Assembly (NCBI GenBank): GCA_048938855.1
Contig: JBHLLT010000003.1
Location: 64,001 to 128,000, forward strand
Source: Promethearchaeota archaeon
GTDB lineage: Archaea > Asgardarchaeota > Lokiarchaeia > Sigyniarchaeales > SOKP01
Length of the DNA stretch: 64,000 nucleotides
Reading direction: 5' to 3'
Shown here: positions 1 through 64,000 of the stretch, piece after piece
Numbering within the stretch: the stretch's first letter is position 1
Layout: every line of letters starts with the position of its first letter
Program-made: the position numbers and the translations under genes
Notes under the pieces: generated by a model
What the model was told of the DNA's origin: nothing
What the model saw: only the letters and a program-made list of their open reading frames with translations
Databases searched by the model: none

Positions 1-67
1 GTATATCATTCAAATGCTTTAAAAAAAAGATTCTAATAGATATAACTTAAAATTTATTAAAAAAAAA

Positions 68-1726
68 TTATTTTTTTCGCTTTTTTAGTTCAGCTATTGA
101 TTTTTCTGCTAAGATTAATGCATCATCGTATTTTGATTTATATTTCTTAACCTGTGCATCTAATTCTATGATTCTGTTATTTAAATCTAACACCATTTCG
201 CTGTTATCAGTTAAAGGTGCCATTTCTTCTGAACCTTTCTCTGCCATTTCTTTTAAAAAGTTATATTTTTCTTTCCACACATTTATTTCAGTTTGTAAAT
301 CTTCGATTGTTTCATCACCAGAAATAAGAGGGATATCCTTTCCTTCTTTTACATCAGCAACTTTTTGTTTTAACCGCGATACTTCATCTTCTAATTCTTG
401 GATCCTTACTTTTAATGCTGCGATCTCATCAAGATAATCAGTTGCTTTTTTAGGTTCCAACATTTCTTCAAACATAGATTTTCCAGTTTCCAATTCATCA
501 GCAGACTTTCCGCCTAATAATCTCTCTTTTCTCTTTTGTAGTTCTTCAACCGTTTGTTTTGAAAGAAAATCTAGCGGATTAAAACTAACACCACCATGTT
601 TGGTTCTTCTTTTTCTTATTTTAACGAAAAGCGGGATCCCCTTAACTGCCTCTCCACAGATTATTGCTTCTCCTTTTTCTAACCCAGAAATATCTGATTT
701 ATTTTCGTTACTTAAATCTTCAGCACTGGAAATTGTTATTCCAATATCTCTGATGTCCGAAAGGTTATGGACAATCCAAGTCCCTGCTTGAGCTCGAATG
801 GTTGTGTCGAGTAACTGTGGTCTTTGTGTTCCAATTACTATATTTGCACCGAATTTTCTTCCTTCCTGAGCAAATAATTTAACCACATCACAAGTTTCAG
901 TTTGTTTTTTTCCAGCAAATAGATGTGCTTCATCTAAGAATAAGTAAAATGGAGGAATACTCCTCGTTGTGCTTGCATCATAAAGTTTCTTGAGTAGCTT
1001 ACCAGCTATAGCCTCTTGTACTTCTAATGCCATTCCATTTAAGTTAACTACTGTACAAAGATTAGGGGCAACAATATCTGAAGGCTTTAACGAGAATAGA
1101 TACTCAATATCAACGTCTCCCCCTCTATTTTTTTTTAAATCAGAAAATTCAATTATGCTGTCCACAAATTCACTTTCTCCTTCAGGTAAATCCTCTCCCG
1201 CGACTTTGAGAGCCCCATATTCACCATGTCTATCTAAAATAACAACTGGAATTCCCTTTTTGAGAAATTCTTCACACAAAACTCCCATTGTGTATGACTT
1301 TCCAGATCCTGACTTTCCTGTTATGAAAATTCTGCCAAAATTTTTAATTAATAAATATACCTCATAAGGGTACCCAATAAGTTTTCCCACAGAGAGTGAT
1401 TCTTCTGGCGGATTAAAGATACCCAAAATTTTTGCAATCTGTTCTTCTTTTGCCATAAAAACATCTGAACCAATATCAAATGGTTTTGTCGGCCGATCTC
1501 CGAGCACCCCTAGTTTTGCCATACGTCCCTTTTCGTCAGTCCACATTTCGGTTATATACATTACATAATATGGTTTCTTCCCTTCTTTATCTTTTTCACC
1601 ATAAACAACCAAATAGTTATTTCTTTCAACTGAAGGACCCTCAAATATAACAGTTACGGTATGTGTTGTCGTTTTTCCAGTAAGTCTACCTACAGGTTTT
1701 TCTTCTTGCGTACCTTCTTCTGTCAT
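68..1726 (-). CDS. HerA/FtsK-like (DUF87) P-loop ATPase with C-terminal coiled coil
   Basis: Walker A GKSGSGKS, ILDRHGEY, Walker B FLDEAH, GRKFG arginine-finger motif and GTQRP. The last ~130 aa are a charged heptad-like tail. Confidence 0.85.
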   Translation of the reverse strand: MTEEGTQEEKPVGRLTGKTTTHTVTVIFEGPSVERNNYLVVYGEKDKEGKKPYYVMYITEMWTDEKGRMAKLGVLGDRPTKPFDIGSDVFMAKEEQIAKILGIFNPPEESLSVGKLIGYPYEVYLLIKNFGRIFITGKSGSGKSYTMGVLCEEFLKKGIPVVILDRHGEYGALKVAGEDLPEGESEFVDSIIEFSDLKKNRGGDVDIEYLFSLKPSDIVAPNLCTVVNLNGMALEVQEAIAGKLLKKLYDASTTRSIPPFYLFLDEAHLFAGKKQTETCDVVKLFAQEGRKFGANIVIGTQRPQLLDTTIRAQAGTWIVHNLSDIRDIGITISSAEDLSNENKSDISGLEKGEAIICGEAVKGIPLFVKIRKRRTKHGGVSFNPLDFLSKQTVEELQKRKERLLGGKSADELETGKSMFEEMLEPKKATDYLDEIAALKVRIQELEDEVSRLKQKVADVKEGKDIPLISGDETIEDLQTEINVWKEKYNFLKEMAEKGSEEMAPLTDNSEMVLDLNNRIIELDAQVKKYKSKYDDALILAEKSIAELKKRKK

Positions 1727-1924
1727 TCATACCACATAAATTAATATAAGTTATAATGATCTTAGAGATTCTAAAAATATAAATCTAAGCGATATCAATT
1801 TTTATTTCTATTTTAAGTTAGAGTTCTTGCTTTTAATTTTTTCATAATTAGACATCTGAAGTAGATTATCTAAATTAAGAAAATTAATTAAAAACTTAGA
1901 AAAAAAAAATATTTAGTTTAAAGA

Positions 1925-2572
1925 CTATTTTCCCTTTTTCCAGAAATAAATTCCCTGCCCTATTAACCAAAGTATGAATAGTGCATAATATGTCCATTCA
2001 ATAAGATAAACTACCGCATTACGTGGCACCGGTGTATATTCCTGAATTATAAAGCCCCCAAAAAATAGACCTGAAAAAATTCCTGATAAAATTGCAATGA
2101 TAGCTATTAATTTAGAATATTCAGTGTTAGTATATTGTAAATATCCAAGCCAAATGAAATTAAAAGCCATAAGACCAGTGAAAATAATAACTGCTATTCT
2201 GTGAATTTCATATGCGAGAGTAATTGCTGGATTTAGAGGAAAAATTCCGACTATTATTAACCCGATTAGACCTAAAACTCCTGTAATTATATATATCAAG
2301 GTCAATTTATTATCAATACCATTTTTCTTTAAATCTCTTGTTATATACAGCATAAGAAAAATCGTGAAGATTGCTAATAAAACCATGCCTGTGGAATATG
2401 AAATTTGAGCTCCAATTGGTCCAGCCTGCAAATCGCATGAATAATTCGTAAAAATGCTAAATGAAGGATTAAACGGTAAATAAAGTATCACTGCTATTAA
2501 CAAACCTATTCCTGCACTTATTAATGCTAAAAAAGCAAAATATGCACTATTAAACTTCTCAAAAAATCCCAT
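1925..2572 (-). CDS. DUF998-like integral membrane protein
   Basis: About 6 hydrophobic helices, with FSIFTNYSCDL, GIFP and a conserved His (EIHR). Confidence 0.6.
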   Translation of the reverse strand: MGFFEKFNSAYFAFLALISAGIGLLIAVILYLPFNPSFSIFTNYSCDLQAGPIGAQISYSTGMVLLAIFTIFLMLYITRDLKKNGIDNKLTLIYIITGVLGLIGLIIVGIFPLNPAITLAYEIHRIAVIIFTGLMAFNFIWLGYLQYTNTEYSKLIAIIAILSGIFSGLFFGGFIIQEYTPVPRNAVVYLIEWTYYALFILWLIGQGIYFWKKGK

Positions 2573-2640
2573 AATTCTTTTTACCTCTTTTTATTTTAAT
2601 TTACCATTGGATTTCTTTATTTGATTTTTGTTATATCTCC

Positions 2641-2846
2641 CGAATCGATTCGTTAGATTTAAGTACATTTTATTAAAATCAATATGTGCCCAAAAATTAC
2701 GAACTCTCCATTATTCGGTATTATTAATAAATTAGATTAAATTCATATTTAAATATTTCGATATTATTCGAATAATGAAAGGCAAGATCTTTAAAAAACT
2801 CTTAATAAACATATAATAAATACATGGATCTATACGAATCGATACG
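2641..2846. promoter_or_regulatory. Three copies of a CGA-N6-(T/A)CG pseudo-palindrome; candidate operator sites
   Basis: CGAATCGATTCG (2641-2652), CGATATTATTCG (2759-2770) and CGAATCGATACG (2835-2846) lie in the divergent promoter region next to a wHTH regulator gene. Confidence 0.45.
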
Positions 2847-3029
2847 ATATAACCCAATAAGATAATCTAAAAGTAATAAATTCATTAATATGATCGATTC
2901 CTTACTATTCGTATTATAAATAATACTTATAAACTTGAATTGATTCTATTTAAACAAATAAAGAGAAAAAACAAAGTGGAGTAATTAAAATAAATATATT
3001 TATTATCCTTCATTAAATTGTCTTAAAAG

Positions 3030-3731
3030 GTGGATATTATCGAAGAAAATCAAGTAAAAACAACAATTGATATTTCAACTTTTACAGGAATACCATATAG
3101 AATATGGGGTTTATTAAAAGTATATCCTGAATTAAGTTTTAGTGAATTAGCGAATAAACTAGGAAAGTCAAAATCTACAATACATCCTCATTTGCAAAAA
3201 TTAATCGAGCTTGGGATTGTTGAAATTTCTAAAAAAGAGCATATTAGAGCCAATATTGAGGCCCATTATTATTCCCTAACTCCTGATTCTGATGAAATAA
3301 CCTCAGTACTCGGTTGTGATCTTTCACATGGACTTGATAAGGAACTTGTTAAAATGATGGCTAAATCACTTAAATCTCTAGTATTGAATAATAAAAAGAT
3401 TTTGGATAAATATATCAAATTCTTTGAATATATAGAAGAAACTGGTTCTGATGAAATAATAAAAATTTGGAAAGAAACTTATAAAACTAAAGATTTTACA
3501 GAAGGCGATATTCCTCAATTTTTTATGGGTGAGTTCTTTCTAACTGAGGACCAATGGATGAGATGGCAAAAACAATTTGTTAAATTTTCTATAGATTTTC
3601 AGGAACAGGTTACCAATGAACAAAAGGAAAACCCTAATCAAGAAAAATATATTTATTGGTTTCACATGGGCATACCAGTTAAAATTCTCTTTGAAGAATT
3701 GGATTTAGAAAAGTTTACAGATAAAAAATAA
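3030..3731 (+). CDS. ArsR/winged-helix transcriptional regulator
   Basis: N-terminal HTH LSFSELANKLGKSKSTIHPHLQKLIELGIV, followed by a YYSLT wing. Confidence 0.8.
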   Translation: MDIIEENQVKTTIDISTFTGIPYRIWGLLKVYPELSFSELANKLGKSKSTIHPHLQKLIELGIVEISKKEHIRANIEAHYYSLTPDSDEITSVLGCDLSHGLDKELVKMMAKSLKSLVLNNKKILDKYIKFFEYIEETGSDEIIKIWKETYKTKDFTEGDIPQFFMGEFFLTEDQWMRWQKQFVKFSIDFQEQVTNEQKENPNQEKYIYWFHMGIPVKILFEELDLEKFTDKK

Positions 3732-3777
3732 AAACATATTTTTTTTATTTCAACCAAAAAATTTAATTTTTTATACT

Positions 3778-4707
3778 TTACACTTTTTTGTAGATTATAC
3801 TCTTCTTATTCATTTTGATTGGCTTATACGATTCTTTCGCTCTTCTTAAACCTTCTATCCCTAAATCTTGTTCTCTATTGACATAAACAGCATTTAGACA
3901 ACAATCCCTTAAGAAAAAATTATTGATTGCTTGATAAGCACCTTCATACTCTAGGTGGGCTTTCTCAATATGAATCACTAAAGTTTTGTCATTCAACATT
4001 TCTCCAAAAGTGTAAGCAGCACATTTATCATCCACGCATAATATACCACCATTAAAACCAAGATTGTCAAAATTATTCAATGCTTCATATATAGCTTCTT
4101 GCTCTGCTTCCAAACTCTCATCCTCAGTACAAGCTCTTATAATGCACCACTCTAATTGGAGCTCTTTACATTTTTCAATGAGGCTACCTGTTAATAACTC
4201 GAATTTATAATTATAATTATCTAAAAATTTATGTAGCCATCTTCTATTTTGTCTGTATTTATTTCCTGCTAAAGTAAGAATTTCTTCTCTGCTATGCATA
4301 TAGTCCCAATTATTCCGATCTTCAAGGCATTCCAAATTTAATTCTGTAAATTGCGTATTTTTTTTTAAATTTTCACAGATATCTTCTGGAACCCTATGAA
4401 CTTCAATATTTCCAAGATTTTCAAATAATTCAATAATAATTTTGTCAGGAGTAGGTCCAATTGGAGGAAAAAAGTAAATATAATCTCGAGAGTCGGTATT
4501 AATTGGTTTTTTTCTATTTTTCAGATAATCATAAGAAAACAAGACTAAATGCTTGTTAAATTCCATAAATAAGAAATTATAATAATTCCTCCACATGAAG
4601 AGGTTTGTAAAAGTAAATTCAGAAATTTCTGGAGGATATTTTTGAAAATATTCATCAAAAAGACTCTTATGAATTATTTCAATTGGTTTTCCCGTGCTTA
4701 GATCCAT
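3778..4707 (-). CDS. DUF2156 / phosphatidylglycerol lysyltransferase C-terminal-like protein
   Basis: SEFTFTNLFMW, IHIEKA and VNREQDLGIEGLRRAKESYKP motifs. Confidence 0.85.
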   Translation of the reverse strand: MDLSTGKPIEIIHKSLFDEYFQKYPPEISEFTFTNLFMWRNYYNFLFMEFNKHLVLFSYDYLKNRKKPINTDSRDYIYFFPPIGPTPDKIIIELFENLGNIEVHRVPEDICENLKKNTQFTELNLECLEDRNNWDYMHSREEILTLAGNKYRQNRRWLHKFLDNYNYKFELLTGSLIEKCKELQLEWCIIRACTEDESLEAEQEAIYEALNNFDNLGFNGGILCVDDKCAAYTFGEMLNDKTLVIHIEKAHLEYEGAYQAINNFFLRDCCLNAVYVNREQDLGIEGLRRAKESYKPIKMNKKSIIYKKV

Positions 4708-4820
4708 GGATTATTTTTATTTAAAGAGCTTTAAAAGGATTATTCTTTTAATCCATTTATCTATTTTCCAAGTAGGATTAAAAACCACATTTTAAAAATA
4801 ATAAATTAAGTATACATTAT

Positions 4821-5201
4821 ATGGATGATATAAAAAATATCGTTGATGATATAGGAATCGCAGCTCTAGAAGCTAGTATCAATCTAGCTGCTGTAGCAAT
4901 TATAGCTGATTCTGGTAAATTAATTATTCAGACGGAGAATTGGGATCTTACTAATCAAACAAACATTATATTAAATGCTAAGAAGGGTGATACCTCATTT
5001 ACTTTAAACAAGGTAGAATATTCTGCTGTTGATAGATCATCTCAAGGTATTATTGGAACAAACCCAAATGGACTGGGACATATTTTAATTGTTCCTTTTG
5101 AAGGAGGAATGCTTGTATCATATGCCATGCCTCAAGCAGATACTTCTAAAGCATTAAATTTTCTTAAAACTTATACCCCAATGTTAAATGGAAAGATATA
5201 A
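4821..5201 (+). CDS. Asgard (Loki-type) profilin, actin-binding eukaryotic signature protein
   Basis: 126 aa. The segments VAIIADSGKLIIQTENWD and IIGTNPNGLGHILIVP match the pattern I recall for characterised Loki profilins. Confidence 0.8.
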   Translation: MDDIKNIVDDIGIAALEASINLAAVAIIADSGKLIIQTENWDLTNQTNIILNAKKGDTSFTLNKVEYSAVDRSSQGIIGTNPNGLGHILIVPFEGGMLVSYAMPQADTSKALNFLKTYTPMLNGKI

Positions 5202-5216
5202 TTGTGAGACTATAAA

Positions 5217-5771
5217 ATGAAAATTAATGGATTAAAATTACATAGGAAACTCTCTTGGCTAGTTGCAATTTTTTCTTTATTTATGATTATATTTATTTCA
5301 TTACACGGTTTTCTTGAAGTTTTCAGTTTTTATCCCTTTCTTCATTTAGGTACTGAATGGATTCTAATAGGTCTATTAATATTGCATTGCATTCTTGCAC
5401 AAAAATATATGAAACTTTGGTTCCGTCGTATCTTTAAAGGATTAAAAAATGAGAGAGCTCGTCCTATATATATTTTTAGATTGATACAGCTAATTACAAA
5501 TAGAATAATTATTATTTTAGCTGCACTCGTCTTAATATCTGGTTTAGGCTACTACGATTGGTATGCAAATACTATAGGAACAGTTATACCATTCAGTGTG
5601 CATATATATTACGATTTTTTCTTGATAATGTGCATTATAATCCATATTGGGGTTGGATTTAAATTTATATTCATGAGAAGAAAGATTAGCCAAAAAACTA
5701 CTTATATATTTATAATTTTATTTATTTCTATTCTATTAGCTATGGAAATTCTTTTAAATTTGTTATCTTAA
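5217..5771 (+). CDS. Membrane protein with duplicated His-containing cytochrome b-like (DUF4405-like) repeats
   Basis: 5-6 TM segments and two H-x13-H helices (HLGTEW...LHC and HIYYDF...IHI). Confidence 0.5.
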   Translation: MKINGLKLHRKLSWLVAIFSLFMIIFISLHGFLEVFSFYPFLHLGTEWILIGLLILHCILAQKYMKLWFRRIFKGLKNERARPIYIFRLIQLITNRIIIILAALVLISGLGYYDWYANTIGTVIPFSVHIYYDFFLIMCIIIHIGVGFKFIFMRRKISQKTTYIFIILFISILLAMEILLNLLS

Positions 5772-5800
5772 AAAAATAAAAAAAGTATTAAATAAATTAT

Positions 5801-6808
5801 TTATAATCTCTTAATAATCAATTCAGCCATTCGATTAGAAAAACCCCATTCATTATCATACCAGCTCAATACAAAAACCTCATCCTCAACAACCTTGGTC
5901 CAAAGACTGTTGAACACTGAGCTATGGGAATTGCCAATAATATCACTACTTACAATGGGGTCCTCAACATATTCCAAAATGCCCTTTAAACTATTATTTG
6001 AGGCTTCTTGCATTTTCGAATTAATATCTTCAGCAGTACATCTATTTTCTACAATAGCTTTTAAATCTACCACACTACCATCAATTGTTGGTACTCTTAC
6101 AGCAATACCATCTAGTTTTCCTTTTAGCTCAGGAAAAACTAAACCAATTGCTCTAGCTGCACCTGTTGATGTAGGGATCATATTTTGCGCGGCAGATCTT
6201 CCGCGAATCATTTTATCTGGAGAACCTGCTCTTGCGATATCTGCTGTGGTTTGATCGTTTGTATAAGAGTGGATCGTTGTCATAAGGCCATATTTGATTT
6301 TAAAATTTTCATTCAAGACTTTAACTATTGGAGCTAAACAATTGGTAGTACAAGATGCATTTGAGATGATTTTATGTTCATTAGTAATTTTATCATCATT
6401 ACATCCGAGAACTACAGTAATATCTGGATCTGTAGCTGGCGCACTTATTAAAACTCTTTTGGCTCCCCCGGTTAAATGCTTACTAGATCCTTCTCTATTT
6501 ACAAATCGACCAGTAGATTCAACAGCAACATCAATGTTGTTACTTGCATGTGGTAAATTCGCAGGATCTCTCTCCGCAGTGATAGGAATATTTTTGCCAT
6601 CAATTATTAGTGAATTGTCAGTAGATTCTACCTTTCCCTTGAATTTGCCGAAGACTGTATCATATTTTAAAGCATAAGCCAAATATTTTGGCTCAAAAAG
6701 ATCGTTAATTGAAACAACATCTATATCATTCCAGTAATTATCGTATACCGCTCTAAAAAACAATCGACCAATTCGTCCAAAACCATTAATTGCGACTCTT
6801 TTTGCCAT
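5801..6808 (-). CDS. gap: Type I glyceraldehyde-3-phosphate dehydrogenase
   Basis: INGFGRIGR, catalytic SNASCTTNCLAP, RVPT and WYDNEWGFS. Start placed at the ATG of MAKRVAING. Confidence 0.95.
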   Translation of the reverse strand: MAKRVAINGFGRIGRLFFRAVYDNYWNDIDVVSINDLFEPKYLAYALKYDTVFGKFKGKVESTDNSLIIDGKNIPITAERDPANLPHASNNIDVAVESTGRFVNREGSSKHLTGGAKRVLISAPATDPDITVVLGCNDDKITNEHKIISNASCTTNCLAPIVKVLNENFKIKYGLMTTIHSYTNDQTTADIARAGSPDKMIRGRSAAQNMIPTSTGAARAIGLVFPELKGKLDGIAVRVPTIDGSVVDLKAIVENRCTAEDINSKMQEASNNSLKGILEYVEDPIVSSDIIGNSHSSVFNSLWTKVVEDEVFVLSWYDNEWGFSNRMAELIIKRL

Positions 6809-6936
6809 CTTTATCACACTTTTTATTTTTAGTTAGAAATGACAATCTAAATATGTGTTAGATAGTTTTTTAATTTTATAGTTTTATATTTTTTAACATT
6901 CAAGATTATAATATAAGTAATTTTAAGGGGATAAAA

Positions 6937-8157
6937 TTGGGAAGTTTGGAAGAGAAAATTCTAAAAAAAATTGATGAAATGAGAGATGAAATTATTAAAT
7001 ATCATCAACTGAGTGTTCAAATTCCTTCTGAAAATCCGCCTTCTAAGTATAAGGAAATCATGAGATTTACAGAAAGAAAATTGAAGGAAATTGGCTTAAA
7101 AACGCAAATAAAAAGAAAAAATGTAATTGGTGAATGGGGGAATGATAACGGCAAGACTTTAATTTTTAATGCTCATTATGACACCGTTCAAGCATTTAAA
7201 GGTTGGACAAAAGATCCTTTTGGTGGTGAGAGAATAGATGATAAAATTTATGGGCGTGGTTCCTGTGATGATAAATCTTGTGTAACAGCGGAGATATTTG
7301 CTGTTAAAGCATTAATAGAAGCAGAAATTGAACCTAATGGAAAATTAATAATAACAGCAGTAGGTGATGAAGAATTGGGGGGTTTAAGGGGAATAGAAGC
7401 TTTATTGAGCAGTGGATTAGTAAAGGGTGATGCTTGCTTATTAGGTGATGCACCAGCAGATTATCCTTTTGGATATACAGGGGGCACAACATATATGACC
7501 ATAACTATATCTGGAAAACAAGGTCATGGTCTGGGGGCCCCTGATTTACCAGAACCATACCGAAATGAATTTTCTGGAATCAACACTATTACAAGAATGG
7601 TAAAAATTATGAATTTCTTAATCAATCTAAATAAAGAATTTATGGAGAAAGAAACTAAATTCGCATTGCCAGAGGGGGCTACTACCAGGGTTAGTCATAT
7701 TAATCTTGCAGAAATTCATGGTGGCAATAAAATTACTACCGTACCTGACAAATGTTATCTCCACTGTAGTATAAATACTATTCCAGAACAGGATGTAGCA
7801 AGTATTAAGCAGCATATTTTAGATTATGTAGAAGAATTAAAACGGGAAGATGCTTATTTAGATATAACTGTTCAAACTCCAATTTTAATGGAACCTTTTG
7901 TAATTGACGGAAAATCTGATTTTGCTAAAGCTGTCCAAGAATCTTTCCAAGCAATTTATAATGAAAAGAAAGAATTTAAATTGGTTATGCCTTCTACGGA
8001 TGCTCATTGGTTTCAGGAACGAGGAATAGAAACTATTTTAATTGGTACAGGCCGTAATGATACTAATACCCACGATGCTGATGAATTTGTTTACATCGAA
8101 GACTTAATTAATACAACCAAAATCTATGCTTTGACGGCTTTGCATTATTTAAAATAA
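6937..8157 (+). CDS. M20 family ArgE/DapE-like metallopeptidase/deacylase
   Basis: Metal-binding motifs NAHYDTV, GRGSCDDK, GDEELGG and HDADE. Confidence 0.9.
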   Translation: MGSLEEKILKKIDEMRDEIIKYHQLSVQIPSENPPSKYKEIMRFTERKLKEIGLKTQIKRKNVIGEWGNDNGKTLIFNAHYDTVQAFKGWTKDPFGGERIDDKIYGRGSCDDKSCVTAEIFAVKALIEAEIEPNGKLIITAVGDEELGGLRGIEALLSSGLVKGDACLLGDAPADYPFGYTGGTTYMTITISGKQGHGLGAPDLPEPYRNEFSGINTITRMVKIMNFLINLNKEFMEKETKFALPEGATTRVSHINLAEIHGGNKITTVPDKCYLHCSINTIPEQDVASIKQHILDYVEELKREDAYLDITVQTPILMEPFVIDGKSDFAKAVQESFQAIYNEKKEFKLVMPSTDAHWFQERGIETILIGTGRNDTNTHDADEFVYIEDLINTTKIYALTALHYLK

Positions 8158-8380
8158 TAAAAATTGTTAAATAGAATCCAAATATTTCATTAAAAATCAA
8201 TATGATATTAACTTATTTTTTAAATGTTTTATGAAGTTGTATTTCTAATGGAGAAAAAATTTTACCTTTGTCTTCAGTCTTTCATGATAATACCATTGAA
8301 GAATTTAAATAATAAGATTTTCTTGTCAATAGTTGTAAGAGTAAAAATACCAAATCCAAATCTTTTTTTATAGTGAAAAG

Positions 8381-8920
8381 ATGTCAAGTTATAAATTAAA
8401 AGTATTACTCACAGATGCTGAAACAGTATGCAACCCAAGTTTAACTCAGGAATTGATTGAATTAATTGGTGTTAAAAATAGGTTTCAAGCAAACTATAAA
8501 TTAACTGTTGGAGTTGATATTTTAACTAAAGATGTTGAATTTCAACAGGGAGAAATTGCAACTTTAAGTATCTGGGATATAGGAGGGCAACAGAGATTTG
8601 AAATTATACGTAATACGTTTTACAAAGGTGCGGCTGGAGCATTATTCGTTTTTGATTTATGTCAAAAAGCGACATTTATTAAAATAAAAGAATGGTTTGC
8701 TGAAATTAAAAAGTTTGCGGGTTCTATTCCTTTTGTATTAATCGGAAAAAATATTCATTTAAATAAATTGGCAGAAAAAACAATCAACCGAAAAATGGCT
8801 CGAGAATTTGCTAGAAATGAAGGAGGGCTTTATATTGAACCTTCTCCAACCGATATTGATATAATAGAAGAGACAGTTCGTAATTTTATTTGTAGAATTA
8901 TAAATTCAAGAAGTTTATAA
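8381..8920 (+). CDS. Rab-like small GTPase homolog with degenerate G1/G4/G5 (probable pseudo-GTPase)
   Basis: YKLTVGVD and IWDIGGQQRF are intact. The P-loop reads DAETVCNPS, G4 reads GKNIHL and G5 reads EPSPT. Confidence 0.8.
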   Translation: MSSYKLKVLLTDAETVCNPSLTQELIELIGVKNRFQANYKLTVGVDILTKDVEFQQGEIATLSIWDIGGQQRFEIIRNTFYKGAAGALFVFDLCQKATFIKIKEWFAEIKKFAGSIPFVLIGKNIHLNKLAEKTINRKMAREFARNEGGLYIEPSPTDIDIIEETVRNFICRIINSRSL

Positions 8921-8948
8921 ATAGCGTTCGGAATTTTTATAATTTCGT

Positions 8949-10010
8949 TTAATAATAACCTAGTTTCTCTACTAAAGCCTTAGCTATTCCTAGATTTCTA
9001 CTAACCATTTCTATTGGTAACCAGGGCCATTCGCATCCCGATGAAAATTGATAATAACCTCCAGGTTTCCCATCCTCGATTGTTTTGGTTATTTCCTTAA
9101 TTACTCTTGAGATAGAATAATTTTCACTTCCAAGTATTTGGGTATTAGTATTTCCTCTAATACAATTCCTGTTTCCAATCTTTTTTTTTGCTTTTTTCAA
9201 GTCAACTTGATAATCTAAATCAATAATAGCTGCATTTGTACTTGATATTAATTGAAGCATGTCTCGTCCTTTGGAATCGACAATTGAATTATCTCCACAT
9301 ACATGATATAATATAGGTACTTTTCTCTGAATATCATCAAATAAACTTCGAGTAGCGTCAAAACAACATTTTTCATATCTCATTGGCCCTATTTGGGATA
9401 TTGCCGAATCTCCTGCACCAATAATGTGAGCTCCTGCCTCTATTTGTAATTTAGCAAATTCCTTCTGTACTGGAATTATTCTATTAATTAATTTCTTAAT
9501 TTTTTCTATCCAATCAGGATATTTACACAATATTAACACATTGATTAATCCAAATAAACAACAAATTTCCGCAAAAGGGGCTTCAATCCATCCAATTATA
9601 CATGTTTTATCCACCATTTCTTTAGATAATAATCTGACGGCATTAATTCGATTAACGATTCTAGCGTGCTCTAAAAGTTCTGGTGTTTCTATCGAATCAA
9701 AATCTTCAATTTTTAAATATTGTTTAGCTACTGGTGTATGACTTTCCCAGTTGATTTCAACACCCCATGCATTTGCCTCTCGATATGCATCTGTTGAGAC
9801 ATTTACATGATCTATTCCAAAAAATTCAGCACATTTTATTTGACCTTTAGCTAATACTTCTGGTTTTTTACAATAATCATGATTATAATTAACATTTATC
9901 AATGAAGCTGCTAAATGCATAATAAAAGGATTGAAAGGGATTTTTTCAGGAATTCCTTTAATTGCAGATAGGGTTAATTCTAATGAATTCATGTTTATAT
10001 TAATAATCAT
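8949..10010 (-). CDS. URO-D superfamily, MtaA/MtbA-like methylcobamide:thiol methyltransferase
   Basis: Zn-site HVCG plus SSGCE; also EAPF and QIEAGA. Confidence 0.75.
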   Translation of the reverse strand: MIININMNSLELTLSAIKGIPEKIPFNPFIMHLAASLINVNYNHDYCKKPEVLAKGQIKCAEFFGIDHVNVSTDAYREANAWGVEINWESHTPVAKQYLKIEDFDSIETPELLEHARIVNRINAVRLLSKEMVDKTCIIGWIEAPFAEICCLFGLINVLILCKYPDWIEKIKKLINRIIPVQKEFAKLQIEAGAHIIGAGDSAISQIGPMRYEKCCFDATRSLFDDIQRKVPILYHVCGDNSIVDSKGRDMLQLISSTNAAIIDLDYQVDLKKAKKKIGNRNCIRGNTNTQILGSENYSISRVIKEITKTIEDGKPGGYYQFSSGCEWPWLPIEMVSRNLGIAKALVEKLGYY

Positions 10011-10019
10011 TTGATTTGC

Positions 10020-11183
10020 TTACTTATAAGCTCTATTTTCTATGAGGGCATCAAACATTGCAACAATATTTTGAGGTGGTACTTCGGCTGTAATATTATG
10101 AATGTTTGCTGCAATATAACCTCCCTTTGGTTTAAAACACCCTAAATTATGCTTTACTTCTTCTTTGATTTGTTTTGGAGTCCCAAATGGAAGAGTTTGC
10201 TGAGTATTACATAATCCCCCCCAAAAAGTAATAATATCTCCAAACCTTTCTTTAAGACTGCAAGGCTCCATATCATAAGCAGATATTTGTACTGGGTTTA
10301 CCGCATCATATCCTATATCAGCAAAATGAGGTAAAAATTGAGGGACAGACCCGCAACAGTGATAATTTATCTTTGCATCAACTAATTCATGAACTTTTTT
10401 AGAGAGGTGATACTCAAATGGTTTAATATGTTTTTCATATATTTCCAAGTTCATTATAGGTCCTGATTGTTCGGCTAAATCTCCATTTATGCAAACAACA
10501 TCCAAATATTCTCCAACTTCATTCAAAAAAGTTATATTATAATCTTTCCAATATTTTAAAAGGCATTCCATAGCCGCTATAATCAATTCTATATTTGTTC
10601 GGAGGTACTTTAAAACCTTAGTAAAGCCAAATAGGAATGTAGTGTACTCATATATACAACCCGTAGGTGGGGAAACAAGAGCAAAATCTGTAGTTTCAAA
10701 TAACTTTTTAGCATATTCTTTTATTCCAAGAAAGGGAGTCATATCCGTGCCATCAGGCCAGTCATAATTATTGATCTCTTGCACAGTTTTGAAATTAGCA
10801 AGGGGATGAATAACTGGGTCATAATACAGGATGTTTTCTAAGTTTTTCTCTGCTGAGTTACCCCAGAAAACTCCAAACTGATCATAAACTCCTACGTATT
10901 TTCCTTCATATTGGGGTTCAAAATTATCTATTTTAACCATTCCTCCTGAAGGACGGATATATCTTGTGTCTATTTCAAATTTCTGCAGTAAAGCCTCACA
11001 GGGAACGGCTATTTGTTGCACAAAATCGCAATATTGAATATTGTTATCATCAATCTCGAGATACTCTAATAATTTTGAATAGGCTTTTAAATGAATTCCA
11101 GATTGATTTCCTCCTAAATCAATTGGAATTTTATCTGGTTCTTCATGTTTTAAAGCAAGATTAACTCGCTCTCTTGAGTCCAT
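10020..11183 (-). CDS. Uroporphyrinogen decarboxylase (URO-D) family protein
   Basis: SRERVNLALKHEEPDKIP, YHCCGS, NPVQ, TFWGG and HNI motifs. Confidence 0.85.
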   Translation of the reverse strand: MDSRERVNLALKHEEPDKIPIDLGGNQSGIHLKAYSKLLEYLEIDDNNIQYCDFVQQIAVPCEALLQKFEIDTRYIRPSGGMVKIDNFEPQYEGKYVGVYDQFGVFWGNSAEKNLENILYYDPVIHPLANFKTVQEINNYDWPDGTDMTPFLGIKEYAKKLFETTDFALVSPPTGCIYEYTTFLFGFTKVLKYLRTNIELIIAAMECLLKYWKDYNITFLNEVGEYLDVVCINGDLAEQSGPIMNLEIYEKHIKPFEYHLSKKVHELVDAKINYHCCGSVPQFLPHFADIGYDAVNPVQISAYDMEPCSLKERFGDIITFWGGLCNTQQTLPFGTPKQIKEEVKHNLGCFKPKGGYIAANIHNITAEVPPQNIVAMFDALIENRAYK

Positions 11184-11207
11184 TTTAAGAACCTTTATTT
11201 TTTATTT

Positions 11208-12380
11208 TCAATTTGGTATATTAATAGGATAATTACCATACTTTTTCTTGATATTTTGCATCGCTAAAAATCGGTCAAGCGTAACTGCGGGATTAATACT
11301 ATGCCCAGAACTAAAGATATAACCTCCTCCAGGGGCTAATTCTCGAATAAGGCGTTTAGCATAAGTTTTTATCTCTGATATTTTCCCTGTAGCTAACATT
11401 TGAGGAGACAAATTTCCACAAAAGGTTATTAGATTTCCATATTTTTTATTTAACTTGAAAATATCATATTCCGCATTAGCAGTTGTAGATTCGATTGGAT
11501 TTAATACATCAACACCACTTTTAACAATATCCTCAAAAATTTCTAACAAATCCCCGTCTGAATGCAATAATATATGACTATCGAGTTTATGGGCAGCATT
11601 ACATATCTGTTTTAACCATGGAAATACATACTTTCGATAATTCTCAGCTCGCATGAATAATCCATTTTTATAACCATAATCATCCCATATTATTATTAAT
11701 TTTGCTCCATTTTCAGCTAAAATTTTTACTAATTCAAGTGTAAATTTACCATAATCGTTAAATATCTTATTAGCTTGTTTTGGTTTAGCTAATATTCTTG
11801 AAAATGTTTCTAACCCAAATCCTTCCCAAGCATCCTCCATTATTCCTCCAATTGCAGGAGCAGCAAAAATCTCATTATTCATTTCTTCTTGAATCTCCTT
11901 CCCTGCTAAATACCCTACTAACCGGGCTTCGAAATTTGGATCCATTTTTTCCCAACTTTCATAGGCCTCAAAACTCTTAAGATACCCTCCATGGTATCCC
12001 ATAATCACAGTTCCATCCTTCTCATAATACTCAAATTTCATAATTCTTCCATATTCATCAATAAATCCATTTGAATCATCAAGAATCATACGTGGGAAAT
12101 TAGTAGAGATACATGTTCCTATATCTAAACCGATGTTATGGAATAATTGAAAATATTTCTTAAAACTTGGTTTCATCAATCTTTTACTTTTGATTACTTG
12201 ATTTACGATTTTCATCTTATCAGGTACATTCTTTAGCAGTGAAATACCAAAGTCTCCTCTTCCTTCCTCTATGCCAAAATGTTGTGCTATGGTATTATTT
12301 GTAAAAGCACTTTCCCATCCTGGAACTCTATCAGGTTCTTCATGGTTTATAGCTTTTAATACTCTTTCAACTGCGTCCAT
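11208..12380 (-). CDS. Uroporphyrinogen decarboxylase (URO-D) family protein
   Basis: ERVLKAINHEEPDRVP, WDDYG, LHSDG and APGGGYIFSSGHSI motifs. Confidence 0.85.
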   Translation of the reverse strand: MDAVERVLKAINHEEPDRVPGWESAFTNNTIAQHFGIEEGRGDFGISLLKNVPDKMKIVNQVIKSKRLMKPSFKKYFQLFHNIGLDIGTCISTNFPRMILDDSNGFIDEYGRIMKFEYYEKDGTVIMGYHGGYLKSFEAYESWEKMDPNFEARLVGYLAGKEIQEEMNNEIFAAPAIGGIMEDAWEGFGLETFSRILAKPKQANKIFNDYGKFTLELVKILAENGAKLIIIWDDYGYKNGLFMRAENYRKYVFPWLKQICNAAHKLDSHILLHSDGDLLEIFEDIVKSGVDVLNPIESTTANAEYDIFKLNKKYGNLITFCGNLSPQMLATGKISEIKTYAKRLIRELAPGGGYIFSSGHSINPAVTLDRFLAMQNIKKKYGNYPINIPN

Positions 12381-12400
12381 TATACTTATCTATTTAAAAT

Positions 12401-15076
12401 TTAAGATATATTTTTTTTTAATTCCCATGTAAAAGGTTTGTTTGGAGCCGAATTACCAGTTATAATTATACAATTATCTTTTATCTTAAATTCATCTTCT
12501 TTATTATTTATTTTCAAAAATTTGAAATCAGTAAATTTTTCTTTTTTAAAGTTTAATGAAATTGTCCATTTTCCAGAGACACTTGGAGCATACCATCCAG
12601 AATAACCCTGTTTTGATTTTAAAAACCCAAATAATGGAGAATCAAAAAAATATTCCTCCTTTGGCAAAGAAGGGGTTATCTCAATGCCATCTTTTGTAAA
12701 ATGCGCGCCAATTAAGTGAATTAAGTTGAAAATAGGCCAAGCATGTGGATGTAAATTCATAACAGGGAAATCTGTCCAGCTTACTCCAAACGGGTCTTCT
12801 TTCATATCCTTTTCATCTTTTGGATCCCCAGTAATAAAAAATTCAAAAAAATGAGTTTGTCCTGGGTATTTTGAGAGATCAGAATTATAAGTGTCAGGAC
12901 CACTCCAGATTCCATACCATATGTCCGGAAAAGCTTCTGCATGATATGCAAGTGTATTTTTTTTCCATTCATCCCAGGCCATTTCACTATTTACATAAGA
13001 TAAAGCCCATATTAATGTACCATTAATGGAAGGCCAAATTCCTGCATTCACACGCATACCTACTTCCCTTTTCATTGTATCAATATCTTTACTTAGCAGT
13101 CTTGCTCCAATCTTTGAAGGTTTTCGTAATAATCTGTTAACATTATTGATTAAAATGGGTACCCAATCATCATTAGTAGCATTGCCTATAATAGCCCATG
13201 GTTGAGGCTCTAACCATAATATTTCATCTCCGATCCAGCCCAAATCTTCTGTAAACCAAGCCCTCTTAAACCAATTTCCATTCCATTGAGCTTTAACTGC
13301 TTTCTTTTGTGATTCAGCATATTCAATTATTTTCTTACTTATATCATTGCTATTTATAAATTGCAATAATTCTCCAAATTTATTAAGAACATAAATAGCC
13401 ATTGCTGCATTAAGAACAGATTCTCCTTGATTCCTAATATCATTATGCCTTTCTTCTGGTGCATGACCAATTACCGCGGCATCATTCCAATCTCCATTTG
13501 AGAGTCTTTGAAGACCATGTTTTCCAGTTCCAGATACTTCTGTGAAGTGTCGATAACATAATAATAACATCTGTAATACAGTTGATGTTTTTACTTGTTT
13601 ACCATACACCGGATAAGTTGTAATTACTTCATTGAGAAATCCAATATCCTTTGTAGCCATAACGTATTCGCTTGTAACCCATAATAACCATAATTCAAGA
13701 TCACTTGGAACATATGGAACAGGTACAATCATTCCATAACCAGTAATCCCATATGGAATTTCTCCATCTTCTTTAATCGTTTTCAAAATATATCTGATAA
13801 TTTCTTTAACAATTTTAGGTGTACTATAAATGAATGGTAATACGTGTTGTAGAGGATCACGCAAGGCTATTTGAGCTCCTATTATATATTGATAAATATG
13901 ACCTTGAGAGAGAATATGCTCATTGAAATAATCATCAAACGTCATAGCGCTACGCAAATAATAATTATGCCATGTTATTTCTCGTTCTACCCAGGATTCT
14001 TCCGGAATTGACATTTTAATTAAATTATTTTTCCAATCTTTAGCAGTATTCCCCCATTGATCGAACAAATCTTCACTATATTTTTGGAAAATTTGTTTGA
14101 GATTAACATTTTCGGGTAAATAGCCATATGCAAAATATAAAGTGCAACTTTGATTTGGTTTTACGTGAATTTGTCGTTCTATAATCAAAGCACTATTGTC
14201 ATCATAAGTATCCAACTTAGAAGGAAGGGCTTTAGTTATTCCATCAGGATGACTTACGCCTCCTTGACCAAAAAAATCCAAGGCATTCGTACTAAAACCT
14301 TCAATAGGCCCATTTAACGAAATAAGAAATGTCTTTGGGGAGAATTTATTTTCAAATAATGGCGTAGGAAATTTTTTCTTTTTTAATTCTTTTCGACCTT
14401 GAAAGTATTTAACATCCAATAAACCAGAATTATCTATTAATGATATCTCATGAGAAAATTTTGAACTATATTCTCTTCTCTTTTTATTCATTATGGAAAG
14501 ATCCCTCTGTCCATATCCAGCATAATACGCGGGTGCCGAAAATTGAATTGCTTTACATCCCCAGTACTCAACCCACCGTAAACTTTTTGCATGATCGGTA
14601 TCATTTGAAATCGTAACTTGAGAAATAAGTAAAGGATCATCTCCATAAGGAGCAAAAATTATTTGATCTACTGATAAATTATATTTCTTAACGATTTTAC
14701 GGAAATAACCAATCCCAAAAATTCTCTCAAAATGATCTCCATTTCCTGAATAAAATGTACTAATTATATTATTTTCATCAACTAAATATCCAATTCCTCC
14801 CGCAAATTGATTATTTTTCGGATCATAATCATTAAGGAATTTGGGGCACCCTTCATCTTGACGAACTTGAATATAGCCAAAATTTGAAGCAACTCCAACT
14901 AGACGATCATTACCAACTTGATGTAAATGTTCTCTGTTTGAACGTAATTTTTCATTTAAAGGAGTAATTGCCTTAGGATCATTCATTTGATCACAAGTAT
15001 AATAATACGCTGGTAATCCATGTTCATCAGTAATCCATTCTCCAAAATGTCCCGATCCAAAAGCTTTCTTTTTCAT
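12401..15076 (-). CDS. GH94-like glycoside phosphorylase (cellobiose/chitobiose phosphorylase-like)
   Basis: 891 aa with ALRDPLQ, catalytic GDWND, GESV, WNGNWFKRA and LEPQPWAII motifs. Confidence 0.75.
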   Translation of the reverse strand: MKKKAFGSGHFGEWITDEHGLPAYYYTCDQMNDPKAITPLNEKLRSNREHLHQVGNDRLVGVASNFGYIQVRQDEGCPKFLNDYDPKNNQFAGGIGYLVDENNIISTFYSGNGDHFERIFGIGYFRKIVKKYNLSVDQIIFAPYGDDPLLISQVTISNDTDHAKSLRWVEYWGCKAIQFSAPAYYAGYGQRDLSIMNKKRREYSSKFSHEISLIDNSGLLDVKYFQGRKELKKKKFPTPLFENKFSPKTFLISLNGPIEGFSTNALDFFGQGGVSHPDGITKALPSKLDTYDDNSALIIERQIHVKPNQSCTLYFAYGYLPENVNLKQIFQKYSEDLFDQWGNTAKDWKNNLIKMSIPEESWVEREITWHNYYLRSAMTFDDYFNEHILSQGHIYQYIIGAQIALRDPLQHVLPFIYSTPKIVKEIIRYILKTIKEDGEIPYGITGYGMIVPVPYVPSDLELWLLWVTSEYVMATKDIGFLNEVITTYPVYGKQVKTSTVLQMLLLCYRHFTEVSGTGKHGLQRLSNGDWNDAAVIGHAPEERHNDIRNQGESVLNAAMAIYVLNKFGELLQFINSNDISKKIIEYAESQKKAVKAQWNGNWFKRAWFTEDLGWIGDEILWLEPQPWAIIGNATNDDWVPILINNVNRLLRKPSKIGARLLSKDIDTMKREVGMRVNAGIWPSINGTLIWALSYVNSEMAWDEWKKNTLAYHAEAFPDIWYGIWSGPDTYNSDLSKYPGQTHFFEFFITGDPKDEKDMKEDPFGVSWTDFPVMNLHPHAWPIFNLIHLIGAHFTKDGIEITPSLPKEEYFFDSPLFGFLKSKQGYSGWYAPSVSGKWTISLNFKKEKFTDFKFLKINNKEDEFKIKDNCIIITGNSAPNKPFTWELKKNIS

Positions 15077-15182
15077 TCCTAAAAAGCTTTAATTATTAGG
15101 TAAAAATAAGTATTCTCTTTTTCAATGTCATTTTTGTAAAACTTATAATAACATTGAATGAATAAGAGTTTGATAAGATTTT

Positions 15183-15956
15183 TTAAGCTTCTTCCTCTTC
15201 CTCAAATTCTTTGCCCATTAATCGCATAACGGCATCAGCAAGCTTGTTTTGACTTCGACTCATAATACCTTTTACTTTTCCTTCCTTTCCAAGTACTCTT
15301 AGCATAATGCCGTTCCACACAGAAGAAGGTTCACCTTTTATATTTTTAAACCTGTCTCGATGGACCTCAACACTAATATTATCATAATTCTTAGCAGCTT
15401 CAGTGCATTTAAAGCATAAAATACATTTATCTCGATCTACTTCAATCTCCTTATTCTTTCTCTCCATTGCACTAACAGCACATTCATCACAGAACGCATC
15501 TAAAATTTTAGTATCTTTCTCAGTACTTGTAATAGTTATTGAACCTTCAACAACCTTACGGACTTTTTGACCATTTTCAAGTGTACGCACTTCTTCTTCA
15601 AACTCAGGAAGAGAACCATTTTCAACTACATTCAGCTTTTTCTCGCCATTAATGAAAAGCTCTAGAGTATAACCTGGGCAAATCCAAGTACAACAACCGC
15701 ACCAAACGCATTTTTCAGTATCAACAACAACTTTTTTATCAGATTCTATATTCATTTCTTCAGGAGTTCCGATAGCTGTTTTTTTTAGGGGCTCATCGTA
15801 GATAGATACAGTCACGGGACAAACTCTATGGCAGAATCCACATTCAATACATTTCTCTTCATGATAGACTAACGACATGGCATGGTTTAGCATTTTATAC
15901 TCATAGCTTACAGTATTTTCATCGACTTGGATAGCTTTTTTTGATGGTAGAGACAT
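15183..15956 (-). CDS. 4Fe-4S polyferredoxin (FwdF-like)
   Basis: Two CxxCxxCxxxCP motifs plus a degenerate third (CILCFKC). Confidence 0.75.
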   Translation of the reverse strand: MSLPSKKAIQVDENTVSYEYKMLNHAMSLVYHEEKCIECGFCHRVCPVTVSIYDEPLKKTAIGTPEEMNIESDKKVVVDTEKCVWCGCCTWICPGYTLELFINGEKKLNVVENGSLPEFEEEVRTLENGQKVRKVVEGSITITSTEKDTKILDAFCDECAVSAMERKNKEIEVDRDKCILCFKCTEAAKNYDNISVEVHRDRFKNIKGEPSSVWNGIMLRVLGKEGKVKGIMSRSQNKLADAVMRLMGKEFEEEEEA

Positions 15957-16084
15957 ATTAACTCAAAATCCTATTTTTCAATATTTATTAATAATATATG
16001 AAAAGTATTAAAGCTTTTAGAAGTAAGGGTAATGATCAAATTATCATCAAACAATTAAAAAATAAAAAAAAAAAGATTAAATGA

Positions 16085-16240
16085 TTATTTTTTTTTCATA
16101 GAATCTCCACAGCAAGTAAAACCCATATCTGAACAAGAACTTTCATCAGCACAGTCGCATCCTTTAGTAACAGTTAATTCGAGGCCACAATCCTCACAAA
16201 CGTACACATCTCCTTCCTTCATTTCATGACAATGAACCAT
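16085..16240 (-). CDS. Small Cys-rich desulforedoxin-like metal-binding protein (51 aa; not in the ORF track)
   Basis: Manual translation gives MVHCHEMKEGDVYVCEDCGLELTVTKGCDCADESSCSDMGFTCCGDSMKKK. An AGGTGA Shine-Dalgarno lies 6 nt upstream. Confidence 0.8.
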   Translation of the reverse strand: MVHCHEMKEGDVYVCEDCGLELTVTKGCDCADESSCSDMGFTCCGDSMKKK

Positions 16241-16480
16241 TTTCATTCACCTTAAACATATAATATTCATTTGAGAATGAAACAAAACTCATTTAAAAAT
16301 ATTGTACTTATAGGATATTATCAAATTTAAAATATCAATGCTATTACTACGTGAAGGATTGATAGAAGGGCGATGATAAAAATCGTTGTCCAGTAGAATA
16401 TCTTAAAGTATTCCCAAATTGTCCATTTGTTTTATTTAATTGAACCCATTAACCATGAATATAATTAGTTTCTATGCAAT

Positions 16481-17401
16481 TCATTTTAATTTACTTTTAA
16501 TTTCCTTCACGCGACTTCTTAATGTAACTTCAGTTATTTTAGCCGCCTTAGCTACTTGTGTCTGAGTTAATTTTTGATCTGCAAACTTTACTGCTAGATA
16601 TATTGACGATGCGGCATATCCTCTAGGATCTTTTCCATTAACTGATAATCCCTTTTTTGAGGTTTTGGAGATAATATCTAGAGCTTTATTTTGGATCTCC
16701 ATTGAAAGCCCTAGTTCATTTCCATATTTAAAAATTAGCTGTTTTATACTAATAGGCTTGTAGTTTAAATTTAATTTGGGTAAAATTTCTCTAATGACTA
16801 GACTTAAGCAGCGTATTATAGTTTTACGACTAATCATAAAAGTATCACTAATTTCATCTAATGTTTTTGGAAATTCGTGAACTCTAATTGCAACATATAG
16901 AGATGCTGCAATAAATCCTTCAATAGTACGTCCCATGGTTAACTTTTTTTTTGCGATAAGAGAATAAATTTTCCAAGCAGTTTCGTGAATATGTTCTGGA
17001 ATATTCAGTTTAGATGCAATTAATTTCATTTTTGGTTTAGCTTCCCAGAAATTCCTTTCGATACTTGAGATTAAAGAATTTTGAATTTTAGCCAAACGCA
17101 AAAAGAGTGTTTTATTTTCAGGAGTTAGATAATTTCCTTTATAATCTGTTTTATTTATCGGAAGCACTGTTCTTGATCCAAAATCTCTCCATCTCGGTTC
17201 AGTCTGCTTTCTTTTTTCTATTTCTTCTTTTCCATAAGCTCTTCTTTCATCTTCAACTAGATGAATATCTGAAGTCAATCCACAATTTAAACATACTTTA
17301 TATCCCCTCTTGATATCAATAATAGGCTCAATACAGCATGATTCTTCTGCTCTTTTTTCCTCATTTAAATATTCTCTTTCACTTCTCGTTTGTTTGGTCA
17401 C
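16481..17401 (-). CDS. tfb: Transcription initiation factor IIB
   Basis: Zn ribbon (CC...VCLNCG), cyclin repeats, GKDPRGYAA and TQTQVAKAAKITEVTLRSR. Confidence 0.9.
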   Translation of the reverse strand: MTKQTRSEREYLNEEKRAEESCCIEPIIDIKRGYKVCLNCGLTSDIHLVEDERRAYGKEEIEKRKQTEPRWRDFGSRTVLPINKTDYKGNYLTPENKTLFLRLAKIQNSLISSIERNFWEAKPKMKLIASKLNIPEHIHETAWKIYSLIAKKKLTMGRTIEGFIAASLYVAIRVHEFPKTLDEISDTFMISRKTIIRCLSLVIREILPKLNLNYKPISIKQLIFKYGNELGLSMEIQNKALDIISKTSKKGLSVNGKDPRGYAASSIYLAVKFADQKLTQTQVAKAAKITEVTLRSRVKEIKSKLK

Positions 17402-17634
17402 CCTTTAAGAATAACATATACAAAAAATATCCTTTCCACTGAGTCTTCTTAATAGAAATTAAGTTTAATAAACTTATTTATTTATTACTTTTTTTAGATC
17501 TATAAAAATCTTATATTGGATAATGTAGAGAATTTATACAATAATAAACTTATATATTCTTAACTCATGTTTCTTTTTTGATTCTTTTTAAAAAGAATTA
17601 GTCTAGTTCTACAAGAGAATTCCAAATTTTCAGG

Positions 17635-18297
17635 CTAATCATAAAATAAATGATATAATTTATTATATAATTCCGCGAGTTTTGAAATTCGGTATTGATC
17701 ATTTTGCTGTATTGCATTAGATATATAAGCTCCTAATCCTTGAGGGTTTTTAATCCATTGTAGAAATCCTTCGATTTCTGCCTTGAGATATGGATCAATT
17801 GTTGGCTGAGGAGGAGCAACTTGATAGGTTCCAGCTTGTTCTGATACGCTCTCTGATACATCTTCTTTAAGTTCTACTTTAGTTTCAATGAATTCAGATT
17901 CAGAACCTTTTTTTAACATTGCAGCAGCTCTAGCTACTGCAGGATATGCCATATGAAACCAACCTTTAGCTTTTGGTCTGATATGAGCCAACATATAAAG
18001 TTTTCCATCTGGTGTTGATGCACCTATTAGGTGTCCTAATTTTTTACGATTAGTTCCAATAAAACGTTCGGGTTCCATTTGCAAAATTGAGTATCGTATT
18101 CCACTAAGAGTTACAAATTGAGCATTTCCACTACCCCATTTAGCAAGCATTTCTTTAATGTCTTTCTTAACATCCCATTTGCCTATTGTAACCAATATTT
18201 TACCTTGTCTATCGACTACCACAACATTAACTGCATCAGGATAATGTTTTTGGAGTTTATTTACTACAGATTTAATATTTACCATGATCAGAAACAT
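17635..18297 (-). CDS. Profilin-like domain protein with C-terminal extension
   Basis: The N-terminal ~130 aa align by eye with 4821-5201 (VVVVDRQGK..WD, GIRYSILQ, FIGTNRKKLGHLIG). An acidic/Pro linker and a helical domain follow. Confidence 0.65.
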   Translation of the reverse strand: MFLIMVNIKSVVNKLQKHYPDAVNVVVVDRQGKILVTIGKWDVKKDIKEMLAKWGSGNAQFVTLSGIRYSILQMEPERFIGTNRKKLGHLIGASTPDGKLYMLAHIRPKAKGWFHMAYPAVARAAAMLKKGSESEFIETKVELKEDVSESVSEQAGTYQVAPPQPTIDPYLKAEIEGFLQWIKNPQGLGAYISNAIQQNDQYRISKLAELYNKLYHLFYD

Positions 18298-18516
18298 TCC
18301 TCAGATTTTTTTACGCTACCAAATTTTTGTGTGGTCATTTTAATCCAATTATCAATATTTCTTAAAAATTCCGTTCTTTCTTTCGGACTCAATCCTAAAT
18401 TAGGTTCAAATTTCTTATAAATATTAGTATATTTACTAAGTTCCCATAAATAATTAACATGTCAACTTTTGTAAAATTAATATAAAAAAAAGTTAAAAAA
18501 ACTATTTATTAATATT

Positions 18517-19638
18517 TTAGGTTTTTACTTTTATTAGAGATTTTTTTAGTTTTTCTGCTAAATTATCAAGACTATTTGCTGTCGCAGAGATTTCTTCCAT
18601 GGATGCGGTTTGTTGTTCTGCTGAGGTACTTATTCCCATCATTGAATGGGATACATCTTGGATCATATTAATTATCTCATTGATTTCTTCATAGGAACCA
18701 AAAATGGCATTTCTAGAGTTCTCAGCTAATTTCCTTACCTCATTTGCTACAACTGCGAATCCACGACCTTGTTCACCGGCTCTACCTGCTTCGATACTAG
18801 CATTTAATGCTAGAAGATTTGTTTGTTCTGAAATATCTGTAATAATTTGCATTATGTTTCTAATTTTGTTAGAGGCTTCCATAATTTTTTGAGTAACCAT
18901 AACAGTTTCTTGAGTTGAATTTGAAATTTCTTCAGAAGCAGCATTTACTTCACTTGCGCTTGCGGCTAATTCTGTTGCAACATTAGCTACATCAAGACTA
19001 ACATTAGAGCTTGCTTTTAAAATATCCTTTAGCATATTCTTTGAACTCTCAATTTGTAACTCTATTAAAGCAATAATCCCGGTGAACAATAATGTTGATG
19101 CAAAAAAGATTGTCATCCCTACACCAAATTCATTAGTTTCAAGAACATCTAAATCTCGGAGTGTTGCAGAAAGGATCGTTAGAAAACCTCCAATTAAAGT
19201 TAAGCAGATAGAAGCATATGTTGGGGATTTATTCTTAAGGAATATCTTGAGAGTAAAGAAAAGACTTATAATTATAAGTATGACAATAAAGAACTCAATT
19301 CCCAAAAATATCAATAGTATTGACGATGCTGAGTATGTTGCCTTATAACTTTGGGTAGATTTCAATCCATCTTTCATAAACATTGAATAATACTCACGCA
19401 AAGAAGATACAAAGAGCAATATAACTGCTATTGCAAAAGAAAGATTAGACATAAGACCTGCTTCTGGAATTAGCTCATTAAATGAGCTAATTAACTGTCC
19501 TATTGTTACAAAAAGATAAGAAGAAATCCATTTCTTTAATTCTCGTCGTTTAGTACATACAAATATAAAAAGAATTGTTCCTATGATTACCATTACAGTT
19601 GCGGTATTATCGATTATATCAAAAGAAACATCAACCAC
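18517..19638 (-). CDS. Methyl-accepting chemotaxis protein-like receptor (multi-TM, short signalling hairpin)
   Basis: [37 protein letters not shown] tip motif and about 6 N-terminal TM helices. Confidence 0.9.
18929..18991. repeat. 63-bp exact direct repeat, copy 1 (copy 2 at 20067-20129)
   Basis: tcttcagaagcagc...cattagctaca is identical in both MCP paralogs. Confidence 0.9.
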
Positions 19639-19660
19639 TTTAGTACCCTCTTATCATTTC

Positions 19661-20782
19661 TTATACTTCTACTAATGATTCTTTCAATTTGTCTGCTAGT
19701 TTATCTAATTTATTTGCTGTCGCAGAAATTTCTTCCATAGAAGCAGTCTGTTGTTCTGCAGAAGCGCTAATTCCTTCCATAGAGCTCGATACACTCTGTA
19801 TCATATTAATTATTTCATTAATTTCATAATATGAACCTGAAATTGCATTTTTTGAGTTCTCAGCCAACTTTCTGACTTCACTTGCAACTACAGCAAACCC
19901 TCGACCATGTTCACCAGCTCTTCCGGCCTCAATACTCGCGTTTAAAGCTAAAAGATTTGTCTGTTCTGAAATATTGGTAATAATTTGCATTATATTTCTA
20001 ATTTTATTAGAAGCTTCCATAATTCCCTGAGTTATTCTTACTGTATCTTGAGTAGAGCTTGAAATCTCTTCAGAAGCAGCATTTACTTCACTTGCGCTTG
20101 CGGCTAATTCTGTTGCAACATTAGCTACACTTATACTTGTATCAGAAGCAGTATTAAGTACAGTTTTTAATGTAGCATTTGCTTGATGTATTTTGAATTC
20201 AATTATAGCAACCATTCCCATTATTAAATATATTGTGTCCATATAGGTCATAGCGAAATTATTGAATTCAATGGCAGGACCAGTCCCAGAACCACTCATC
20301 ATAGCACCAATTAAACTCATTATCCCTCCTATGAAATTGAGGCAATAAAATGCATGTAATAAAGACTTTTTCTTTAAGTATAGTCGAATTACTAAGACCA
20401 AACATGTTATTAAGAGCGCTAACATCATTATATAGAATCCAAAAGTTATTGCTCCCGTAAGACCTGCTGCTTGTAAGTATTTAGCATTAATTTTTCCCAT
20501 TTTTTTTACTTTAATGAATGTTTGATAATACTCTTTGAAAACAGCATATAGTAATACAAAAGTTCCCGTTGAGAATAGGATCATAGCAACAGGATTTACT
20601 TGATCTCCTGACTCTTGTGGAAAGGCATTTATTATATACCCAATTGTAGTTATTGTACATGATAGAAACCAAAGTTTTAATTCTCTCCTTTTTCTATATG
20701 CCACAAAGAATATTACTGAAGCAACACTCATGATTATAGCGTGTAAAATGTTTATTAAACTGTTGACAGCCATATTTACCAC
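19661..20782 (-). CDS. Methyl-accepting chemotaxis protein-like receptor, tandem paralog
   Basis: Same architecture and length (373 aa); [34 protein letters not shown]. Confidence 0.9.
20067..20129. repeat. 63-bp exact direct repeat, copy 2
   Basis: Identical to 18929-18991. Confidence 0.9.
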
Positions 20783-20803
20783 ATATTTGAATTTTAAAAG
20801 TTA

Positions 20804-20828
20804 TATGTAAAAAGAAATTTTTTACATA
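20804..20828. promoter_or_regulatory. Inverted repeat TATGTAAAAA-N5-TTTTTACATA; candidate operator
   Basis: Perfect 10-bp arms in the divergent MCP/kinase intergenic region, with an extra half-site near 20860-20869. Confidence 0.4.
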
Positions 20829-20996
20829 AAAGATGCATAAAATTGTATTTAAATTTATTTTTTTACATATTTTTAAATACTATAATTTAAACAAAAGTTA
20901 TAATAAACATAAACCCATTAGTTATTCTGTTTAGATCATCTTATTTTCATTTTATAATGCAAATTTGTTAAAAAAATCTTTAAGAAGAGATGTAAA

Positions 20997-23249
20997 ATGA
21001 TAGATACAATATCGGATATAAAAGAAATTTATCCTATTTTATTCAATAACTCTCCATTTCATATATCTTTATTTGATCTTGATGGAAATCTGATTGAAAG
21101 TAATAGCAATATCATTACAAAATTAACAGAATATACTAACATAGATTTTAAAGGAAAGCATTTTATCGAAATAGCTAATCATTTTGAGAATGCTAAACAA
21201 ATTAAAAAGTTATTATTAAATAGATTTCGAGACATAAGGGAAGGAAAAATCCTAAATCCTATAGATTTCTTTTTACTAACTAAAGAAGGGAATAGGATTT
21301 GGTTGCGTTGGAATAGTACCGTAATAGATTTAAGAAACCAAAAGCTTGTCCAAGTAATAATTCAAGACATTACCGAACAGAAGTATGCAGAAGAAAAATT
21401 AAAAGAATCTGAAGGCAATTATAGACTAATAACTGAGAATGCAAATGATTTAATAAGAGTGTTGAATGATAAGTTTGAAATTGAATTTGCAAATGAAAAG
21501 GCTCATTATAGAGTATTAGGATATTCAAAAGAAGATTTGCTTGGAAAGAGCGCTATAGTACTTAACCACCCCGAAGACTATACTTCTATTCGACGATATA
21601 TGAGGGAAGTTTTCAAACATGGAGAAGGAACTCATGAATCAAGATTAAGGCATAAAGATGGGAGTTGGATATGGTTTGAAATAAAGTTTAAAATGTTTAC
21701 AGATGAGAAAGGAAATACTAAATATCTAAATTTATCAAGAAATATAACTGAGCGGAAAAAAACAGAACAAAAATTAAAGGAATCAGAAGATAAATTCCGA
21801 AGAATCTTTGAAAGTATTCCAGATTTGTTTTTTCTGGTTTCTGGTGATGGTATCATTTTGGACTATAAAGGTAATGTAGAAGAATTAGATTTTCCTCCAG
21901 AAAATTTTCTTGGAAAGAAGATTATCGAGAGTTTTCCTAAACACATTATTGATCTTAGTTTAACCAGTATTAGGAAAACTTTAGAGACTCATGAACCGCA
22001 AGTTGTCGAATTTGACCTAAAATTAAGCGGAAAAATTCAATACTTTGAAGCCCGTCATCTATATTTTTCTGAAGATGAAGTTTTAGTATTTATTCGAGAT
22101 ATTACTACGCGTAAACAAGCAATACAGGATATTAAAGAATCAGAGGAAAAGTTCAGAAATATTGCTGAACAATCATTTATGGGGATATTAATAGTTCAAG
22201 ATGGAAAAATCAAATATGCTAATAAAACTATATTTCAGATCTCTGGTTATGCTTCTGAAGAAATTTTAAATTGGAATCAAGAAGACCTTCTAAAGAAGAT
22301 ACATTCTGAGGATTCAAAAGCACTCTTTGGGCGCTTACAAAGAAATATTGAAGGTACTATGGGTCCTTTTTCACGTAATACATTTCGAATAATAAATAAA
22401 GATGGGAAAGTAAAATGGCTTGAGGATTACACAAGCAAAATAGAGTATCAGGGAAAACCAGCTAACTTGATTTCTCTTGTCGATATCACAGATAAAATAG
22501 AAGCAGAACAACTTATAATTGAAGAAAATATGAGATTATTAGAACTTCAAGATTTGAGAAAAGATTTAATTACTAGAGTTTCCCACGAGTTGAAAACACC
22601 TATGACTTCTATTAATGGGGCAATTCAGATACTCACTCAACTTTATATGGATGAAATTGGAGAAGAAGCCAGAAAATACGTAGAGATTGGACATAGAGGA
22701 TGTATTAGATTGAAACAGTTAATTGACAACCTATTAGATGTCTCAAGATTAGATGCTAAGAAACTTTCATTAAATCTTCAAAAAGATAACCTCATTGAAC
22801 TAATAATTGACTGTGTGAAAGATATGAATTATTTAGCAACAAATCGTCAGCTTAAAATAAAATTAGATTTACCAAATGAGGCATTTTTAAATATTGACCG
22901 GCTTAGATTCCGACAAGTTCTAACAAATATGATTTCGAATGCCATTAAGAATACACAAAAAAATGGTAAAATCTACATTAGTCTTCTGGATAGTAATGAA
23001 TATATAGAGATTCTAATAAGAGATACTGGAGTTGGATTGACTGAAAAAGAGAAACAGAAGTTATTTGAGAAGTTTGGAAAAATTGAACGATACGGTATGG
23101 ATTTAGGTGTAGACATTGAAGGATCCGGACTTGGATTATTTATTTCAAAAGAAATTGTAGAATTGCATGGGGGACAAATTTTTGTTGAATCCGAAGGAAG
23201 AAACAAAGGTGCTACTTTTACAATTAGACTATTTAAACAGAATAAGTAA
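20997..23249 (+). CDS. Cytoplasmic multi-PAS sensor histidine kinase
   Basis: Four PAS/PAC repeats, H-box VSHELKTP, N-box NMISNAIK, DTGVG and GSGLGL. Confidence 0.95.
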   Translation: MIDTISDIKEIYPILFNNSPFHISLFDLDGNLIESNSNIITKLTEYTNIDFKGKHFIEIANHFENAKQIKKLLLNRFRDIREGKILNPIDFFLLTKEGNRIWLRWNSTVIDLRNQKLVQVIIQDITEQKYAEEKLKESEGNYRLITENANDLIRVLNDKFEIEFANEKAHYRVLGYSKEDLLGKSAIVLNHPEDYTSIRRYMREVFKHGEGTHESRLRHKDGSWIWFEIKFKMFTDEKGNTKYLNLSRNITERKKTEQKLKESEDKFRRIFESIPDLFFLVSGDGIILDYKGNVEELDFPPENFLGKKIIESFPKHIIDLSLTSIRKTLETHEPQVVEFDLKLSGKIQYFEARHLYFSEDEVLVFIRDITTRKQAIQDIKESEEKFRNIAEQSFMGILIVQDGKIKYANKTIFQISGYASEEILNWNQEDLLKKIHSEDSKALFGRLQRNIEGTMGPFSRNTFRIINKDGKVKWLEDYTSKIEYQGKPANLISLVDITDKIEAEQLIIEENMRLLELQDLRKDLITRVSHELKTPMTSINGAIQILTQLYMDEIGEEARKYVEIGHRGCIRLKQLIDNLLDVSRLDAKKLSLNLQKDNLIELIIDCVKDMNYLATNRQLKIKLDLPNEAFLNIDRLRFRQVLTNMISNAIKNTQKNGKIYISLLDSNEYIEILIRDTGVGLTEKEKQKLFEKFGKIERYGMDLGVDIEGSGLGLFISKEIVELHGGQIFVESEGRNKGATFTIRLFKQNK

Positions 23250-23269
23250 CATATCAATTTTATAATGAA

Positions 23270-23680
23270 TTATAAATTACTCATTTTTGAAAAAAGGTTC
23301 AACTTTTTTTTTAAAATCTCAAAAAGAGAGATATCTTTATTCCAATTTATAAAATCTACTATTTTATATAAATTTTCAACCATATCGCATAAAATTTTAG
23401 AAATCTTTATTATAGCTTTGTTTTTAATAAATTCATCAGTTTTCAAAATAATGTTAATTTTTTTTCGGAAACAAGAGGTTACCAAATATTTATAATTCTG
23501 TAGTTTAATTGGATTTAAATTTTTTGAAGGAGAACTTCCAGAAATTAATTTTAGTAGCCCAGCTAATTTATTTATATCAACCCGTTGGTAAATAAAAGAA
23601 TTAGGATTGGAAGGATCTTTTAAAAAATGCACAATTGGCTCCCCATTATCATAAAAAATCCAAAATTCTTCAACAATCAT
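23270..23680 (-). CDS. Longin-like domain protein (putative)
   Basis: 136 aa with an N-terminal strand-turn pattern (EEFWIFYDNGEPIVHF) and C-terminal LY..INWNKDISLF, which resemble Asgard longins. Confidence 0.5.
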   Translation of the reverse strand: MIVEEFWIFYDNGEPIVHFLKDPSNPNSFIYQRVDINKLAGLLKLISGSSPSKNLNPIKLQNYKYLVTSCFRKKINIILKTDEFIKNKAIIKISKILCDMVENLYKIVDFINWNKDISLFEILKKKLNLFSKMSNL

Positions 23681-23715
23681 ATAAAAAATTTTAATTCTTA
23701 ATTTTGTAAAATAAA

Positions 23716-24048
23716 CTACTCTTTTGATGAATATTCCATAAGAATAGTCTTATATGTATTATAAACTAATTTAATTATTATCAAAACGAATATGCCACCA
23801 AAAAAATAAACAAACGCAGTCATAAACGATATAACTTCAGTCCACTCTAAAATCAAAAACATTATATTTAAAAGATAACCCACTAAGAAAATGATTATTA
23901 GTAATTCTCTTAACATCCATTTCTTTGTGACTTTACTCCCTGGAAATAATTTTTTTATTTTCCTAATAATAATCAGACTATAGATAAAAAATATTATTCC
24001 CCCAATAGAACATGTAATATTTATAAAAAAATTCAAACCATATGCCAT
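23716..24048 (-). CDS. Small 3-TM membrane protein
   Basis: 110 aa, three hydrophobic segments, GAGA upstream of the ATG. Confidence 0.6.
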   Translation of the reverse strand: MAYGLNFFINITCSIGGIIFFIYSLIIIRKIKKLFPGSKVTKKWMLRELLIIIFLVGYLLNIMFLILEWTEVISFMTAFVYFFGGIFVLIIIKLVYNTYKTILMEYSSKE

Positions 24049-24135
24049 ATATTCTCACTTATCCTTCATTTAATACATTTATGTAAATTTATAAATGTTA
24101 AATTAGAGGACTCTTTTAAAGGTTTGTTTAATATT

Positions 24136-24360
24136 CTAAAAATCATTTTTATGTTGAATATGTTCACGTGGTATCCATAAGCGCATTTGACTTTTTCCGC
24201 GATTTGCCCAACTATAATATGGAATAAAATGGATATTTCCAGAAATGAGATTTATTCCACTTAAAATATCTTTACAATATTCTGAAGTTAGAGTATCATC
24301 ATCATTTAATGTTAATTTAAATATTGACTCAAAATCATCTGTTAATTCAAAATATTTTGA
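24136..24360 (-). pseudogene. Remnant of a GH127 (beta-L-arabinofuranosidase-like) C-terminus
   Basis: A 74-codon open frame contains FIPYYSWANRGKSQMRLWI. It has an in-frame TAA just upstream and no usable start codon. Confidence 0.7.
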
Positions 24361-24475
24361 TTATTCTAATTAATAAAGCTATATAGATATTTAACTATGA
24401 TAGCTTAAAAGATATATAATTTGTATCTATATGTATGATTTTATAGTTTGTATACAGAAAAAAAGGTAAATCAGT

Positions 24476-25462
24476 ATGATAGAAAAGAATTTCTTACAGT
24501 TTCTCTTTGAAAAAAAAATTGATAAAGACCAAGCAACTGTCTTTATCTCAAGATTGAATGAATTCGATAAATACCTAAAAAAAAATAAGCATGATATAGA
24601 TTCAATCCCTACCGGAGAAATTGGTAAATATTCAAGTAATCTAGTAGAAAAAAATAGCGACCATGTATTGGATTTCCTAAGGGCTTTAATCAATTATGCT
24701 AACTTCGTAAAAAAATATGATTACATAATAGAAATCATCGATATCTCAGAATCTTACAATGCAATGGATAATTTATATGAAAGAATCGCTGAAAAGCATG
24801 GGAAAAGACTAAGGGATGAAATTTTTGAAAATGTCAAAATTCCCCCATTAGGCGTTAATCCCGAGATAAAACCTGAATTCACTAAAGTAATTTTGAAAAG
24901 GTTAGAAGAAAAGATTGGAGAAGACGAAACAATAAACTTATTAAAACCATGTTTGCATGGTCGCCCAGGTTCACTTGAAAAAGATAGGGAGGATTTCTTA
25001 AGATTAAATGATATTGATGAATTTTTGAAACTTAAAAAGCAAGAATTGATTGATAGGCTTCAAGAACACCAAAGAGAGGGTACACTTGAATTTGCGCAAT
25101 ACATTGATACTGATGTAATCGATTTTATAAAAAATACTCCTTCAATTTCTCCTGGCATTAGAGATGGGAAAATAATCATAAGTGCTAAGATGCCTTATCA
25201 AACGAAGAAATATATTGAAGCAAAAGATAATAGAATGAAAGGATTTTATAGTTGCTATTGTCCTTGGGTAAGAGGGGCAATCAAAAATGGTACTGAAAAG
25301 GAAATTTTTCCTCAATTTTGCTATTGTAGTGCTGGATACACTAAAAAATATTGGGATGTTATATTTGATCAACCAACTAACGTAGAACCTATTGAAACAC
25401 CTCTTACGGGTGGTATGTTATGCAAATTTGCTGTGTATATACCAGAAGAATTTCAAAAATAA
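24476..25462 (+). CDS. DUF6144-like Cys-rich protein
   Basis: CYCPWVR, FCYCSAG and GGMLCKFAV motifs. Confidence 0.6.
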   Translation: MIEKNFLQFLFEKKIDKDQATVFISRLNEFDKYLKKNKHDIDSIPTGEIGKYSSNLVEKNSDHVLDFLRALINYANFVKKYDYIIEIIDISESYNAMDNLYERIAEKHGKRLRDEIFENVKIPPLGVNPEIKPEFTKVILKRLEEKIGEDETINLLKPCLHGRPGSLEKDREDFLRLNDIDEFLKLKKQELIDRLQEHQREGTLEFAQYIDTDVIDFIKNTPSISPGIRDGKIIISAKMPYQTKKYIEAKDNRMKGFYSCYCPWVRGAIKNGTEKEIFPQFCYCSAGYTKKYWDVIFDQPTNVEPIETPLTGGMLCKFAVYIPEEFQK

Positions 25463-25494
25463 GTTAAATTTAAAATGATATGGTGTGACCAAAA

Positions 25495-26424
25495 TTGGAA
25501 TTAACATTAGATCAAATTACCTCTATTATGGAAAAAAATTTTCAAGTCCCTTCAGAATTTTCTCTGATGGAGTTAACACCTTTATTGATTGAAAAATTAG
25601 GTAGTATCGAATCTGATATACGCGAAGGATGCTTAGATATTTTATATATGTGGATAATGAATGGAGAATATGATAATTCCACTCTTATTTCACTTGGAGA
25701 TCAACTTATATCACTGATACAGACTGGATTAGCAAAAGAAATATCCGATTCCGTGTTCTTAAGAGCATTTGTGGCATTAGAAGTTGCAAGTATCATATTT
25801 TTTGATGAAAGATGCGAAAATGGAGAAGTTGAAGGAAGAAATGCATTTTTAACATCAGAAATTGTAAAGAGATGGTTCAACACAGCATTAGAATATTATC
25901 AGCAGGAAAAAGATTATAGATCTTATGTAAATGGGAAAGGTTGGGCTCATTCAATTGCTCATGGTGCCGATTTATTCCGGAATTTTGCGAGGCATCGCTT
26001 TATTCAAAAGGAGGAAATTCTCCAAATACTCAAAACTTTTAAACAGAAATTAATTTCACCATCCCCAATAATTTTCAACGGAAAGGAGGAATTAAGAATA
26101 GCATCAGCAGTTTATACGACCCTCCTACGAAATAAACTTGATATTGATGAAATTAATCAATGGCTATCCTCCATAATTAAGCCCTTTAAAGGAAAAAAAT
26201 TCTGGGATTTTGTTAAGGAACCTGAGAAATTGAATGGTTTTTTTCATGCAGAACGTTTCTTAAAAGACTTTTATTTGATGATAAAATTGGGAATCTCACG
26301 AAAAGGCTCACATGCGCACCCTTACTATAATAACCCTCTCCAAAATCGAAATCAATTACTTCAATCACTAGAACAATGCATATTAGAATTAGATAATAAT
26401 TCCTTTTATTATAAACCAGATTAG
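25495..26424 (+). CDS. DUF2785 family protein
   Basis: DSVFLRAF and EKDYRSYVNGKGWAHSIAHGAD motifs. Confidence 0.85.
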   Translation: MELTLDQITSIMEKNFQVPSEFSLMELTPLLIEKLGSIESDIREGCLDILYMWIMNGEYDNSTLISLGDQLISLIQTGLAKEISDSVFLRAFVALEVASIIFFDERCENGEVEGRNAFLTSEIVKRWFNTALEYYQQEKDYRSYVNGKGWAHSIAHGADLFRNFARHRFIQKEEILQILKTFKQKLISPSPIIFNGKEELRIASAVYTTLLRNKLDIDEINQWLSSIIKPFKGKKFWDFVKEPEKLNGFFHAERFLKDFYLMIKLGISRKGSHAHPYYNNPLQNRNQLLQSLEQCILELDNNSFYYKPD

Positions 26425-26566
26425 TGAAAAATGCAATACATACTCAAAAATCAATTTGTTTAAAAAGTGATTAAGTAATCTAACTTAGCAGATTATTTTC
26501 CTATTTCAACATAAATCATCCTTATATTTTCAAAAAATTGAAATTGAGCTATATATTTTTAAAGGT

Positions 26567-27841
26567 ATGGAATTTCGAAAAGGCTATAGCGCAAAAGTTG
26601 ATGATCGTTTCAGCATTCACATTGCTAATGATAGTGAAGAAGAATTAAAAGCTATAGTTAATTTAAGTATGAAGGTTCATCAAGAGGAATTATTAATAAC
26701 ATACATTCCACGCATATTTTTAGAACATCCGAGAAAAAGTGAGACTTTTTGGTTGTATATTAAGGATGATAAAGAAAACAAAATAATTTCTTTAATATGT
26801 CTATCTCCTTTAGAATGGCAAATTGAAGACAATTCATTACCAGTATGTGAAATGGAGTTTGTTGGAACTCTTCAAGAATATAGGGAAAAAGGCTTTATTA
26901 AAATTTTAAACGATCTTTATGAAAAATTAATGAACCAAAATGGCTATATTCTTTCAGTTATTAGAGGGATTCCATATTTTTATCGTAATTTAGGATATGA
27001 ATATGTTTCTTCTCTCGATGAGAGAATAAAAATTCCAGCATCTAAAATCCCTAATAAAAAATATGAAAATTTAGTTATAAGACTAGCCAATTCTAATGAT
27101 GTCCTTTCTTTTATTAAATCTAAATATGATCAATTCCAGGAAAACTTTTATATCTTTAATAGATTTGATCCAGAATGTTTTAAATTTAAATATATAAATG
27201 AAAAATTTGACTCAGAAGTTCGTTCCACATATATTTTTGATGAAGCTGGTGTCGCTAAGAATTACTTTTCTGTTGGAATGAGCTATGATAATCAAAATTA
27301 TGAGATAATTTGTTCTTTCTTAACAGAAAAAGAAATGACAAGCTTGCTTCAATTCATTAAATCTATAGGAAATTATAACGGAAATGATATCATTACTCTT
27401 AGTATTAGCGAACATTCACCACTTTTTAAATATCTCAAATCTTTAGGAGGAGAGATGGTTTCAAGTTATGGATGGCAAGTAAAAATTCCAAATTTAATAA
27501 ATTTTTTTACTCTAATAAGAAACATACTTGAAAAGAGAATAAAAGATTCTGAATTTAAGGGATTAACTAAAACTATTAGGATTAGTAATTATAATGACAC
27601 TATAGTATTGGAATTTATTAAAGGAAAAATCGAGAATATTGAGATTGAAAAAGAGTATCCAGACCCTAAAATTACTGATCTTATGATTCCAGGAACTCTT
27701 TTATTTAAACTAATATTGGGAGATAGAGCCATTGATGAAATAAATTATATCTTTAAAGATACAATAGTAAATACTTCATCAAAATTAATCATTGAAACGA
27801 TGTTTCCAAAAAAAATAAGTCTTTTCAGTTCATATATCTAA
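26567..27841 (+). CDS. GNAT acetyltransferase, Eis-like multidomain
   Basis: FVGTLQEYREKGF and GIPYFYRNLGYEY motifs, with an SCP2-like C-terminus. Confidence 0.75.
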   Translation: MEFRKGYSAKVDDRFSIHIANDSEEELKAIVNLSMKVHQEELLITYIPRIFLEHPRKSETFWLYIKDDKENKIISLICLSPLEWQIEDNSLPVCEMEFVGTLQEYREKGFIKILNDLYEKLMNQNGYILSVIRGIPYFYRNLGYEYVSSLDERIKIPASKIPNKKYENLVIRLANSNDVLSFIKSKYDQFQENFYIFNRFDPECFKFKYINEKFDSEVRSTYIFDEAGVAKNYFSVGMSYDNQNYEIICSFLTEKEMTSLLQFIKSIGNYNGNDIITLSISEHSPLFKYLKSLGGEMVSSYGWQVKIPNLINFFTLIRNILEKRIKDSEFKGLTKTIRISNYNDTIVLEFIKGKIENIEIEKEYPDPKITDLMIPGTLLFKLILGDRAIDEINYIFKDTIVNTSSKLIIETMFPKKISLFSSYI

Positions 27842-27950
27842 AAACTGTATAGTTTAATTTTTTACAAAAGAAAAATAATTGATTATTTTGAAATTATTTA
27901 TTAATTGTTTTATATAAATAAAAAAATTAGATTAAAAAAAATACAAATAT

Positions 27951-29090
27951 CTAGGTTTTTTCTAATTCCATTTTCGCTATCGCTTTCCCAGATCGGAATG
28001 GTATATCTTCTACTGACATTCCTGCCTCATAATTAAACTTCTTTTTGAATGCTTCGTTTAATGATTGAAAATATAACGAAAGTGGTAAATTCTGAGGACA
28101 ATTATTATCACAGTTTCCACATTCTACACATCTATCAGCATCGTGAGCTACTCTTGTTAATTGATATGTAGCTGTATCAATAGTTTTATCTTTTCTCTTT
28201 TTCATAAGAATACAATCTACACAATAGCAGACTGGGCAACCTCTTATACAGGTATTACACATAGTACATTTAAGAAGCTCTGCCATTTTTTCTTCTTGTG
28301 AGAGTTTATCCCATTCTTCCAGATCTTTTGCTCGTTTTTCTTTTGCTTTCTCAATGATTTCGTTATACTTATCTAAATGAGCTTTTTTCTCCTTATCTGG
28401 AAGTGCTTTTGTTTTAATTCCTGATTTTTTTAGAATTTCACTTCCTTTATCAGAATACACCTTTAAAATGATCTCATCTGAATCAATTGGAATAGCTAAG
28501 TCGCTTACAGTTAAATCAGCGACAACCGGAATTTTTCGATAGCATCTTAAACAATTCTCAGCAACACTAAAATTAAGTTCTTTTGTTTTTCCATCTTCCA
28601 TCTTCACAATTAGACCGTTATCCCCCACTTTTTCTTTGACAATCTTTGTAGCGTCAATATCCTTGATGGATCTCATTTCTCTTGCAGCTTTAGGAAGCAT
28701 ACCTCTATCCTCAATACCAATTACAAAAAGATTATCGAGATTTACTTGTTTTATTTTAGCAAGTTCAATTAATGCTCTTGTATCACACGGTCGTGCAATA
28801 AGACCTACTTTCTCGTGCATTGCTCCTGCTACAGATTTATGTAAATATTTTGAAGCAGAATCTGTTCTTGCATACCCAAATGCAATTAATGGGGTTAATG
28901 GAAAATCCTTTAGATCTTCCTCTTTTTCCACTAGTTGGGGTTGAACAGTAAATCTGTCTATACTTCCTGATTTCTTATCAACCCTTAATTGAGCACCTAT
29001 TATTTTATCCACTGCTTTTTCTTTTAATAAAGTCGCTAAGATTTTAGTAAAATCTTCAATCTTTATTAAATATTCTGCCATTGCTTCCAT
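27951..29090 (-). CDS. FrhB/FdhB-family (F420 hydrogenase/formate dehydrogenase beta-like) Fe-S protein
   Basis: ARPCDTRAL and NCLRC, plus C-terminal CTMCNTCIRGCPVCYC and CVECGNCDNNCP. Confidence 0.8.
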   Translation of the reverse strand: MEAMAEYLIKIEDFTKILATLLKEKAVDKIIGAQLRVDKKSGSIDRFTVQPQLVEKEEDLKDFPLTPLIAFGYARTDSASKYLHKSVAGAMHEKVGLIARPCDTRALIELAKIKQVNLDNLFVIGIEDRGMLPKAAREMRSIKDIDATKIVKEKVGDNGLIVKMEDGKTKELNFSVAENCLRCYRKIPVVADLTVSDLAIPIDSDEIILKVYSDKGSEILKKSGIKTKALPDKEKKAHLDKYNEIIEKAKEKRAKDLEEWDKLSQEEKMAELLKCTMCNTCIRGCPVCYCVDCILMKKRKDKTIDTATYQLTRVAHDADRCVECGNCDNNCPQNLPLSLYFQSLNEAFKKKFNYEAGMSVEDIPFRSGKAIAKMELEKT

Positions 29091-29196
29091 GTAATCCCAA
29101 CTCTAACTTTAGATTAACCAAATAATTTTTTTTTTATTTTTACAAATTTTATGAAAAAAATTTTCAAATTTTTATTATATTCTAACAAACTTTTTT

Positions 29197-29272
29197 AATG
29201 TGTTATATGGTGCACCCATTTCTTCAACTGAGTTCTCATTTTTTTTAACTCAGTCTCATTAGGAAACACATT
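29197..29272 (-). promoter_or_regulatory. SECIS element, eukaryote-like (lokiSECIS type), in the 3' UTR of mvhD
   Basis: The minus-strand RNA reads AUGA-GACUGAGUU-AAAAAAAAUGAG-AACUCAGUU-GAA. This gives an AUGA/GA core, a 9-bp helix, an A-rich apical loop and an outer helix AAUGUGUU/AACACAUU. The core starts ~20 nt after the mvhD stop. Confidence 0.85.
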
Positions 29273-29279
29273 GATTTAT

Positions 29280-29738
29280 TTAAGCCTCAGCTTTCGCTTG
29301 AGCTTTTCCTTTCTTAGGTGTGCCTTTTGTACGTAAGGGACTTGGTCCTAATTTACGTATTGTCTTATCGATTTCAATTGCTTCATTTTGAAATTTCTGA
29401 CCTTCGGCTGCAGTACAGTAGATCATTTTTAATCTATCCGGGCTTATCCCAATAACTTTTAGTATTTCTTTAAGATATTCAACTTGCCTATAAGCATGGT
29501 AATTACCAGTCTCATAATCGCATTCGCCAGGGTATCAAGCGTTAATTACAACTCCGTCAGCACCTCTTCCAAATGCTCGCAATACAAGGTCAGGACCTAC
29601 ACGACCAGAGCAAGGTACTAAAACATTTCTAATACTGTCTGGATATTGAGCCCGAATAGTACCTGCCATATCTGCAGAGCCGTACCCTCATTTCCAGCAA
29701 GCAAATACAATAATTTTAATATCATTATCTTCTGCCAT
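29280..29738 (-). CDS. mvhD: MvhD/VhuD [2Fe-2S] subunit; selenoprotein with 2 Sec (152 aa; not in the ORF track)
   Basis: Translates as MAEDNDIKIIVFACWK(U)GYGSADMAG...VPCSGRV...GADGVVINA(U)YPGECDYETGN...YCTAAEG...LGPSP. UGA at 29688-29690 (residue 17) and 29535-29537 (residue 68), both conserved Cys/Sec sites. Confidence 0.93.
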
Positions 29739-29750
29739 TTTCTTCCCTCT

Positions 29751-31727
29751 CTATTCCTCTATTGGTAATAATTCATCTACTAAAGCCATATATTGTTGAT
29801 CTCTAAAGTAAGTTAATTCTATTGCTTTTGATGGACATAATGATGCACAAGTGCCACATCCCCGACAATTTATTAAATCGACGACAATGTTTCCAGTTTC
29901 ATTTATCGAAATAGCTGTATAAGGACACGCTTCAATACATTTATAACATTTCGCACAACGTTCATCTGATGGTGTAGCTCGAATTAATTCCATAGTATAT
30001 TCTCCTTTTCCCATCGGAATGCCTGCAACTGATGCTGCTCCTCTTGCTTGACTCACAGCTTTGTCTATCTCTTTTTGCCCTTGAGCAGAACCACAAATGT
30101 AGATTCCTGGAACTTTAGTGCTAATAGGATCAAGTCTGGCATGGTATTCTTTTAAGAAACCATCAGGACTTTTTTCCATATTTAGTACTTTAGCAATTTC
30201 TATAGTACCTTGAGATGGTAGAGACGCTGGGGATAATACTACCATATGAAATTCCATAGTAACTACACTGTCAGTTCCAACCGGTTCAAATTGTACTATA
30301 AGATTTTTTGTAAGTGGATCTTCTTCAATTTTTCCTACTAAACCCTTAACAAATATAATTCCGGCATTTCGAGATCTTCTATAATATTCTTCATAATCTT
30401 TCCCTGCGCATCTCATATCTATATAACAACAAACTATCTGCGAATCTGGGTACTCTGATTTTATTAATTTTGAGTTTTTGAGAGACAGATTGCAACAAAT
30501 TACACTACAATGTGCATTTTTGTTGACATCTCTAGATCCTACGCAATTGATGAATAGAACTTTTGTAGGACGTTTTCCATCTGATGGACGCTTTAAATGT
30601 CCATATGTGGGGCCATTTGGAGCAAGTATCCTCTCTAGCTGTATTTGATTAATAACGTTATCGTAAATACCGTAACCATAATCATCTCCTTGGTAAAGAT
30701 CCCAACCAGTCGCAACTATTATTGTACCAACCTTGAGCTCCACAATTTCATCCTGCTGACTAAAATCTATAGCTTGTTGTTCACAAGCATCAACGCAAGC
30801 GAAACATTCAATGCAAGCTTCTCTATTAAGCTGTGATATTGCTGGAACTGCCTGTGCAAAAGCAATATCGATAACCTTTCTTGCGGAGAGATTTTCATCA
30901 AAGTAATTGCTAATATAGACGGGGCATACATCTGTACATGTCCCACAACCTGTACATTTGTCTTCAAGAACAAATCGAGCTTTCCTTCTAACTTTGACAT
31001 CAAAATTGCCAATGTAACCATCGATTTCAGAAACTTCACTGAAAGATAAGATTTCTATATTTGGATGACGATTAGCTTCAAGCATTTTTGGTCCCAAGAT
31101 TCATATGCTGCAATCATCTGTAGGGAACGTTCTATCGAGTTGTGACATTCGTCCTCCAATAGTGGTATTCTTTTCAACTAAATAGACTTTATATCCAGCA
31201 TCTCCTAAATCAATAGCTGCTGATAATCCGGCAATCCCTCCACCTACTACGAGAGCAGATGGTTCTACTGGCACAGTTTTAGTTGGTACATCTTCCAATA
31301 ATTTAGCTCGAGCAATGCCTGCTTTAATTAATTCAATTGCTTTTAAGGTAGCTTTTTCCCGCACTTCCGGAGCCTGATGAACGAATGAACAATGCTCTCG
31401 AATGTTTACAAATTCTAAATATCTTGGAGGCAAACCCATCTCAGTTAATATGGCATGAAAAACTGGTTGATGAGTTTTTGGAGTACATGCCGCAACTAAA
31501 ACCCTATTAAAGTTGACTTCTTCATGTTTTTCCTTGATTTCAGTAGATCCACCTTCAGTACATAGAGACAAATATGGGTAAGCCCAAACATTATCTAATT
31601 TATTTATTTCCTCGACAATCTTTGGAATATCTAAGATTCCTGCAATGTTGATACCTCAGTGACACACAAACACACCTATTCTAGGTTTTTCTTCGTTTTC
31701 ATTTTCGTTGGTCTGCTTTTCAGACAC
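29751..31727 (-). CDS. hdrA: Heterodisulfide reductase subunit A; selenoprotein with 2 Sec (658 aa)
   Basis: One frame from GTG 31727 (GGTGG SD). RIGVFVCH(U)GINIAG has UGA at 31656-31658. GGGIAG FAD motif. LDRTFPTDDCSI(U)ILGPKM has UGA at 31101-31103. Also ferredoxin motifs and CVGSRD. This joins track ORFs 31101-31571 and 29751-31097. Confidence 0.93.
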
Positions 31728-31895
31728 TTTAACCACCTTAAGTTAAACCTAACCTCCTAATTTTTATATGGTATCTTCTCTCTTAGTTTCTTAGAGTAAA
31801 TACAAGAATTTAATTTATGATATTGTAAATAGTTTATATTATTAAAATTCAATTGTTATAACAAGTAACTTCTCTTTTGGTATTTCTTAGTGAGT

Positions 31896-32372
31896 TTATA
31901 ATTTTAATATCATTTCTTTATCACCATCGTTTTCTCTAAAACCATATTTCTCGTATAAAGGTCTGCCAGAGGGAGTTGCATGTAGCATCACTGAATGAAT
32001 CCCCTCTTTTTTAATCTCTTCAAATAAGTTGTTGAGTAGCGCTGAACCAATACCTTTTCTCCGCCATTTAGGATTAGTATACATATTCATAATATAAGCA
32101 AACTTACCAGTCATATTTATGAAATGAGGTGGCTTTTGCAGGAAGGATAAACCACTAGTAGCAATTATTTCATTATTAGATTCTGCTAACCAAGCGATAA
32201 ATTCGTTAGATTTCATCTTATCAAGAAAAAATTGCCCTAATATTTCTCGGAAAATTTCCATATCTTTAACGGAGGGAATTTCTTGGATTTCTGATAAAAA
32301 CTTAATGCGGAAATCAATTAAATTGTCTATATCATCAAGATTAGCTTTTCTTAGGGAGTACATAAATATCAA
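31896..32372 (-). CDS. GNAT N-acetyltransferase
   Basis: NMYTNPKWRRKGIG and GRPLYEKYGF motifs. Confidence 0.9.
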   Translation of the reverse strand: MIFMYSLRKANLDDIDNLIDFRIKFLSEIQEIPSVKDMEIFREILGQFFLDKMKSNEFIAWLAESNNEIIATSGLSFLQKPPHFINMTGKFAYIMNMYTNPKWRRKGIGSALLNNLFEEIKKEGIHSVMLHATPSGRPLYEKYGFRENDGDKEMILKL

Positions 32373-32528
32373 ATAAGTTGAAAAATATTTAACTATTCTT
32401 ATTGGACTAGATAAAGAATCAAATTATTTTAACTAAGGACAAAAGTATCATAAAAATTTTTAAAGCAAATTTAACGTATTAATAAGTTATTTGAATTGTA
32501 TTATGAAATAAATAGAGAATGATTTATA

Positions 32529-33023
32529 TTGAGTGAAATTAAGAAATTTTTTTGGTTAATCCCTTTAATTGGGGCTACTCTGTCATTATTTGGATTATTT
32601 ATTCCAACTTGGTATAGTCCTCCGGTTTGGGTAGGATATTGGTGGATGATAGGTTTAATTTATCATGTCACTGGAGGTAATGTAATCGAGTTTGGCCCGC
32701 TTGAAATATCGATTCCTAGTCTTATAGCTTTTGGTTTAATCGCTCTAAGTTCAGCAATAATTATTCTCAATTCCATATTTAAATCAAGAAATAAAACTCT
32801 TTGGGGGAATCCTGAGAACTTGTGGATAAAAATGGCATTAATTGAAACTAGTGCTGTCATATTTTATATCATAAGTGTACAAATAGGTTTTTTTATTAAT
32901 ACAAGCCTTGTTTTTTGGGATCGACATCTAATTCAATTTGGTTTGATTACCCCTTTTATCGGAGCTGGATTAACTCTGATAGGGGCAATTCTAGAGATTA
33001 AGTTAAATCGGACTACAAAATGA
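32529..33023 (+). CDS. Hypothetical 4-TM membrane protein
   Basis: 164-aa ORF with four hydrophobic segments. Confidence 0.6.
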   Translation: MSEIKKFFWLIPLIGATLSLFGLFIPTWYSPPVWVGYWWMIGLIYHVTGGNVIEFGPLEISIPSLIAFGLIALSSAIIILNSIFKSRNKTLWGNPENLWIKMALIETSAVIFYIISVQIGFFINTSLVFWDRHLIQFGLITPFIGAGLTLIGAILEIKLNRTTK

Positions 33024-33184
33024 ATGATTCAATAATATAAAAAGAGTAAGAAAAAAAAACCAAATAATAAAAATTTAGAATTAAGCTTTAGATTGGTATT
33101 TTCATTAACTTAATTTTGTCATTTTAAAATCAATAATACAAATTATCTTAAATTTTTTTAAATCATATCCTAATATTAAAATTC

Positions 33185-34609
33185 TCAAGTTTTTCTATTT
33201 GCAACTCCTTTTTCTTTTAAATAATTGAGATATTCAATTTCCTTCTTTTCATGAATCTTAATTAATTCTTCTTTTTTAGATAACCATTCAGGTCCTTCTA
33301 AACGGTATAAAATCATTGTTATTGCTCCTATTATCAAAAATATCGCGGGTAATAGTGCAAATCCTATTAATATTCCTAGTTGGGCAAGATAGTCTTGGGA
33401 TTGAATTCCTTCCTGAAAACCAAACCTTGAAATAATTGTTAAAAATAGCCAATTCGCAATTGATATGGCCGGTTTAGTAAGTAAAGCGTTTATCCCCGAG
33501 TAGGTGGTTTCTCTCCTCTTGCCTGTTCTTGTTTCATCATAGTCTACAATATCAGCAATAATAACTTGATTCGTTAGCATATAACCTGACATTCCAATGC
33601 CAATAAAAATAAATCCGATTAATGCAGTTCCAAAATTCCATCCAATGAAAAACACTAGTATAAAACTTAATCCTGTCCATAAAATTGAAAAAATAAATGT
33701 TTTTTTAACCCCATACCAAACAATTAATTTATTAAAAACAATAAAAAAAGCAAAAATTACAAGAAAAACAATCATTAATGGAATTGAGGCTTTAAAGCCG
33801 CTAATTACAAGAACATAATCAAGATAATAGTAAATTCCTGTAGTTAGAATTGTTTGTGCCAAGGTAAATGAAAAATTAGATATTTCAAAAATTAAGAAAG
33901 GTTTATTCTTAAACGTCTCAACAATACCCTTGGTCACCGGAAGGGGAGTTTCCAATTGCGTATACTTATTCTCCTTTAAGTAAAAACTACTTATGAATAA
34001 TATTATAGCCGAGATGATTCCCACAATAATCATAGTAAAAAGAAAGACAGAGTCATCTACTAGCGCCTCATTTCCTGTTAGCAAAACTATTGGCAATATG
34101 AAAGAAATTAGTAACCCAATTGAATTTAAAATATTCCCATAAACTAATAAATTAGCTCTTTCTTTTGCGGTCATTGCCATTTCTGCAGGGAGAGTAAAAT
34201 TAATGAGCCCTAATATAGTAAATATAGTATCAAATGCAAAAAGAACAATTAAAAAATTTATAAAAAGAGCTATTTGATTTGTTATATCTACAAAAGGAAA
34301 CCAACATAATATAAAAATAATACCATAAACTGGAGCACCAAACCGAATGTAGAAAATTCTTCTCCCGTACTTCTCAGATTTGGTTCTATCTCCTATAAAA
34401 CCAAAAAGAGGATCATTAATCGCATTCCATAATGAAAATATCATCCAAGCTATTCCAATTAATTCCGGATTTAATCCTAATCTCACATTATAAAAAAAAG
34501 TTATCGCAGAAAAAGTTATTTGAGATGGTAAGCTTATACCAGCCCCAAGTCCCCCATAAGCTAGCTTAGATTTTAACGGTAATTTACTCATAGTCATTTT
34601 TTCTTTCAA
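33185..34609 (-). CDS. MFS transporter, GPH (glycoside-pentoside-hexuronide) family
   Basis: WNAINDPLFG, YGRR and ADIVDYDETRTGKRRE motifs; about 12 TM. Confidence 0.9.
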   Translation of the reverse strand: MKEKMTMSKLPLKSKLAYGGLGAGISLPSQITFSAITFFYNVRLGLNPELIGIAWMIFSLWNAINDPLFGFIGDRTKSEKYGRRIFYIRFGAPVYGIIFILCWFPFVDITNQIALFINFLIVLFAFDTIFTILGLINFTLPAEMAMTAKERANLLVYGNILNSIGLLISFILPIVLLTGNEALVDDSVFLFTMIIVGIISAIILFISSFYLKENKYTQLETPLPVTKGIVETFKNKPFLIFEISNFSFTLAQTILTTGIYYYLDYVLVISGFKASIPLMIVFLVIFAFFIVFNKLIVWYGVKKTFIFSILWTGLSFILVFFIGWNFGTALIGFIFIGIGMSGYMLTNQVIIADIVDYDETRTGKRRETTYSGINALLTKPAISIANWLFLTIISRFGFQEGIQSQDYLAQLGILIGFALLPAIFLIIGAITMILYRLEGPEWLSKKEELIKIHEKKEIEYLNYLKEKGVANRKT

Positions 34610-34733
34610 ATGTAATTTAGATAAAAAGATATACTTAAAACTATTGACTCTACTGACTTATAATTTGAAAATCCGATTAATTATAGCTAAAAAAATTAAG
34701 AATAAAAAATAAAAGATTTTGAAAATAAAAAAT

Positions 34734-35294
34734 TTAGGCTTCAGTTTCTTTCAATATTTCGCCAAAAAGGCGCTTTACAGCATCAATTCGCTTTTCTTCT
34801 CCAATTTGTTCTACATTTTTTAATGAAATTGCCTCTTTTGGACAAACGTCAATACAAGCAGGATATTTTTCTCCTCTCTCAGGATTAATGTAATCATCTT
34901 TCATTGTATCGCAGAGGTCACAAATAAGAGCCTTCTGGGATTGGATATGCAAGCTTAGAACACCAAAATCGCATGCTCTAATACAAAAAGCGCATCCATT
35001 ACATTTATCATCGTCTACGATAATTGAACCTGTTTCTTTATCTTGTTCTAAAGCTTTTTCGGGACAACTTCTAACACAGGGAGCATCATCACATTTTTGG
35101 CATGCTAACGCAACATTTAAGATAGGTTCAATCCTTACCCTATGGATTCTTGTATTTATTGGATTAAACTCACCATCATGGACAAAAGAACAAACTGATT
35201 CACATGTTTCGCACCCTGTACATAAATCAGGATCGACAACAATAAATTGGTGGACAACTCCGCCTCTCTTTTTAGTTGTTTGTGTTTTTGACAT
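34734..35294 (-). CDS. 4Fe-4S ferredoxin subunit associated with AOR
   Basis: CTGCETCESVC, CQKCDDAPCVRSCP, CNGCAFCIRAC and CDLC; abuts the AOR stop codon. Confidence 0.9.
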   Translation of the reverse strand: MSKTQTTKKRGGVVHQFIVVDPDLCTGCETCESVCSFVHDGEFNPINTRIHRVRIEPILNVALACQKCDDAPCVRSCPEKALEQDKETGSIIVDDDKCNGCAFCIRACDFGVLSLHIQSQKALICDLCDTMKDDYINPERGEKYPACIDVCPKEAISLKNVEQIGEEKRIDAVKRLFGEILKETEA

Positions 35295-37229
35295 TTATTT
35301 CTTACCTCCAGCGGGGTTTAATTTACCAATTACAAAATCTAATCCAAGAGACTTCAAGGTATCATCAGTTGGAATTCCTGTTTTAGAATCCCATCCTCGA
35401 GCTTCGTAATAACCACTTAATAACTTTTGATAACCATCTTCCTTCAAAGTGACTCCCTTTGCAGGTCCTCTTGTATGCGCTTCTTTAAAGAATCGATCAG
35501 GAGGTCTATCATCATTTCTGGTCCAACCTTCTCGTATATTAAAACATTTTGAAAGTGTTACGATCGCATCTCCTCTTAATTTAATAAAATCTTCAGTTAC
35601 GGGAATCCCTGTGACTAGCTCAAAAACTTTGGCCATTTCTGCATCGTTTTCATAAATTCCTCGAGTAAATTTACATACGATATATGAATCAATTATGGCA
35701 TAGATGTCTTCTAATGATTTGATGGCCTTCCCTCTCTCGACAGGTTTATCATAAGCAAATCTGTCGAAGTTACCTTTAGCATCGAGTCCATAAGAGCCAT
35801 TTCTTAAATGACATGCGCCACGAATAGAAACACTCATTCCCACTGCAAATGAGTTCATGCCATGTACGTCAAAAGCAGGTATTTCTAATCCTTTAATATG
35901 CATACCATAATAACTTGCATTTTTTCTGCCCATTTCTTCTAATCGCTTTCCAGCTTCACGAGTTCCATCTCCAAAAATCTTACCTGCAAACCCTTTACCA
36001 AGAATCATTTCCTCTGTAAATCTCACAAGATTAACTGTAGAGCCAAAAGGTAATTCATAGCCTAAATCTTCTTTAGTGATAATTCCTTCTTCGAAACATT
36101 CGCACGCCATAGCGGCCGTTACGCCTGCACTAATAGCATCTACACCTAAATCATCAGTTAAAGACACACATTTAAACACAGTAGGCCAATCGAAATTGCC
36201 GCAAGCAGAACCAAAACTATAACACAATTCTTGATCAATACTTGAATAGAGATTAGGCCAATTTGGGTGATCTTTTGGTATCTTAGTGATATGATCACAC
36301 CCTATAGAACATTGAGAACACGCAACTTTTTTAACCACCCAATCTTGATTTAATATATCCCCAGTAAAAGTTCCATCATCAACTTTATCCCAGGTACCTT
36401 CACGATGATTGAAAGTAGGCATCATTCCAAGTTTATTATAACTGGTTATTCCTGCGGGAGTACCTAAATCACGATACTTAGCAGTCGCGGGGCCATTTGC
36501 AACCTTAATTAGCTTTTTAGCTAATTTAAAGAACTCTACAGGCTGTGCAACATTAATTCCTTTAGTACCTCTAAAACATATTGCTTTTAGGTTTTTAGAT
36601 CCCATAACAGCGCCCATTCCGGTTCTTCCAGCTTGCCTATTGCGATCATTAGTGATACTTCCCATGTGACTAGCACGTTCTCCTCCTGGGCCAATAGTCA
36701 TTATTCCAAGACGATAATCTTGAAATTCATTTCTTAGAATTTCTTCTGTTTCCCAACATCCTTTTCCCCATACTGTGTCTTTACATGGTACTAAGTAGTG
36801 ATCATCATCATCAATAACCAGGTAAACAGGCTCTGGAGCTTTACCTTTAACCACAATCATATTAATACCAGCACGTCTTGCTTGAGCTGCAACGGAACCA
36901 GAAGAAATTGCCATCCCAAACATATTTGTTAAGGGAGATTTAGCAAATACCCCATATTTACTGGAAGTAGGTAAGATCGTTCCTGGAAAAGGACCCTGTG
37001 CATAAACGAAGACGTTCTCAGGACTTAGAGGATCAACACCAGCTGGACATTCGTCCCACAACACCTTACTTGCAAAACCATATCCACCAATCCAATCTCT
37101 ACAGAATTCATTTGATAATGTAGATTTACTAATTTTTCCATCTGTGAGATTAACATCAAGTCGAACCTGCGTAAACCCTTTTACTTTATCAGGAACAGCT
37201 ATTTCCTTAGTTTTACTCATGTTTTTCAC
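35295..37229 (-). CDS. aor: Tungsten-dependent aldehyde:ferredoxin oxidoreductase
   Basis: KSPLT, GRTGMGAVMGSKNLKAI, CSQCSIGC, KGLEIPAFD, RGACHL and YYEARGWD motifs. Confidence 0.92.
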   Translation of the reverse strand: MKNMSKTKEIAVPDKVKGFTQVRLDVNLTDGKISKSTLSNEFCRDWIGGYGFASKVLWDECPAGVDPLSPENVFVYAQGPFPGTILPTSSKYGVFAKSPLTNMFGMAISSGSVAAQARRAGINMIVVKGKAPEPVYLVIDDDDHYLVPCKDTVWGKGCWETEEILRNEFQDYRLGIMTIGPGGERASHMGSITNDRNRQAGRTGMGAVMGSKNLKAICFRGTKGINVAQPVEFFKLAKKLIKVANGPATAKYRDLGTPAGITSYNKLGMMPTFNHREGTWDKVDDGTFTGDILNQDWVVKKVACSQCSIGCDHITKIPKDHPNWPNLYSSIDQELCYSFGSACGNFDWPTVFKCVSLTDDLGVDAISAGVTAAMACECFEEGIITKEDLGYELPFGSTVNLVRFTEEMILGKGFAGKIFGDGTREAGKRLEEMGRKNASYYGMHIKGLEIPAFDVHGMNSFAVGMSVSIRGACHLRNGSYGLDAKGNFDRFAYDKPVERGKAIKSLEDIYAIIDSYIVCKFTRGIYENDAEMAKVFELVTGIPVTEDFIKLRGDAIVTLSKCFNIREGWTRNDDRPPDRFFKEAHTRGPAKGVTLKEDGYQKLLSGYYEARGWDSKTGIPTDDTLKSLGLDFVIGKLNPAGGKK

Positions 37230-37406
37230 AACTAGTTGTAAGTTTATATTTTAAATAGATTGTAGATATTAAAAATAAATAACCAAAATTTTAAAGGTTA
37301 CTTGTTAATCCTAAAAATCTCTCACATTAAAATTCTTATATAATGAATTTATCTAAATAATTGAATAATAAATAGTTTACAAATCTGTAAAAAATGAAAA
37401 AAGTAA

Positions 37407-39197
37407 TTATTTTGTTAGTTTTTCTAACTGATCTACAAATTCCTCAAATTGCTTAATTCCAAGTTGCCAAAAATCAGCTTTAGTAATATCTAAACCTACA
37501 ATCTTACTTAGCTCTTCTGGTGATAAGCTACAACCGGCACTTAAAAGTTTCTTAAATTTAAGAACAAATTCTTTACCCTCATTTTTATATGTATGATATA
37601 ATGCGTAAACGAAGAGCTGGGCATAAATATAAGGGTAATTGTAGAAACGAAAGTTTGGAAGGAAATAATGCGGTGCGGTGATCCAAATCCATTTCATCTC
37701 ATCAAACCATTCAATAGAATCTCTATATACATTATCTCTAGCAGCACACCAGTACTGAGATATCGTTTGTCCATCTAAAAATTCACCTTTATTAATTGCG
37801 TTATAGAGATTCTGTTCAAATCTAAATCGTGCACTATGGCTAAAAATATAACTCGCAAGATTTATTTGGTTTGTTAACAATGAAATCCTTTCATTTTTAG
37901 CCTTAATAGTATTTAATAAATAGTCAGTCAATAATAACTCACCAAATTTTGACGCGGTCTCCGCTACTACCATTCCTGGGATATAATTTAAAAATGTTTG
38001 TTCTCTAGACGAGAGATAACTATGAATTCCATGACCCATTTCATGAGTGACAAAAAGCAAATCACTCACCAATCCTTTGAAAGAAGTCAATATAAAGGCA
38101 GATTTTCCTTTATACCAAGGATAACAGTAAATTCCCCCCGTTTTACCTTCTCTCGTACTCGCATCAATATGATTTCTAATAAACATATCGTTTGCATATT
38201 CACCAAATATTTCATCAAATTTAGCATAAACTCGGACAATAAGTTCCTTTGCTTCTTCCCATGTATACCTCTTCTCAAAAGGGGGAAAAGCCCATAAGTC
38301 AACACCATTTAACTTTGGCAGATTTAGTAGTTTTTCTTTAATTTTTAAGAATTTTTGATAAATTCCGATATTATCCTCTATTGTTTTAATTAGACTATCA
38401 ATGATGTGTTGAGTAGTATCATTATCAAGGAGACTTTGATGGATAGGGTTATCATAATGTCTCCGATTCACAATTTTTACCCAATCACTGCAAATATATC
38501 TTAGTGCTGAAGAATATATTTCTTCTTCATTTCCTAATGAACCGCAAACTGCTTTAATCACAGATATTCGAGTGCTTCTGTCTGGATGATGCAATAAAGG
38601 AACAAAATCGCTAATAGTTATCATCTTTTCTTTTCCTTCAACTCTAACTTTAAATTTTCTAGAACTCATCCATGAATCTTTTAATTGTTCCCATGCGATA
38701 ACACCAGATTCATCTTTTTCTAAAATTATTTGTTCTTCGGTTTCTGACAGTTTATAAGGAGACTTTGCTTTAATTTTTTTAAGATAATGTTGATAGTTAT
38801 TAAGAACTTCTTTTTCTACTAATTGAGGGTTAGTGTTAACCAATTTTCCTATTTCTAACTCCAAAAATGCTAATTTTTTTTCTAAAGATGTTTTTAAATT
38901 TTGATATTTATTAAGCAGTTCTTTATTTTCGGGAATAAGTGTATTTGCATTAAATAAATTCCAACAAAAGACTTCTAAATCTTGCTGACCTACTAATATT
39001 GATTCATATTTTTCTAATAGATTGTGCAAATTTTGGGCAGAAAAATTGGTGGTGTTAATTCTACCTTTGTATTCATTTACAATTTCATCAGAATCTTTAA
39101 GGAGAGCATCCATATTTTCTGAAATTTTCGGGTCATCACATCCAGAAAAAATCTCGCTTAAATCCCATGCGATTTCTTTTTCAGTCATCATAAACAA
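37407..39197 (-). CDS. pepF: M3B oligoendopeptidase F
   Basis: HEMGHGIH zincin motif, AETAS and FYNYPYIYAQL. Confidence 0.88.
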   Translation of the reverse strand: MFMMTEKEIAWDLSEIFSGCDDPKISENMDALLKDSDEIVNEYKGRINTTNFSAQNLHNLLEKYESILVGQQDLEVFCWNLFNANTLIPENKELLNKYQNLKTSLEKKLAFLELEIGKLVNTNPQLVEKEVLNNYQHYLKKIKAKSPYKLSETEEQIILEKDESGVIAWEQLKDSWMSSRKFKVRVEGKEKMITISDFVPLLHHPDRSTRISVIKAVCGSLGNEEEIYSSALRYICSDWVKIVNRRHYDNPIHQSLLDNDTTQHIIDSLIKTIEDNIGIYQKFLKIKEKLLNLPKLNGVDLWAFPPFEKRYTWEEAKELIVRVYAKFDEIFGEYANDMFIRNHIDASTREGKTGGIYCYPWYKGKSAFILTSFKGLVSDLLFVTHEMGHGIHSYLSSREQTFLNYIPGMVVAETASKFGELLLTDYLLNTIKAKNERISLLTNQINLASYIFSHSARFRFEQNLYNAINKGEFLDGQTISQYWCAARDNVYRDSIEWFDEMKWIWITAPHYFLPNFRFYNYPYIYAQLFVYALYHTYKNEGKEFVLKFKKLLSAGCSLSPEELSKIVGLDITKADFWQLGIKQFEEFVDQLEKLTK

Positions 39198-39326
39198 CTT
39201 ATATAATTATTGAAACGTGCCCATTAACTTTTCTGTAAGTAATTATACCTTTTAAGTGTATGCCAATATTTCCAAGAAATTAGAACAAATAAAGCAGACT
39301 ATGAGAAAAGATAAGTTAGCAAAATA

Positions 39327-42089
39327 TTATATTAAGAATAGTACTTTTCCTAGAAAGCTTACTATATCAATGACTTTAATTTTATTTTTTAATTCTCTAT
39401 TTTCATTGAGATAACAATTCAAATGAGTAATACATTTAGGACATGCCGTAATTAGATATTCTGCTCCGGTCTCAATTGCTTGCAATATCTTTTTCTCTTG
39501 GAACTTTTTTGAATCTTGATTACAAGAAATATAAGCAGAAACACCACAACAATCAGCATCTTCCTTAGAGTCCTCCATTTCTATTAACTCTATAGATGGT
39601 ACGAGATTTAAAACATCACGAGGGGCATCAAAAACATTACTAAATCGCCCTAGTCTACATGGGTCGTGATAGGTCACTTTAATTTTATCCATTACGGGAT
39701 ATGTTATGTTTTCTAATAATTTTTCTTTGAGAATATATTCAGTTATGTGGTAAAACTCAAAATCAAAATCATGATTACCTTTAAATAATTTTTTATATTC
39801 GTTTTTCCAAGTATAATAACCCTCAGCGCAGTTAAAGATAATTGTCTTGACACCTGCATCTTTAAATAATTTGAAATTATATTCTGCTAATTTTTTAAAC
39901 GTATCAGTATCTCCTTGCCAAAGAGCATCATGTCCACAGCACTTTTCTTGAGGTAGAACAACTGGAGTTATATCATTTCGATTTAATAAACCAATAACAC
40001 TTTTAGGAATATGATAATAATTAGATGCATTTATTGAAGGCCAAATATCTTGGCTTCCATAATCACAGTTCATAATACCTGATGAGTCCAGAGCTTTCTC
40101 AAAATCTTCTGGCATTTGATCGGAATTACAACAGCAATTACAGTTTAAACATCGGTTAGCTTCTTTTTTAGCTTGTTCTTCAGTAAAACCTAATTCCATT
40201 TCATCAAAACAGACTAATCTCTCAGAGCTAGGCATAAAGTTCATATCTTGACATACTTGTGTTTGAATATACTTTTTTGGTATGGTAGACCGCTTAAGGT
40301 CATTCTTTCTTATTCTTCCTTCCTTTAAGTCAAAACCTCGGAGATATCTATCAATTGAGTAAGCTGCTTCTCTTCCATCTCCAACAGCATCGACTGCGCA
40401 CATTAACGAATTATTAATAATATCTCCTCCAGCAAAGACTCCAGGAATACCAGTTTCATAAGTTAGATTATCAACTATAACTTTACCTCGATCTATTTTT
40501 AATTTATTATCTGTAGCAGTAAGAAGAGGTTCATCATTGAGACCTTGACCAATAGCTATTACAATATGATCAACAATAATTTTGAATTCTGAATCTTCAA
40601 TTTTACTTAAGGGTCGTCTACCAGTTTCTGGATCTGGATCTCCCCATTTAATTTTATAACAATTTAACGCTAATTTACCATTAGGTTCTTGAGTGATGTT
40701 TACTGTTGATGTTTCAAAATGATATTCCATAACTTCTCTTTCAGCTTCATGTAAGTCATCCAATACTTTTTTTAGAGCTTCTTCAGTTAAAATATCGACA
40801 AGGTCAACTTTAGTAGCTCCCAAGCGAAGAACCGTCTCACCAACATCAACTGCTACAGCACCTCCACCTATAATGCCAAAAGTCTTACCTTTAAACTCTT
40901 CGGGGTTCTCACTACATTTATACTTCCGTTCTAAAAGAAAATCTATTGCCACATCGACATTGGGTAAATCTTCTCCTTCGAGTCTAAGAGTTTTGGGAAC
41001 ATATAATCCTACAGCAATAAAAATTGCTTTAAACCCTTGCTCCCAAAGATCTTCAATTGTGAAATTTGGACCAAATTCTTTATTTAAAACCATTTCTACA
41101 CCCATACTTTTTATAAATTCTATATCTTGGTCAAGTGCCTCATCAGAAAGTCTATATTGTGGAACACCGTATCTAACGACACCTCCAATTTTATCTCCTT
41201 TTTCAAAAATCGTTGGTTTATATCCCATTCTTGCGAGAAAATATGCTGCAGATAAACCACCTGGTCCAGCACCAATCACAGCTACTTTTTCCTTTGTCTG
41301 AGGCACTGGTTTTATTTTAGTTTGGTTTGGATGTTCAACCTCCCAGTCACAGACAAATCTTTTTAATTCACGTATAGCTATTGGAGCATCAAAATGTTGA
41401 CGGTTACAATTTAATGCACATTGAGCAGTGCAAATCCGCCCACATAAGTATGGTAACGGATTTGTTTCTCTTATCAGATCTAAAGCCTCTTGATATTTCC
41501 CCTCAGCTATAAGAGATACATAACCTTGAACGTCAACTCCCGCAGGGCATCCAACAACACATGGTGCAGAACCTGTTAAAAAGGGAACACATCCCATAAA
41601 ATATGCAATTTCTCCCTTATCAGTTGTTTTTAATCCTGATCCATCGAGGAATCCTATTTTATTAGTAAATTTTATTTTATCCTCAGCCATTAATTTTGGT
41701 AGACTTGAGTATACCCTTTCGTGATTACAGCTTAATAATCCTTCTTGTAATGGCTTATATTCTGAAACAAGAGAGCGAAGATCTTTAATGATTTGAGTAA
41801 AATTTACACCAGTGTCTTCCTTAGTCATAGGACAATAAATTGAGCATAATCCACAGGTTAAGCACTTCCAAATATCATTATTTTGTAAAGCTTCTTCTGG
41901 TGTTAGGAATGTCAAATCTGTAATTAAGCTACGAGGGTAAAAAATGCCGATAAAGGCAGTTGGACATACATTATTGCAACGATTACAGTTATAACAATAA
42001 TTAGCAGCAGAATTTACTTTTTTAAGCAATTCTATTGAATTAACACTAGTAATTTTTTCACTAGTTGCTTTATCGTTAGATTCAGTCAT
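39327..42089 (-). CDS. Fusion protein: HdrD-like (4Fe-4S + CCG domains) with an inserted GltD/NfnB-like FAD/NAD(P) oxidoreductase
   Basis: In order: CYNCNRCNNVCP, CLTCGLCSIYCP, YFMGC, then APCVVGCP, CGRIC, GAGPGG, GGGAVA, FAGGD, EANRCLNC, then EKCCG, YHDPC, CCG, ACPKC. Confidence 0.85.
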   Translation of the reverse strand: MTESNDKATSEKITSVNSIELLKKVNSAANYCYNCNRCNNVCPTAFIGIFYPRSLITDLTFLTPEEALQNNDIWKCLTCGLCSIYCPMTKEDTGVNFTQIIKDLRSLVSEYKPLQEGLLSCNHERVYSSLPKLMAEDKIKFTNKIGFLDGSGLKTTDKGEIAYFMGCVPFLTGSAPCVVGCPAGVDVQGYVSLIAEGKYQEALDLIRETNPLPYLCGRICTAQCALNCNRQHFDAPIAIRELKRFVCDWEVEHPNQTKIKPVPQTKEKVAVIGAGPGGLSAAYFLARMGYKPTIFEKGDKIGGVVRYGVPQYRLSDEALDQDIEFIKSMGVEMVLNKEFGPNFTIEDLWEQGFKAIFIAVGLYVPKTLRLEGEDLPNVDVAIDFLLERKYKCSENPEEFKGKTFGIIGGGAVAVDVGETVLRLGATKVDLVDILTEEALKKVLDDLHEAEREVMEYHFETSTVNITQEPNGKLALNCYKIKWGDPDPETGRRPLSKIEDSEFKIIVDHIVIAIGQGLNDEPLLTATDNKLKIDRGKVIVDNLTYETGIPGVFAGGDIINNSLMCAVDAVGDGREAAYSIDRYLRGFDLKEGRIRKNDLKRSTIPKKYIQTQVCQDMNFMPSSERLVCFDEMELGFTEEQAKKEANRCLNCNCCCNSDQMPEDFEKALDSSGIMNCDYGSQDIWPSINASNYYHIPKSVIGLLNRNDITPVVLPQEKCCGHDALWQGDTDTFKKLAEYNFKLFKDAGVKTIIFNCAEGYYTWKNEYKKLFKGNHDFDFEFYHITEYILKEKLLENITYPVMDKIKVTYHDPCRLGRFSNVFDAPRDVLNLVPSIELIEMEDSKEDADCCGVSAYISCNQDSKKFQEKKILQAIETGAEYLITACPKCITHLNCYLNENRELKNKIKVIDIVSFLGKVLFLI

Positions 42090-42183
42090 TTTATCTCGAG
42101 AAATTAGATCTATTATTGTTAATTAAAAAGGTTATTATAATTTGAATATAACGATTATATTTTGTTAAAAGAATTATTAATAC

Positions 42184-43044
42184 TTAGGAATGTCTTGAAG
42201 GTTGACATATTCGAAGGCAATAAGAGCAGTAATTATTCTCTAAAATACTTTGAATGCATTTAGTTCTATCAATGTGAGTGATTACACCATTCTCTTTTTT
42301 GATAGGAGTTTCAAAAACAGAACCACCTTTACATTCTCTCACACATGCACCACATTTCTCACATAAATCTTTTAACTCATTAAAATCTCTTTCTTTATTT
42401 TCAGGAATATTTGCATCTGTAGTAATTATACTCCATCTTTGTCGAGGACCAAATTCAGGCGTAAGGATTAATCCATTTCTTCCCATTATTCCCAAGTTTG
42501 CCGCTACTACATGAGGGCCATATAAAAGTTTTCCGCCGAAAGGATGATGTGCTTCACTTTTATATCCCTGTTCTTTCATATATTCCGCTAATTCAATTGT
42601 GACATCACCTAAAACTTTATAGACTCGAAATACTTCAATTTCACAAATAGCACTTGGTGCATTTTTGATTTTATCCCATTTCATTTCCATTCCAAGGACT
42701 ATTGCATTTTTACCATAAACTTTTAGGTCTTTAAATATATAGTTTTCATTAACAGGTGTATATGCTATGAGATCTACATCAAGCTCTTTCGCTTTTTTCT
42801 CAAAACTATCCCAAAAATCAGGTGTAGTATCTGTTCTTGTGTTGCTTTCATTTCCATATTTCGTTTTCCTAGCTATTTGGAAACCTTTAAAAGTACCTCT
42901 AATATATTTACTGAATAATTTAGCAGATTCGCGATCTAAGACTTCTGCCGGTCCTAAACTCATATTAAATAGTTCTTTAGGAACAATAAAAACAAGATTC
43001 TCATTTTTCCCAATATAGGTTGGTTCAATCCCGGCATCTGACAT
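42184..43044 (-). CDS. Epoxyqueuosine reductase/reductive dehalogenase-like Fe-S protein
   Basis: LGIMGRNGLILTPEFGPRQR..ITTD, CEKCGACVREC and CSYCLRIC motifs. Confidence 0.75.
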   Translation of the reverse strand: MSDAGIEPTYIGKNENLVFIVPKELFNMSLGPAEVLDRESAKLFSKYIRGTFKGFQIARKTKYGNESNTRTDTTPDFWDSFEKKAKELDVDLIAYTPVNENYIFKDLKVYGKNAIVLGMEMKWDKIKNAPSAICEIEVFRVYKVLGDVTIELAEYMKEQGYKSEAHHPFGGKLLYGPHVVAANLGIMGRNGLILTPEFGPRQRWSIITTDANIPENKERDFNELKDLCEKCGACVRECKGGSVFETPIKKENGVITHIDRTKCIQSILENNYCSYCLRICQPSRHS

Positions 43045-43241
43045 ATTTTATCCCTTTTAATTCAAAATAGCAAAATATCTACTTAACTTTATATTAAAAA
43101 TATTAAAAATATGATGATTTTAATGAAAATTTCCATTTGCTTTTCTTACAATAATGTAAAAGTGTAGATTTTAGAAGCTTAAAGATTTATTTAATTTTAT
43201 GAAATATTAATTTTATACACTTAACTGTTGAAAGAATTATA

Positions 43242-44873
43242 ATGAAAAATTTGAGAGTTTTATCAAACAAGAAAATTATAACTTTAATTATTGCTGTTAT
43301 TCTGATTGCTTCAAGTGTGTTCATAGTAGTATTCCTCAACACTAATAATTCAAATAAAAAAGTAACTATTCTTGAGGGTACTCTTACTGAAGACACCACT
43401 TGGTCAGGCTTTGTTCATATTCACGATACAGTTATTGTTCCTGAGAATGTAACTCTAATAATCCTCCCTGGAACATGGGTGGAATTCAGACATTATAGGG
43501 GATATAAAGAGGATATCTCAGTTAGTCTATTTATTGCAGGTGGGACCATAATTGCTGTTGGAACTCCTTCTCAACAAATCTGGTTCACTTCGGATGCTGA
43601 GGAACCAATAAACGGTGATTGGGGTGGAATTAGTTGTGCGAAAACTAATGATTCCATCTTTAAATATGTAATAGTTGAATTTAGCACAATTGGAATTGAA
43701 CAATGGGACTCTCAAGTCACCATTTCTCATTCAATTGTGAGGTGGGTGAATACAGAGGGCATTGCTATCTTTTCCTCATCCCCACTTATTGAATACAATC
43801 TTCTCTACGAAAATGCGTATCACGAAATCGTATTGGAACTACAGAATCCTAATGTCACAATCAGATATAATATTTTTAAGGGGGGTCATAATGGAATCCA
43901 TGTAGAAGCGTCAAATGTAATTATAGAAGGAAATTATTTTGTGAATTATACTGGTCAAGCAATTTCTGGCAGGGAATTCTCCAATCTATCTATTATAGGC
44001 AACAAATTTGAAAATATTCAAGATCCTCCAATATTATTAGACCCTACAGCAACAAATATAACACAAGACAATGATTTTGGAGATGATACTGTTCCAATTC
44101 CAACACTCAATTTTCCAGATAGCAAAAGAATAGAACTAGGATATATTCCAGGAGATCCTGAGGATCAATACCTTTATGTTTATCCAACATTAGATGAGAC
44201 ACGTAAAATTATAAAAAGGCTTGAAAATGAGTCCATTGTAGGATCTACACTAACATTCATGAATGATAGTTTATGGCGGTTTAATCTTGCTTCTTATTCA
44301 AAAGGGTCTTACCAAGATTTCGTTAGAATAGATCCTGTAACTGGAAATGCTACTTTCTACGGAAATAATTTTGTATTTAATCCGCGTGGCTTAGCAAATG
44401 ATGGTAAATACTTCTGGGTTAATGATCTGACATTCCGTAAAATTTTTAAATTTAAAATTAATTCAAGTGGATTTTTAGAAATCATTGATTCATTTGATGT
44501 GCCTTATTCAGATGTAAGAGGTTATGCTTGCCTTGCATTCGACGGAACCTTTTTATACACCATTGCTGGATCTCTTGTTTATAAGATTAATATGACTGGA
44601 GATCTAGTAGCAGAAACTACCTATCAGGGAGCACCTCTTGGAGGGTCTATTGTATGGACAGGAAACTTCTTTTGGGCAGATTCCGGAACCCATATAACAA
44701 AATGGAATCCAAATTGGACGATAGCAGGTAAAATCTTTCCAGCAGCATGGGGTACAGATGCACTAGCTTGGGATGGTACCTATTTATGGGCTTTGCAGAG
44801 AACATGTGAATTATGGAAGGATGGTAAGATCTTTCAAATAGAGATTATCGATGATCAAATTATTAATGGTTAA
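43242..44873 (+). CDS. Membrane-anchored/secreted right-handed beta-helix protein with a C-terminal beta-propeller-like region
   Basis: N-terminal signal anchor, GDWGGI, Asn-ladder repeats, and GLANDG/LAFDG/LAWDG repeats. Confidence 0.7.
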   Translation: MKNLRVLSNKKIITLIIAVILIASSVFIVVFLNTNNSNKKVTILEGTLTEDTTWSGFVHIHDTVIVPENVTLIILPGTWVEFRHYRGYKEDISVSLFIAGGTIIAVGTPSQQIWFTSDAEEPINGDWGGISCAKTNDSIFKYVIVEFSTIGIEQWDSQVTISHSIVRWVNTEGIAIFSSSPLIEYNLLYENAYHEIVLELQNPNVTIRYNIFKGGHNGIHVEASNVIIEGNYFVNYTGQAISGREFSNLSIIGNKFENIQDPPILLDPTATNITQDNDFGDDTVPIPTLNFPDSKRIELGYIPGDPEDQYLYVYPTLDETRKIIKRLENESIVGSTLTFMNDSLWRFNLASYSKGSYQDFVRIDPVTGNATFYGNNFVFNPRGLANDGKYFWVNDLTFRKIFKFKINSSGFLEIIDSFDVPYSDVRGYACLAFDGTFLYTIAGSLVYKINMTGDLVAETTYQGAPLGGSIVWTGNFFWADSGTHITKWNPNWTIAGKIFPAAWGTDALAWDGTYLWALQRTCELWKDGKIFQIEIIDDQIING

Positions 44874-44977
44874 TATAAGCATCAACAATCCTGTTTATTT
44901 TTAAATACTAAATTCTTTCTTCTTTTTAAGGAAGAAAATTATGATTATTAATTTCTTTAGGGTTTAATGAATATAGA

Positions 44978-45745
44978 TTACTTTTTCTTCTTAACTACTC
45001 CGAAAATCCTTCGCCAATCTTTTAATAAAGGAAGACGTTCTGTTGCTTCTTCAATCCATAGAAGAGATCCCTCCTTTCCCATCTCTCTAATCAGAATGTC
45101 TTTTGATTCAATTATTTTCTTGTAAACTTCATATTGTCTTTGTTTCCAATTTAAAATTTCCTTATAGATTATAATTTCAAAACCGCTTTCTTGCAGAATA
45201 GGTCGATAATCGTTTAAAGTTGTTGGTGTTTCCCAACATGTAAATACAAACGATGCATCTGAACGAAGAATTCTGGTAATTTCACTAATACTTTTTGCCT
45301 TATCTTGTATATATGTAAGGGTATCAACACTGACTGCTCCATCAAAATAACTATTTGGGAAGATTGCTGAACAAATATTCATCACATGGAATTCAGCTTT
45401 ATTTTCTAATCCAAACTCCGGTATACGTTTTTTTGCTAAGTCAATAGCAACTTCTGAGAGATCAATACCAACATAATTTGCATTTGTTTCACGTGCTACC
45501 CACAATCCTGGTCCTGCTTTTCCACATCCAATATCAAGAAAAGTTTCCCCAGGATTGATTTTAAGATATTTTACTATATTCCGCAAATCCGTCATTGTAA
45601 CAAAACTATCAATACTCAATTCCTCTGGATAATCATTCCGATAAATTTTTAGGAAAATCTCATGAACAAGCTGACTTTTTTTTTGTTTGTACCAGAAATT
45701 AGCTCTTTCTTTCTGTTTTATGATCTCAATGTTTTTTTCGTTCAA
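44978..45745 (-). CDS. Class I SAM-dependent methyltransferase
   Basis: FLDIGCGKAG and GIDLS motifs. Confidence 0.85.
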   Translation of the reverse strand: MNEKNIEIIKQKERANFWYKQKKSQLVHEIFLKIYRNDYPEELSIDSFVTMTDLRNIVKYLKINPGETFLDIGCGKAGPGLWVARETNANYVGIDLSEVAIDLAKKRIPEFGLENKAEFHVMNICSAIFPNSYFDGAVSVDTLTYIQDKAKSISEITRILRSDASFVFTCWETPTTLNDYRPILQESGFEIIIYKEILNWKQRQYEVYKKIIESKDILIREMGKEGSLLWIEEATERLPLLKDWRRIFGVVKKKK

Positions 45746-45826
45746 TCTATTTTAGATTTAAGAACTCCTTTAATTTAAAATACGAAAATTTTTACTTCTA
45801 TTTATATTAGATACATTGTAAAGATA

Positions 45827-48800
45827 ATGGCTTTAAACGTAAATCCTCCAAACTATAGTTGCCCCTTCTGTGGAAAAGAATTGGAATCAAGATTTTTTAA
45901 ATGTTTTAATATATATTGTCAAGGACAAAAGTTTAATGTAGGTAATCTAGTTATATATAGGTTAAATCCAGATTTGGGATTAGGGCGTATAATAAAAAAG
46001 TTGGAGATACCCACATCAAAATCTTTAGATGAGGAGGATTCAAATTTCATATCTAAATATAAAGTCTCTTTTAAAAACAACATTGTAAAAATAATCCATC
46101 CAATTGATCTGATTCATTATGTGTTTGAGTTAAATGACAAAATAGTTACCAAACATGGAGTAGGATATATAAATACAAAGGATTTTCTAGTTCAGGACGG
46201 GGTAATATCATATGAATTTTTAAAAGAAGATGGTAAAAAATCCCAAATTTTCGAAAGTGAAATTTATTCTAAATATGAGACTCCTATTAAGACTCTAATT
46301 TCAAAGCAAAGCTTAGATCCTCCAACTAATTTTTTAATCAAGTATTGGGCAAATTTATTCTATTCTTATTACAAATCATATCAAATAAAATGTATAACAA
46401 ATTCGCGTTTAACTCTAATGCCTCATCAAATTAATGTAACCCATAGATTAGCTGAAGAATTTTTTCCAAGAATTATTCTAGCTGATGAAGTAGGACTTGG
46501 AAAAACAATTGAAGCAGGTATTTATATTAAGGAGATGATTTCGAGAGATCTAGCAGAACGTATTTTAATTATTGTCCCCGCTTCCCTTTTGAAACAATGG
46601 GCTTTCGAAATGAGTAATAAATTCAATCTTGAATTTACGATTTATGATGGAAAGAAGATTAAAGAATTAAAACGCAAAGGTAGTTATAAACATCCAGATA
46701 TACTCCATAATCCTTTCTATTATGATAATTTAATTATATGTTCACTTCAATTTGCTCGAAATAAAAAGTATATTGAATTGTTATCAAGTATCTCATGGGA
46801 TATAGTTATTTTTGATGAGGCTCATCATTTAAGAAGATACCTCATAAACGCTATGACCGGAAACTACCGAGAAACGCTCAATTATGAGTTAGCTAAAACT
46901 TTGAGTTTAAATTCAGAAAGTATGTTGCTATTAACTGCTACACCTTTACAATTACACTCATTTGAGTTATTTTCATTAATTGAGTTAATCCATCCAGAGA
47001 CCTTCGAAAACTTTAGTGATTTCGAACATTTCAGGAAGAATATGCCATTCATTAACTTAATGATAACAAACTTGAATAATATTGATAAACTGAATAATTT
47101 TGAAGTTAAAAACACAATTAAACTTCTTAAAGACTTGAAGTATATTGATAGAAATAAAAATCTAACCCAAATTCTAGCAGAAGTAAAAGATGATTCATTT
47201 AAATTACAATTGTTAAATAGAATTGAAGAAGATCACACTTTATCTAAATTTTTAATTAGAAACCGTAAAAAAAATGTATTTACTGATGATCTATTAAACA
47301 AAAGAATCGTAAATACAATAATGGTTATCCCAACAAAGGAAGAATTAGATATTTATAATGAAATCCGTCTTTACTTAGCAAATATTTATAATTCGTCTTT
47401 AACTAAAGAAAATGTCGGAATTGGATTCATAATTACAACTCTGCAAAAACTTTTGACCAGTTCCAAACAATCATTTCTTAAAAGCATTGAAAGGAGGCTA
47501 GATCAACTCGATAGATATAAGGACATTTTTCTGGATACTACAATTATAAAGGAAGGAGATCCTGAATATTATGAAGCAGAAATAGAAGAACAATACCTTG
47601 ATAGTGAAATATTTGATACCTTTAACAATAAAACAGCTCAAGAAAAGAAAGACGAGGTCATTGATCTCCTTAATCAAGAGAAGATCTTAAAGGAGTATTA
47701 TGATAAACTAAACGCATTATCATATGATTCGAAATCAGCTAAATTAATTGAATTGTTAGATCATATCTATTCGCAAAATCCTCGGGAGAAAATAATAATT
47801 TTCACTCAGTTCGTTGATACCTTAAAATTCTTGAAATCTCTAATAGAGAAACATAATATTAATTATGATGTTGAGTTATTTTTTGGAGGATTAGATAAAG
47901 TACAAAAGGACGAATCAGTTGAGAGGTTTCGCTCGAGTAAAAAATTCTCAATATTGATATCTACTGAAATTGGTGGTGAAGGGCGGAATTTCCAGTTCTG
48001 TCGTGTTTTGATAAACTATGATTTACCATGGAATCCAATGAAACTGGAGCAAAGAATCGGTAGATTAGATAGAATTGGTCAAAAATCAAAAGAAATTTAT
48101 ATTTATAATATATTTATGGAAGGTACAGTAGAAACAGATATTATTCATGCCATCCTCAAAAGGATTAATCTTTTTGAAGAATCTATCGGGATTTTGGAGC
48201 CAATAATTGGCAGGATTGAAAAAGATTTTAAAGGAGTAATTTTTGCTGAAGAAGACGGAAAAAAACGGAAAAAATTAAATGAATTTTATCGAACCCTTGA
48301 TGAAGAAATAAGGAAAGCAAAAGAGATTGAGATGCAGTTAGATGATCTTATGATTGATAAAAAATCTTTCCAAATGGAAGGATTGATTACCTCATTAGCT
48401 TCCTGTGTGGATGTTAAACTTACTTATAACGAATTGTACTTATTGATGAAATTATTTTTTGAAAATGAAGAAAATTTGTATGGAAAATTGATAAAGATAC
48501 AAGAGATAGAGGAAGAGGATATTCAAGATTATTATTTTCCCTCTAAAATTGTATTAAAAGATACTTTATTAAAAAATCCTAAATATCAATTTCAGAATAA
48601 ATATACAGGTACATTCAATTTAGATCTTGCAAGAAAAAAGGAAGAGATTGATTTTTTTGCTTTAGGACATCCATTTATAAACAATATTTTGGATTTTTGC
48701 AGAAGTGATGAATTTAAAGGAAACTTTAGTGAGTTATATTTAGATAGCAAAGAATTAGAAAACTATTATAATCTCAAACTAATTCATGATAATGACTTGT

Positions 48801-49438
48801 ATTTATTTGTTTTTTCAGTTAAATTCCAAGGCTATATAATAGAAAGCCAAATCTCAGCTATTGTGATTGATAAAAATGGAAATGAAATTAAAGACTTTGT
48901 AGATATAATATTGGATATTAAAAATTTCATTAAAATTTATCTTTTAAATGAAAGCCAAGAGAATTTGAATATTAATTATAATCTTATCAACGATCTCCGG
49001 GAAGAAGCAAAAAATATCGTTAAAACTAAAACATCCATTTGGAAGAGAGAAATTAAAATCCTTAATGACAGCATTTTTGATCAAGAGAAGAAGAAAAAAG
49101 AAAAAATATATGCTCATAAAAGGAGAACTCTAAATCTTCGACTTGAATCATTAGCAAATAATTTAGAGCAAAAACAAAATAAAAGACCTACAGCTCGCCA
49201 ATTGCATAATATCGAAAAAATAACAGATGTCGAACGGAAAAAAGAGCGATCAGATTATTTTAAAAAATTAGAAGAAGATATTAAATTCATTCATCAAGAT
49301 ATGAAATCAACTAAAAAGAAATTAGATGATTTACAATTCGAATATGAAGATCTCAAAAATGAAATGATTAAACGAAATAAATCAAAATTCTATACAAATC
49401 TCATTTCATTTGCATTATTAAAAATTGTGAATTCTTGA
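45827..49438 (+). CDS. SNF2/RapA-like SF2 ATPase with N-terminal Zn ribbon
   Basis: LADEVGLGKT, DEAHH, TATP, GEGRNFQ and EQRIGRLDRIGQ; N-terminal CPFC...C-x4-C. Confidence 0.9.
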   Translation: MALNVNPPNYSCPFCGKELESRFFKCFNIYCQGQKFNVGNLVIYRLNPDLGLGRIIKKLEIPTSKSLDEEDSNFISKYKVSFKNNIVKIIHPIDLIHYVFELNDKIVTKHGVGYINTKDFLVQDGVISYEFLKEDGKKSQIFESEIYSKYETPIKTLISKQSLDPPTNFLIKYWANLFYSYYKSYQIKCITNSRLTLMPHQINVTHRLAEEFFPRIILADEVGLGKTIEAGIYIKEMISRDLAERILIIVPASLLKQWAFEMSNKFNLEFTIYDGKKIKELKRKGSYKHPDILHNPFYYDNLIICSLQFARNKKYIELLSSISWDIVIFDEAHHLRRYLINAMTGNYRETLNYELAKTLSLNSESMLLLTATPLQLHSFELFSLIELIHPETFENFSDFEHFRKNMPFINLMITNLNNIDKLNNFEVKNTIKLLKDLKYIDRNKNLTQILAEVKDDSFKLQLLNRIEEDHTLSKFLIRNRKKNVFTDDLLNKRIVNTIMVIPTKEELDIYNEIRLYLANIYNSSLTKENVGIGFIITTLQKLLTSSKQSFLKSIERRLDQLDRYKDIFLDTTIIKEGDPEYYEAEIEEQYLDSEIFDTFNNKTAQEKKDEVIDLLNQEKILKEYYDKLNALSYDSKSAKLIELLDHIYSQNPREKIIIFTQFVDTLKFLKSLIEKHNINYDVELFFGGLDKVQKDESVERFRSSKKFSILISTEIGGEGRNFQFCRVLINYDLPWNPMKLEQRIGRLDRIGQKSKEIYIYNIFMEGTVETDIIHAILKRINLFEESIGILEPIIGRIEKDFKGVIFAEEDGKKRKKLNEFYRTLDEEIRKAKEIEMQLDDLMIDKKSFQMEGLITSLASCVDVKLTYNELYLLMKLFFENEENLYGKLIKIQEIEEEDIQDYYFPSKIVLKDTLLKNPKYQFQNKYTGTFNLDLARKKEEIDFFALGHPFINNILDFCRSDEFKGNFSELYLDSKELENYYNLKLIHDNDLYLFVFSVKFQGYIIESQISAIVIDKNGNEIKDFVDIILDIKNFIKIYLLNESQENLNINYNLINDLREEAKNIVKTKTSIWKREIKILNDSIFDQEKKKKEKIYAHKRRTLNLRLESLANNLEQKQNKRPTARQLHNIEKITDVERKKERSDYFKKLEEDIKFIHQDMKSTKKKLDDLQFEYEDLKNEMIKRNKSKFYTNLISFALLKIVNS

Positions 49439-49444
49439 GATAAT

Positions 49445-49975
49445 TCATTTCGAATCAACGTTTTTGATCATTATTTCCACTAGGTTTAGGAAGGCTTCTT
49501 CCACTTTTTCCCCGGTTTTTGCAGAAGTTTCAATATAAAAAGTATCTTCTTTTTTGGCAAACACTTCCGCGTTTTCTCGTTCATAGAGTTCATCTCTTTT
49601 GTCGATCAAATCCACTTTATTACCAATAACCGCAAAAGGTATACTATCACCTGCATAATCCCGTAAATCGGATAGCCATTCTTCAAGTTCTTCAAATGTA
49701 TGCCATCTAGAAAGATCAAAAACAATTAGGGCTCCATTAGCTCCATCAAAAAAACTAGATCTTAAAAATTTATATCTATCTTGACCACCGATATCCCAAA
49801 TCTGTATTTTTATAGTATCACCATTATTGTGAATTGTCTTTGAAAGGAAATCTGCTCCTATAGTCAATTTATATCTGAAAGAGAACTTATCTTCAACAAA
49901 TCTATGTAATAACGATGTTTTACCTACAGCACCAGGTCCTATAATTATCATTTTAAAGACATAAAGGTGTGAAAT
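49445..49975 (-). CDS. Rab-like small GTPase (probable ATT start; track start 49951)
   Basis: GPGAVGKT, TIGADF, WDIGGQ, GNKVD and ETSAK. The frame extends upstream as ISHLYVFK behind a GGTGAG SD. Confidence 0.88.
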   Translation of the reverse strand: MSHLYVFKMIIIGPGAVGKTSLLHRFVEDKFSFRYKLTIGADFLSKTIHNNGDTIKIQIWDIGGQDRYKFLRSSFFDGANGALIVFDLSRWHTFEELEEWLSDLRDYAGDSIPFAVIGNKVDLIDKRDELYERENAEVFAKKEDTFYIETSAKTGEKVEEAFLNLVEIMIKNVDSK

Positions 49976-50118
49976 ATATTCTCACCATATTGAATGTTCA
50001 TATCTAATTTGCAATTCTAATAAATAATCTAAATTCAATATTTAAACCTTTTCCAAAACATTGAGTTTAAATAGAAATTCTTGTTAAGCTTGACAAAATT
50101 CGAAATTAGAGAATGTAA

Positions 50119-50649
50119 TCATTCCCCAAAGGTATTTTTTACAATTAGTCGTGTTAGTTGAGTAAATGCTTCTTGAATGTTTTCACCAGTTTTCGCTGAA
50201 CTTTCAAGATAGGAATAATCTAATTTCTCAACAAAATGATTAATCTCATTTTGGTCGAAAGATTCACCAATTTTGGGTACCAAATCCGATTTATTCCCCA
50301 GAATCACGATTGGAACTTTTTCTTCAATTATCACGTTTAAATCAGAGATCCATTCTTTCATTTTTGAAAATGTCTGTGGTCTTGAAAGATCAAATACCAC
50401 TAATGCCCCATAAGTACCCTCATAAAAATTTCTACGTAATATTTTAAAACGTTTTTGTCCTCCAATATCCCATATTGTGAGCAGAGCAAACGAGTCTTTC
50501 TCAAACTCTACTAATTTAGAATTGATTTCCACCCCAATTGTGAACATATAATCGAAGGAAAACTCATTTTTAACAAATCTACGAATGATTGAGGACTTTC
50601 CAACTCCTCCAGGTCCAATTACTATAATTTTTAGTACATATTCATACAT
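50119..50649 (-). CDS. Rab-like small GTPase
   Basis: GPGGVGKS, TIGVE, WDIGGQ, GNKSD and ESSAK motifs. Confidence 0.92.
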   Translation of the reverse strand: MYEYVLKIIVIGPGGVGKSSIIRRFVKNEFSFDYMFTIGVEINSKLVEFEKDSFALLTIWDIGGQKRFKILRRNFYEGTYGALVVFDLSRPQTFSKMKEWISDLNVIIEEKVPIVILGNKSDLVPKIGESFDQNEINHFVEKLDYSYLESSAKTGENIQEAFTQLTRLIVKNTFGE

Positions 50650-50801
50650 ATATGGTATTCAAGCTTACATTATTTGTTCTTATAGTAATATTTAGAGATA
50701 TTATGCTAAATTTGTGGGATAGTTCCTAATTAAATTGCAGTTAATAAAAACATTTATAAATATATTAAATTCTGATACAAGAGAACAAATTATGAATATA
50801 T

Positions 50802-51332
50802 TTACTCCTTAAATGAATTTTCAACTATCATTTTAGTAAGTTCAACAAAAGCACTTTGAACATTATCACCCGATTTTGCAGATGTTTCAATATAAATACT
50901 TCCAATCTTATCAGCATAATCTTTAGGTTCGTTTCTATCAATTACTTCACCAATTTCAGAAATCAGATCTAGCTTATTTCCAAGAATTACAAGAGGAACT
51001 TTTTCTTCTATCAACTCATTCATGTCAGAGACCCATTCTTTCATTTTTGAATAAGTCTGGACTCTTGTAAGATCAAACACCACTACTGCTCCATGAGTTC
51101 CTATATAAAAATTTCGACGTAGATTTTTAAACCGATCTTGACCGCCTATATCCCAAATGGTTAATCTTGCTTTCTTGTCTGAATCATATTCTATAATCTT
51201 AGTTGAGAAATCTACACCAATTGTGAACTGATAATGTAAGGTAAATTTATCCTCACTAAATCTACGGATGAGACTGGACTTTCCTACGGCTGCTGGGCCA
51301 ATAACAATGATTTTAAATGAAAGCTCTACCAT
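50802..51332 (-). CDS. Rab-like small GTPase
   Basis: GPAAVGKS, TIGVDF, WDIGGQ, GNKLD and ETSAK motifs. Confidence 0.92.
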   Translation of the reverse strand: MVELSFKIIVIGPAAVGKSSLIRRFSEDKFTLHYQFTIGVDFSTKIIEYDSDKKARLTIWDIGGQDRFKNLRRNFYIGTHGAVVVFDLTRVQTYSKMKEWVSDMNELIEEKVPLVILGNKLDLISEIGEVIDRNEPKDYADKIGSIYIETSAKSGDNVQSAFVELTKMIVENSFKE

Positions 51333-51397
51333 TTTATAGGTTTTTTAGGGTTATTGATATATAACAAAGTTAAAGAAATTCATGAATTTATATAATT

Positions 51398-52210
51398 TCA
51401 TTCTCTTACAAGATTATATTTTCTACCATATTTCTTAAAAAACTTAGTTCCCCCTCCTTCTTGTAAGATTTTGATTGTAGCTTCTGAATTAAAAATCTCC
51501 ATACCTCCAACAACATCTATTCCATAATCAAAAAGGATATCAGGAATCATACTAGCAGTAGGACCAATTAAAATAATTTTTCGAGCTCTTCTCTTAAAAA
51601 ATTCCAAGATAGACTCAAGTGTATTATTTATTAAAGTAGTTCCGGTACAAAATAATACATCAGTATATATATTTTCATCTTTTAATTGAGTTATATCATG
51701 CATTAAATTGAATTCATTAAACTCTGTAGAGATTATCGGTGCTTCTTCAATTATTGTTATCTTTTTAGTTATTTTACTAATTTTACGTATCATTGGTTTT
51801 ATCAGGCCAATAAATGTTATTGATGTGTTGTTATTTATTTCTAAGTATTTGGCTAGGTCTTCCTTTAGATTTTTATAGGGATTCAATATACGTAAAATAT
51901 GTTGAGATACTCCATTTAAAGTTGCAATACCTATGATTTTTTTAATGCTAGGAGCTCCAACTGACCAGTTTAGAAGCTCGCTAAGTTTCATATCAGTAAG
52001 ATTACCTGCAAAATCAATTTTAGAACAATCTGCAGAATTAATAATATTATGGTAGGTTGATGCTAATCCCAAAAATGGTTCATAAGCATAACCAGTAACT
52101 TCTACACCGGTATATCCTAATCCAATAACTACTTTTGTAGCTTTAGGAGGTACAATCTTATGGATCTTATAAATCTGCTTGACCAAGTCGACAGTTTTCT
52201 CTAAAATCAT
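51398..52210 (-). CDS. DUF364/DUF4213 family protein
   Basis: VIGLGYTGV, IGIATLN, TGTTLINNT and LIGPTAS motifs. Confidence 0.8.
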   Translation of the reverse strand: MILEKTVDLVKQIYKIHKIVPPKATKVVIGLGYTGVEVTGYAYEPFLGLASTYHNIINSADCSKIDFAGNLTDMKLSELLNWSVGAPSIKKIIGIATLNGVSQHILRILNPYKNLKEDLAKYLEINNNTSITFIGLIKPMIRKISKITKKITIIEEAPIISTEFNEFNLMHDITQLKDENIYTDVLFCTGTTLINNTLESILEFFKRRARKIILIGPTASMIPDILFDYGIDVVGGMEIFNSEATIKILQEGGGTKFFKKYGRKYNLVRE

Positions 52211-52235
52211 ATTATATCTTTAAAGGAGTTTATTA

Positions 52236-52679
52236 TTATATGTCTAATTCATAAATAGTATCACAAAATGGATCCCCTGCTGCCAAAGTTTTAATAATCT
52301 TAAGTTTGACATCATCTCCAACAGCTTCGCGGAAGTATTCATGATCAATGACCATTACTGCCTCACATAATTCCCTTGAAGTATTTTCAAGACCAAATGG
52401 ACATCTTGTGCCACGGATTTGAAACTTTTTATCAGATATCGAAATTATATCTACAAAATTTTGATCAAAACTTTTAGAAAATACTCGAGCAACAGTTGAA
52501 AGGGTATTATTCGGAATTTTCTTTTTAAGTTTAAGGCCTAATGATTTTCCTTGTCTTTTACAAATATCTTTAATTATTGGTAGTGCTTCCTTTCCAAATT
52601 TCTCATAGATAGCTTTGATCAATAAGCCTTGAGCTTCAATTGGACTTGAAGGTAATTTTTCAGTATTGTTTTGACTCAT
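52236..52679 (-). CDS. ATC-hydrolase/V4R-like small-ligand-binding protein
   Basis: CPFG...LCEAV..ID and TLAAGDPFC Cys pattern. Confidence 0.65.
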   Translation of the reverse strand: MSQNNTEKLPSSPIEAQGLLIKAIYEKFGKEALPIIKDICKRQGKSLGLKLKKKIPNNTLSTVARVFSKSFDQNFVDIISISDKKFQIRGTRCPFGLENTSRELCEAVMVIDHEYFREAVGDDVKLKIIKTLAAGDPFCDTIYELDI

Positions 52680-52841
52680 ATTCTAAAAATTATTTATTCC
52701 TAATTATAGAATTAATATTAATCATAGAATAATTAACTACTTACTTCAATTTTCAAAGTCTATATGCTTTTATCCTAAGACTTCTTATTATATATACGAT
52801 TTTATTTATATTAAAATTAGCAAATTCCGGAGTCTTTTAAG

Positions 52842-53225
52842 ATGGAATATATTATCATTGAAAATGAAAAAATTGGACAAGTGAAAGCTAAATTACTGTT
52901 GGATAAAAATCCTAAAACATGTCAAGCTATCTGGGATGCGCTTCCCTTTAAAGTTGAGTTATCAAGATGGGGAGAAGAACTATATGGTGATTGTCCTACT
53001 TCAATTCCCGCAGAAAATTCTCAAATTGAATGTGATATTGGAGATGTTGGTTATTGGATTAGTGGGCAAGGATTCTGTATTTTCTGGGGACCAACTCCTG
53101 CGAGTTCTGGAGACAAACCAGTAGCTGCAAGTCCGGTAAATATTTTTGCGAGAATTGAGGGAGATGCAAAAGCAATATTTAATAAATTTTCCTCATTTCA
53201 AGGAAAAATAAGCAAAGGTGAATAA
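52842..53225 (+). CDS. Cyclophilin-like fold protein (DUF369-like)
   Basis: PKTCQAIWDALP, RWGEELY, GDVGYW and FCIFWGPTP motifs. Confidence 0.85.
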   Translation: MEYIIIENEKIGQVKAKLLLDKNPKTCQAIWDALPFKVELSRWGEELYGDCPTSIPAENSQIECDIGDVGYWISGQGFCIFWGPTPASSGDKPVAASPVNIFARIEGDAKAIFNKFSSFQGKISKGE

Positions 53226-53282
53226 TCACCTAAAAACTACTTTGTATTGTGATTTCATAGAGGTATTACTGGAGATATGACA

Positions 53283-53304
53283 TCGTGAAAGATGGATTTC
53301 ACGA
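53283..53304. terminator. Hairpin between convergent genes
   Basis: TCGTGAAA-GATGGA-TTTCACGA forms a perfect 8-bp stem. Confidence 0.35.
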
Positions 53305-53308
53305 AGAT

Positions 53309-53659
53309 CTAGATTTGTGATAAAGTGGTTCTAAAGTTATCCTCAAGAATCTCACATATCTTTAATAATCCATCAATAGATTCTAAAAATCTCTTTTTCA
53401 CTTTTTCAATTTTTTCAAGTTTTATTAATGAACTCTTTTCACGGATCAATTTCTCTTTTTCAAGTAAATCATTATATTTATTAGGTATTGATTCAACAGT
53501 GGATTTAATTTCGGCAATATCTAGTCGACCATTCTCTAAAGCTAAGAGCCAATGTTTATTGTTTAGCCCTGTTCTTTTGGATATTAATTTTTCTAGCTCG
53601 TCACTAAGTTCCTCTAATTGCCTTATTTTTAACTTAAACGGTTCAAATTGCTTCGACAT
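53309..53659 (-). CDS. Hypothetical helical/coiled-coil protein
   Basis: 116-aa ORF with ATG start, co-oriented with the upstream gene, charged composition. Confidence 0.55.
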   Translation of the reverse strand: MSKQFEPFKLKIRQLEELSDELEKLISKRTGLNNKHWLLALENGRLDIAEIKSTVESIPNKYNDLLEKEKLIREKSSLIKLEKIEKVKKRFLESIDGLLKICEILEDNFRTTLSQI

Positions 53660-53680
53660 ATTAAATTACTATTTTTAATA

Positions 53681-54019
53681 CTAATTTATAATTTTTAATC
53701 GCTTTAGAATTTTAAACGAATATCTTACATATGGATAACTTACCGAACCACTAGCCATCATTCCCATTTTGATTGCTTCAATAATTTCTTTTTTATTTGA
53801 ATTAGCATTTAAACACTCTTTAATATGATATTCTATACATTCTTTACATTTAGAGACAATTGAAACGGCAACCATAGTCAACTCCTTATATTTCTTCGGA
53901 ATATTTCCATCTGCAAAAGCATCATCATCAAGGTTACCAAAATCTTGGAAAAATTTATCTGAATTTTTCATTAAATCCATTAAATATTTTCTTTCTATAT
54001 CAAACTCATTTTTCTCCAT
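53681..54019 (-). CDS. Carboxymuconolactone decarboxylase/AhpD family protein
   Basis: KYKEL..CKECIEYH..EIIEA motif; AGGAG SD. Confidence 0.85.
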   Translation of the reverse strand: MEKNEFDIERKYLMDLMKNSDKFFQDFGNLDDDAFADGNIPKKYKELTMVAVSIVSKCKECIEYHIKECLNANSNKKEIIEAIKMGMMASGSVSYPYVRYSFKILKRLKIIN

Positions 54020-54126
54020 AATTTACTACTCCTTTAAAAGTCCTTTATTTAAAACTTCAAATTTTGGATATTAATTTCTTAATTATTATGAAAGTTTTAT
54101 CTGTATTCAAAATTATTATATTAATT

Positions 54127-54215
54127 AGATGTTCGAAAATGATGATTAATGTGGTTTGAGTAATAATACCCCTTTTTACAATGATAATGGAGCAGAGATC
54201 TGATTTCGAGCATCT
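54127..54215 (+). ncRNA. Box C/D guide sRNA (snoRNA-like)
   Basis: 12-bp terminal stem AGATGTTCGAAA/TTTCGAGCATCT. Box C ATGATGA 54139-54145, D' TTGA 54156-54159, internal GTAA/TTAC stem, C' ATGATAA 54181-54187, box D CTGA 54200-54203. Guides of 10 and 12 nt. Confidence 0.75.
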
Positions 54216-54272
54216 TAAAATAAGTTTTCAATATTTTATTAACCCGTTAATATGTGATATTTCAAGAGTAAA

Positions 54273-54821
54273 ATGAATTATAGGGAAGCTACTATATCAG
54301 ATTTAAAGGGAATAGTTAAAGTCCAAATAGATACTTGGAAAACAACATATAAAGGGATAATATCAGAAGATTATCTTCAAGGACTATCGCGTAAAGATAA
54401 AGAACAAAATTGGAGAGAGCGATTTGAAAATCCCACTCATGGAGCAAAAATTTATGTTGCTGAAACAGAACAGTATAAAATTGTTGGTTTTGCTTTAGCA
54501 ACTCTTGAAAAAAATAATCCTCTCATAATTTTAATCCAACCTGAGAGATATATAGGGGAATTATGCGCAATATATGTTTTAAAAGAATTTCAAGATAAAA
54601 AAATCGGAACGCAATTAATTAAGTTAGTAACTAAATATTTTCTTAAGAATAAAATAAAGAGTATGATTGTTTGGGTATTAAAAGAAAATCCTTACTATCG
54701 ATTTTATGAAAAAATGGGAGGGCAATATGTAGGGGAGCAATCTATCGAAATTGGAGGAAAAAAATATATTGAAAAAGCATACGGATGGGAGGATATAATC
54801 CCTATTCTTTCAAACCAATAA
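54273..54821 (+). CDS. GNAT N-acetyltransferase
   Basis: ELCAIYVL..FQDKKIG and WVLKENP..RFYEKMGG motifs. Confidence 0.9.
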   Translation: MNYREATISDLKGIVKVQIDTWKTTYKGIISEDYLQGLSRKDKEQNWRERFENPTHGAKIYVAETEQYKIVGFALATLEKNNPLIILIQPERYIGELCAIYVLKEFQDKKIGTQLIKLVTKYFLKNKIKSMIVWVLKENPYYRFYEKMGGQYVGEQSIEIGGKKYIEKAYGWEDIIPILSNQ

Positions 54822-54945
54822 AAATTTTTGCAAATATTACAAAAAATAGCTCTATAGTGTGAAAATTTATATACAACTAAGGAGATATTTAGGATAATAT
54901 TTCATCTATATAATAATAAACAAAATTAAGACAGGTAAAAGAGTT

Positions 54946-55908
54946 ATGGAAATTCAATATGGCAAAATGATTTTACATGGAATTCTTTCTGCAATATTTT
55001 ATCTTGTTGTCCCTCTTGTTTTATTTTATTTTCTTGAGTTGTACGGTATAATGACTTTTTCTGATGCCTATAGGATAGGTATTATTGTTTTTGGGATTAT
55101 TGGTGTGGTAATCTCTATTTTAAGACATGCATTTCCCCAAGATACACCAGCAAATCGTTTTATCAGATTTGGAATAACAGTTTATTCTGGAATTTTTCTT
55201 TTCTACATTTTTGGAGGTTTTGAACCGGGAAGGAAACTCGGAACTTATTTTATAGATATCACATATTTACAAGTTTATTTAGGTTTGCAAGTAATAGCTT
55301 GGTTGTTATTAGGTTCAACGATAATTAGAGGTCTACGATATCTAGTAGAGGGTATTGAATTGCATAAAAAGAAGGAATACCGATTAACAGTAAAGAAAGG
55401 TTTTAAAGTCAGTTCAATCTTTAAAGTCTTAGGAATAATTGCAAGCCTAGTTGTAGTAGGGTATTTTGGAAGCATAGTTTTTAGTGGATTAAATCTAAGA
55501 GTAAATCTTCATGGTAGCTTTCCCCCTCCTGTTCATGATGATGGAGGAACTCCTGGAGTTTATGGAGATGATTCCTTTATTATCACAGTTCCATTCGATG
55601 TTACTAACAATGGTTTATATGCTATTTACAATGTAATTTTAAATGCTGAAATTCAAGTGACAACAAGTAGTAATTCTACTTTACTTCCATTTGATACAAT
55701 AATAGGAAGTTCCCCAGTGCCGTATCAAAATACTTTTCATGCATTTACACAGACTTTAAATCAAGAAATTAATGTAAGTATTGATACAGCATATATAGAA
55801 GGATTATTAACCGAGACTGCTAACTTATTATTTAAAATTACCTTTTCCACGCTATATGCATTAATCTTTATTAATATGACTGTTTCATTACCAATTTCTT
55901 GGCCTTAA
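54946..55908 (+). CDS. Hypothetical multi-TM protein with a C-terminal beta-rich extracellular domain
   Basis: Five TM segments, then a PFDVTNNGLYAI beta-sandwich-like region. Confidence 0.6.
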   Translation: MEIQYGKMILHGILSAIFYLVVPLVLFYFLELYGIMTFSDAYRIGIIVFGIIGVVISILRHAFPQDTPANRFIRFGITVYSGIFLFYIFGGFEPGRKLGTYFIDITYLQVYLGLQVIAWLLLGSTIIRGLRYLVEGIELHKKKEYRLTVKKGFKVSSIFKVLGIIASLVVVGYFGSIVFSGLNLRVNLHGSFPPPVHDDGGTPGVYGDDSFIITVPFDVTNNGLYAIYNVILNAEIQVTTSSNSTLLPFDTIIGSSPVPYQNTFHAFTQTLNQEINVSIDTAYIEGLLTETANLLFKITFSTLYALIFINMTVSLPISWP

Positions 55909-56018
55909 ACAAACCTATTTTTTTAATTTTTCTTTTTCTTTTTTCAATTTTCACAACTTGACTAAATCTTCTTTATTTTCTGAAAAAAATCTTAAGTGAA
56001 TAAATTTTATAATTTCAT

Positions 56019-56843
56019 ATGAAAAATTCTAAAACTATAAAACAGTATGCGAAACATCAGTATAAGACAAATGAAAATTTGGAAAAAAGGATAAATCTAT
56101 GGTCATTTGGCACTAACCCCGAATCTCTGGCTGAGTGGATTTTTAGTAAGATTAAACTTAAAGAATATGAGCATATATTAGAGCTTGGATGTGGAACAGG
56201 GCAATTATGGCTTGAGGATGTTAAAAATATTCCTTCAACTTGTTCTATAGTATTATCAGATTTCTCAAAAAATATGCTAAATACTGCAAAAAAAAACTTA
56301 ACCAAGTTAAAACTCCCAATTGAATTCAAACTTATTGACGCAGAGAATATTCCTTATCCAAATCAGAGTTTTGATGTGATTTTGGCGTGTCATATGTTAT
56401 ATCACATTCCAAATTTCGAGAAGGCTTTAACGGAAATAAATCGTGTAATAAAGCATAATGGTAGATTCATTGCAACCACAGTTAGCAGAAATCATATTAA
56501 AGAACTTACAGATTTTCTATCTCAGTTCGATTTAGACATTGAAATAAAGAACGAATATTTTAATGAATTTAGAAATGAAACTGGGAAAGAATTGTTAGAA
56601 CCTTTTTTCAATGAAATTGAGTTATTTGAGTATATTAATCCTGTAATTATTTCCTCTGTAGAGCCTTTAATGAAATATATTGAATCAATGTTTCAAAAAG
56701 ATTATTACCCTAATTTTCATGAAATTAAGCCTGACATCGAAATGGAACTCATAAAAATAATCAAAAAAGGTTCAGTTTTCAAAATGAAAGGGATCTCTGG
56801 ATTATTCCAAGCAAAAAACCCAAAAATACTGAAATCTCTCTAA
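56019..56843 (+). CDS. Class I SAM-dependent methyltransferase
   Basis: ILELGCGTG, SDFS and HMLYH motifs. Confidence 0.88.
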   Translation: MKNSKTIKQYAKHQYKTNENLEKRINLWSFGTNPESLAEWIFSKIKLKEYEHILELGCGTGQLWLEDVKNIPSTCSIVLSDFSKNMLNTAKKNLTKLKLPIEFKLIDAENIPYPNQSFDVILACHMLYHIPNFEKALTEINRVIKHNGRFIATTVSRNHIKELTDFLSQFDLDIEIKNEYFNEFRNETGKELLEPFFNEIELFEYINPVIISSVEPLMKYIESMFQKDYYPNFHEIKPDIEMELIKIIKKGSVFKMKGISGLFQAKNPKILKSL

Positions 56844-57667
56844 ATTTTCTTATAAGCTTTAATTGAGAACATCATAGGAACTGTGAAGTTGAAATTTTCG
56901 AATTCCCAATAGCCATCTTCTCTTTTTTTCATATCTGGGTGAATTCCAAAAAACGTGTACGGAAATTCATGAAGAAATTCAATTTCCAAATTTACGCCTA
57001 ATAAGCTATTAATTATTTCGCTTATAGGATGGTCCCATTGAAAAGATCCCTGATTTTTAAGTTCCGCATTAGGATCTGCATATGCACCTCCTTCATCAAA
57101 ATAGACTGGATTTCCCTCAGAAAAGTAATTAAATCCTACTTTAAAAGGCTTTTGATTCTCATCGATTATAAAACCAAAAGGATGACCATCAATTATATAG
57201 AAAACACCATTAAATTTTAAGCAATTGCTAATAATTTCAGCCCATTTCTCTAAATCGGGTAACCAGCAAATAGTACCATAAGATGTAAAAACAATATCAA
57301 ATTTTTCATTTAAAATATCTGGAATGTCATAGATATTTGCATTGATGAATCTCGCAGTGATACTAAGCTCTTTACTTAATGTTTTTGCTAAATTAATTGC
57401 TTTATCTGAAAAATCTACACCAGTTACTTTAGCACCTAATCTCGCCCAAGAGAGTGTATCCATTCCAAAATGACATTGGAGATGTAAAAGTGACTTACCC
57501 GACACATCTCCTAATTCTTCAAGCTCTATAGGAAATAAGGATGTTTTTCCCGATTTAAAGCCCTCTAAATCATATGATCTTGACTTAGCATTTATATCTA
57601 CTAACTCATTCCATCTTTTTAGATTTGTTTCAAAATATTTATCGTTATTCAAGAATATCACCAACAA
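56840..57667 (-). CDS. Class I SAM-dependent methyltransferase
   Basis: LHLQCHFGMDTLS, GVDFS and FTSYGTICWLPD motifs. Confidence 0.88.
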   Translation of the reverse strand: MLVIFLNNDKYFETNLKRWNELVDINAKSRSYDLEGFKSGKTSLFPIELEELGDVSGKSLLHLQCHFGMDTLSWARLGAKVTGVDFSDKAINLAKTLSKELSITARFINANIYDIPDILNEKFDIVFTSYGTICWLPDLEKWAEIISNCLKFNGVFYIIDGHPFGFIIDENQKPFKVGFNYFSEGNPVYFDEGGAYADPNAELKNQGSFQWDHPISEIINSLLGVNLEIEFLHEFPYTFFGIHPDMKKREDGYWEFENFNFTVPMMFSIKAYKKI

Positions 57668-57705
57668 TATTTTAAATTTAGAACTATTTTCATTAAAAAA
57701 TTGAT

Positions 57706-58140
57706 CTATTTGAATTTATGCATAATTCTGTAAAGCTCTTCTTTATCTTTTGCATTACCAACGATAACGCAATTATCTATCAGAAGATTTTTACAATTTA
57801 ATGAACTATTTTTTCCAATGATGCAATTATCCAATTTCATATTTTCACTAATAATACAATTATCATAAATAATCGAGTTTGAAATTTCTACATAATCATT
57901 TATTTCAACATTTTTTCCAACATATGTATTTGGTCCTAAGAGTACATCGTCTCCGATTTTTACATTGTCTTCGAGATATACAGGTTCTATAAATGTAGGA
58001 TAATCGCCAATATAAGTATCGATTTTACTATGAGTTAATTGAGTTTTTATAAAATTATTCAATAAATCTTGGAGCCGAATTTTGGAATTCAACTCCAAAT
58101 TATCTACAATTTTTTCAATTTCTTTTAACTCTTTTTTCAT
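57706..58140 (-). CDS. Stand-alone left-handed beta-helix (hexapeptide repeat) protein
   Basis: PVYLEDNVKIGDDVLLGPNTYVGKNVEI..NSII..NCII repeats, like NDP-sugar pyrophosphorylase C-termini. Confidence 0.7.
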   Translation of the reverse strand: MKKELKEIEKIVDNLELNSKIRLQDLLNNFIKTQLTHSKIDTYIGDYPTFIEPVYLEDNVKIGDDVLLGPNTYVGKNVEINDYVEISNSIIYDNCIISENMKLDNCIIGKNSSLNCKNLLIDNCVIVGNAKDKEELYRIMHKFK

Positions 58141-58160
58141 TGTTCTTACGCCTAAAATTT

Positions 58161-58877
58161 CTATAATTCTAAAATTTCAATTAATTGATCAATGTTTCTT
58201 CCATCTTTAGCGCTAGTAGTTATTACTTCTATGTTTGGATTAAATTTCTTAGCATCTTTTATCATTTTATCTATATTCGTTCCCAACCTTTCTAAAAGAT
58301 CAATTTTATTTATTATAGCAATATCAGACATCTTAAAAAGCATGGGATGTTTCTCAATTACCCATTCTCCTTCGGTAATCGAAACGACAGTCAATCTTTT
58401 ATCTGTTCCAAGTTTAAAATCAGAAGGACAAATTAAATTACCAACATTTTCTATAAAAATTAAATTATAATCACTTAAATCTTGATTTTTCAGAACTTGA
58501 TGGATATGATATGCATTTAAAGCACATTCTCGCCCCGTGTTAATCTGAACTGTTTTAACATTATTCTTTTCAATTCGATCAGCATCAACTCGAGTAGTTA
58601 TATCACCACAAATAACTAATATCTTATATTTCTTTGATAATTTTTCAGTTAATCTTTCTAAAAGAGCAGTTTTACCTGCTCCAATGGCGCCTACAATGTC
58701 TATAGATTTTATCCCATTGTTATTAAGCTTACTATTTATTTGATTAGCTAGGAAATCATTATCCTTTTCAACTTCTTTCTTTGTTTCTATTACAAAATCT
58801 CTAATTTCCTCTCTTGCTAGATTAATACTCTCAAGTTCTTTAATCCTTTGAATATCTTGCTTTTTTTTATCTGACAT
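58161..58877 (-). CDS. hypB: Hydrogenase nickel-incorporation GTPase HypB
   Basis: GAIGAGKT, INTGRECAL, IENVGNLICP, TEG and NKID motifs. Confidence 0.92.
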   Translation of the reverse strand: MSDKKKQDIQRIKELESINLAREEIRDFVIETKKEVEKDNDFLANQINSKLNNNGIKSIDIVGAIGAGKTALLERLTEKLSKKYKILVICGDITTRVDADRIEKNNVKTVQINTGRECALNAYHIHQVLKNQDLSDYNLIFIENVGNLICPSDFKLGTDKRLTVVSITEGEWVIEKHPMLFKMSDIAIINKIDLLERLGTNIDKMIKDAKKFNPNIEVITTSAKDGRNIDQLIEILEL

Positions 58878-58943
58878 TTCAATAATAATTTAATAATAAA
58901 GGCTTTAAGAATTACTTTTTTAAATTAAAATTCAAAAAAAAAA

Positions 58944-59786
58944 TTATTTGTTACTATAATTGTAAAATCCTTTTCCAGATTTTACTCCTAATTCTCCTTT
59001 ATCAACCACATCTTTAAGCAAATCAGGTGGTTTATCATCCGGAAGACCGCTATTCTTAAAATATGACATTTCGATATCATAAATTACATCTAATCCAATT
59101 CTATCCATAAATTGAAATGGACCATATTTATTTATGATAAAATATTGACAGAAAATTTGCCAAGCTTTATCTACTGTCTCAATATCGGCATAACCACCTG
59201 CCCAAATTTTTAAACAATCTTTTTTAATTGCTCTCCATATTCTATTAAGAACAAAACCATAACATTCTTTTTTAACCTCAAGAGGCACAATTTCAATACT
59301 CTCTATCCATTTCTTCCCTTTCTGGAACGTTTCCTCACTAGTTTTAGTTCCTCGCATGATATCTGCTAGAGGCATGGTGAAAAGATTGTAAAAATGAATA
59401 TTCAATAATTTATCTTTGCGATCAACAACATCTTCCAATTTTGAAACCGGAATGGAAGAGCTATTAGTAGCTAATATAGCATTTAGAGGTGCTGATTTGT
59501 CAATCTGGGCAAAAATTTCTCTCTTTAATTCAAGCTTCTCTGGAATTGCCTCAATGATAAGATCTGTGTTTTTTACGCTATCAGAGAGAATAGAATAACT
59601 TTTTATTTCTATTTTAATGTTTTTCTCGAGAACTTTCTTTTTGATATTCCTAATAAAATCATCCAATCCTTCCGGATTTGCTTCAAATACATTTATATCA
59701 TATCCGTAAAGAGCAGATTTTTCAATAATTTGTTTTCCCATATACCCTGCTCCAATTACAGAAATTGTTTTAATTTTATCAGCCAT
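58944..59786 (-). CDS. 3-hydroxyacyl-CoA dehydrogenase
   Basis: GAGYMG, IEAIPE, ATNSSS, GFVLNR, GPFQFMDRIGLD and LGVKSGKGFY motifs. Confidence 0.9.
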   Translation of the reverse strand: MADKIKTISVIGAGYMGKQIIEKSALYGYDINVFEANPEGLDDFIRNIKKKVLEKNIKIEIKSYSILSDSVKNTDLIIEAIPEKLELKREIFAQIDKSAPLNAILATNSSSIPVSKLEDVVDRKDKLLNIHFYNLFTMPLADIMRGTKTSEETFQKGKKWIESIEIVPLEVKKECYGFVLNRIWRAIKKDCLKIWAGGYADIETVDKAWQIFCQYFIINKYGPFQFMDRIGLDVIYDIEMSYFKNSGLPDDKPPDLLKDVVDKGELGVKSGKGFYNYSNK

Positions 59787-59854
59787 ATACTCACCTATAA
59801 ATCATATAATTGTACTTTTAATAGAGATTATGTCAATTTTTAATAAAAATCTAT

Positions 59855-60838
59855 TCAATTTTTGCTACGGTTTATAATTTTTTCAAGAACTTTCAAAAAA
59901 TATGTATTTTCTTCAGATGAACCAATAGTTAATCTACAATAATCTGATCCAAATTGATTTGTTACATCATGCACTAAAACTCCTAGTTCTAACAATTTCT
60001 CTGTAATATGACCTATTTTTGTTTTCAACAGTAGAAAATTAGTGCAGCTCGGATAGGAGATAATCTCTAAATCAGATAAATTTCTTCTAATTCTATTTTT
60101 TTCAGATTCAATTTCATTAACATAATCTTCCATGTATTGCTGATTTTTTAAAGCGTTAATGCCAGCAACCACACTTGGATATGGTAACATAATCTCTAGT
60201 CCTTGGAATTTTTTTCTAATATATTCTCCCCCAATTAAATATCCTATCCCTGATCCTGCTAATCCAAAAGATTTACTTAATGTTCTTATAACTGCGAAAT
60301 TAGAATAATTTTTAGTAAGTTTTGCATAACTAACTTTTGAGAATTCAAAATAAGCCTCATCAATTAGTAATATTGCATTTTCATGTTTTAAAATGGTTTT
60401 AATATCATTTTCAGTTAAAATTGTATTACCCGTTGGATTATTTGGATTATCTAAAACTATTAAGGATGGTTTATCCAACTGATCTATTATAGCATCTAAA
60501 TGTATTTTAAAATCTGGCTCATTTAATCTGACTTTTATTAAATAGCTATCAGTACTTTGAGCGGAGTTATTAATAACAATGAATGTTGGTTCTGCAATTA
60601 TAATTTGTCTATTATTCGAAAATAAAAAAATAAACTCTTTTAATAGTAAATCTGAACCAGAACTTAAAAAAATTGATTCTTGTGGAACATTTGCATAGTT
60701 CGATAATTCTTCAGTTAAAATTTCTACCTCTTTTTGAGGAGTATATCTATTTATGAGATTAATTGATTCTATCACAGGTTGTAATACTTCTTTTGGAGGA
60801 AGCTTATACATTTCATTCAAATTTAATCTAATATTCAT
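59855..60838 (-). CDS. hisC: Histidinol-phosphate aminotransferase-like PLP enzyme
   Basis: LNLNE, NPNNPTG, DEAYFEF and RTLSK motifs. Confidence 0.7.
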   Translation of the reverse strand: MNIRLNLNEMYKLPPKEVLQPVIESINLINRYTPQKEVEILTEELSNYANVPQESIFLSSGSDLLLKEFIFLFSNNRQIIIAEPTFIVINNSAQSTDSYLIKVRLNEPDFKIHLDAIIDQLDKPSLIVLDNPNNPTGNTILTENDIKTILKHENAILLIDEAYFEFSKVSYAKLTKNYSNFAVIRTLSKSFGLAGSGIGYLIGGEYIRKKFQGLEIMLPYPSVVAGINALKNQQYMEDYVNEIESEKNRIRRNLSDLEIISYPSCTNFLLLKTKIGHITEKLLELGVLVHDVTNQFGSDYCRLTIGSSEENTYFLKVLEKIINRSKN

Positions 60839-61012
60839 AGGTTTCAGACCAAGGAATTATAATTTCGATTTAATAAGTAAAATTCAATTCAAATTTACTT
60901 AATTAAGATAGAATCGAATATTGAATTAAAAATGTTTTTTTATTAAATTTGTCTTTAATATCTAACTATATTCAAATAAATTTGAGAAGAGAATAAAAGG
61001 GGATTATTTCAG

Positions 61013-62299
61013 ATGCCTACTTGGTATGAATCGCAAATAATTAAAGATCTAATGCCTATTTTAGGTGCTAGAGCCGTAAGGGGTATAGAAACTAACTTTT
61101 TTTTGTCAAGAATATACACTGGCAAATCAGCTTTGCTTAAAGTAGCAAGATATTTAGAAGCTGTTATTCCTATGGAGGATAGAAGAGCTTTAATCATAAC
61201 TGATTCATTTACAAAAAAATTTGTTAAAAATGTTGAGAAGTTTCTTGAATTAATTAAGATGGATTACAAAATTTGGTCAGGTGTAGTTCCAGAGGTCCCT
61301 ATATCAACTATTCATGAGGCTGCGAAAGTTTGCGATGAATACAATCCAACCATTATAATTGCTATTGGAGGTGGAAGTGTTATGGATACTGCTAAAATGA
61401 CACTGGTGAAATATGAAAAACCTGGTCAAAATCTATTCATGATTTTACCCAGTATTGGTGCTCCTCTTGGATTGAGGAAGAAAATAAAATATTTAATAGC
61501 TATTCCAACCACAGCAGGAACAGGTTCTGAAGTTGCTACCGCCGCTTTAATTACCGATACCTCTAGGGATCCTCCGAAAAAGATAGAGGTTGTTCATGAA
61601 GAATTATTAGCGGATATCACAATATTGGATTCTGATTTTGTAAAAGATTTACCACCATTTTTGACAAAGGCAACTGGTTTAGATGCTTTAGCCCATGCAA
61701 TGGGATCATTTACAACTAATTGGGGTAATCCTTATTTTGATGCAGTAAATAAAACCACAATTCAAGAAATTATAAAATATTTACCAAGATCATATAAATT
61801 TGGGGCACGAGATATTGAAGCTCGAAGTCATATGCAAGTAGCGTCTACTTTAGCTGCTTTTGGTTCTTATGGAAATCAAGCTCCTGGAATAAATCATGCG
61901 CTAGGTCATAGTTTTGGAAAAATATTTAGTGTTCATCACGGAATATCTGTCAGTTTGTTTTTACCATATGGGATTGCTTTTAAGGCAAAAATCACAGATA
62001 GATGGATAGATCTGTGCCAATTATTTAATATTGAAACTCAAAATAAAAATCGAGATACTTTGTTAAAAGAGCTTATTATTTCTCTTAAAAATTTCATAAA
62101 ATCTGTAGATGGCCCTACATGTGTTAAAGATATTAACGAACCCCCTATTTCTAAAGAAGAATATTACGCAAAATTAGATAAACTTGTTGAATATGCTAAT
62201 AATGATGCCGTTACCTTAACTACTTATCGCCCTATAGATCCAGATCTTTATAGAAAGATATTCGAATATGCTTGGGATGGAAAAATGATAGATTTTTAA
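61013..62299 (+). CDS. Iron-containing alcohol dehydrogenase
   Basis: GGGSVMDTAK, IPTTAGTGSE, DALAHA, HALGH and HHG motifs. Confidence 0.9.
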   Translation: MPTWYESQIIKDLMPILGARAVRGIETNFFLSRIYTGKSALLKVARYLEAVIPMEDRRALIITDSFTKKFVKNVEKFLELIKMDYKIWSGVVPEVPISTIHEAAKVCDEYNPTIIIAIGGGSVMDTAKMTLVKYEKPGQNLFMILPSIGAPLGLRKKIKYLIAIPTTAGTGSEVATAALITDTSRDPPKKIEVVHEELLADITILDSDFVKDLPPFLTKATGLDALAHAMGSFTTNWGNPYFDAVNKTTIQEIIKYLPRSYKFGARDIEARSHMQVASTLAAFGSYGNQAPGINHALGHSFGKIFSVHHGISVSLFLPYGIAFKAKITDRWIDLCQLFNIETQNKNRDTLLKELIISLKNFIKSVDGPTCVKDINEPPISKEEYYAKLDKLVEYANNDAVTLTTYRPIDPDLYRKIFEYAWDGKMIDF

Positions 62300-62321
62300 T
62301 TTAAAGATGTGAGATAATGAA

Positions 62322-64000
62322 ATGAATGAAGAATTTTATGGATACAATGGAAAGATAGCATTTATAGATCTAAATAATCAAACAGTTGAAATCAAAGACT
62401 TAGATTATGATGATGCAAAGAATTATCTTGGCGGTACAGGTTTGAGTGCTAAACTAACATATGATCTATTATCTAAAGAAGATTATGAAATATTAAAACA
62501 TGATCAATTTTATGAAAAAAATCCTTTAATATTTGCCACAGGACCAGTAACTGGAACAATTAGACCATCATCAGGAAGATATTCTGTTACTGGTATATCA
62601 CCTCTAACAGGAATTTGGGGAGAAGGAACATCGGGGGGATTTTTTTGCATTTCCTTAAGAAATTGTGGATTTGATGCTATAGTTATTATAGGAAAATCTA
62701 AAGATCCGGTATATTTATTTATTCACGACAAATTAATAGATTTTTTAGATGCTAGTAAATTATGGGGTAAAGATACTTACGAAACTCAATCTCTTATTAA
62801 AAATGAATTAGGTAATGAACGAATCAGGATTGCGACAATAGGTATTGGAGGAGAAAATCTTGTAAAATATGCTGGGATAATTAATGATGAAGGAAGAGCA
62901 ATTGGGCGATGTGGTTTAGGAGCATTAATGGGATCCAAGAAAATAAAGGCAATAGCTATTCATGGAACTGAAAGAATAAAAATTTTTGATACAGAAGTTG
63001 GAAAAACTTTAATCAAAGAAGATGAAGATTCAAAACGAGGAAATCTACTTGCGTCAACTACACCAATGTTATATACCCTTTACGGAACTAACTGTTATCT
63101 TGATATCGGAATGGCACTTGGAGATACTCCTGCATACTATTTCACAGAGACTGAATTTCCTGCAGAAAAGTTAACAGGAAAAACATTAAGAGAAAAATAT
63201 CCCGTCTTAGATTATGGGTGTGCTGGGTGTACAATGCGATGTGGGAAACAAACAATTATCCAAGATAATGGTAAAGAAATTAATGTTGATGGACCTGAAT
63301 ATGAAACCGTTGCCGCATTCGGTCCACTGTGCGGAGTGTTTGATTCCGGGGATGTTATTTTAGCAAATCATTTATCTAATATTTATGGGATTGATACGAT
63401 TTCAAGTGGTGTTTGCATTGCGTTTTTGATATATTTAGTTGAGAATAATATTAATCTACCAAAAATAAAAGGACACCTAGTAGACATCAGCCTCGACGAG
63501 ATAAAATGGGGTAATGGTAAATTAATTTTAAGTTTAATTGAGAAAATTTCAAATCGCCAAGGAATAGGGAATCTATTAGCTGAAGGAGTTCGAACAATGG
63601 CTAAAGATCTTAATGTTGACCCCGAGTTAGCTGCTCATATTAAGGGCTTAGAAGTACCTATGCATGACCCTAGAGCGTTTGCAGGACAAGCTTTAAGTTA
63701 TATGACATGTTGTGTAGGTGCAAATCATCAGAAATGCGATTGGTATAGTGTAGAAGTAACAACAGTTTCATTTCCAAGTTTAAGAGTAAAAATAGGTAAA
63801 GGAAGATCACAAATTAAAGGAAGAGAAAAAGGTGTAATTGCACTACAAGATATAAGAGCAATAGATGACTCAGCTGTGAACTGTGCTTTTATAAGTTTAA
63901 CTTTAGATCATATTATAGGACATATCAATGCCGTAACTAACTTTAACTATAATAAAAACTCATTACTTGAAGTTGGAGAACGTATTAACAATCTTAAGAG
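62322..64000 (+). CDS. aor: Aldehyde:ferredoxin oxidoreductase (3'-truncated by the window end; not in the ORF track)
   Basis: Translates as MNEEFYGYNGKIAFIDL..., with SPLTGIWGE, GRCGLGALMGSKKIKAI, CAGCTMRC, GPEYET and KGLEVPMHDPR. Confidence 0.88.
   Translation, partial: MNEEFYGYNGKIAFIDLNNQTVEIKDLDYDDAKNYLGGTGLSAKLTYDLLSKEDYEILKHDQFYEKNPLIFATGPVTGTIRPSSGRYSVTGISPLTGIWGEGTSGGFFCISLRNCGFDAIVIIGKSKDPVYLFIHDKLIDFLDASKLWGKDTYETQSLIKNELGNERIRIATIGIGGENLVKYAGIINDEGRAIGRCGLGALMGSKKIKAIAIHGTERIKIFDTEVGKTLIKEDEDSKRGNLLASTTPMLYTLYGTNCYLDIGMALGDTPAYYFTETEFPAEKLTGKTLREKYPVLDYGCAGCTMRCGKQTIIQDNGKEINVDGPEYETVAAFGPLCGVFDSGDVILANHLSNIYGIDTISSGVCIAFLIYLVENNINLPKIKGHLVDISLDEIKWGNGKLILSLIEKISNRQGIGNLLAEGVRTMAKDLNVDPELAAHIKGLEVPMHDPRAFAGQALSYMTCCVGANHQKCDWYSVEVTTVSFPSLRVKIGKGRSQIKGREKGVIALQDIRAIDDSAVNCAFISLTLDHIIGHINAVTNFNYNKNSLLEVGERINNLK

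Follow-up and report, generated by a model that had tools for sequence, protein, structure and literature searches.

The 64,000-nucleotide window analyzed here, which is the whole stretch of Promethearchaeota archaeon DNA under study, contains what we interpret as a bicistronic hdrA–mvhD selenoprotein unit, in which four UGA codons are read as selenocysteine (Sec) under the direction of one lokiSECIS element (probability roughly 0.93). That hdrA and mvhD form an intact Sec-recoded unit, as proposed in a preliminary description of this DNA, is supported by the alignment of the UGA codons with cysteines, by the Sec machinery encoded in the genome, and by the conservation of the TGAs among relatives. 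According to the proposed mechanism, hdrA and mvhD would be co-transcribed on one mRNA, and the single lokiSECIS in the 3′ UTR behind mvhD would serve UGAs located 0.28 to 2.4 kb upstream. Decoding would proceed via EFSec with Sec-tRNASec and an adaptor, and all four UGAs would be translated as selenocysteine. The predicted products are HdrA, a flavin-based electron-bifurcating subunit, and MvhD, its [2Fe-2S] electron-entry partner. SBP2 was not found in Asgard archaea by published searches (PMC4989117; PMC11227280). The genes and codons concerned are:

29751–31727, minus strand: hdrA, 658 codons, GTG start with AAGGUGG ahead, TAG stop, containing U24 and U209
31656–31658, minus strand: hdrA UGA codon 24, VCH-U-G, in the N-terminal Fe-S domain, SECIS AUGA 2399 nt downstream
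31101–31103, minus strand: hdrA UGA codon 209, DCSI-U-IL, SECIS AUGA 1844 nt downstream
29280–29738, minus strand: mvhD/vhuD (FlpD family), 152 codons, ATG start, TAA stop, containing U17 and U68
29688–29690, minus strand: mvhD UGA codon 17, CWK-U-GY, SECIS AUGA 431 nt downstream
29535–29537, minus strand: mvhD UGA codon 68, A-U-YPGEC, SECIS AUGA 278 nt downstream
27951–29090, minus strand: gene of an FdhB/FrhB-like flavo-iron-sulfur subunit, 379 amino acids, no UGA, Pfam FrhB_FdhB_C

Reading Frames and Positions of the UGA Codons

With TGA translated as Sec (U), hdrA is one frame of 658 amino acids whose sole interruptions are UGA codons 24 and 209, and mvhD one frame of 152 amino acids interrupted by UGA codons 17 and 68 alone; no other stops or frameshifts were found in either frame by this translation. 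The earlier claim that each gene is a single frame broken only by UGA was thus confirmed, and the four motifs quoted with it are exact. Table-11 ORF calling, by comparison, cuts hdrA into two pieces (31101–31571 and 29751–31097) and yields mere scraps of 44 and 48 amino acids for mvhD.

HdrA shows the full-length domain architecture of its family, with an N-terminal Fe-S domain, a TrxR-like FAD domain, and two ferredoxin domains (Pfam: Fer4 and FAD/NAD-binding), and its residues 14–654 match residues 3–650 of the Methanococcus maripaludis protein (9sfi_A) with 688 bits. MvhD covers model positions 1–123 of 123 of PF02662 (2e-42) and matches the MvhD chain 9sw2_D with 127 bits. As had been predicted, each of the four UGAs has a Cys opposite it in solved HdrA or MvhD chains. 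U24 lies opposite Cys in both 9sfi_A and 5odc_A. U209 is opposite Cys in 5odc_A and opposite X (Sec197) in 9sfi_A; it occupies the canonical HdrA Sec position (Cys197/Sec197) and equals the modeled Sec197 of M. maripaludis HdrA. In MvhD, three solved chains have the Cys of their NWC(S/T)YG motif opposite U17, and U68 lies opposite the Cys of the GCHxGDC motif. The Cys/Sec positions of MvhD align with these three chains and are predicted to ligate a [2Fe-2S] cluster.

Conservation in Related Genomes

The locus was compared with 80 loci from independently assembled MAGs of related Promethearchaeota (Loki), whose HdrA identities range from 61 to 96%. Full-length HdrA orthologs are present in these loci, with residues 1–658 matched and the sequence on both sides of every TGA conserved. 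TGA occupies hdrA codon 24 in all 77 orthologs covering the site and codon 209 in 80/80, and it is found at mvhD codons 17 and 68 in 78/78 orthologs each. Chance is excluded because TGA is kept at every covered site in 80 independent MAG loci. The fragments obtained by standard ORF calling could also be explained if the four TGAs had arisen by errors in sequencing or assembly, or were mutations that inactivate the genes, hdrA and mvhD consequently being pseudogenes. However, TGAs that recur in 80 other assemblies are not read errors, and both the conservation of the flanking protein sequence and the otherwise open frames speak against decay, so that this explanation is extremely improbable.

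A further alternative is that the UGAs are recoded, but for the most part with Cys or through near-cognate read-through, for instance when selenium is scarce, and that the proteins function mostly in their Cys forms. Homologs without Sec have Cys at all four sites, and translation of Sec codons as Cys has been reported from other systems. On the other hand, TGA is strictly kept over TGC/TGT in the 80 genomes, which argues for selection for Sec itself, and Cys-type mvhD paralogs are retained as separate genes in the same genome. We therefore regard predominant Cys insertion as very unlikely and retain Sec as the residue encoded at the four sites.

Selenocysteine Machinery and Genetic Code

The components proposed for a check of the Sec pathway, namely tRNA-Sec, SelD, PSTK, SepSecS, and EFSec, were all found in the genome. 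The tRNA-Sec (61 bits, anticodon TCA) adjoins SepSecS (464 bits), EFSec matches M. maripaludis SelB with 293 bits, and there are two selD genes containing one TGA (Sec) each. PSTK has its best solved relative in the Methanocaldococcus jannaschii enzyme (93 bits) and scores 133 bits on the NCBIfam model, which is under the 290-bit cut-off of that model.

Open frames upon translation of TGA as sense would equally be obtained if UGA had been reassigned throughout the genome to an ordinary amino acid (Trp, Gly, or Cys), without any SECIS-dependent recoding. TGA is, however, an ordinary stop codon in this organism: it closes 215 of the 1634 open frames with 300 codons or more in the genome, and 6 of the 37 with 200 codons or more in the window. 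Moreover, in-frame TGAs are confined to Cys-equivalent sites of SECIS-linked genes, and the genome encodes a dedicated tRNA-Sec along with the complete Sec pathway. Reassignment thus merits hardly any credence compared with Sec-specific recoding.

The same genome contains four further Sec-type hdrA and three further Sec-type mvhD genes, and a pattern scan detected other SECIS-linked UGA genes besides hdrA and mvhD. One small membrane selenoprotein was found in only 2 of the 40 relatives searched.

The SECIS Element Behind mvhD

As stated in the preliminary description, a hairpin with AUGA, helix, AA loop, and GA is present right after mvhD (29197–29272, minus strand). Its parts, and a U run behind it, are:

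29197–29272, minus strand: complete SECIS element, comprising P1, C-stem, AUGA, P2, loop, GA, and P3
29265–29272 with 29197–29204, minus strand: outer closing helix P1, part of the SECIS
Between P1 and the AUGA core, minus strand: SECIS C-stem, 2 bp, CU/AG
29256–29259, minus strand: SECIS AUGA, directly before P2
29247–29255 with 29226–29234, minus strand: SECIS stem P2, 9 bp
29235–29246, minus strand: SECIS apical loop, AAAAAAAAUGAG, 12 nt, A-rich, ending AG
29224–29225, minus strand: SECIS GA, directly after P2
29207–29219, minus strand: SECIS side hairpin P3, AUGG-GUGCA-CCAU
29154–29160, minus strand: U7 run seen in the sequence, 37 nt past the SECIS

The element begins 20 nt past the TAA stop of mvhD. 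The U7 run is possibly an archaeal transcription stop ahead of the next gene.

A SECIS with AUGA, 9-bp stem, A-rich loop, and GA is present in 77 of 78 loci, 12–21 nt past the mvhD stop. AUGA is invariant among 66 aligned elements; the apical loops of the orthologs comprise 11–13 nt, usually 11, and end in an invariant G preceded by A in at least 90%. Stem P2 is supported by covariation, as eight of its nine pairs have changed on both sides. About 95–96% of the P2 cells are paired, compared to 23–49% with slid partners, and none of 500 shuffles reached the observed value; the first 65 aligned sequences were picked for at most one stem mismatch, and the fraction paired is therefore inflated. 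This selection bias is offset in part by the slid-partner controls and by the recovery of 12 more loci with a covariance model. A strict pattern tolerating no more than one mismatch in the stem failed to find the SECIS in 11 loci and produced false, distant matches in two others; in 12 of these 13 loci, the covariance model recovered the element at the expected place. In one Helarchaeota locus the SECIS was found neither by the pattern nor by the model. The element of the window scores 76 bits with this model, being itself among the 66 sequences used to build it.

A Probable Shared SECIS for Two Cistrons

As an alternative to a shared element, hdrA might possess a recoding signal of its own, within its coding sequence or in the 5′ UTR, with the element behind mvhD serving mvhD only. 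A reach of 2.4 kb over a cistron boundary is indeed unusual, and methanogen hdrA and vhuD are reported to have their own element each (PMC4989117; PMC11227280). However, the covariance model retrieved no second element of lokiSECIS shape, that is, no other match above 17 bits, in the whole window, and the spacer between the hdrA stop and the mvhD ATG comprises only 12 nt. In addition, hdrA ends with TAA or TAG in 78/78 loci and never with TGA, which is the expectation if the downstream SECIS acts on hdrA codons as well, and the SECIS-proximal mvhD ends with TGA in 9 of the 78. Exactly this pattern, an hdrA without UGA stop next to a SECIS-proximal gene that may end with UGA, was predicted previously (PMC4989117). 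We consider a separate hdrA signal unlikely and assume that the single element serves both genes. In a search of the genome with the covariance model, only the SECIS of the window was found among 150 scored of approximately 10,670 candidates; as the model is tuned to one ortholog group, the pattern scan of the genome was used in its place.

Relation to Known SECIS Elements

A tandem of HdrA and VhuD genes with one shared lokiSECIS has been described in Lokiarchaeota (Mariotti et al., 2016; PMC4989117), and the arrangement was later cataloged across Asgard archaea (Huang et al., 2024; PMC11227280). The layout of the locus is therefore already known. Accordingly, the preliminary claim of a hidden, mis-annotated operon holds insofar as ORF callers split hdrA and drop mvhD, but not with regard to the gene pair and its shared SECIS, which had been published. 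The locus agrees with the Lokiarchaeota tandem in gene order, the very short spacer, two Sec in VhuD/MvhD, a multi-Sec HdrA including the canonical position near residue 200, an hdrA without UGA stop, and a single SECIS after the second gene with AUGA, 9-bp stem, A-rich loop ending in AG, and GA. Nothing essential differs; the loop has 12 nt here, whereas the published lokiSECIS loop has 11 nt, beginning with some five adenines and ending in AG, and either GA or AA follows the stem (PMC4989117; PMC11227280).

The HdrA and VhuD of Methanococcales and Methanopyrus are orthologous and share the HdrA Sec197 site and, as reported, both VhuD sites. In these methanogens, however, HdrA contains one Sec instead of the two found here (VhuD has two), the genes sit with vhu hydrogenase genes, and the SECIS is characterized by a GAA_A bulge and a stem rich in GC.

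The designation of the element as eukaryote-type was borne out in part. Like the eukaryotic SECIS (Rfam SECIS_1, the SBP2-bound kink-turn), it is located in the 3′ UTR, serves several distant UGAs, and combines an AUGA…GA tandem sheared-pair core with unpaired adenines that open the A-rich apical loop. In contrast, its upper stem, with 9 bp, is shorter, and the 3′ strand of the “internal loop” contains a conserved hairpin, which turns the fold into a three-way junction of P1, P2, and the side hairpin P3. Furthermore, no Rfam SECIS family matched at E ≤ 10 (cmscan, 28900–32000); RAGATH-33, Corona_FSE, and the other matches at this threshold are chance hits. Asgard SECIS elements were also missed by SECISearch3 or covariance models in the published studies (PMC4989117; PMC11227280).

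The portions of the text of PMC4989117 and PMC11227280 available to us make no mention of a closing helix and side hairpin of the lokiSECIS, and the three-armed shape is the sole part of our results that goes beyond these texts. The Loki SECIS may fold as a kink-turn within a three-way junction, similar to a k-junction and not simply of eukaryotic type. P1 and P3, with the G-pyrimidine in the P3 loop, may be functional parts of the lokiSECIS and could provide a docking site for an archaeal SECIS-binding factor. Under this k-junction reading, the eukaryotic internal loop may be a remnant left after loss of an arm. We put the k-junction forward tentatively, together with the independent possibility of a selenolate-ligated N-terminal HdrA cluster discussed below, and regard this proposal as plausible yet rather more likely to be wrong than right.

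Proposed Metal Ligands and Partner Subunits

The suggestion that all four UGAs fall on metal ligands has support in the literature for U209 only: Cys197 of HdrA was assigned as a ligand to the N-terminal [4Fe-4S] cluster of the partner (PMC9012536). A cryo-EM paper of 2026 disagrees with this assignment and models the HdrA Sec197 in a Cys-Sec bridge (PMC13518236). For U24, U17, and U68 we infer a metal-ligand role. Position 24 is TGA in all five Sec-type HdrA paralogs of the genome, and the Sec positions of these paralogs (24, 56, 81, and 209) may coincide exactly with the set of four residues that ligate the N-terminal [4Fe-4S] cluster. If so, the N-terminal clusters of HdrA would be partly to fully selenolate-ligated.

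The FdhB-like subunit encoded downstream matches FdhB of the Hdr-Fdh complex (9t1s_M) with 134 bits, and in 76 of 78 related loci its gene is found downstream in the same orientation, at a median distance of 193 nt. Joint encoding of HdrA, MvhD, and an FdhB-like subunit resembles the Hdr-Fdh complexes (FdhAB-MvhD-HdrABC; PDB 7bkb, 8rvu, 9t1s), from which the locus differs in that no fdhA, hdrB, or hdrC was found adjoining hdrA–mvhD. Approximately 20 CCG-domain genes occur elsewhere in the genome, the closest of them about 8 kb from the locus (39420–40022 of the window), and hydrogenase genes sit on other contigs. HdrA and MvhD probably work with the conserved FdhB-like subunit and not with an adjacent hydrogenase or HdrBC.

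Implications

Rather than a new phenomenon, the locus adds one clean and fully syntenic example together with independent statistics from 80 genomes, in which the four UGAs are kept without exception and hdrA in no case terminates with UGA. In genomes of this kind, gene callers break up hdrA and overlook mvhD, and metabolic reconstructions are distorted as a result. No parallel is known elsewhere for one SECIS serving as many as six UGAs distributed over two cistrons and about 2 kb, and Asgard SECIS elements have been proposed to connect selenocysteine decoding in archaea with that in eukaryotes.

Reading frames of hdrA and mvhD

Standard-code translation of the minus strand between 29197 and 31727 yields only 156-aa and 448-aa pieces of hdrA and 44-aa and 48-aa pieces of mvhD. 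The preliminary description had proposed that each gene is a single frame broken by UGA, and translation with TGA as selenocysteine (Sec, U) indeed restores two frames separated by a 12-nt spacer:

29751–31727, minus strand: hdrA, single 658-codon frame, TGA at codons 24 and 209, GTG start, TAG stop
29280–29738, minus strand: mvhD, 152-codon frame, TGA at codons 17 and 68, ATG start, TAA stop

The GTG start of hdrA is preceded by a ribosome-binding site, AAGGUGG. HdrA comprises Fer4 and FAD/NAD-binding Rossmann domains and matches solved HdrA chains over its full length (9sfi_A, 688 bits; 5odc_A, 651 bits), and the short protein is a complete FlpD/MvhD domain (PF02662, 2e-42) that aligns with MvhD chains from solved Hdr-Mvh and Hdr-Fdh complexes. 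The motifs quoted in the preliminary description match the sequence exactly, and its assignment of the UGAs to Cys positions holds at all four sites, each facing Cys in solved HdrA or MvhD chains. In the Methanococcus maripaludis chain 9sfi_A, U209 lies opposite an X, which is Sec197 modelled in the cryo-EM structure (PMC13518236).

A scan of species-representative genomes retrieved 80 orthologous loci, all from MAGs that were assembled independently and are classed as Promethearchaeota (Lokiarchaeota) or otherwise labelled Asgard, with HdrA identities of 61–96% over residues 1–658. Among the loci covering the respective site, TGA is found at codon 24 in 77/77, at codon 209 in 80/80, and at each mvhD site in 78/78. 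This retention at every covered site in 80 independent loci rules out sequencing error or pseudogene formation. Reassignment of UGA is likewise ruled out, because TGA still closes 215 of the 1634 open frames of at least 300 codons in the source genome (3.95 Mb, 93 contigs, 30% G+C). In the related loci hdrA ends on TAA (47) or TAG (31) and never on TGA, whereas mvhD, whose stop is the one close to the SECIS, ends on TGA in nine; such a difference would be anticipated if the element behind mvhD acts on the UGAs inside hdrA as well.

The SECIS element and the Sec machinery

The AUGA/helix/AA-loop/GA hairpin described right behind mvhD is present and consists of the following parts:

29256–29259, minus strand: AUGA, 20 nt 3' of the mvhD stop
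29247–29255 with 29226–29234, minus strand: 9-bp stem
Apical loop, minus strand: 12 nt, AAAAAAAAUGAG
29224–29225, minus strand: GA

A pattern search located the element 12–21 nt past the mvhD stop in 65 related loci, and a covariance model built from these sequences in 12 further ones (77 in all); a Helarchaeota locus was the sole related locus matched by neither. In an alignment of 66 sequences, eight of the nine stem pairs show changes on both sides, and the observed covariation was reached by none of 500 shuffles. Stem cells are paired in 96%, a fraction flattered by the choice of the 65 related elements for at most one stem mismatch, versus 23–49% with partners slid. No variation is seen in AUGA or in the final G of the loop; the post-stem GA (at least 90% G at the first position, AA in one locus) and the A before that loop G are nearly invariant. 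The covariance model detected no second SECIS above 17 bits in the window, and the hdrA-mvhD spacer leaves no room for another.

In the main text of Mariotti et al. (2016; PMC4989117), the HdrA and VhuD genes of Lokiarchaeota invariably stand side by side with hardly any spacing; VhuD has two Sec, HdrA never has UGA as terminal codon, and a single lokiSECIS, the Loki-type Sec-insertion element, placed only behind VhuD, serves as many as six UGAs spread across about 2 kb. The element is given there as AUGA, a 9-bp stem, an 11-nt loop and GA; some five adenines open the loop, and its last two positions are an A and an ultraconserved G. The main text of Huang et al. (2024; PMC11227280) broadens the survey to 227 Asgard genomes, in which 1439 selenoprotein genes were counted. 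The window locus agrees in every respect except for a loop longer by 1 nt, and therefore belongs to a class already on record. The label "eukaryote-type SECIS" is too strong: the AUGA/GA core and the A-rich loop are shared with eukaryotic elements, but the Rfam SECIS models gave no match at E ≤ 10, and the element is larger than the published core. Both main texts state that eukaryotic SECIS models fail on Asgard elements.

All components of the Sec machinery that had been named as a check are encoded in the source genome, PSTK scoring below the NCBIfam cut-off:

Contig 49, directly upstream of SepSecS: tRNA-Sec, 61 bits, anticodon TCA
Contig 49: SepSecS, 464 bits
5 kb from tRNA-Sec/SepSecS: EFSec, closest solved relative M. 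maripaludis SelB (293 bits), next human eEFSec
PSTK homologue: closest solved relative M. jannaschii PSTK, NCBIfam model 133 bits
Contig 34, 253707–255755 (loci L008 and L009): two selD genes, tandem paralogues, one in-frame TGA each

Each selD is followed by a type II-like SECIS with a 7-bp stem, a 20-nt apical region, a closing helix and a side hairpin. The original observation is confirmed, and its interpretation as Sec-recoded hdrA-mvhD is supported; such recoding with one shared SECIS is an already known phenomenon.

Gene neighborhood and likely role

27951–29090, minus strand: FdhB/FrhB-like flavo-Fe-S subunit gene, next gene past the SECIS
39420–40022, minus strand: CCG-domain (HdrB/HdrD-like) region within a 931-aa open frame, about 8 kb from hdrA
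26567–27841, plus strand, and 31896–32372, minus strand: GNAT acetyltransferase genes flanking the three-gene unit

The FdhB/FrhB-like gene lies downstream of mvhD on the same strand in 76/78 loci (median distance 193 nt). The GNAT flanks recur in only 2 and 12 of the 80 loci, and this poor conservation indicates that the hdrA-mvhD-fdhB-like unit moves as a block. A U7 run (29154–29160) and an A/T-rich stretch separate the SECIS from the FdhB/FrhB-like gene, which may therefore have its own promoter. No hdrBC, fdhA or hydrogenase genes adjoin the locus; CCG-domain genes are scattered through the genome, and [NiFe] hydrogenase genes are located on contigs 42 and 77. The window contains no Hdr-type thiol/disulfide module other than the region at 39420–40022, which could be a partner of HdrA. 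Most likely, the module would function in flavin-based electron bifurcation or confurcation, with the FdhB-like subunit feeding or draining electrons via the MvhD cluster to the HdrA flavin, by analogy to solved Fdh-MvhD-Hdr complexes.

Further candidate selenoprotein genes of the source genome

Several other loci of the source genome carry SECIS elements (coordinates within loci):

L120 (contig 70, 123250–125400), 135–341, 1066–1290, 1345–1554 and 1763–1996, minus strand: tiny membrane ORFs
L119, 96–308, minus strand: tiny membrane ORF
L118, 104–580, plus strand (contig 49, 284803–285279): 158-aa protein
L117, 80–616, minus strand (contig 34): peroxiredoxin-like (AhpC/TSA) selenoprotein

The clustered tiny predicted membrane proteins (68–77 aa) each contain a single in-frame UGA, set in motifs such as A-U-G or G-U-G, and three of their genes have their own lokiSECIS. 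They match no meaningful Pfam family and turned up in just 2 of the 24 genomes searched from the same genus; they are candidates for a family of selenoproteins beyond those listed so far for archaea. The 158-aa protein, which has no Pfam match, contains two adjacent in-frame UGAs (H-A-D-U-U-A-D) and is followed after 8 nt by a lokiSECIS; judged from its sequence, it could be a selenoprotein not described so far, in which the two Sec would form a vicinal diselenide. The peroxiredoxin-like protein has a W-U-S-H-C redox motif, and its stop UGA is the UGA of its SECIS AUGA, as likewise reported for some Loki genes.

A probable three-armed SECIS

The core behind mvhD is accompanied by an outer helix (AUGUGUU/AACACAU) and a side hairpin (AUGG-N5-CCAU). 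Both hardly vary in a 78-sequence alignment, with >93% of cells pairable, and change too little to show covariation. Support for these arms comes instead from paralogous elements: 13 SECIS were located behind different selenoprotein genes of the source genome (contigs 20, 34, 49, 62, 64, 66, 70, 74 and 77, loci L117–L124; in the window, 29197–29272); their sequences are unrelated, and only the main stem was constrained in folding. The same fold of closing helix, kink-turn, main stem and one 3' side hairpin appeared in 10/13, compared with about 15% of flank-shuffled controls (P about 8e-7). In the other three the side hairpin is present by eye, and two, C70_b (contig 70) and selD2, have closing-helix sequences. 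Every side hairpin is short, GC-rich and on the 3' side, with a G-pyrimidine step in its loop. A 2-bp canonical stem (one invariant C-G, one U-A or U-G) adjoins the AUGA/GA pairs, an arrangement that fits a standard kink-turn. Folding suggests that the lokiSECIS elements of this genome form a three-way junction around the kink-turn. The main texts of PMC4989117 and PMC11227280 name a "lower stem" and an "internal loop" and do not mention the side hairpin.

Selenium sites and metal clusters

The preliminary description placed all four UGAs on metal ligands. This agrees with structural data for U209: in the HdrA crystal structure the N-terminal [4Fe-4S] cluster of one HdrA is completed by Cys197 from the partner HdrA (PMC9012536), although the 2026 cryo-EM structure from M. 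maripaludis models Sec197 in a Cys-Sec bridge between this cluster and FAD instead (PMC13518236). Both MvhD sites fall within the conserved Cys set of the [2Fe-2S] domain and are putative ligands. U24 and U209 are shared by all five Sec-type HdrA paralogues of the source genome. One of them (contig 20, locus L123, 475–2454, plus strand) has U at the equivalents of 24, 56, 81 and 209, i.e., at three conserved Cys of the N-terminal domain and at the counterpart of Cys197; together these may be all the ligands of a single [4Fe-4S] cluster. The paralogue sequences suggest that Sec replacement in HdrA is focused on the ligands of the N-terminal cluster, which sits on the low-potential branch toward ferredoxin. 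The residual interest of the system lies in this apparent clustering of Sec on one Fe-S site and in the three-armed SECIS architecture.

Follow-up and report, generated by a model that had tools for sequence, protein, structure and literature searches.

A box C/D guide RNA gene in a Promethearchaeota genome with a guide complementary to helix 28 of 16S rRNA

An unannotated small guide RNA gene is present in the genome of a Promethearchaeota archaeon, on the plus strand at positions 54127–54215 of the window (the whole 64,000-nt stretch of DNA analysed, C62:64001–128000 of a 3.95-Mb genome with 30% GC). The gene is an addition to the archaeal box C/D family, an ordinary and expected class of RNA. 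As judged from its sequence and those of its homologs, it very probably encodes a stand-alone box C/D sRNA that would be transcribed from its own TATA promoter, assemble into an sRNP, and direct 2′-O-methylation of pre-16S rRNA at the position equivalent to E. coli C1383.

Results

Boxes, stems, and genomic setting

The gene comprises the following features (window coordinates).
54090–54100, plus strand: candidate archaeal promoter, a BRE-like GAAAG followed by a TATA-like TTTTAT, 27 nt before the stem
54127–54215, plus strand: box C/D guide sRNA gene, predicted at ~89 nt with ends set from the stem rather than from reads; supported by homologs
54127–54138, plus strand: 5′ arm of the terminal stem, supported by pairing and two-sided changes relative to slid controls
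54139–54145, plus strand: box C, AUGAUGA, the same in all homologs
54146–54155, plus strand: D′ spacer/guide of 10 nt with conserved core UGUG(G); 5–7 bp with 16S helix 28, chance-level match to 23S ES9
54156–54159, plus strand: degenerate box D′, UUGA (UUGA, CUGA, or AUGA among homologs)
54160–54180, plus strand: inner stem-loop (stem I of the C′/D′ K-turn, 4 bp in this copy) and first bulge base; its first pair changes among homologs
54181–54187, plus strand: degenerate box C′, AUGAUAA, with the tandem G-A/A-G core kept in most homologs
54188–54199, plus strand: D guide of 12 nt, complementary to the 3′ strand of 16S helix 28
54200–54203, plus strand: box D, CUGA, invariant among homologs
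54204–54215, plus strand: 3′ arm of the terminal stem, covarying with the 5′ arm

As described in the initial annotation, boxes C and D are perfect, boxes D′ and C′ are degenerate, and the terminal stem (54127–54138 with 54204–54215) consists of 12 pairs, one of which is U-G. This U-G pair turns into a C/A mismatch on the minus strand, which bears out the stated preference for the plus strand. The locus is likewise intergenic, flanked by a divergent CMD-family gene at a distance of 107 nt and followed after 58 nt by a GNAT gene. A stem-loop said to join D′ and C′ is present, although in this copy it amounts to only 4 bp and does not fold independently.

A census of the genome returned 965 C…D box pairs, 94 of them non-coding, and this element alone among the 94 has a stem of at least 10 bp. 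It is also the only one to combine a stem of at least 5 bp with an rRNA-complementary guide of at least 10 (none in a reversed-rRNA control), a count that represents a lower bound, since the census demands pairing at −2 to −9 and overlooks a second sRNA on contig C45. The folding energy of the element by itself is unremarkable (z −1.27). Rfam gave no match in the window beyond weak CD-box matches of 13–18 bits, below the gathering threshold, and the best Rfam snoRNA over the element itself had an E value of 1.3. Elsewhere in the window, motifs identify three tandem Rab-like small GTPase genes encoding 168–176 aa (49445–51332, minus strand) and a SNF2/RapA-like helicase gene encoding 1203 aa (45827–49438, plus strand). 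The tandem GTPases are among the features that point to Lokiarchaeia.

Conservation and distribution within the genus

Of 54 genomes examined from the genus, 15 carry a homolog, one copy in each, and six metagenome contigs have one as well. Among the genomes, blastn recovered nine, pattern searching 13, and a covariance model one more, with no match to the reversed pattern in 161 genomes. Scans of all genomes and of metagenomes returned no homolog outside the genus, the remaining matches being without the stem, and a loose phylum-wide pattern returned chiefly coding noise.

Boxes C and D are unvarying across all homologs, an invariance that for box C holds partly by construction in pattern-found homologs but not in the nine found by blastn. 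The terminal stem spans 11–14 bp with 96.4% of its cells paired, as compared to 23–52% in slid controls, and four of its pairs are changed on both sides (the sequences are related, so no p-value is given). The innermost stem pair is the weakest, being unpaired in 4 of 14. Spacers measure 10 and 12 nt in every homolog, and the D guide is identical in all except G003 and G110, with one mismatch each, while the inner loop and flanks diverge. Conservation in relatives had been set out in advance as a test of the prediction, and it is evident in the invariant C and D boxes and the covarying stem. Together with an rRNA target that can be placed (see below) and with genes for L7Ae, Nop5, and fibrillarin in the genome, this conservation and stem covariation support the assignment as a box C/D guide RNA.

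Nop5 of the carriers is 60–86% identical to that of this genome, and carriers and non-carriers are intermixed, a distribution suggesting that the gene is old within the genus and was lost many times. No copy of this gene was found in 39 of the 54 genus genomes, among them genomes rated 100% complete that have the identical target; the gene is therefore dispensable. In five non-carriers, an in-depth model search detected no homologs, and no guides in a shifted register were found. Copies that appear to be decaying, with a D-guide mismatch (G003 and G110), a broken D′ (G106 and G110), or a broken C′ (G029), fit a dispensable gene (L050, L114, L053, and L055).

Gene neighbourhoods among the homologs fall into three to four different sets. 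A T-rich, TATA-like word nonetheless lies at a similar distance from the stem in most homologs, regardless of the upstream gene (by eye, in AT-rich DNA). Varied neighbour genes and a constant TATA-like distance are consistent with a stand-alone gene. Patchy distribution, three to four neighbourhoods, degenerate inner boxes, and a long flanking inverted repeat would also suit a MITE-like sRNA mimic as in Pyrobaculum calidifontis (Lui et al. 2018, PMC6009581), or a non-functional inverted repeat. The P. calidifontis elements share good C/D boxes, degenerate C′/D′ boxes, and a flanking inverted repeat with the RNA described here. In contrast, they are multicopy (15 copies) and their guides are poorly conserved, whereas the present gene occurs once per genome and its guide is conserved as well as the repeat and matches rRNA. 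The stem changes moreover include G-U-tolerant ones, which are typical of RNA. Because of the single copy number and the guide conservation, a MITE-like or non-functional origin is largely refuted already and is regarded as very improbable.

The D guide is complementary to the 3′ strand of helix 28

The target was read in G111, a genome of the same genus that has both the sRNA and full rRNAs, the genome's own 16S rRNA being unassembled; 16S identity is 97–98% within the genus and most of the family. Positions 1341–1351 of G111 16S rRNA (E. coli 1379–1389) form 10 Watson-Crick pairs and one G-U pair with the D guide, at a duplex energy of −20.6 kcal/mol. These nucleotides form the 3′ strand of the small-subunit neck helix, helix 28. 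The fifth base of the guide faces C1345 in G111, the equivalent of E. coli C1383, and forms a Watson-Crick pair at +5. A 10-bp duplex with Watson-Crick pairing at +5 is the catalytic optimum (PMC7229835). The site is unique in 16S rRNA, and 17 of 1500 shuffled D guides scored equally anywhere in 16S plus 23S. Target strings for both guides had been predicted in the initial annotation, which could place neither; the D target is now placed at 16S C1383, although neither string occurs verbatim in same-genus rRNA, from which the predicted 10-nt D′ target is absent.

Position −4 of the guide is A and lies opposite U in all Lokiarchaeia 16S sequences read; the facing position is C in the seven archaea of PMC4644070 and in the misbinned contig C18. 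The duplex reaches its −20.6 kcal/mol with the Lokiarchaeia U, as compared to −15.8 kcal/mol with C. In the target table of PMC4644070, no mark is predicted for the seven reference archaea at the alignment position matching C1383.

Contig C18, from the genome's own bin, has the D-guide mismatch at −4, but it was rejected as a source for the target, as it is only 79–82% identical to Lokiarchaeia 16S, indicating misbinning. It is the bin's only rRNA contig (C18:1–3181; L003), with 53% GC, linked 16S and 23S, and a ~145-nt 16S insert near model position 825. Another misbinned rRNA, a bacterial-type 16S, was seen in a related Asgard bin (L086, G117:C263), and small contigs of 65–67% GC in this 30% GC genome (C11, C19, C29, C30, and C37) are likely contamination. 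The only exact 12-nt complement of the D guide in the genome (C43:101702) is antisense to a 597-aa ORF, so it was discarded as an mRNA target. Neither guide had a convincing target among the tRNAs, whose coverage is incomplete, or in the 16S and 23S flanks. ARAGORN identifies a tRNA-Sec at C49:41348–41440 (plus strand), and many other tRNAs are intron-bearing.

Candidate pairings of the D′ guide

The D′ core UGUGG is complementary to CCACA, which has a single occurrence in the 4,935 nt of G111 16S plus 23S. That occurrence falls within the helix 28 5′ strand, where a 5-mer would turn up by chance in the 30 nt concerned with odds of ~26/1024. The resulting duplex (positions 933–938) comprises 5–7 bp with energies of −5 to −9 kcal/mol. 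Two metagenome copies interrupt it at −2 and two genomes at −1, and it leaves the invariant A at −8 of the D′ guide unexplained. The leading guess is that the D′ core grips this 5′ strand as a short anchor, a reasonable idea that falls short of being probable. A different target, or none, is a serious possibility as well. Exact complements of the D′ guide elsewhere in the genome resemble chance AT-rich matches and were set aside.

Alternatively, the RNA could be a true double guide whose D′ half methylates C749 (G111 numbering) in ES9 of 23S rRNA, a lineage-specific insertion. The D′ guide of this copy pairs there over all 10 nt (eight Watson-Crick and two G-U), the site is identical in 16 of 16 genus 23S sequences read, and ES9 explains both the invariant A at −8 and the G or A at −2; its family-wide mean score, 7.5, is the best. 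However, the score is equalled by 184 of 1500 shuffled guides (12%) and by 48% of column-shuffled guide families, a −7 mismatch is uncompensated in G018 and G029 (own 23S read in each), and the site is conserved equally where the sRNA was not found. Helix 28 also gives the better duplex energy for seven of nine distinct D′ guides. Methylation at ES9 is considered unlikely. In 16 genus genomes (L120–L139), ES9 contains a short basal hairpin with an invariant loop and 3′ arm, the rest of ES9 being variable; the invariance of this hairpin possibly reflects a protein or tertiary contact.

Joining the D guide to the anchor on helix 28 yields an asymmetric guide, in which D would methylate C1383 and D′ would be a non-catalytic clamp of 5–7 nt on the partner strand. 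This combined scheme is tentative and, taken as a whole, somewhat doubtful; if true, it would parallel eukaryotic extra base-pairing in an archaeon, at a site adjacent in structure. A placement of the two guides on opposite strands of a single long-range helix would also suit an RNA chaperone, the sRNP holding one or both helix 28 strands during folding of the 30S head and leaving no methyl mark. Such a role was proposed in N. equitans (PMC4644070), and a D-guide mismatch is tolerated in two homologs. The D half is nevertheless canonical, with perfect boxes, a 12-nt spacer, a 10-bp duplex, and Watson-Crick pairing at +5 (PMC7229835), and patchy presence speaks against an essential role in assembly. 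A chaperone function alone is judged improbable.

C′/D′ architecture

The C′/D′ motif forms a K-turn closed by a short stem, with a constant 3-nt bulge. The first pair of the inner stem is G-C in most homologs and A-U in G018, G110, and L225. A tandem G-A core is intact in this copy and in 12 of 15 genomes; the three exceptions are broken in the GA of box D′ (G106 and G110) or in the C′ core (G029), and position 4 of stem II is variable. The genome has one Nop-domain gene, nop5, paired with fibrillarin on contig C81. Its L7Ae, encoded on C34, is archaeal in sequence, with I-N-V in loop 9, like the archaeal I-E-V and L-Q-V. K-turn-capable boxes, G-A pairs in D′/C′, spacers of 10–12 nt, an rRNA guide, and genes for L7Ae, Nop5, and fibrillarin thus all place the RNA among archaeal C/D sRNAs.

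Of the eukaryotic hallmarks, poorly conserved C′/D′ boxes alongside strict C/D boxes are observed. Neither a Nop56/Nop58 pair nor a Snu13-type loop 9 was found, and instead of long, variable spacers the homologs have fixed ones of 10 and 12 nt, which are of the archaeal type (PMC7229835). The initial description of the architecture as eukaryotic snoRNA-like is consequently only partly supported: it holds for the relaxed, stem-closed C′/D′ beside invariant C/D and for the terminal stem of 11–14 bp, but not for the spacers, the L7Ae type, or the single Nop5, and there are parallels in Methanococcus. The C′/D′ asymmetry recalls eukaryotic snoRNAs, yet it is not diagnostic, because the spacers are archaeal, M. 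maripaludis sRNAs have inner hairpins, archaeal C′/D′ motifs may be either K-turns or K-loops (PMC8413462), and the genome has a single nop5 and an archaeal L7Ae. Judged by eye against the published lists compared, the trait that stands out most is the long terminal stem.

A bolder interpretation takes the asymmetry for a true step of Asgard archaea in the direction of eukaryotic snoRNAs, with one active guide, a relaxed C′/D′, and extra base-pairing. Boxes C and D are invariant while three of the 15 genomes have a disrupted C′/D′ G-A core, the other verified C/D RNA of this genome (on C45) likewise has an inner hairpin, and in yeast snoRNAs with one guide the second guide region contains short elements for extra pairing (PMC3116282). 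In contrast, spacer lengths and loop 9 of L7Ae are archaeal, Nop5 is single, and the same inner hairpins occur in mesophilic Methanococcus. Decay of one guide is also common among archaeal sRNAs (many "NP" guides), and the RNA is known from one genus, ancestry thus not being indicated. An evolutionary step of this kind is regarded as quite unlikely.

Discussion

The preferred reading remains that of a stand-alone box C/D sRNA acting on C1383. Transcription would start from the gene's own upstream TATA promoter, and the stem of 11–12 bp would bring boxes C and D side by side. L7Ae would bind both K-turns, the inner C′/D′ one less strongly than the terminal one, and a Nop5 dimer with fibrillarin would then assemble. 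Complementarity predicts that the D guide pairs with 16S 1379–1389 (E. coli) in the 3′ strand of helix 28, and by the N+5 rule fibrillarin would 2′-O-methylate C1383 of pre-16S rRNA while helix 28 is still open. The D′ half appears relaxed and would probably be inefficient at methylation, its UGUG(G) core most plausibly anchoring the RNA over a short stretch to the 5′ strand of this helix, a role like that put forward for N. equitans sR17.

The closest RNA in function is sR17 of Nanoarchaeum equitans, a double-guide C/D box sRNA (Dennis et al. 2015, PMC4644070). Its D guide shares GGAGCAG with the present one and is directed to the 3′ strand of helix 28, and its D′ guide is directed to the 5′ strand. 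The targets of sR17 are U1384 and A933 (E. coli equivalents, mapped here), whereas the D target of the present RNA is C1383, one base upstream. The D′ duplex of sR17 is 10 bp, as compared to 5–7 bp in a shifted position for the candidate pairing here. sR17 has a 4-nt K-loop; the present RNA has a long terminal stem and an inner stem-loop. In architecture, the RNA resembles sR102, sR103, sR105, and sR107 of Methanococcus maripaludis, a mesophile, which are ~70–90 nt long with a D′-C′ hairpin and often have a predicted target for one guide only (PMC4644070 Additional file 1). Unlike the present RNA, these sRNAs have C′/D′ boxes near consensus, terminal stems of ~5–7 bp (by eye), and other targets. 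Eukaryotic C/D snoRNAs with extra base-pairing, such as yeast snR75 (PMC3116282), and with relaxed C′/D′ boxes (PMC8413462) are similar in their strict C/D, relaxed C′/D′, one strong guide, and possible auxiliary pairing. They differ in that the RNA described here has spacers of archaeal length, archaeal proteins, and no Rfam snoRNA match, and in that its auxiliary site would be far off in sequence and adjoin D′.

The literature searched yielded no paper describing C/D guide RNAs of Asgard archaea, and each verified gene therefore adds to what is mapped of rRNA modification in the closest archaeal relatives of eukaryotes. The present gene predicts a mark at a defined position in the small-subunit neck; no 2′-O-methyl group is known at the equivalent of C1383 in yeast or human. 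Its presence or absence among close relatives with an identical target provides a natural comparison, and it allows one to ask whether a shortened second guide aids methylation by gripping the partner strand. Alone, it is no proof that snoRNA architecture arose in Asgard archaea.

The second box C/D RNA of this genome, verified in the sequence at C45 ~59270–59350 (plus strand), has perfect C and D boxes and a short terminal stem in addition to its inner hairpin. Its guide complements the P-loop of 23S rRNA, where the N+5 rule designates G2251.
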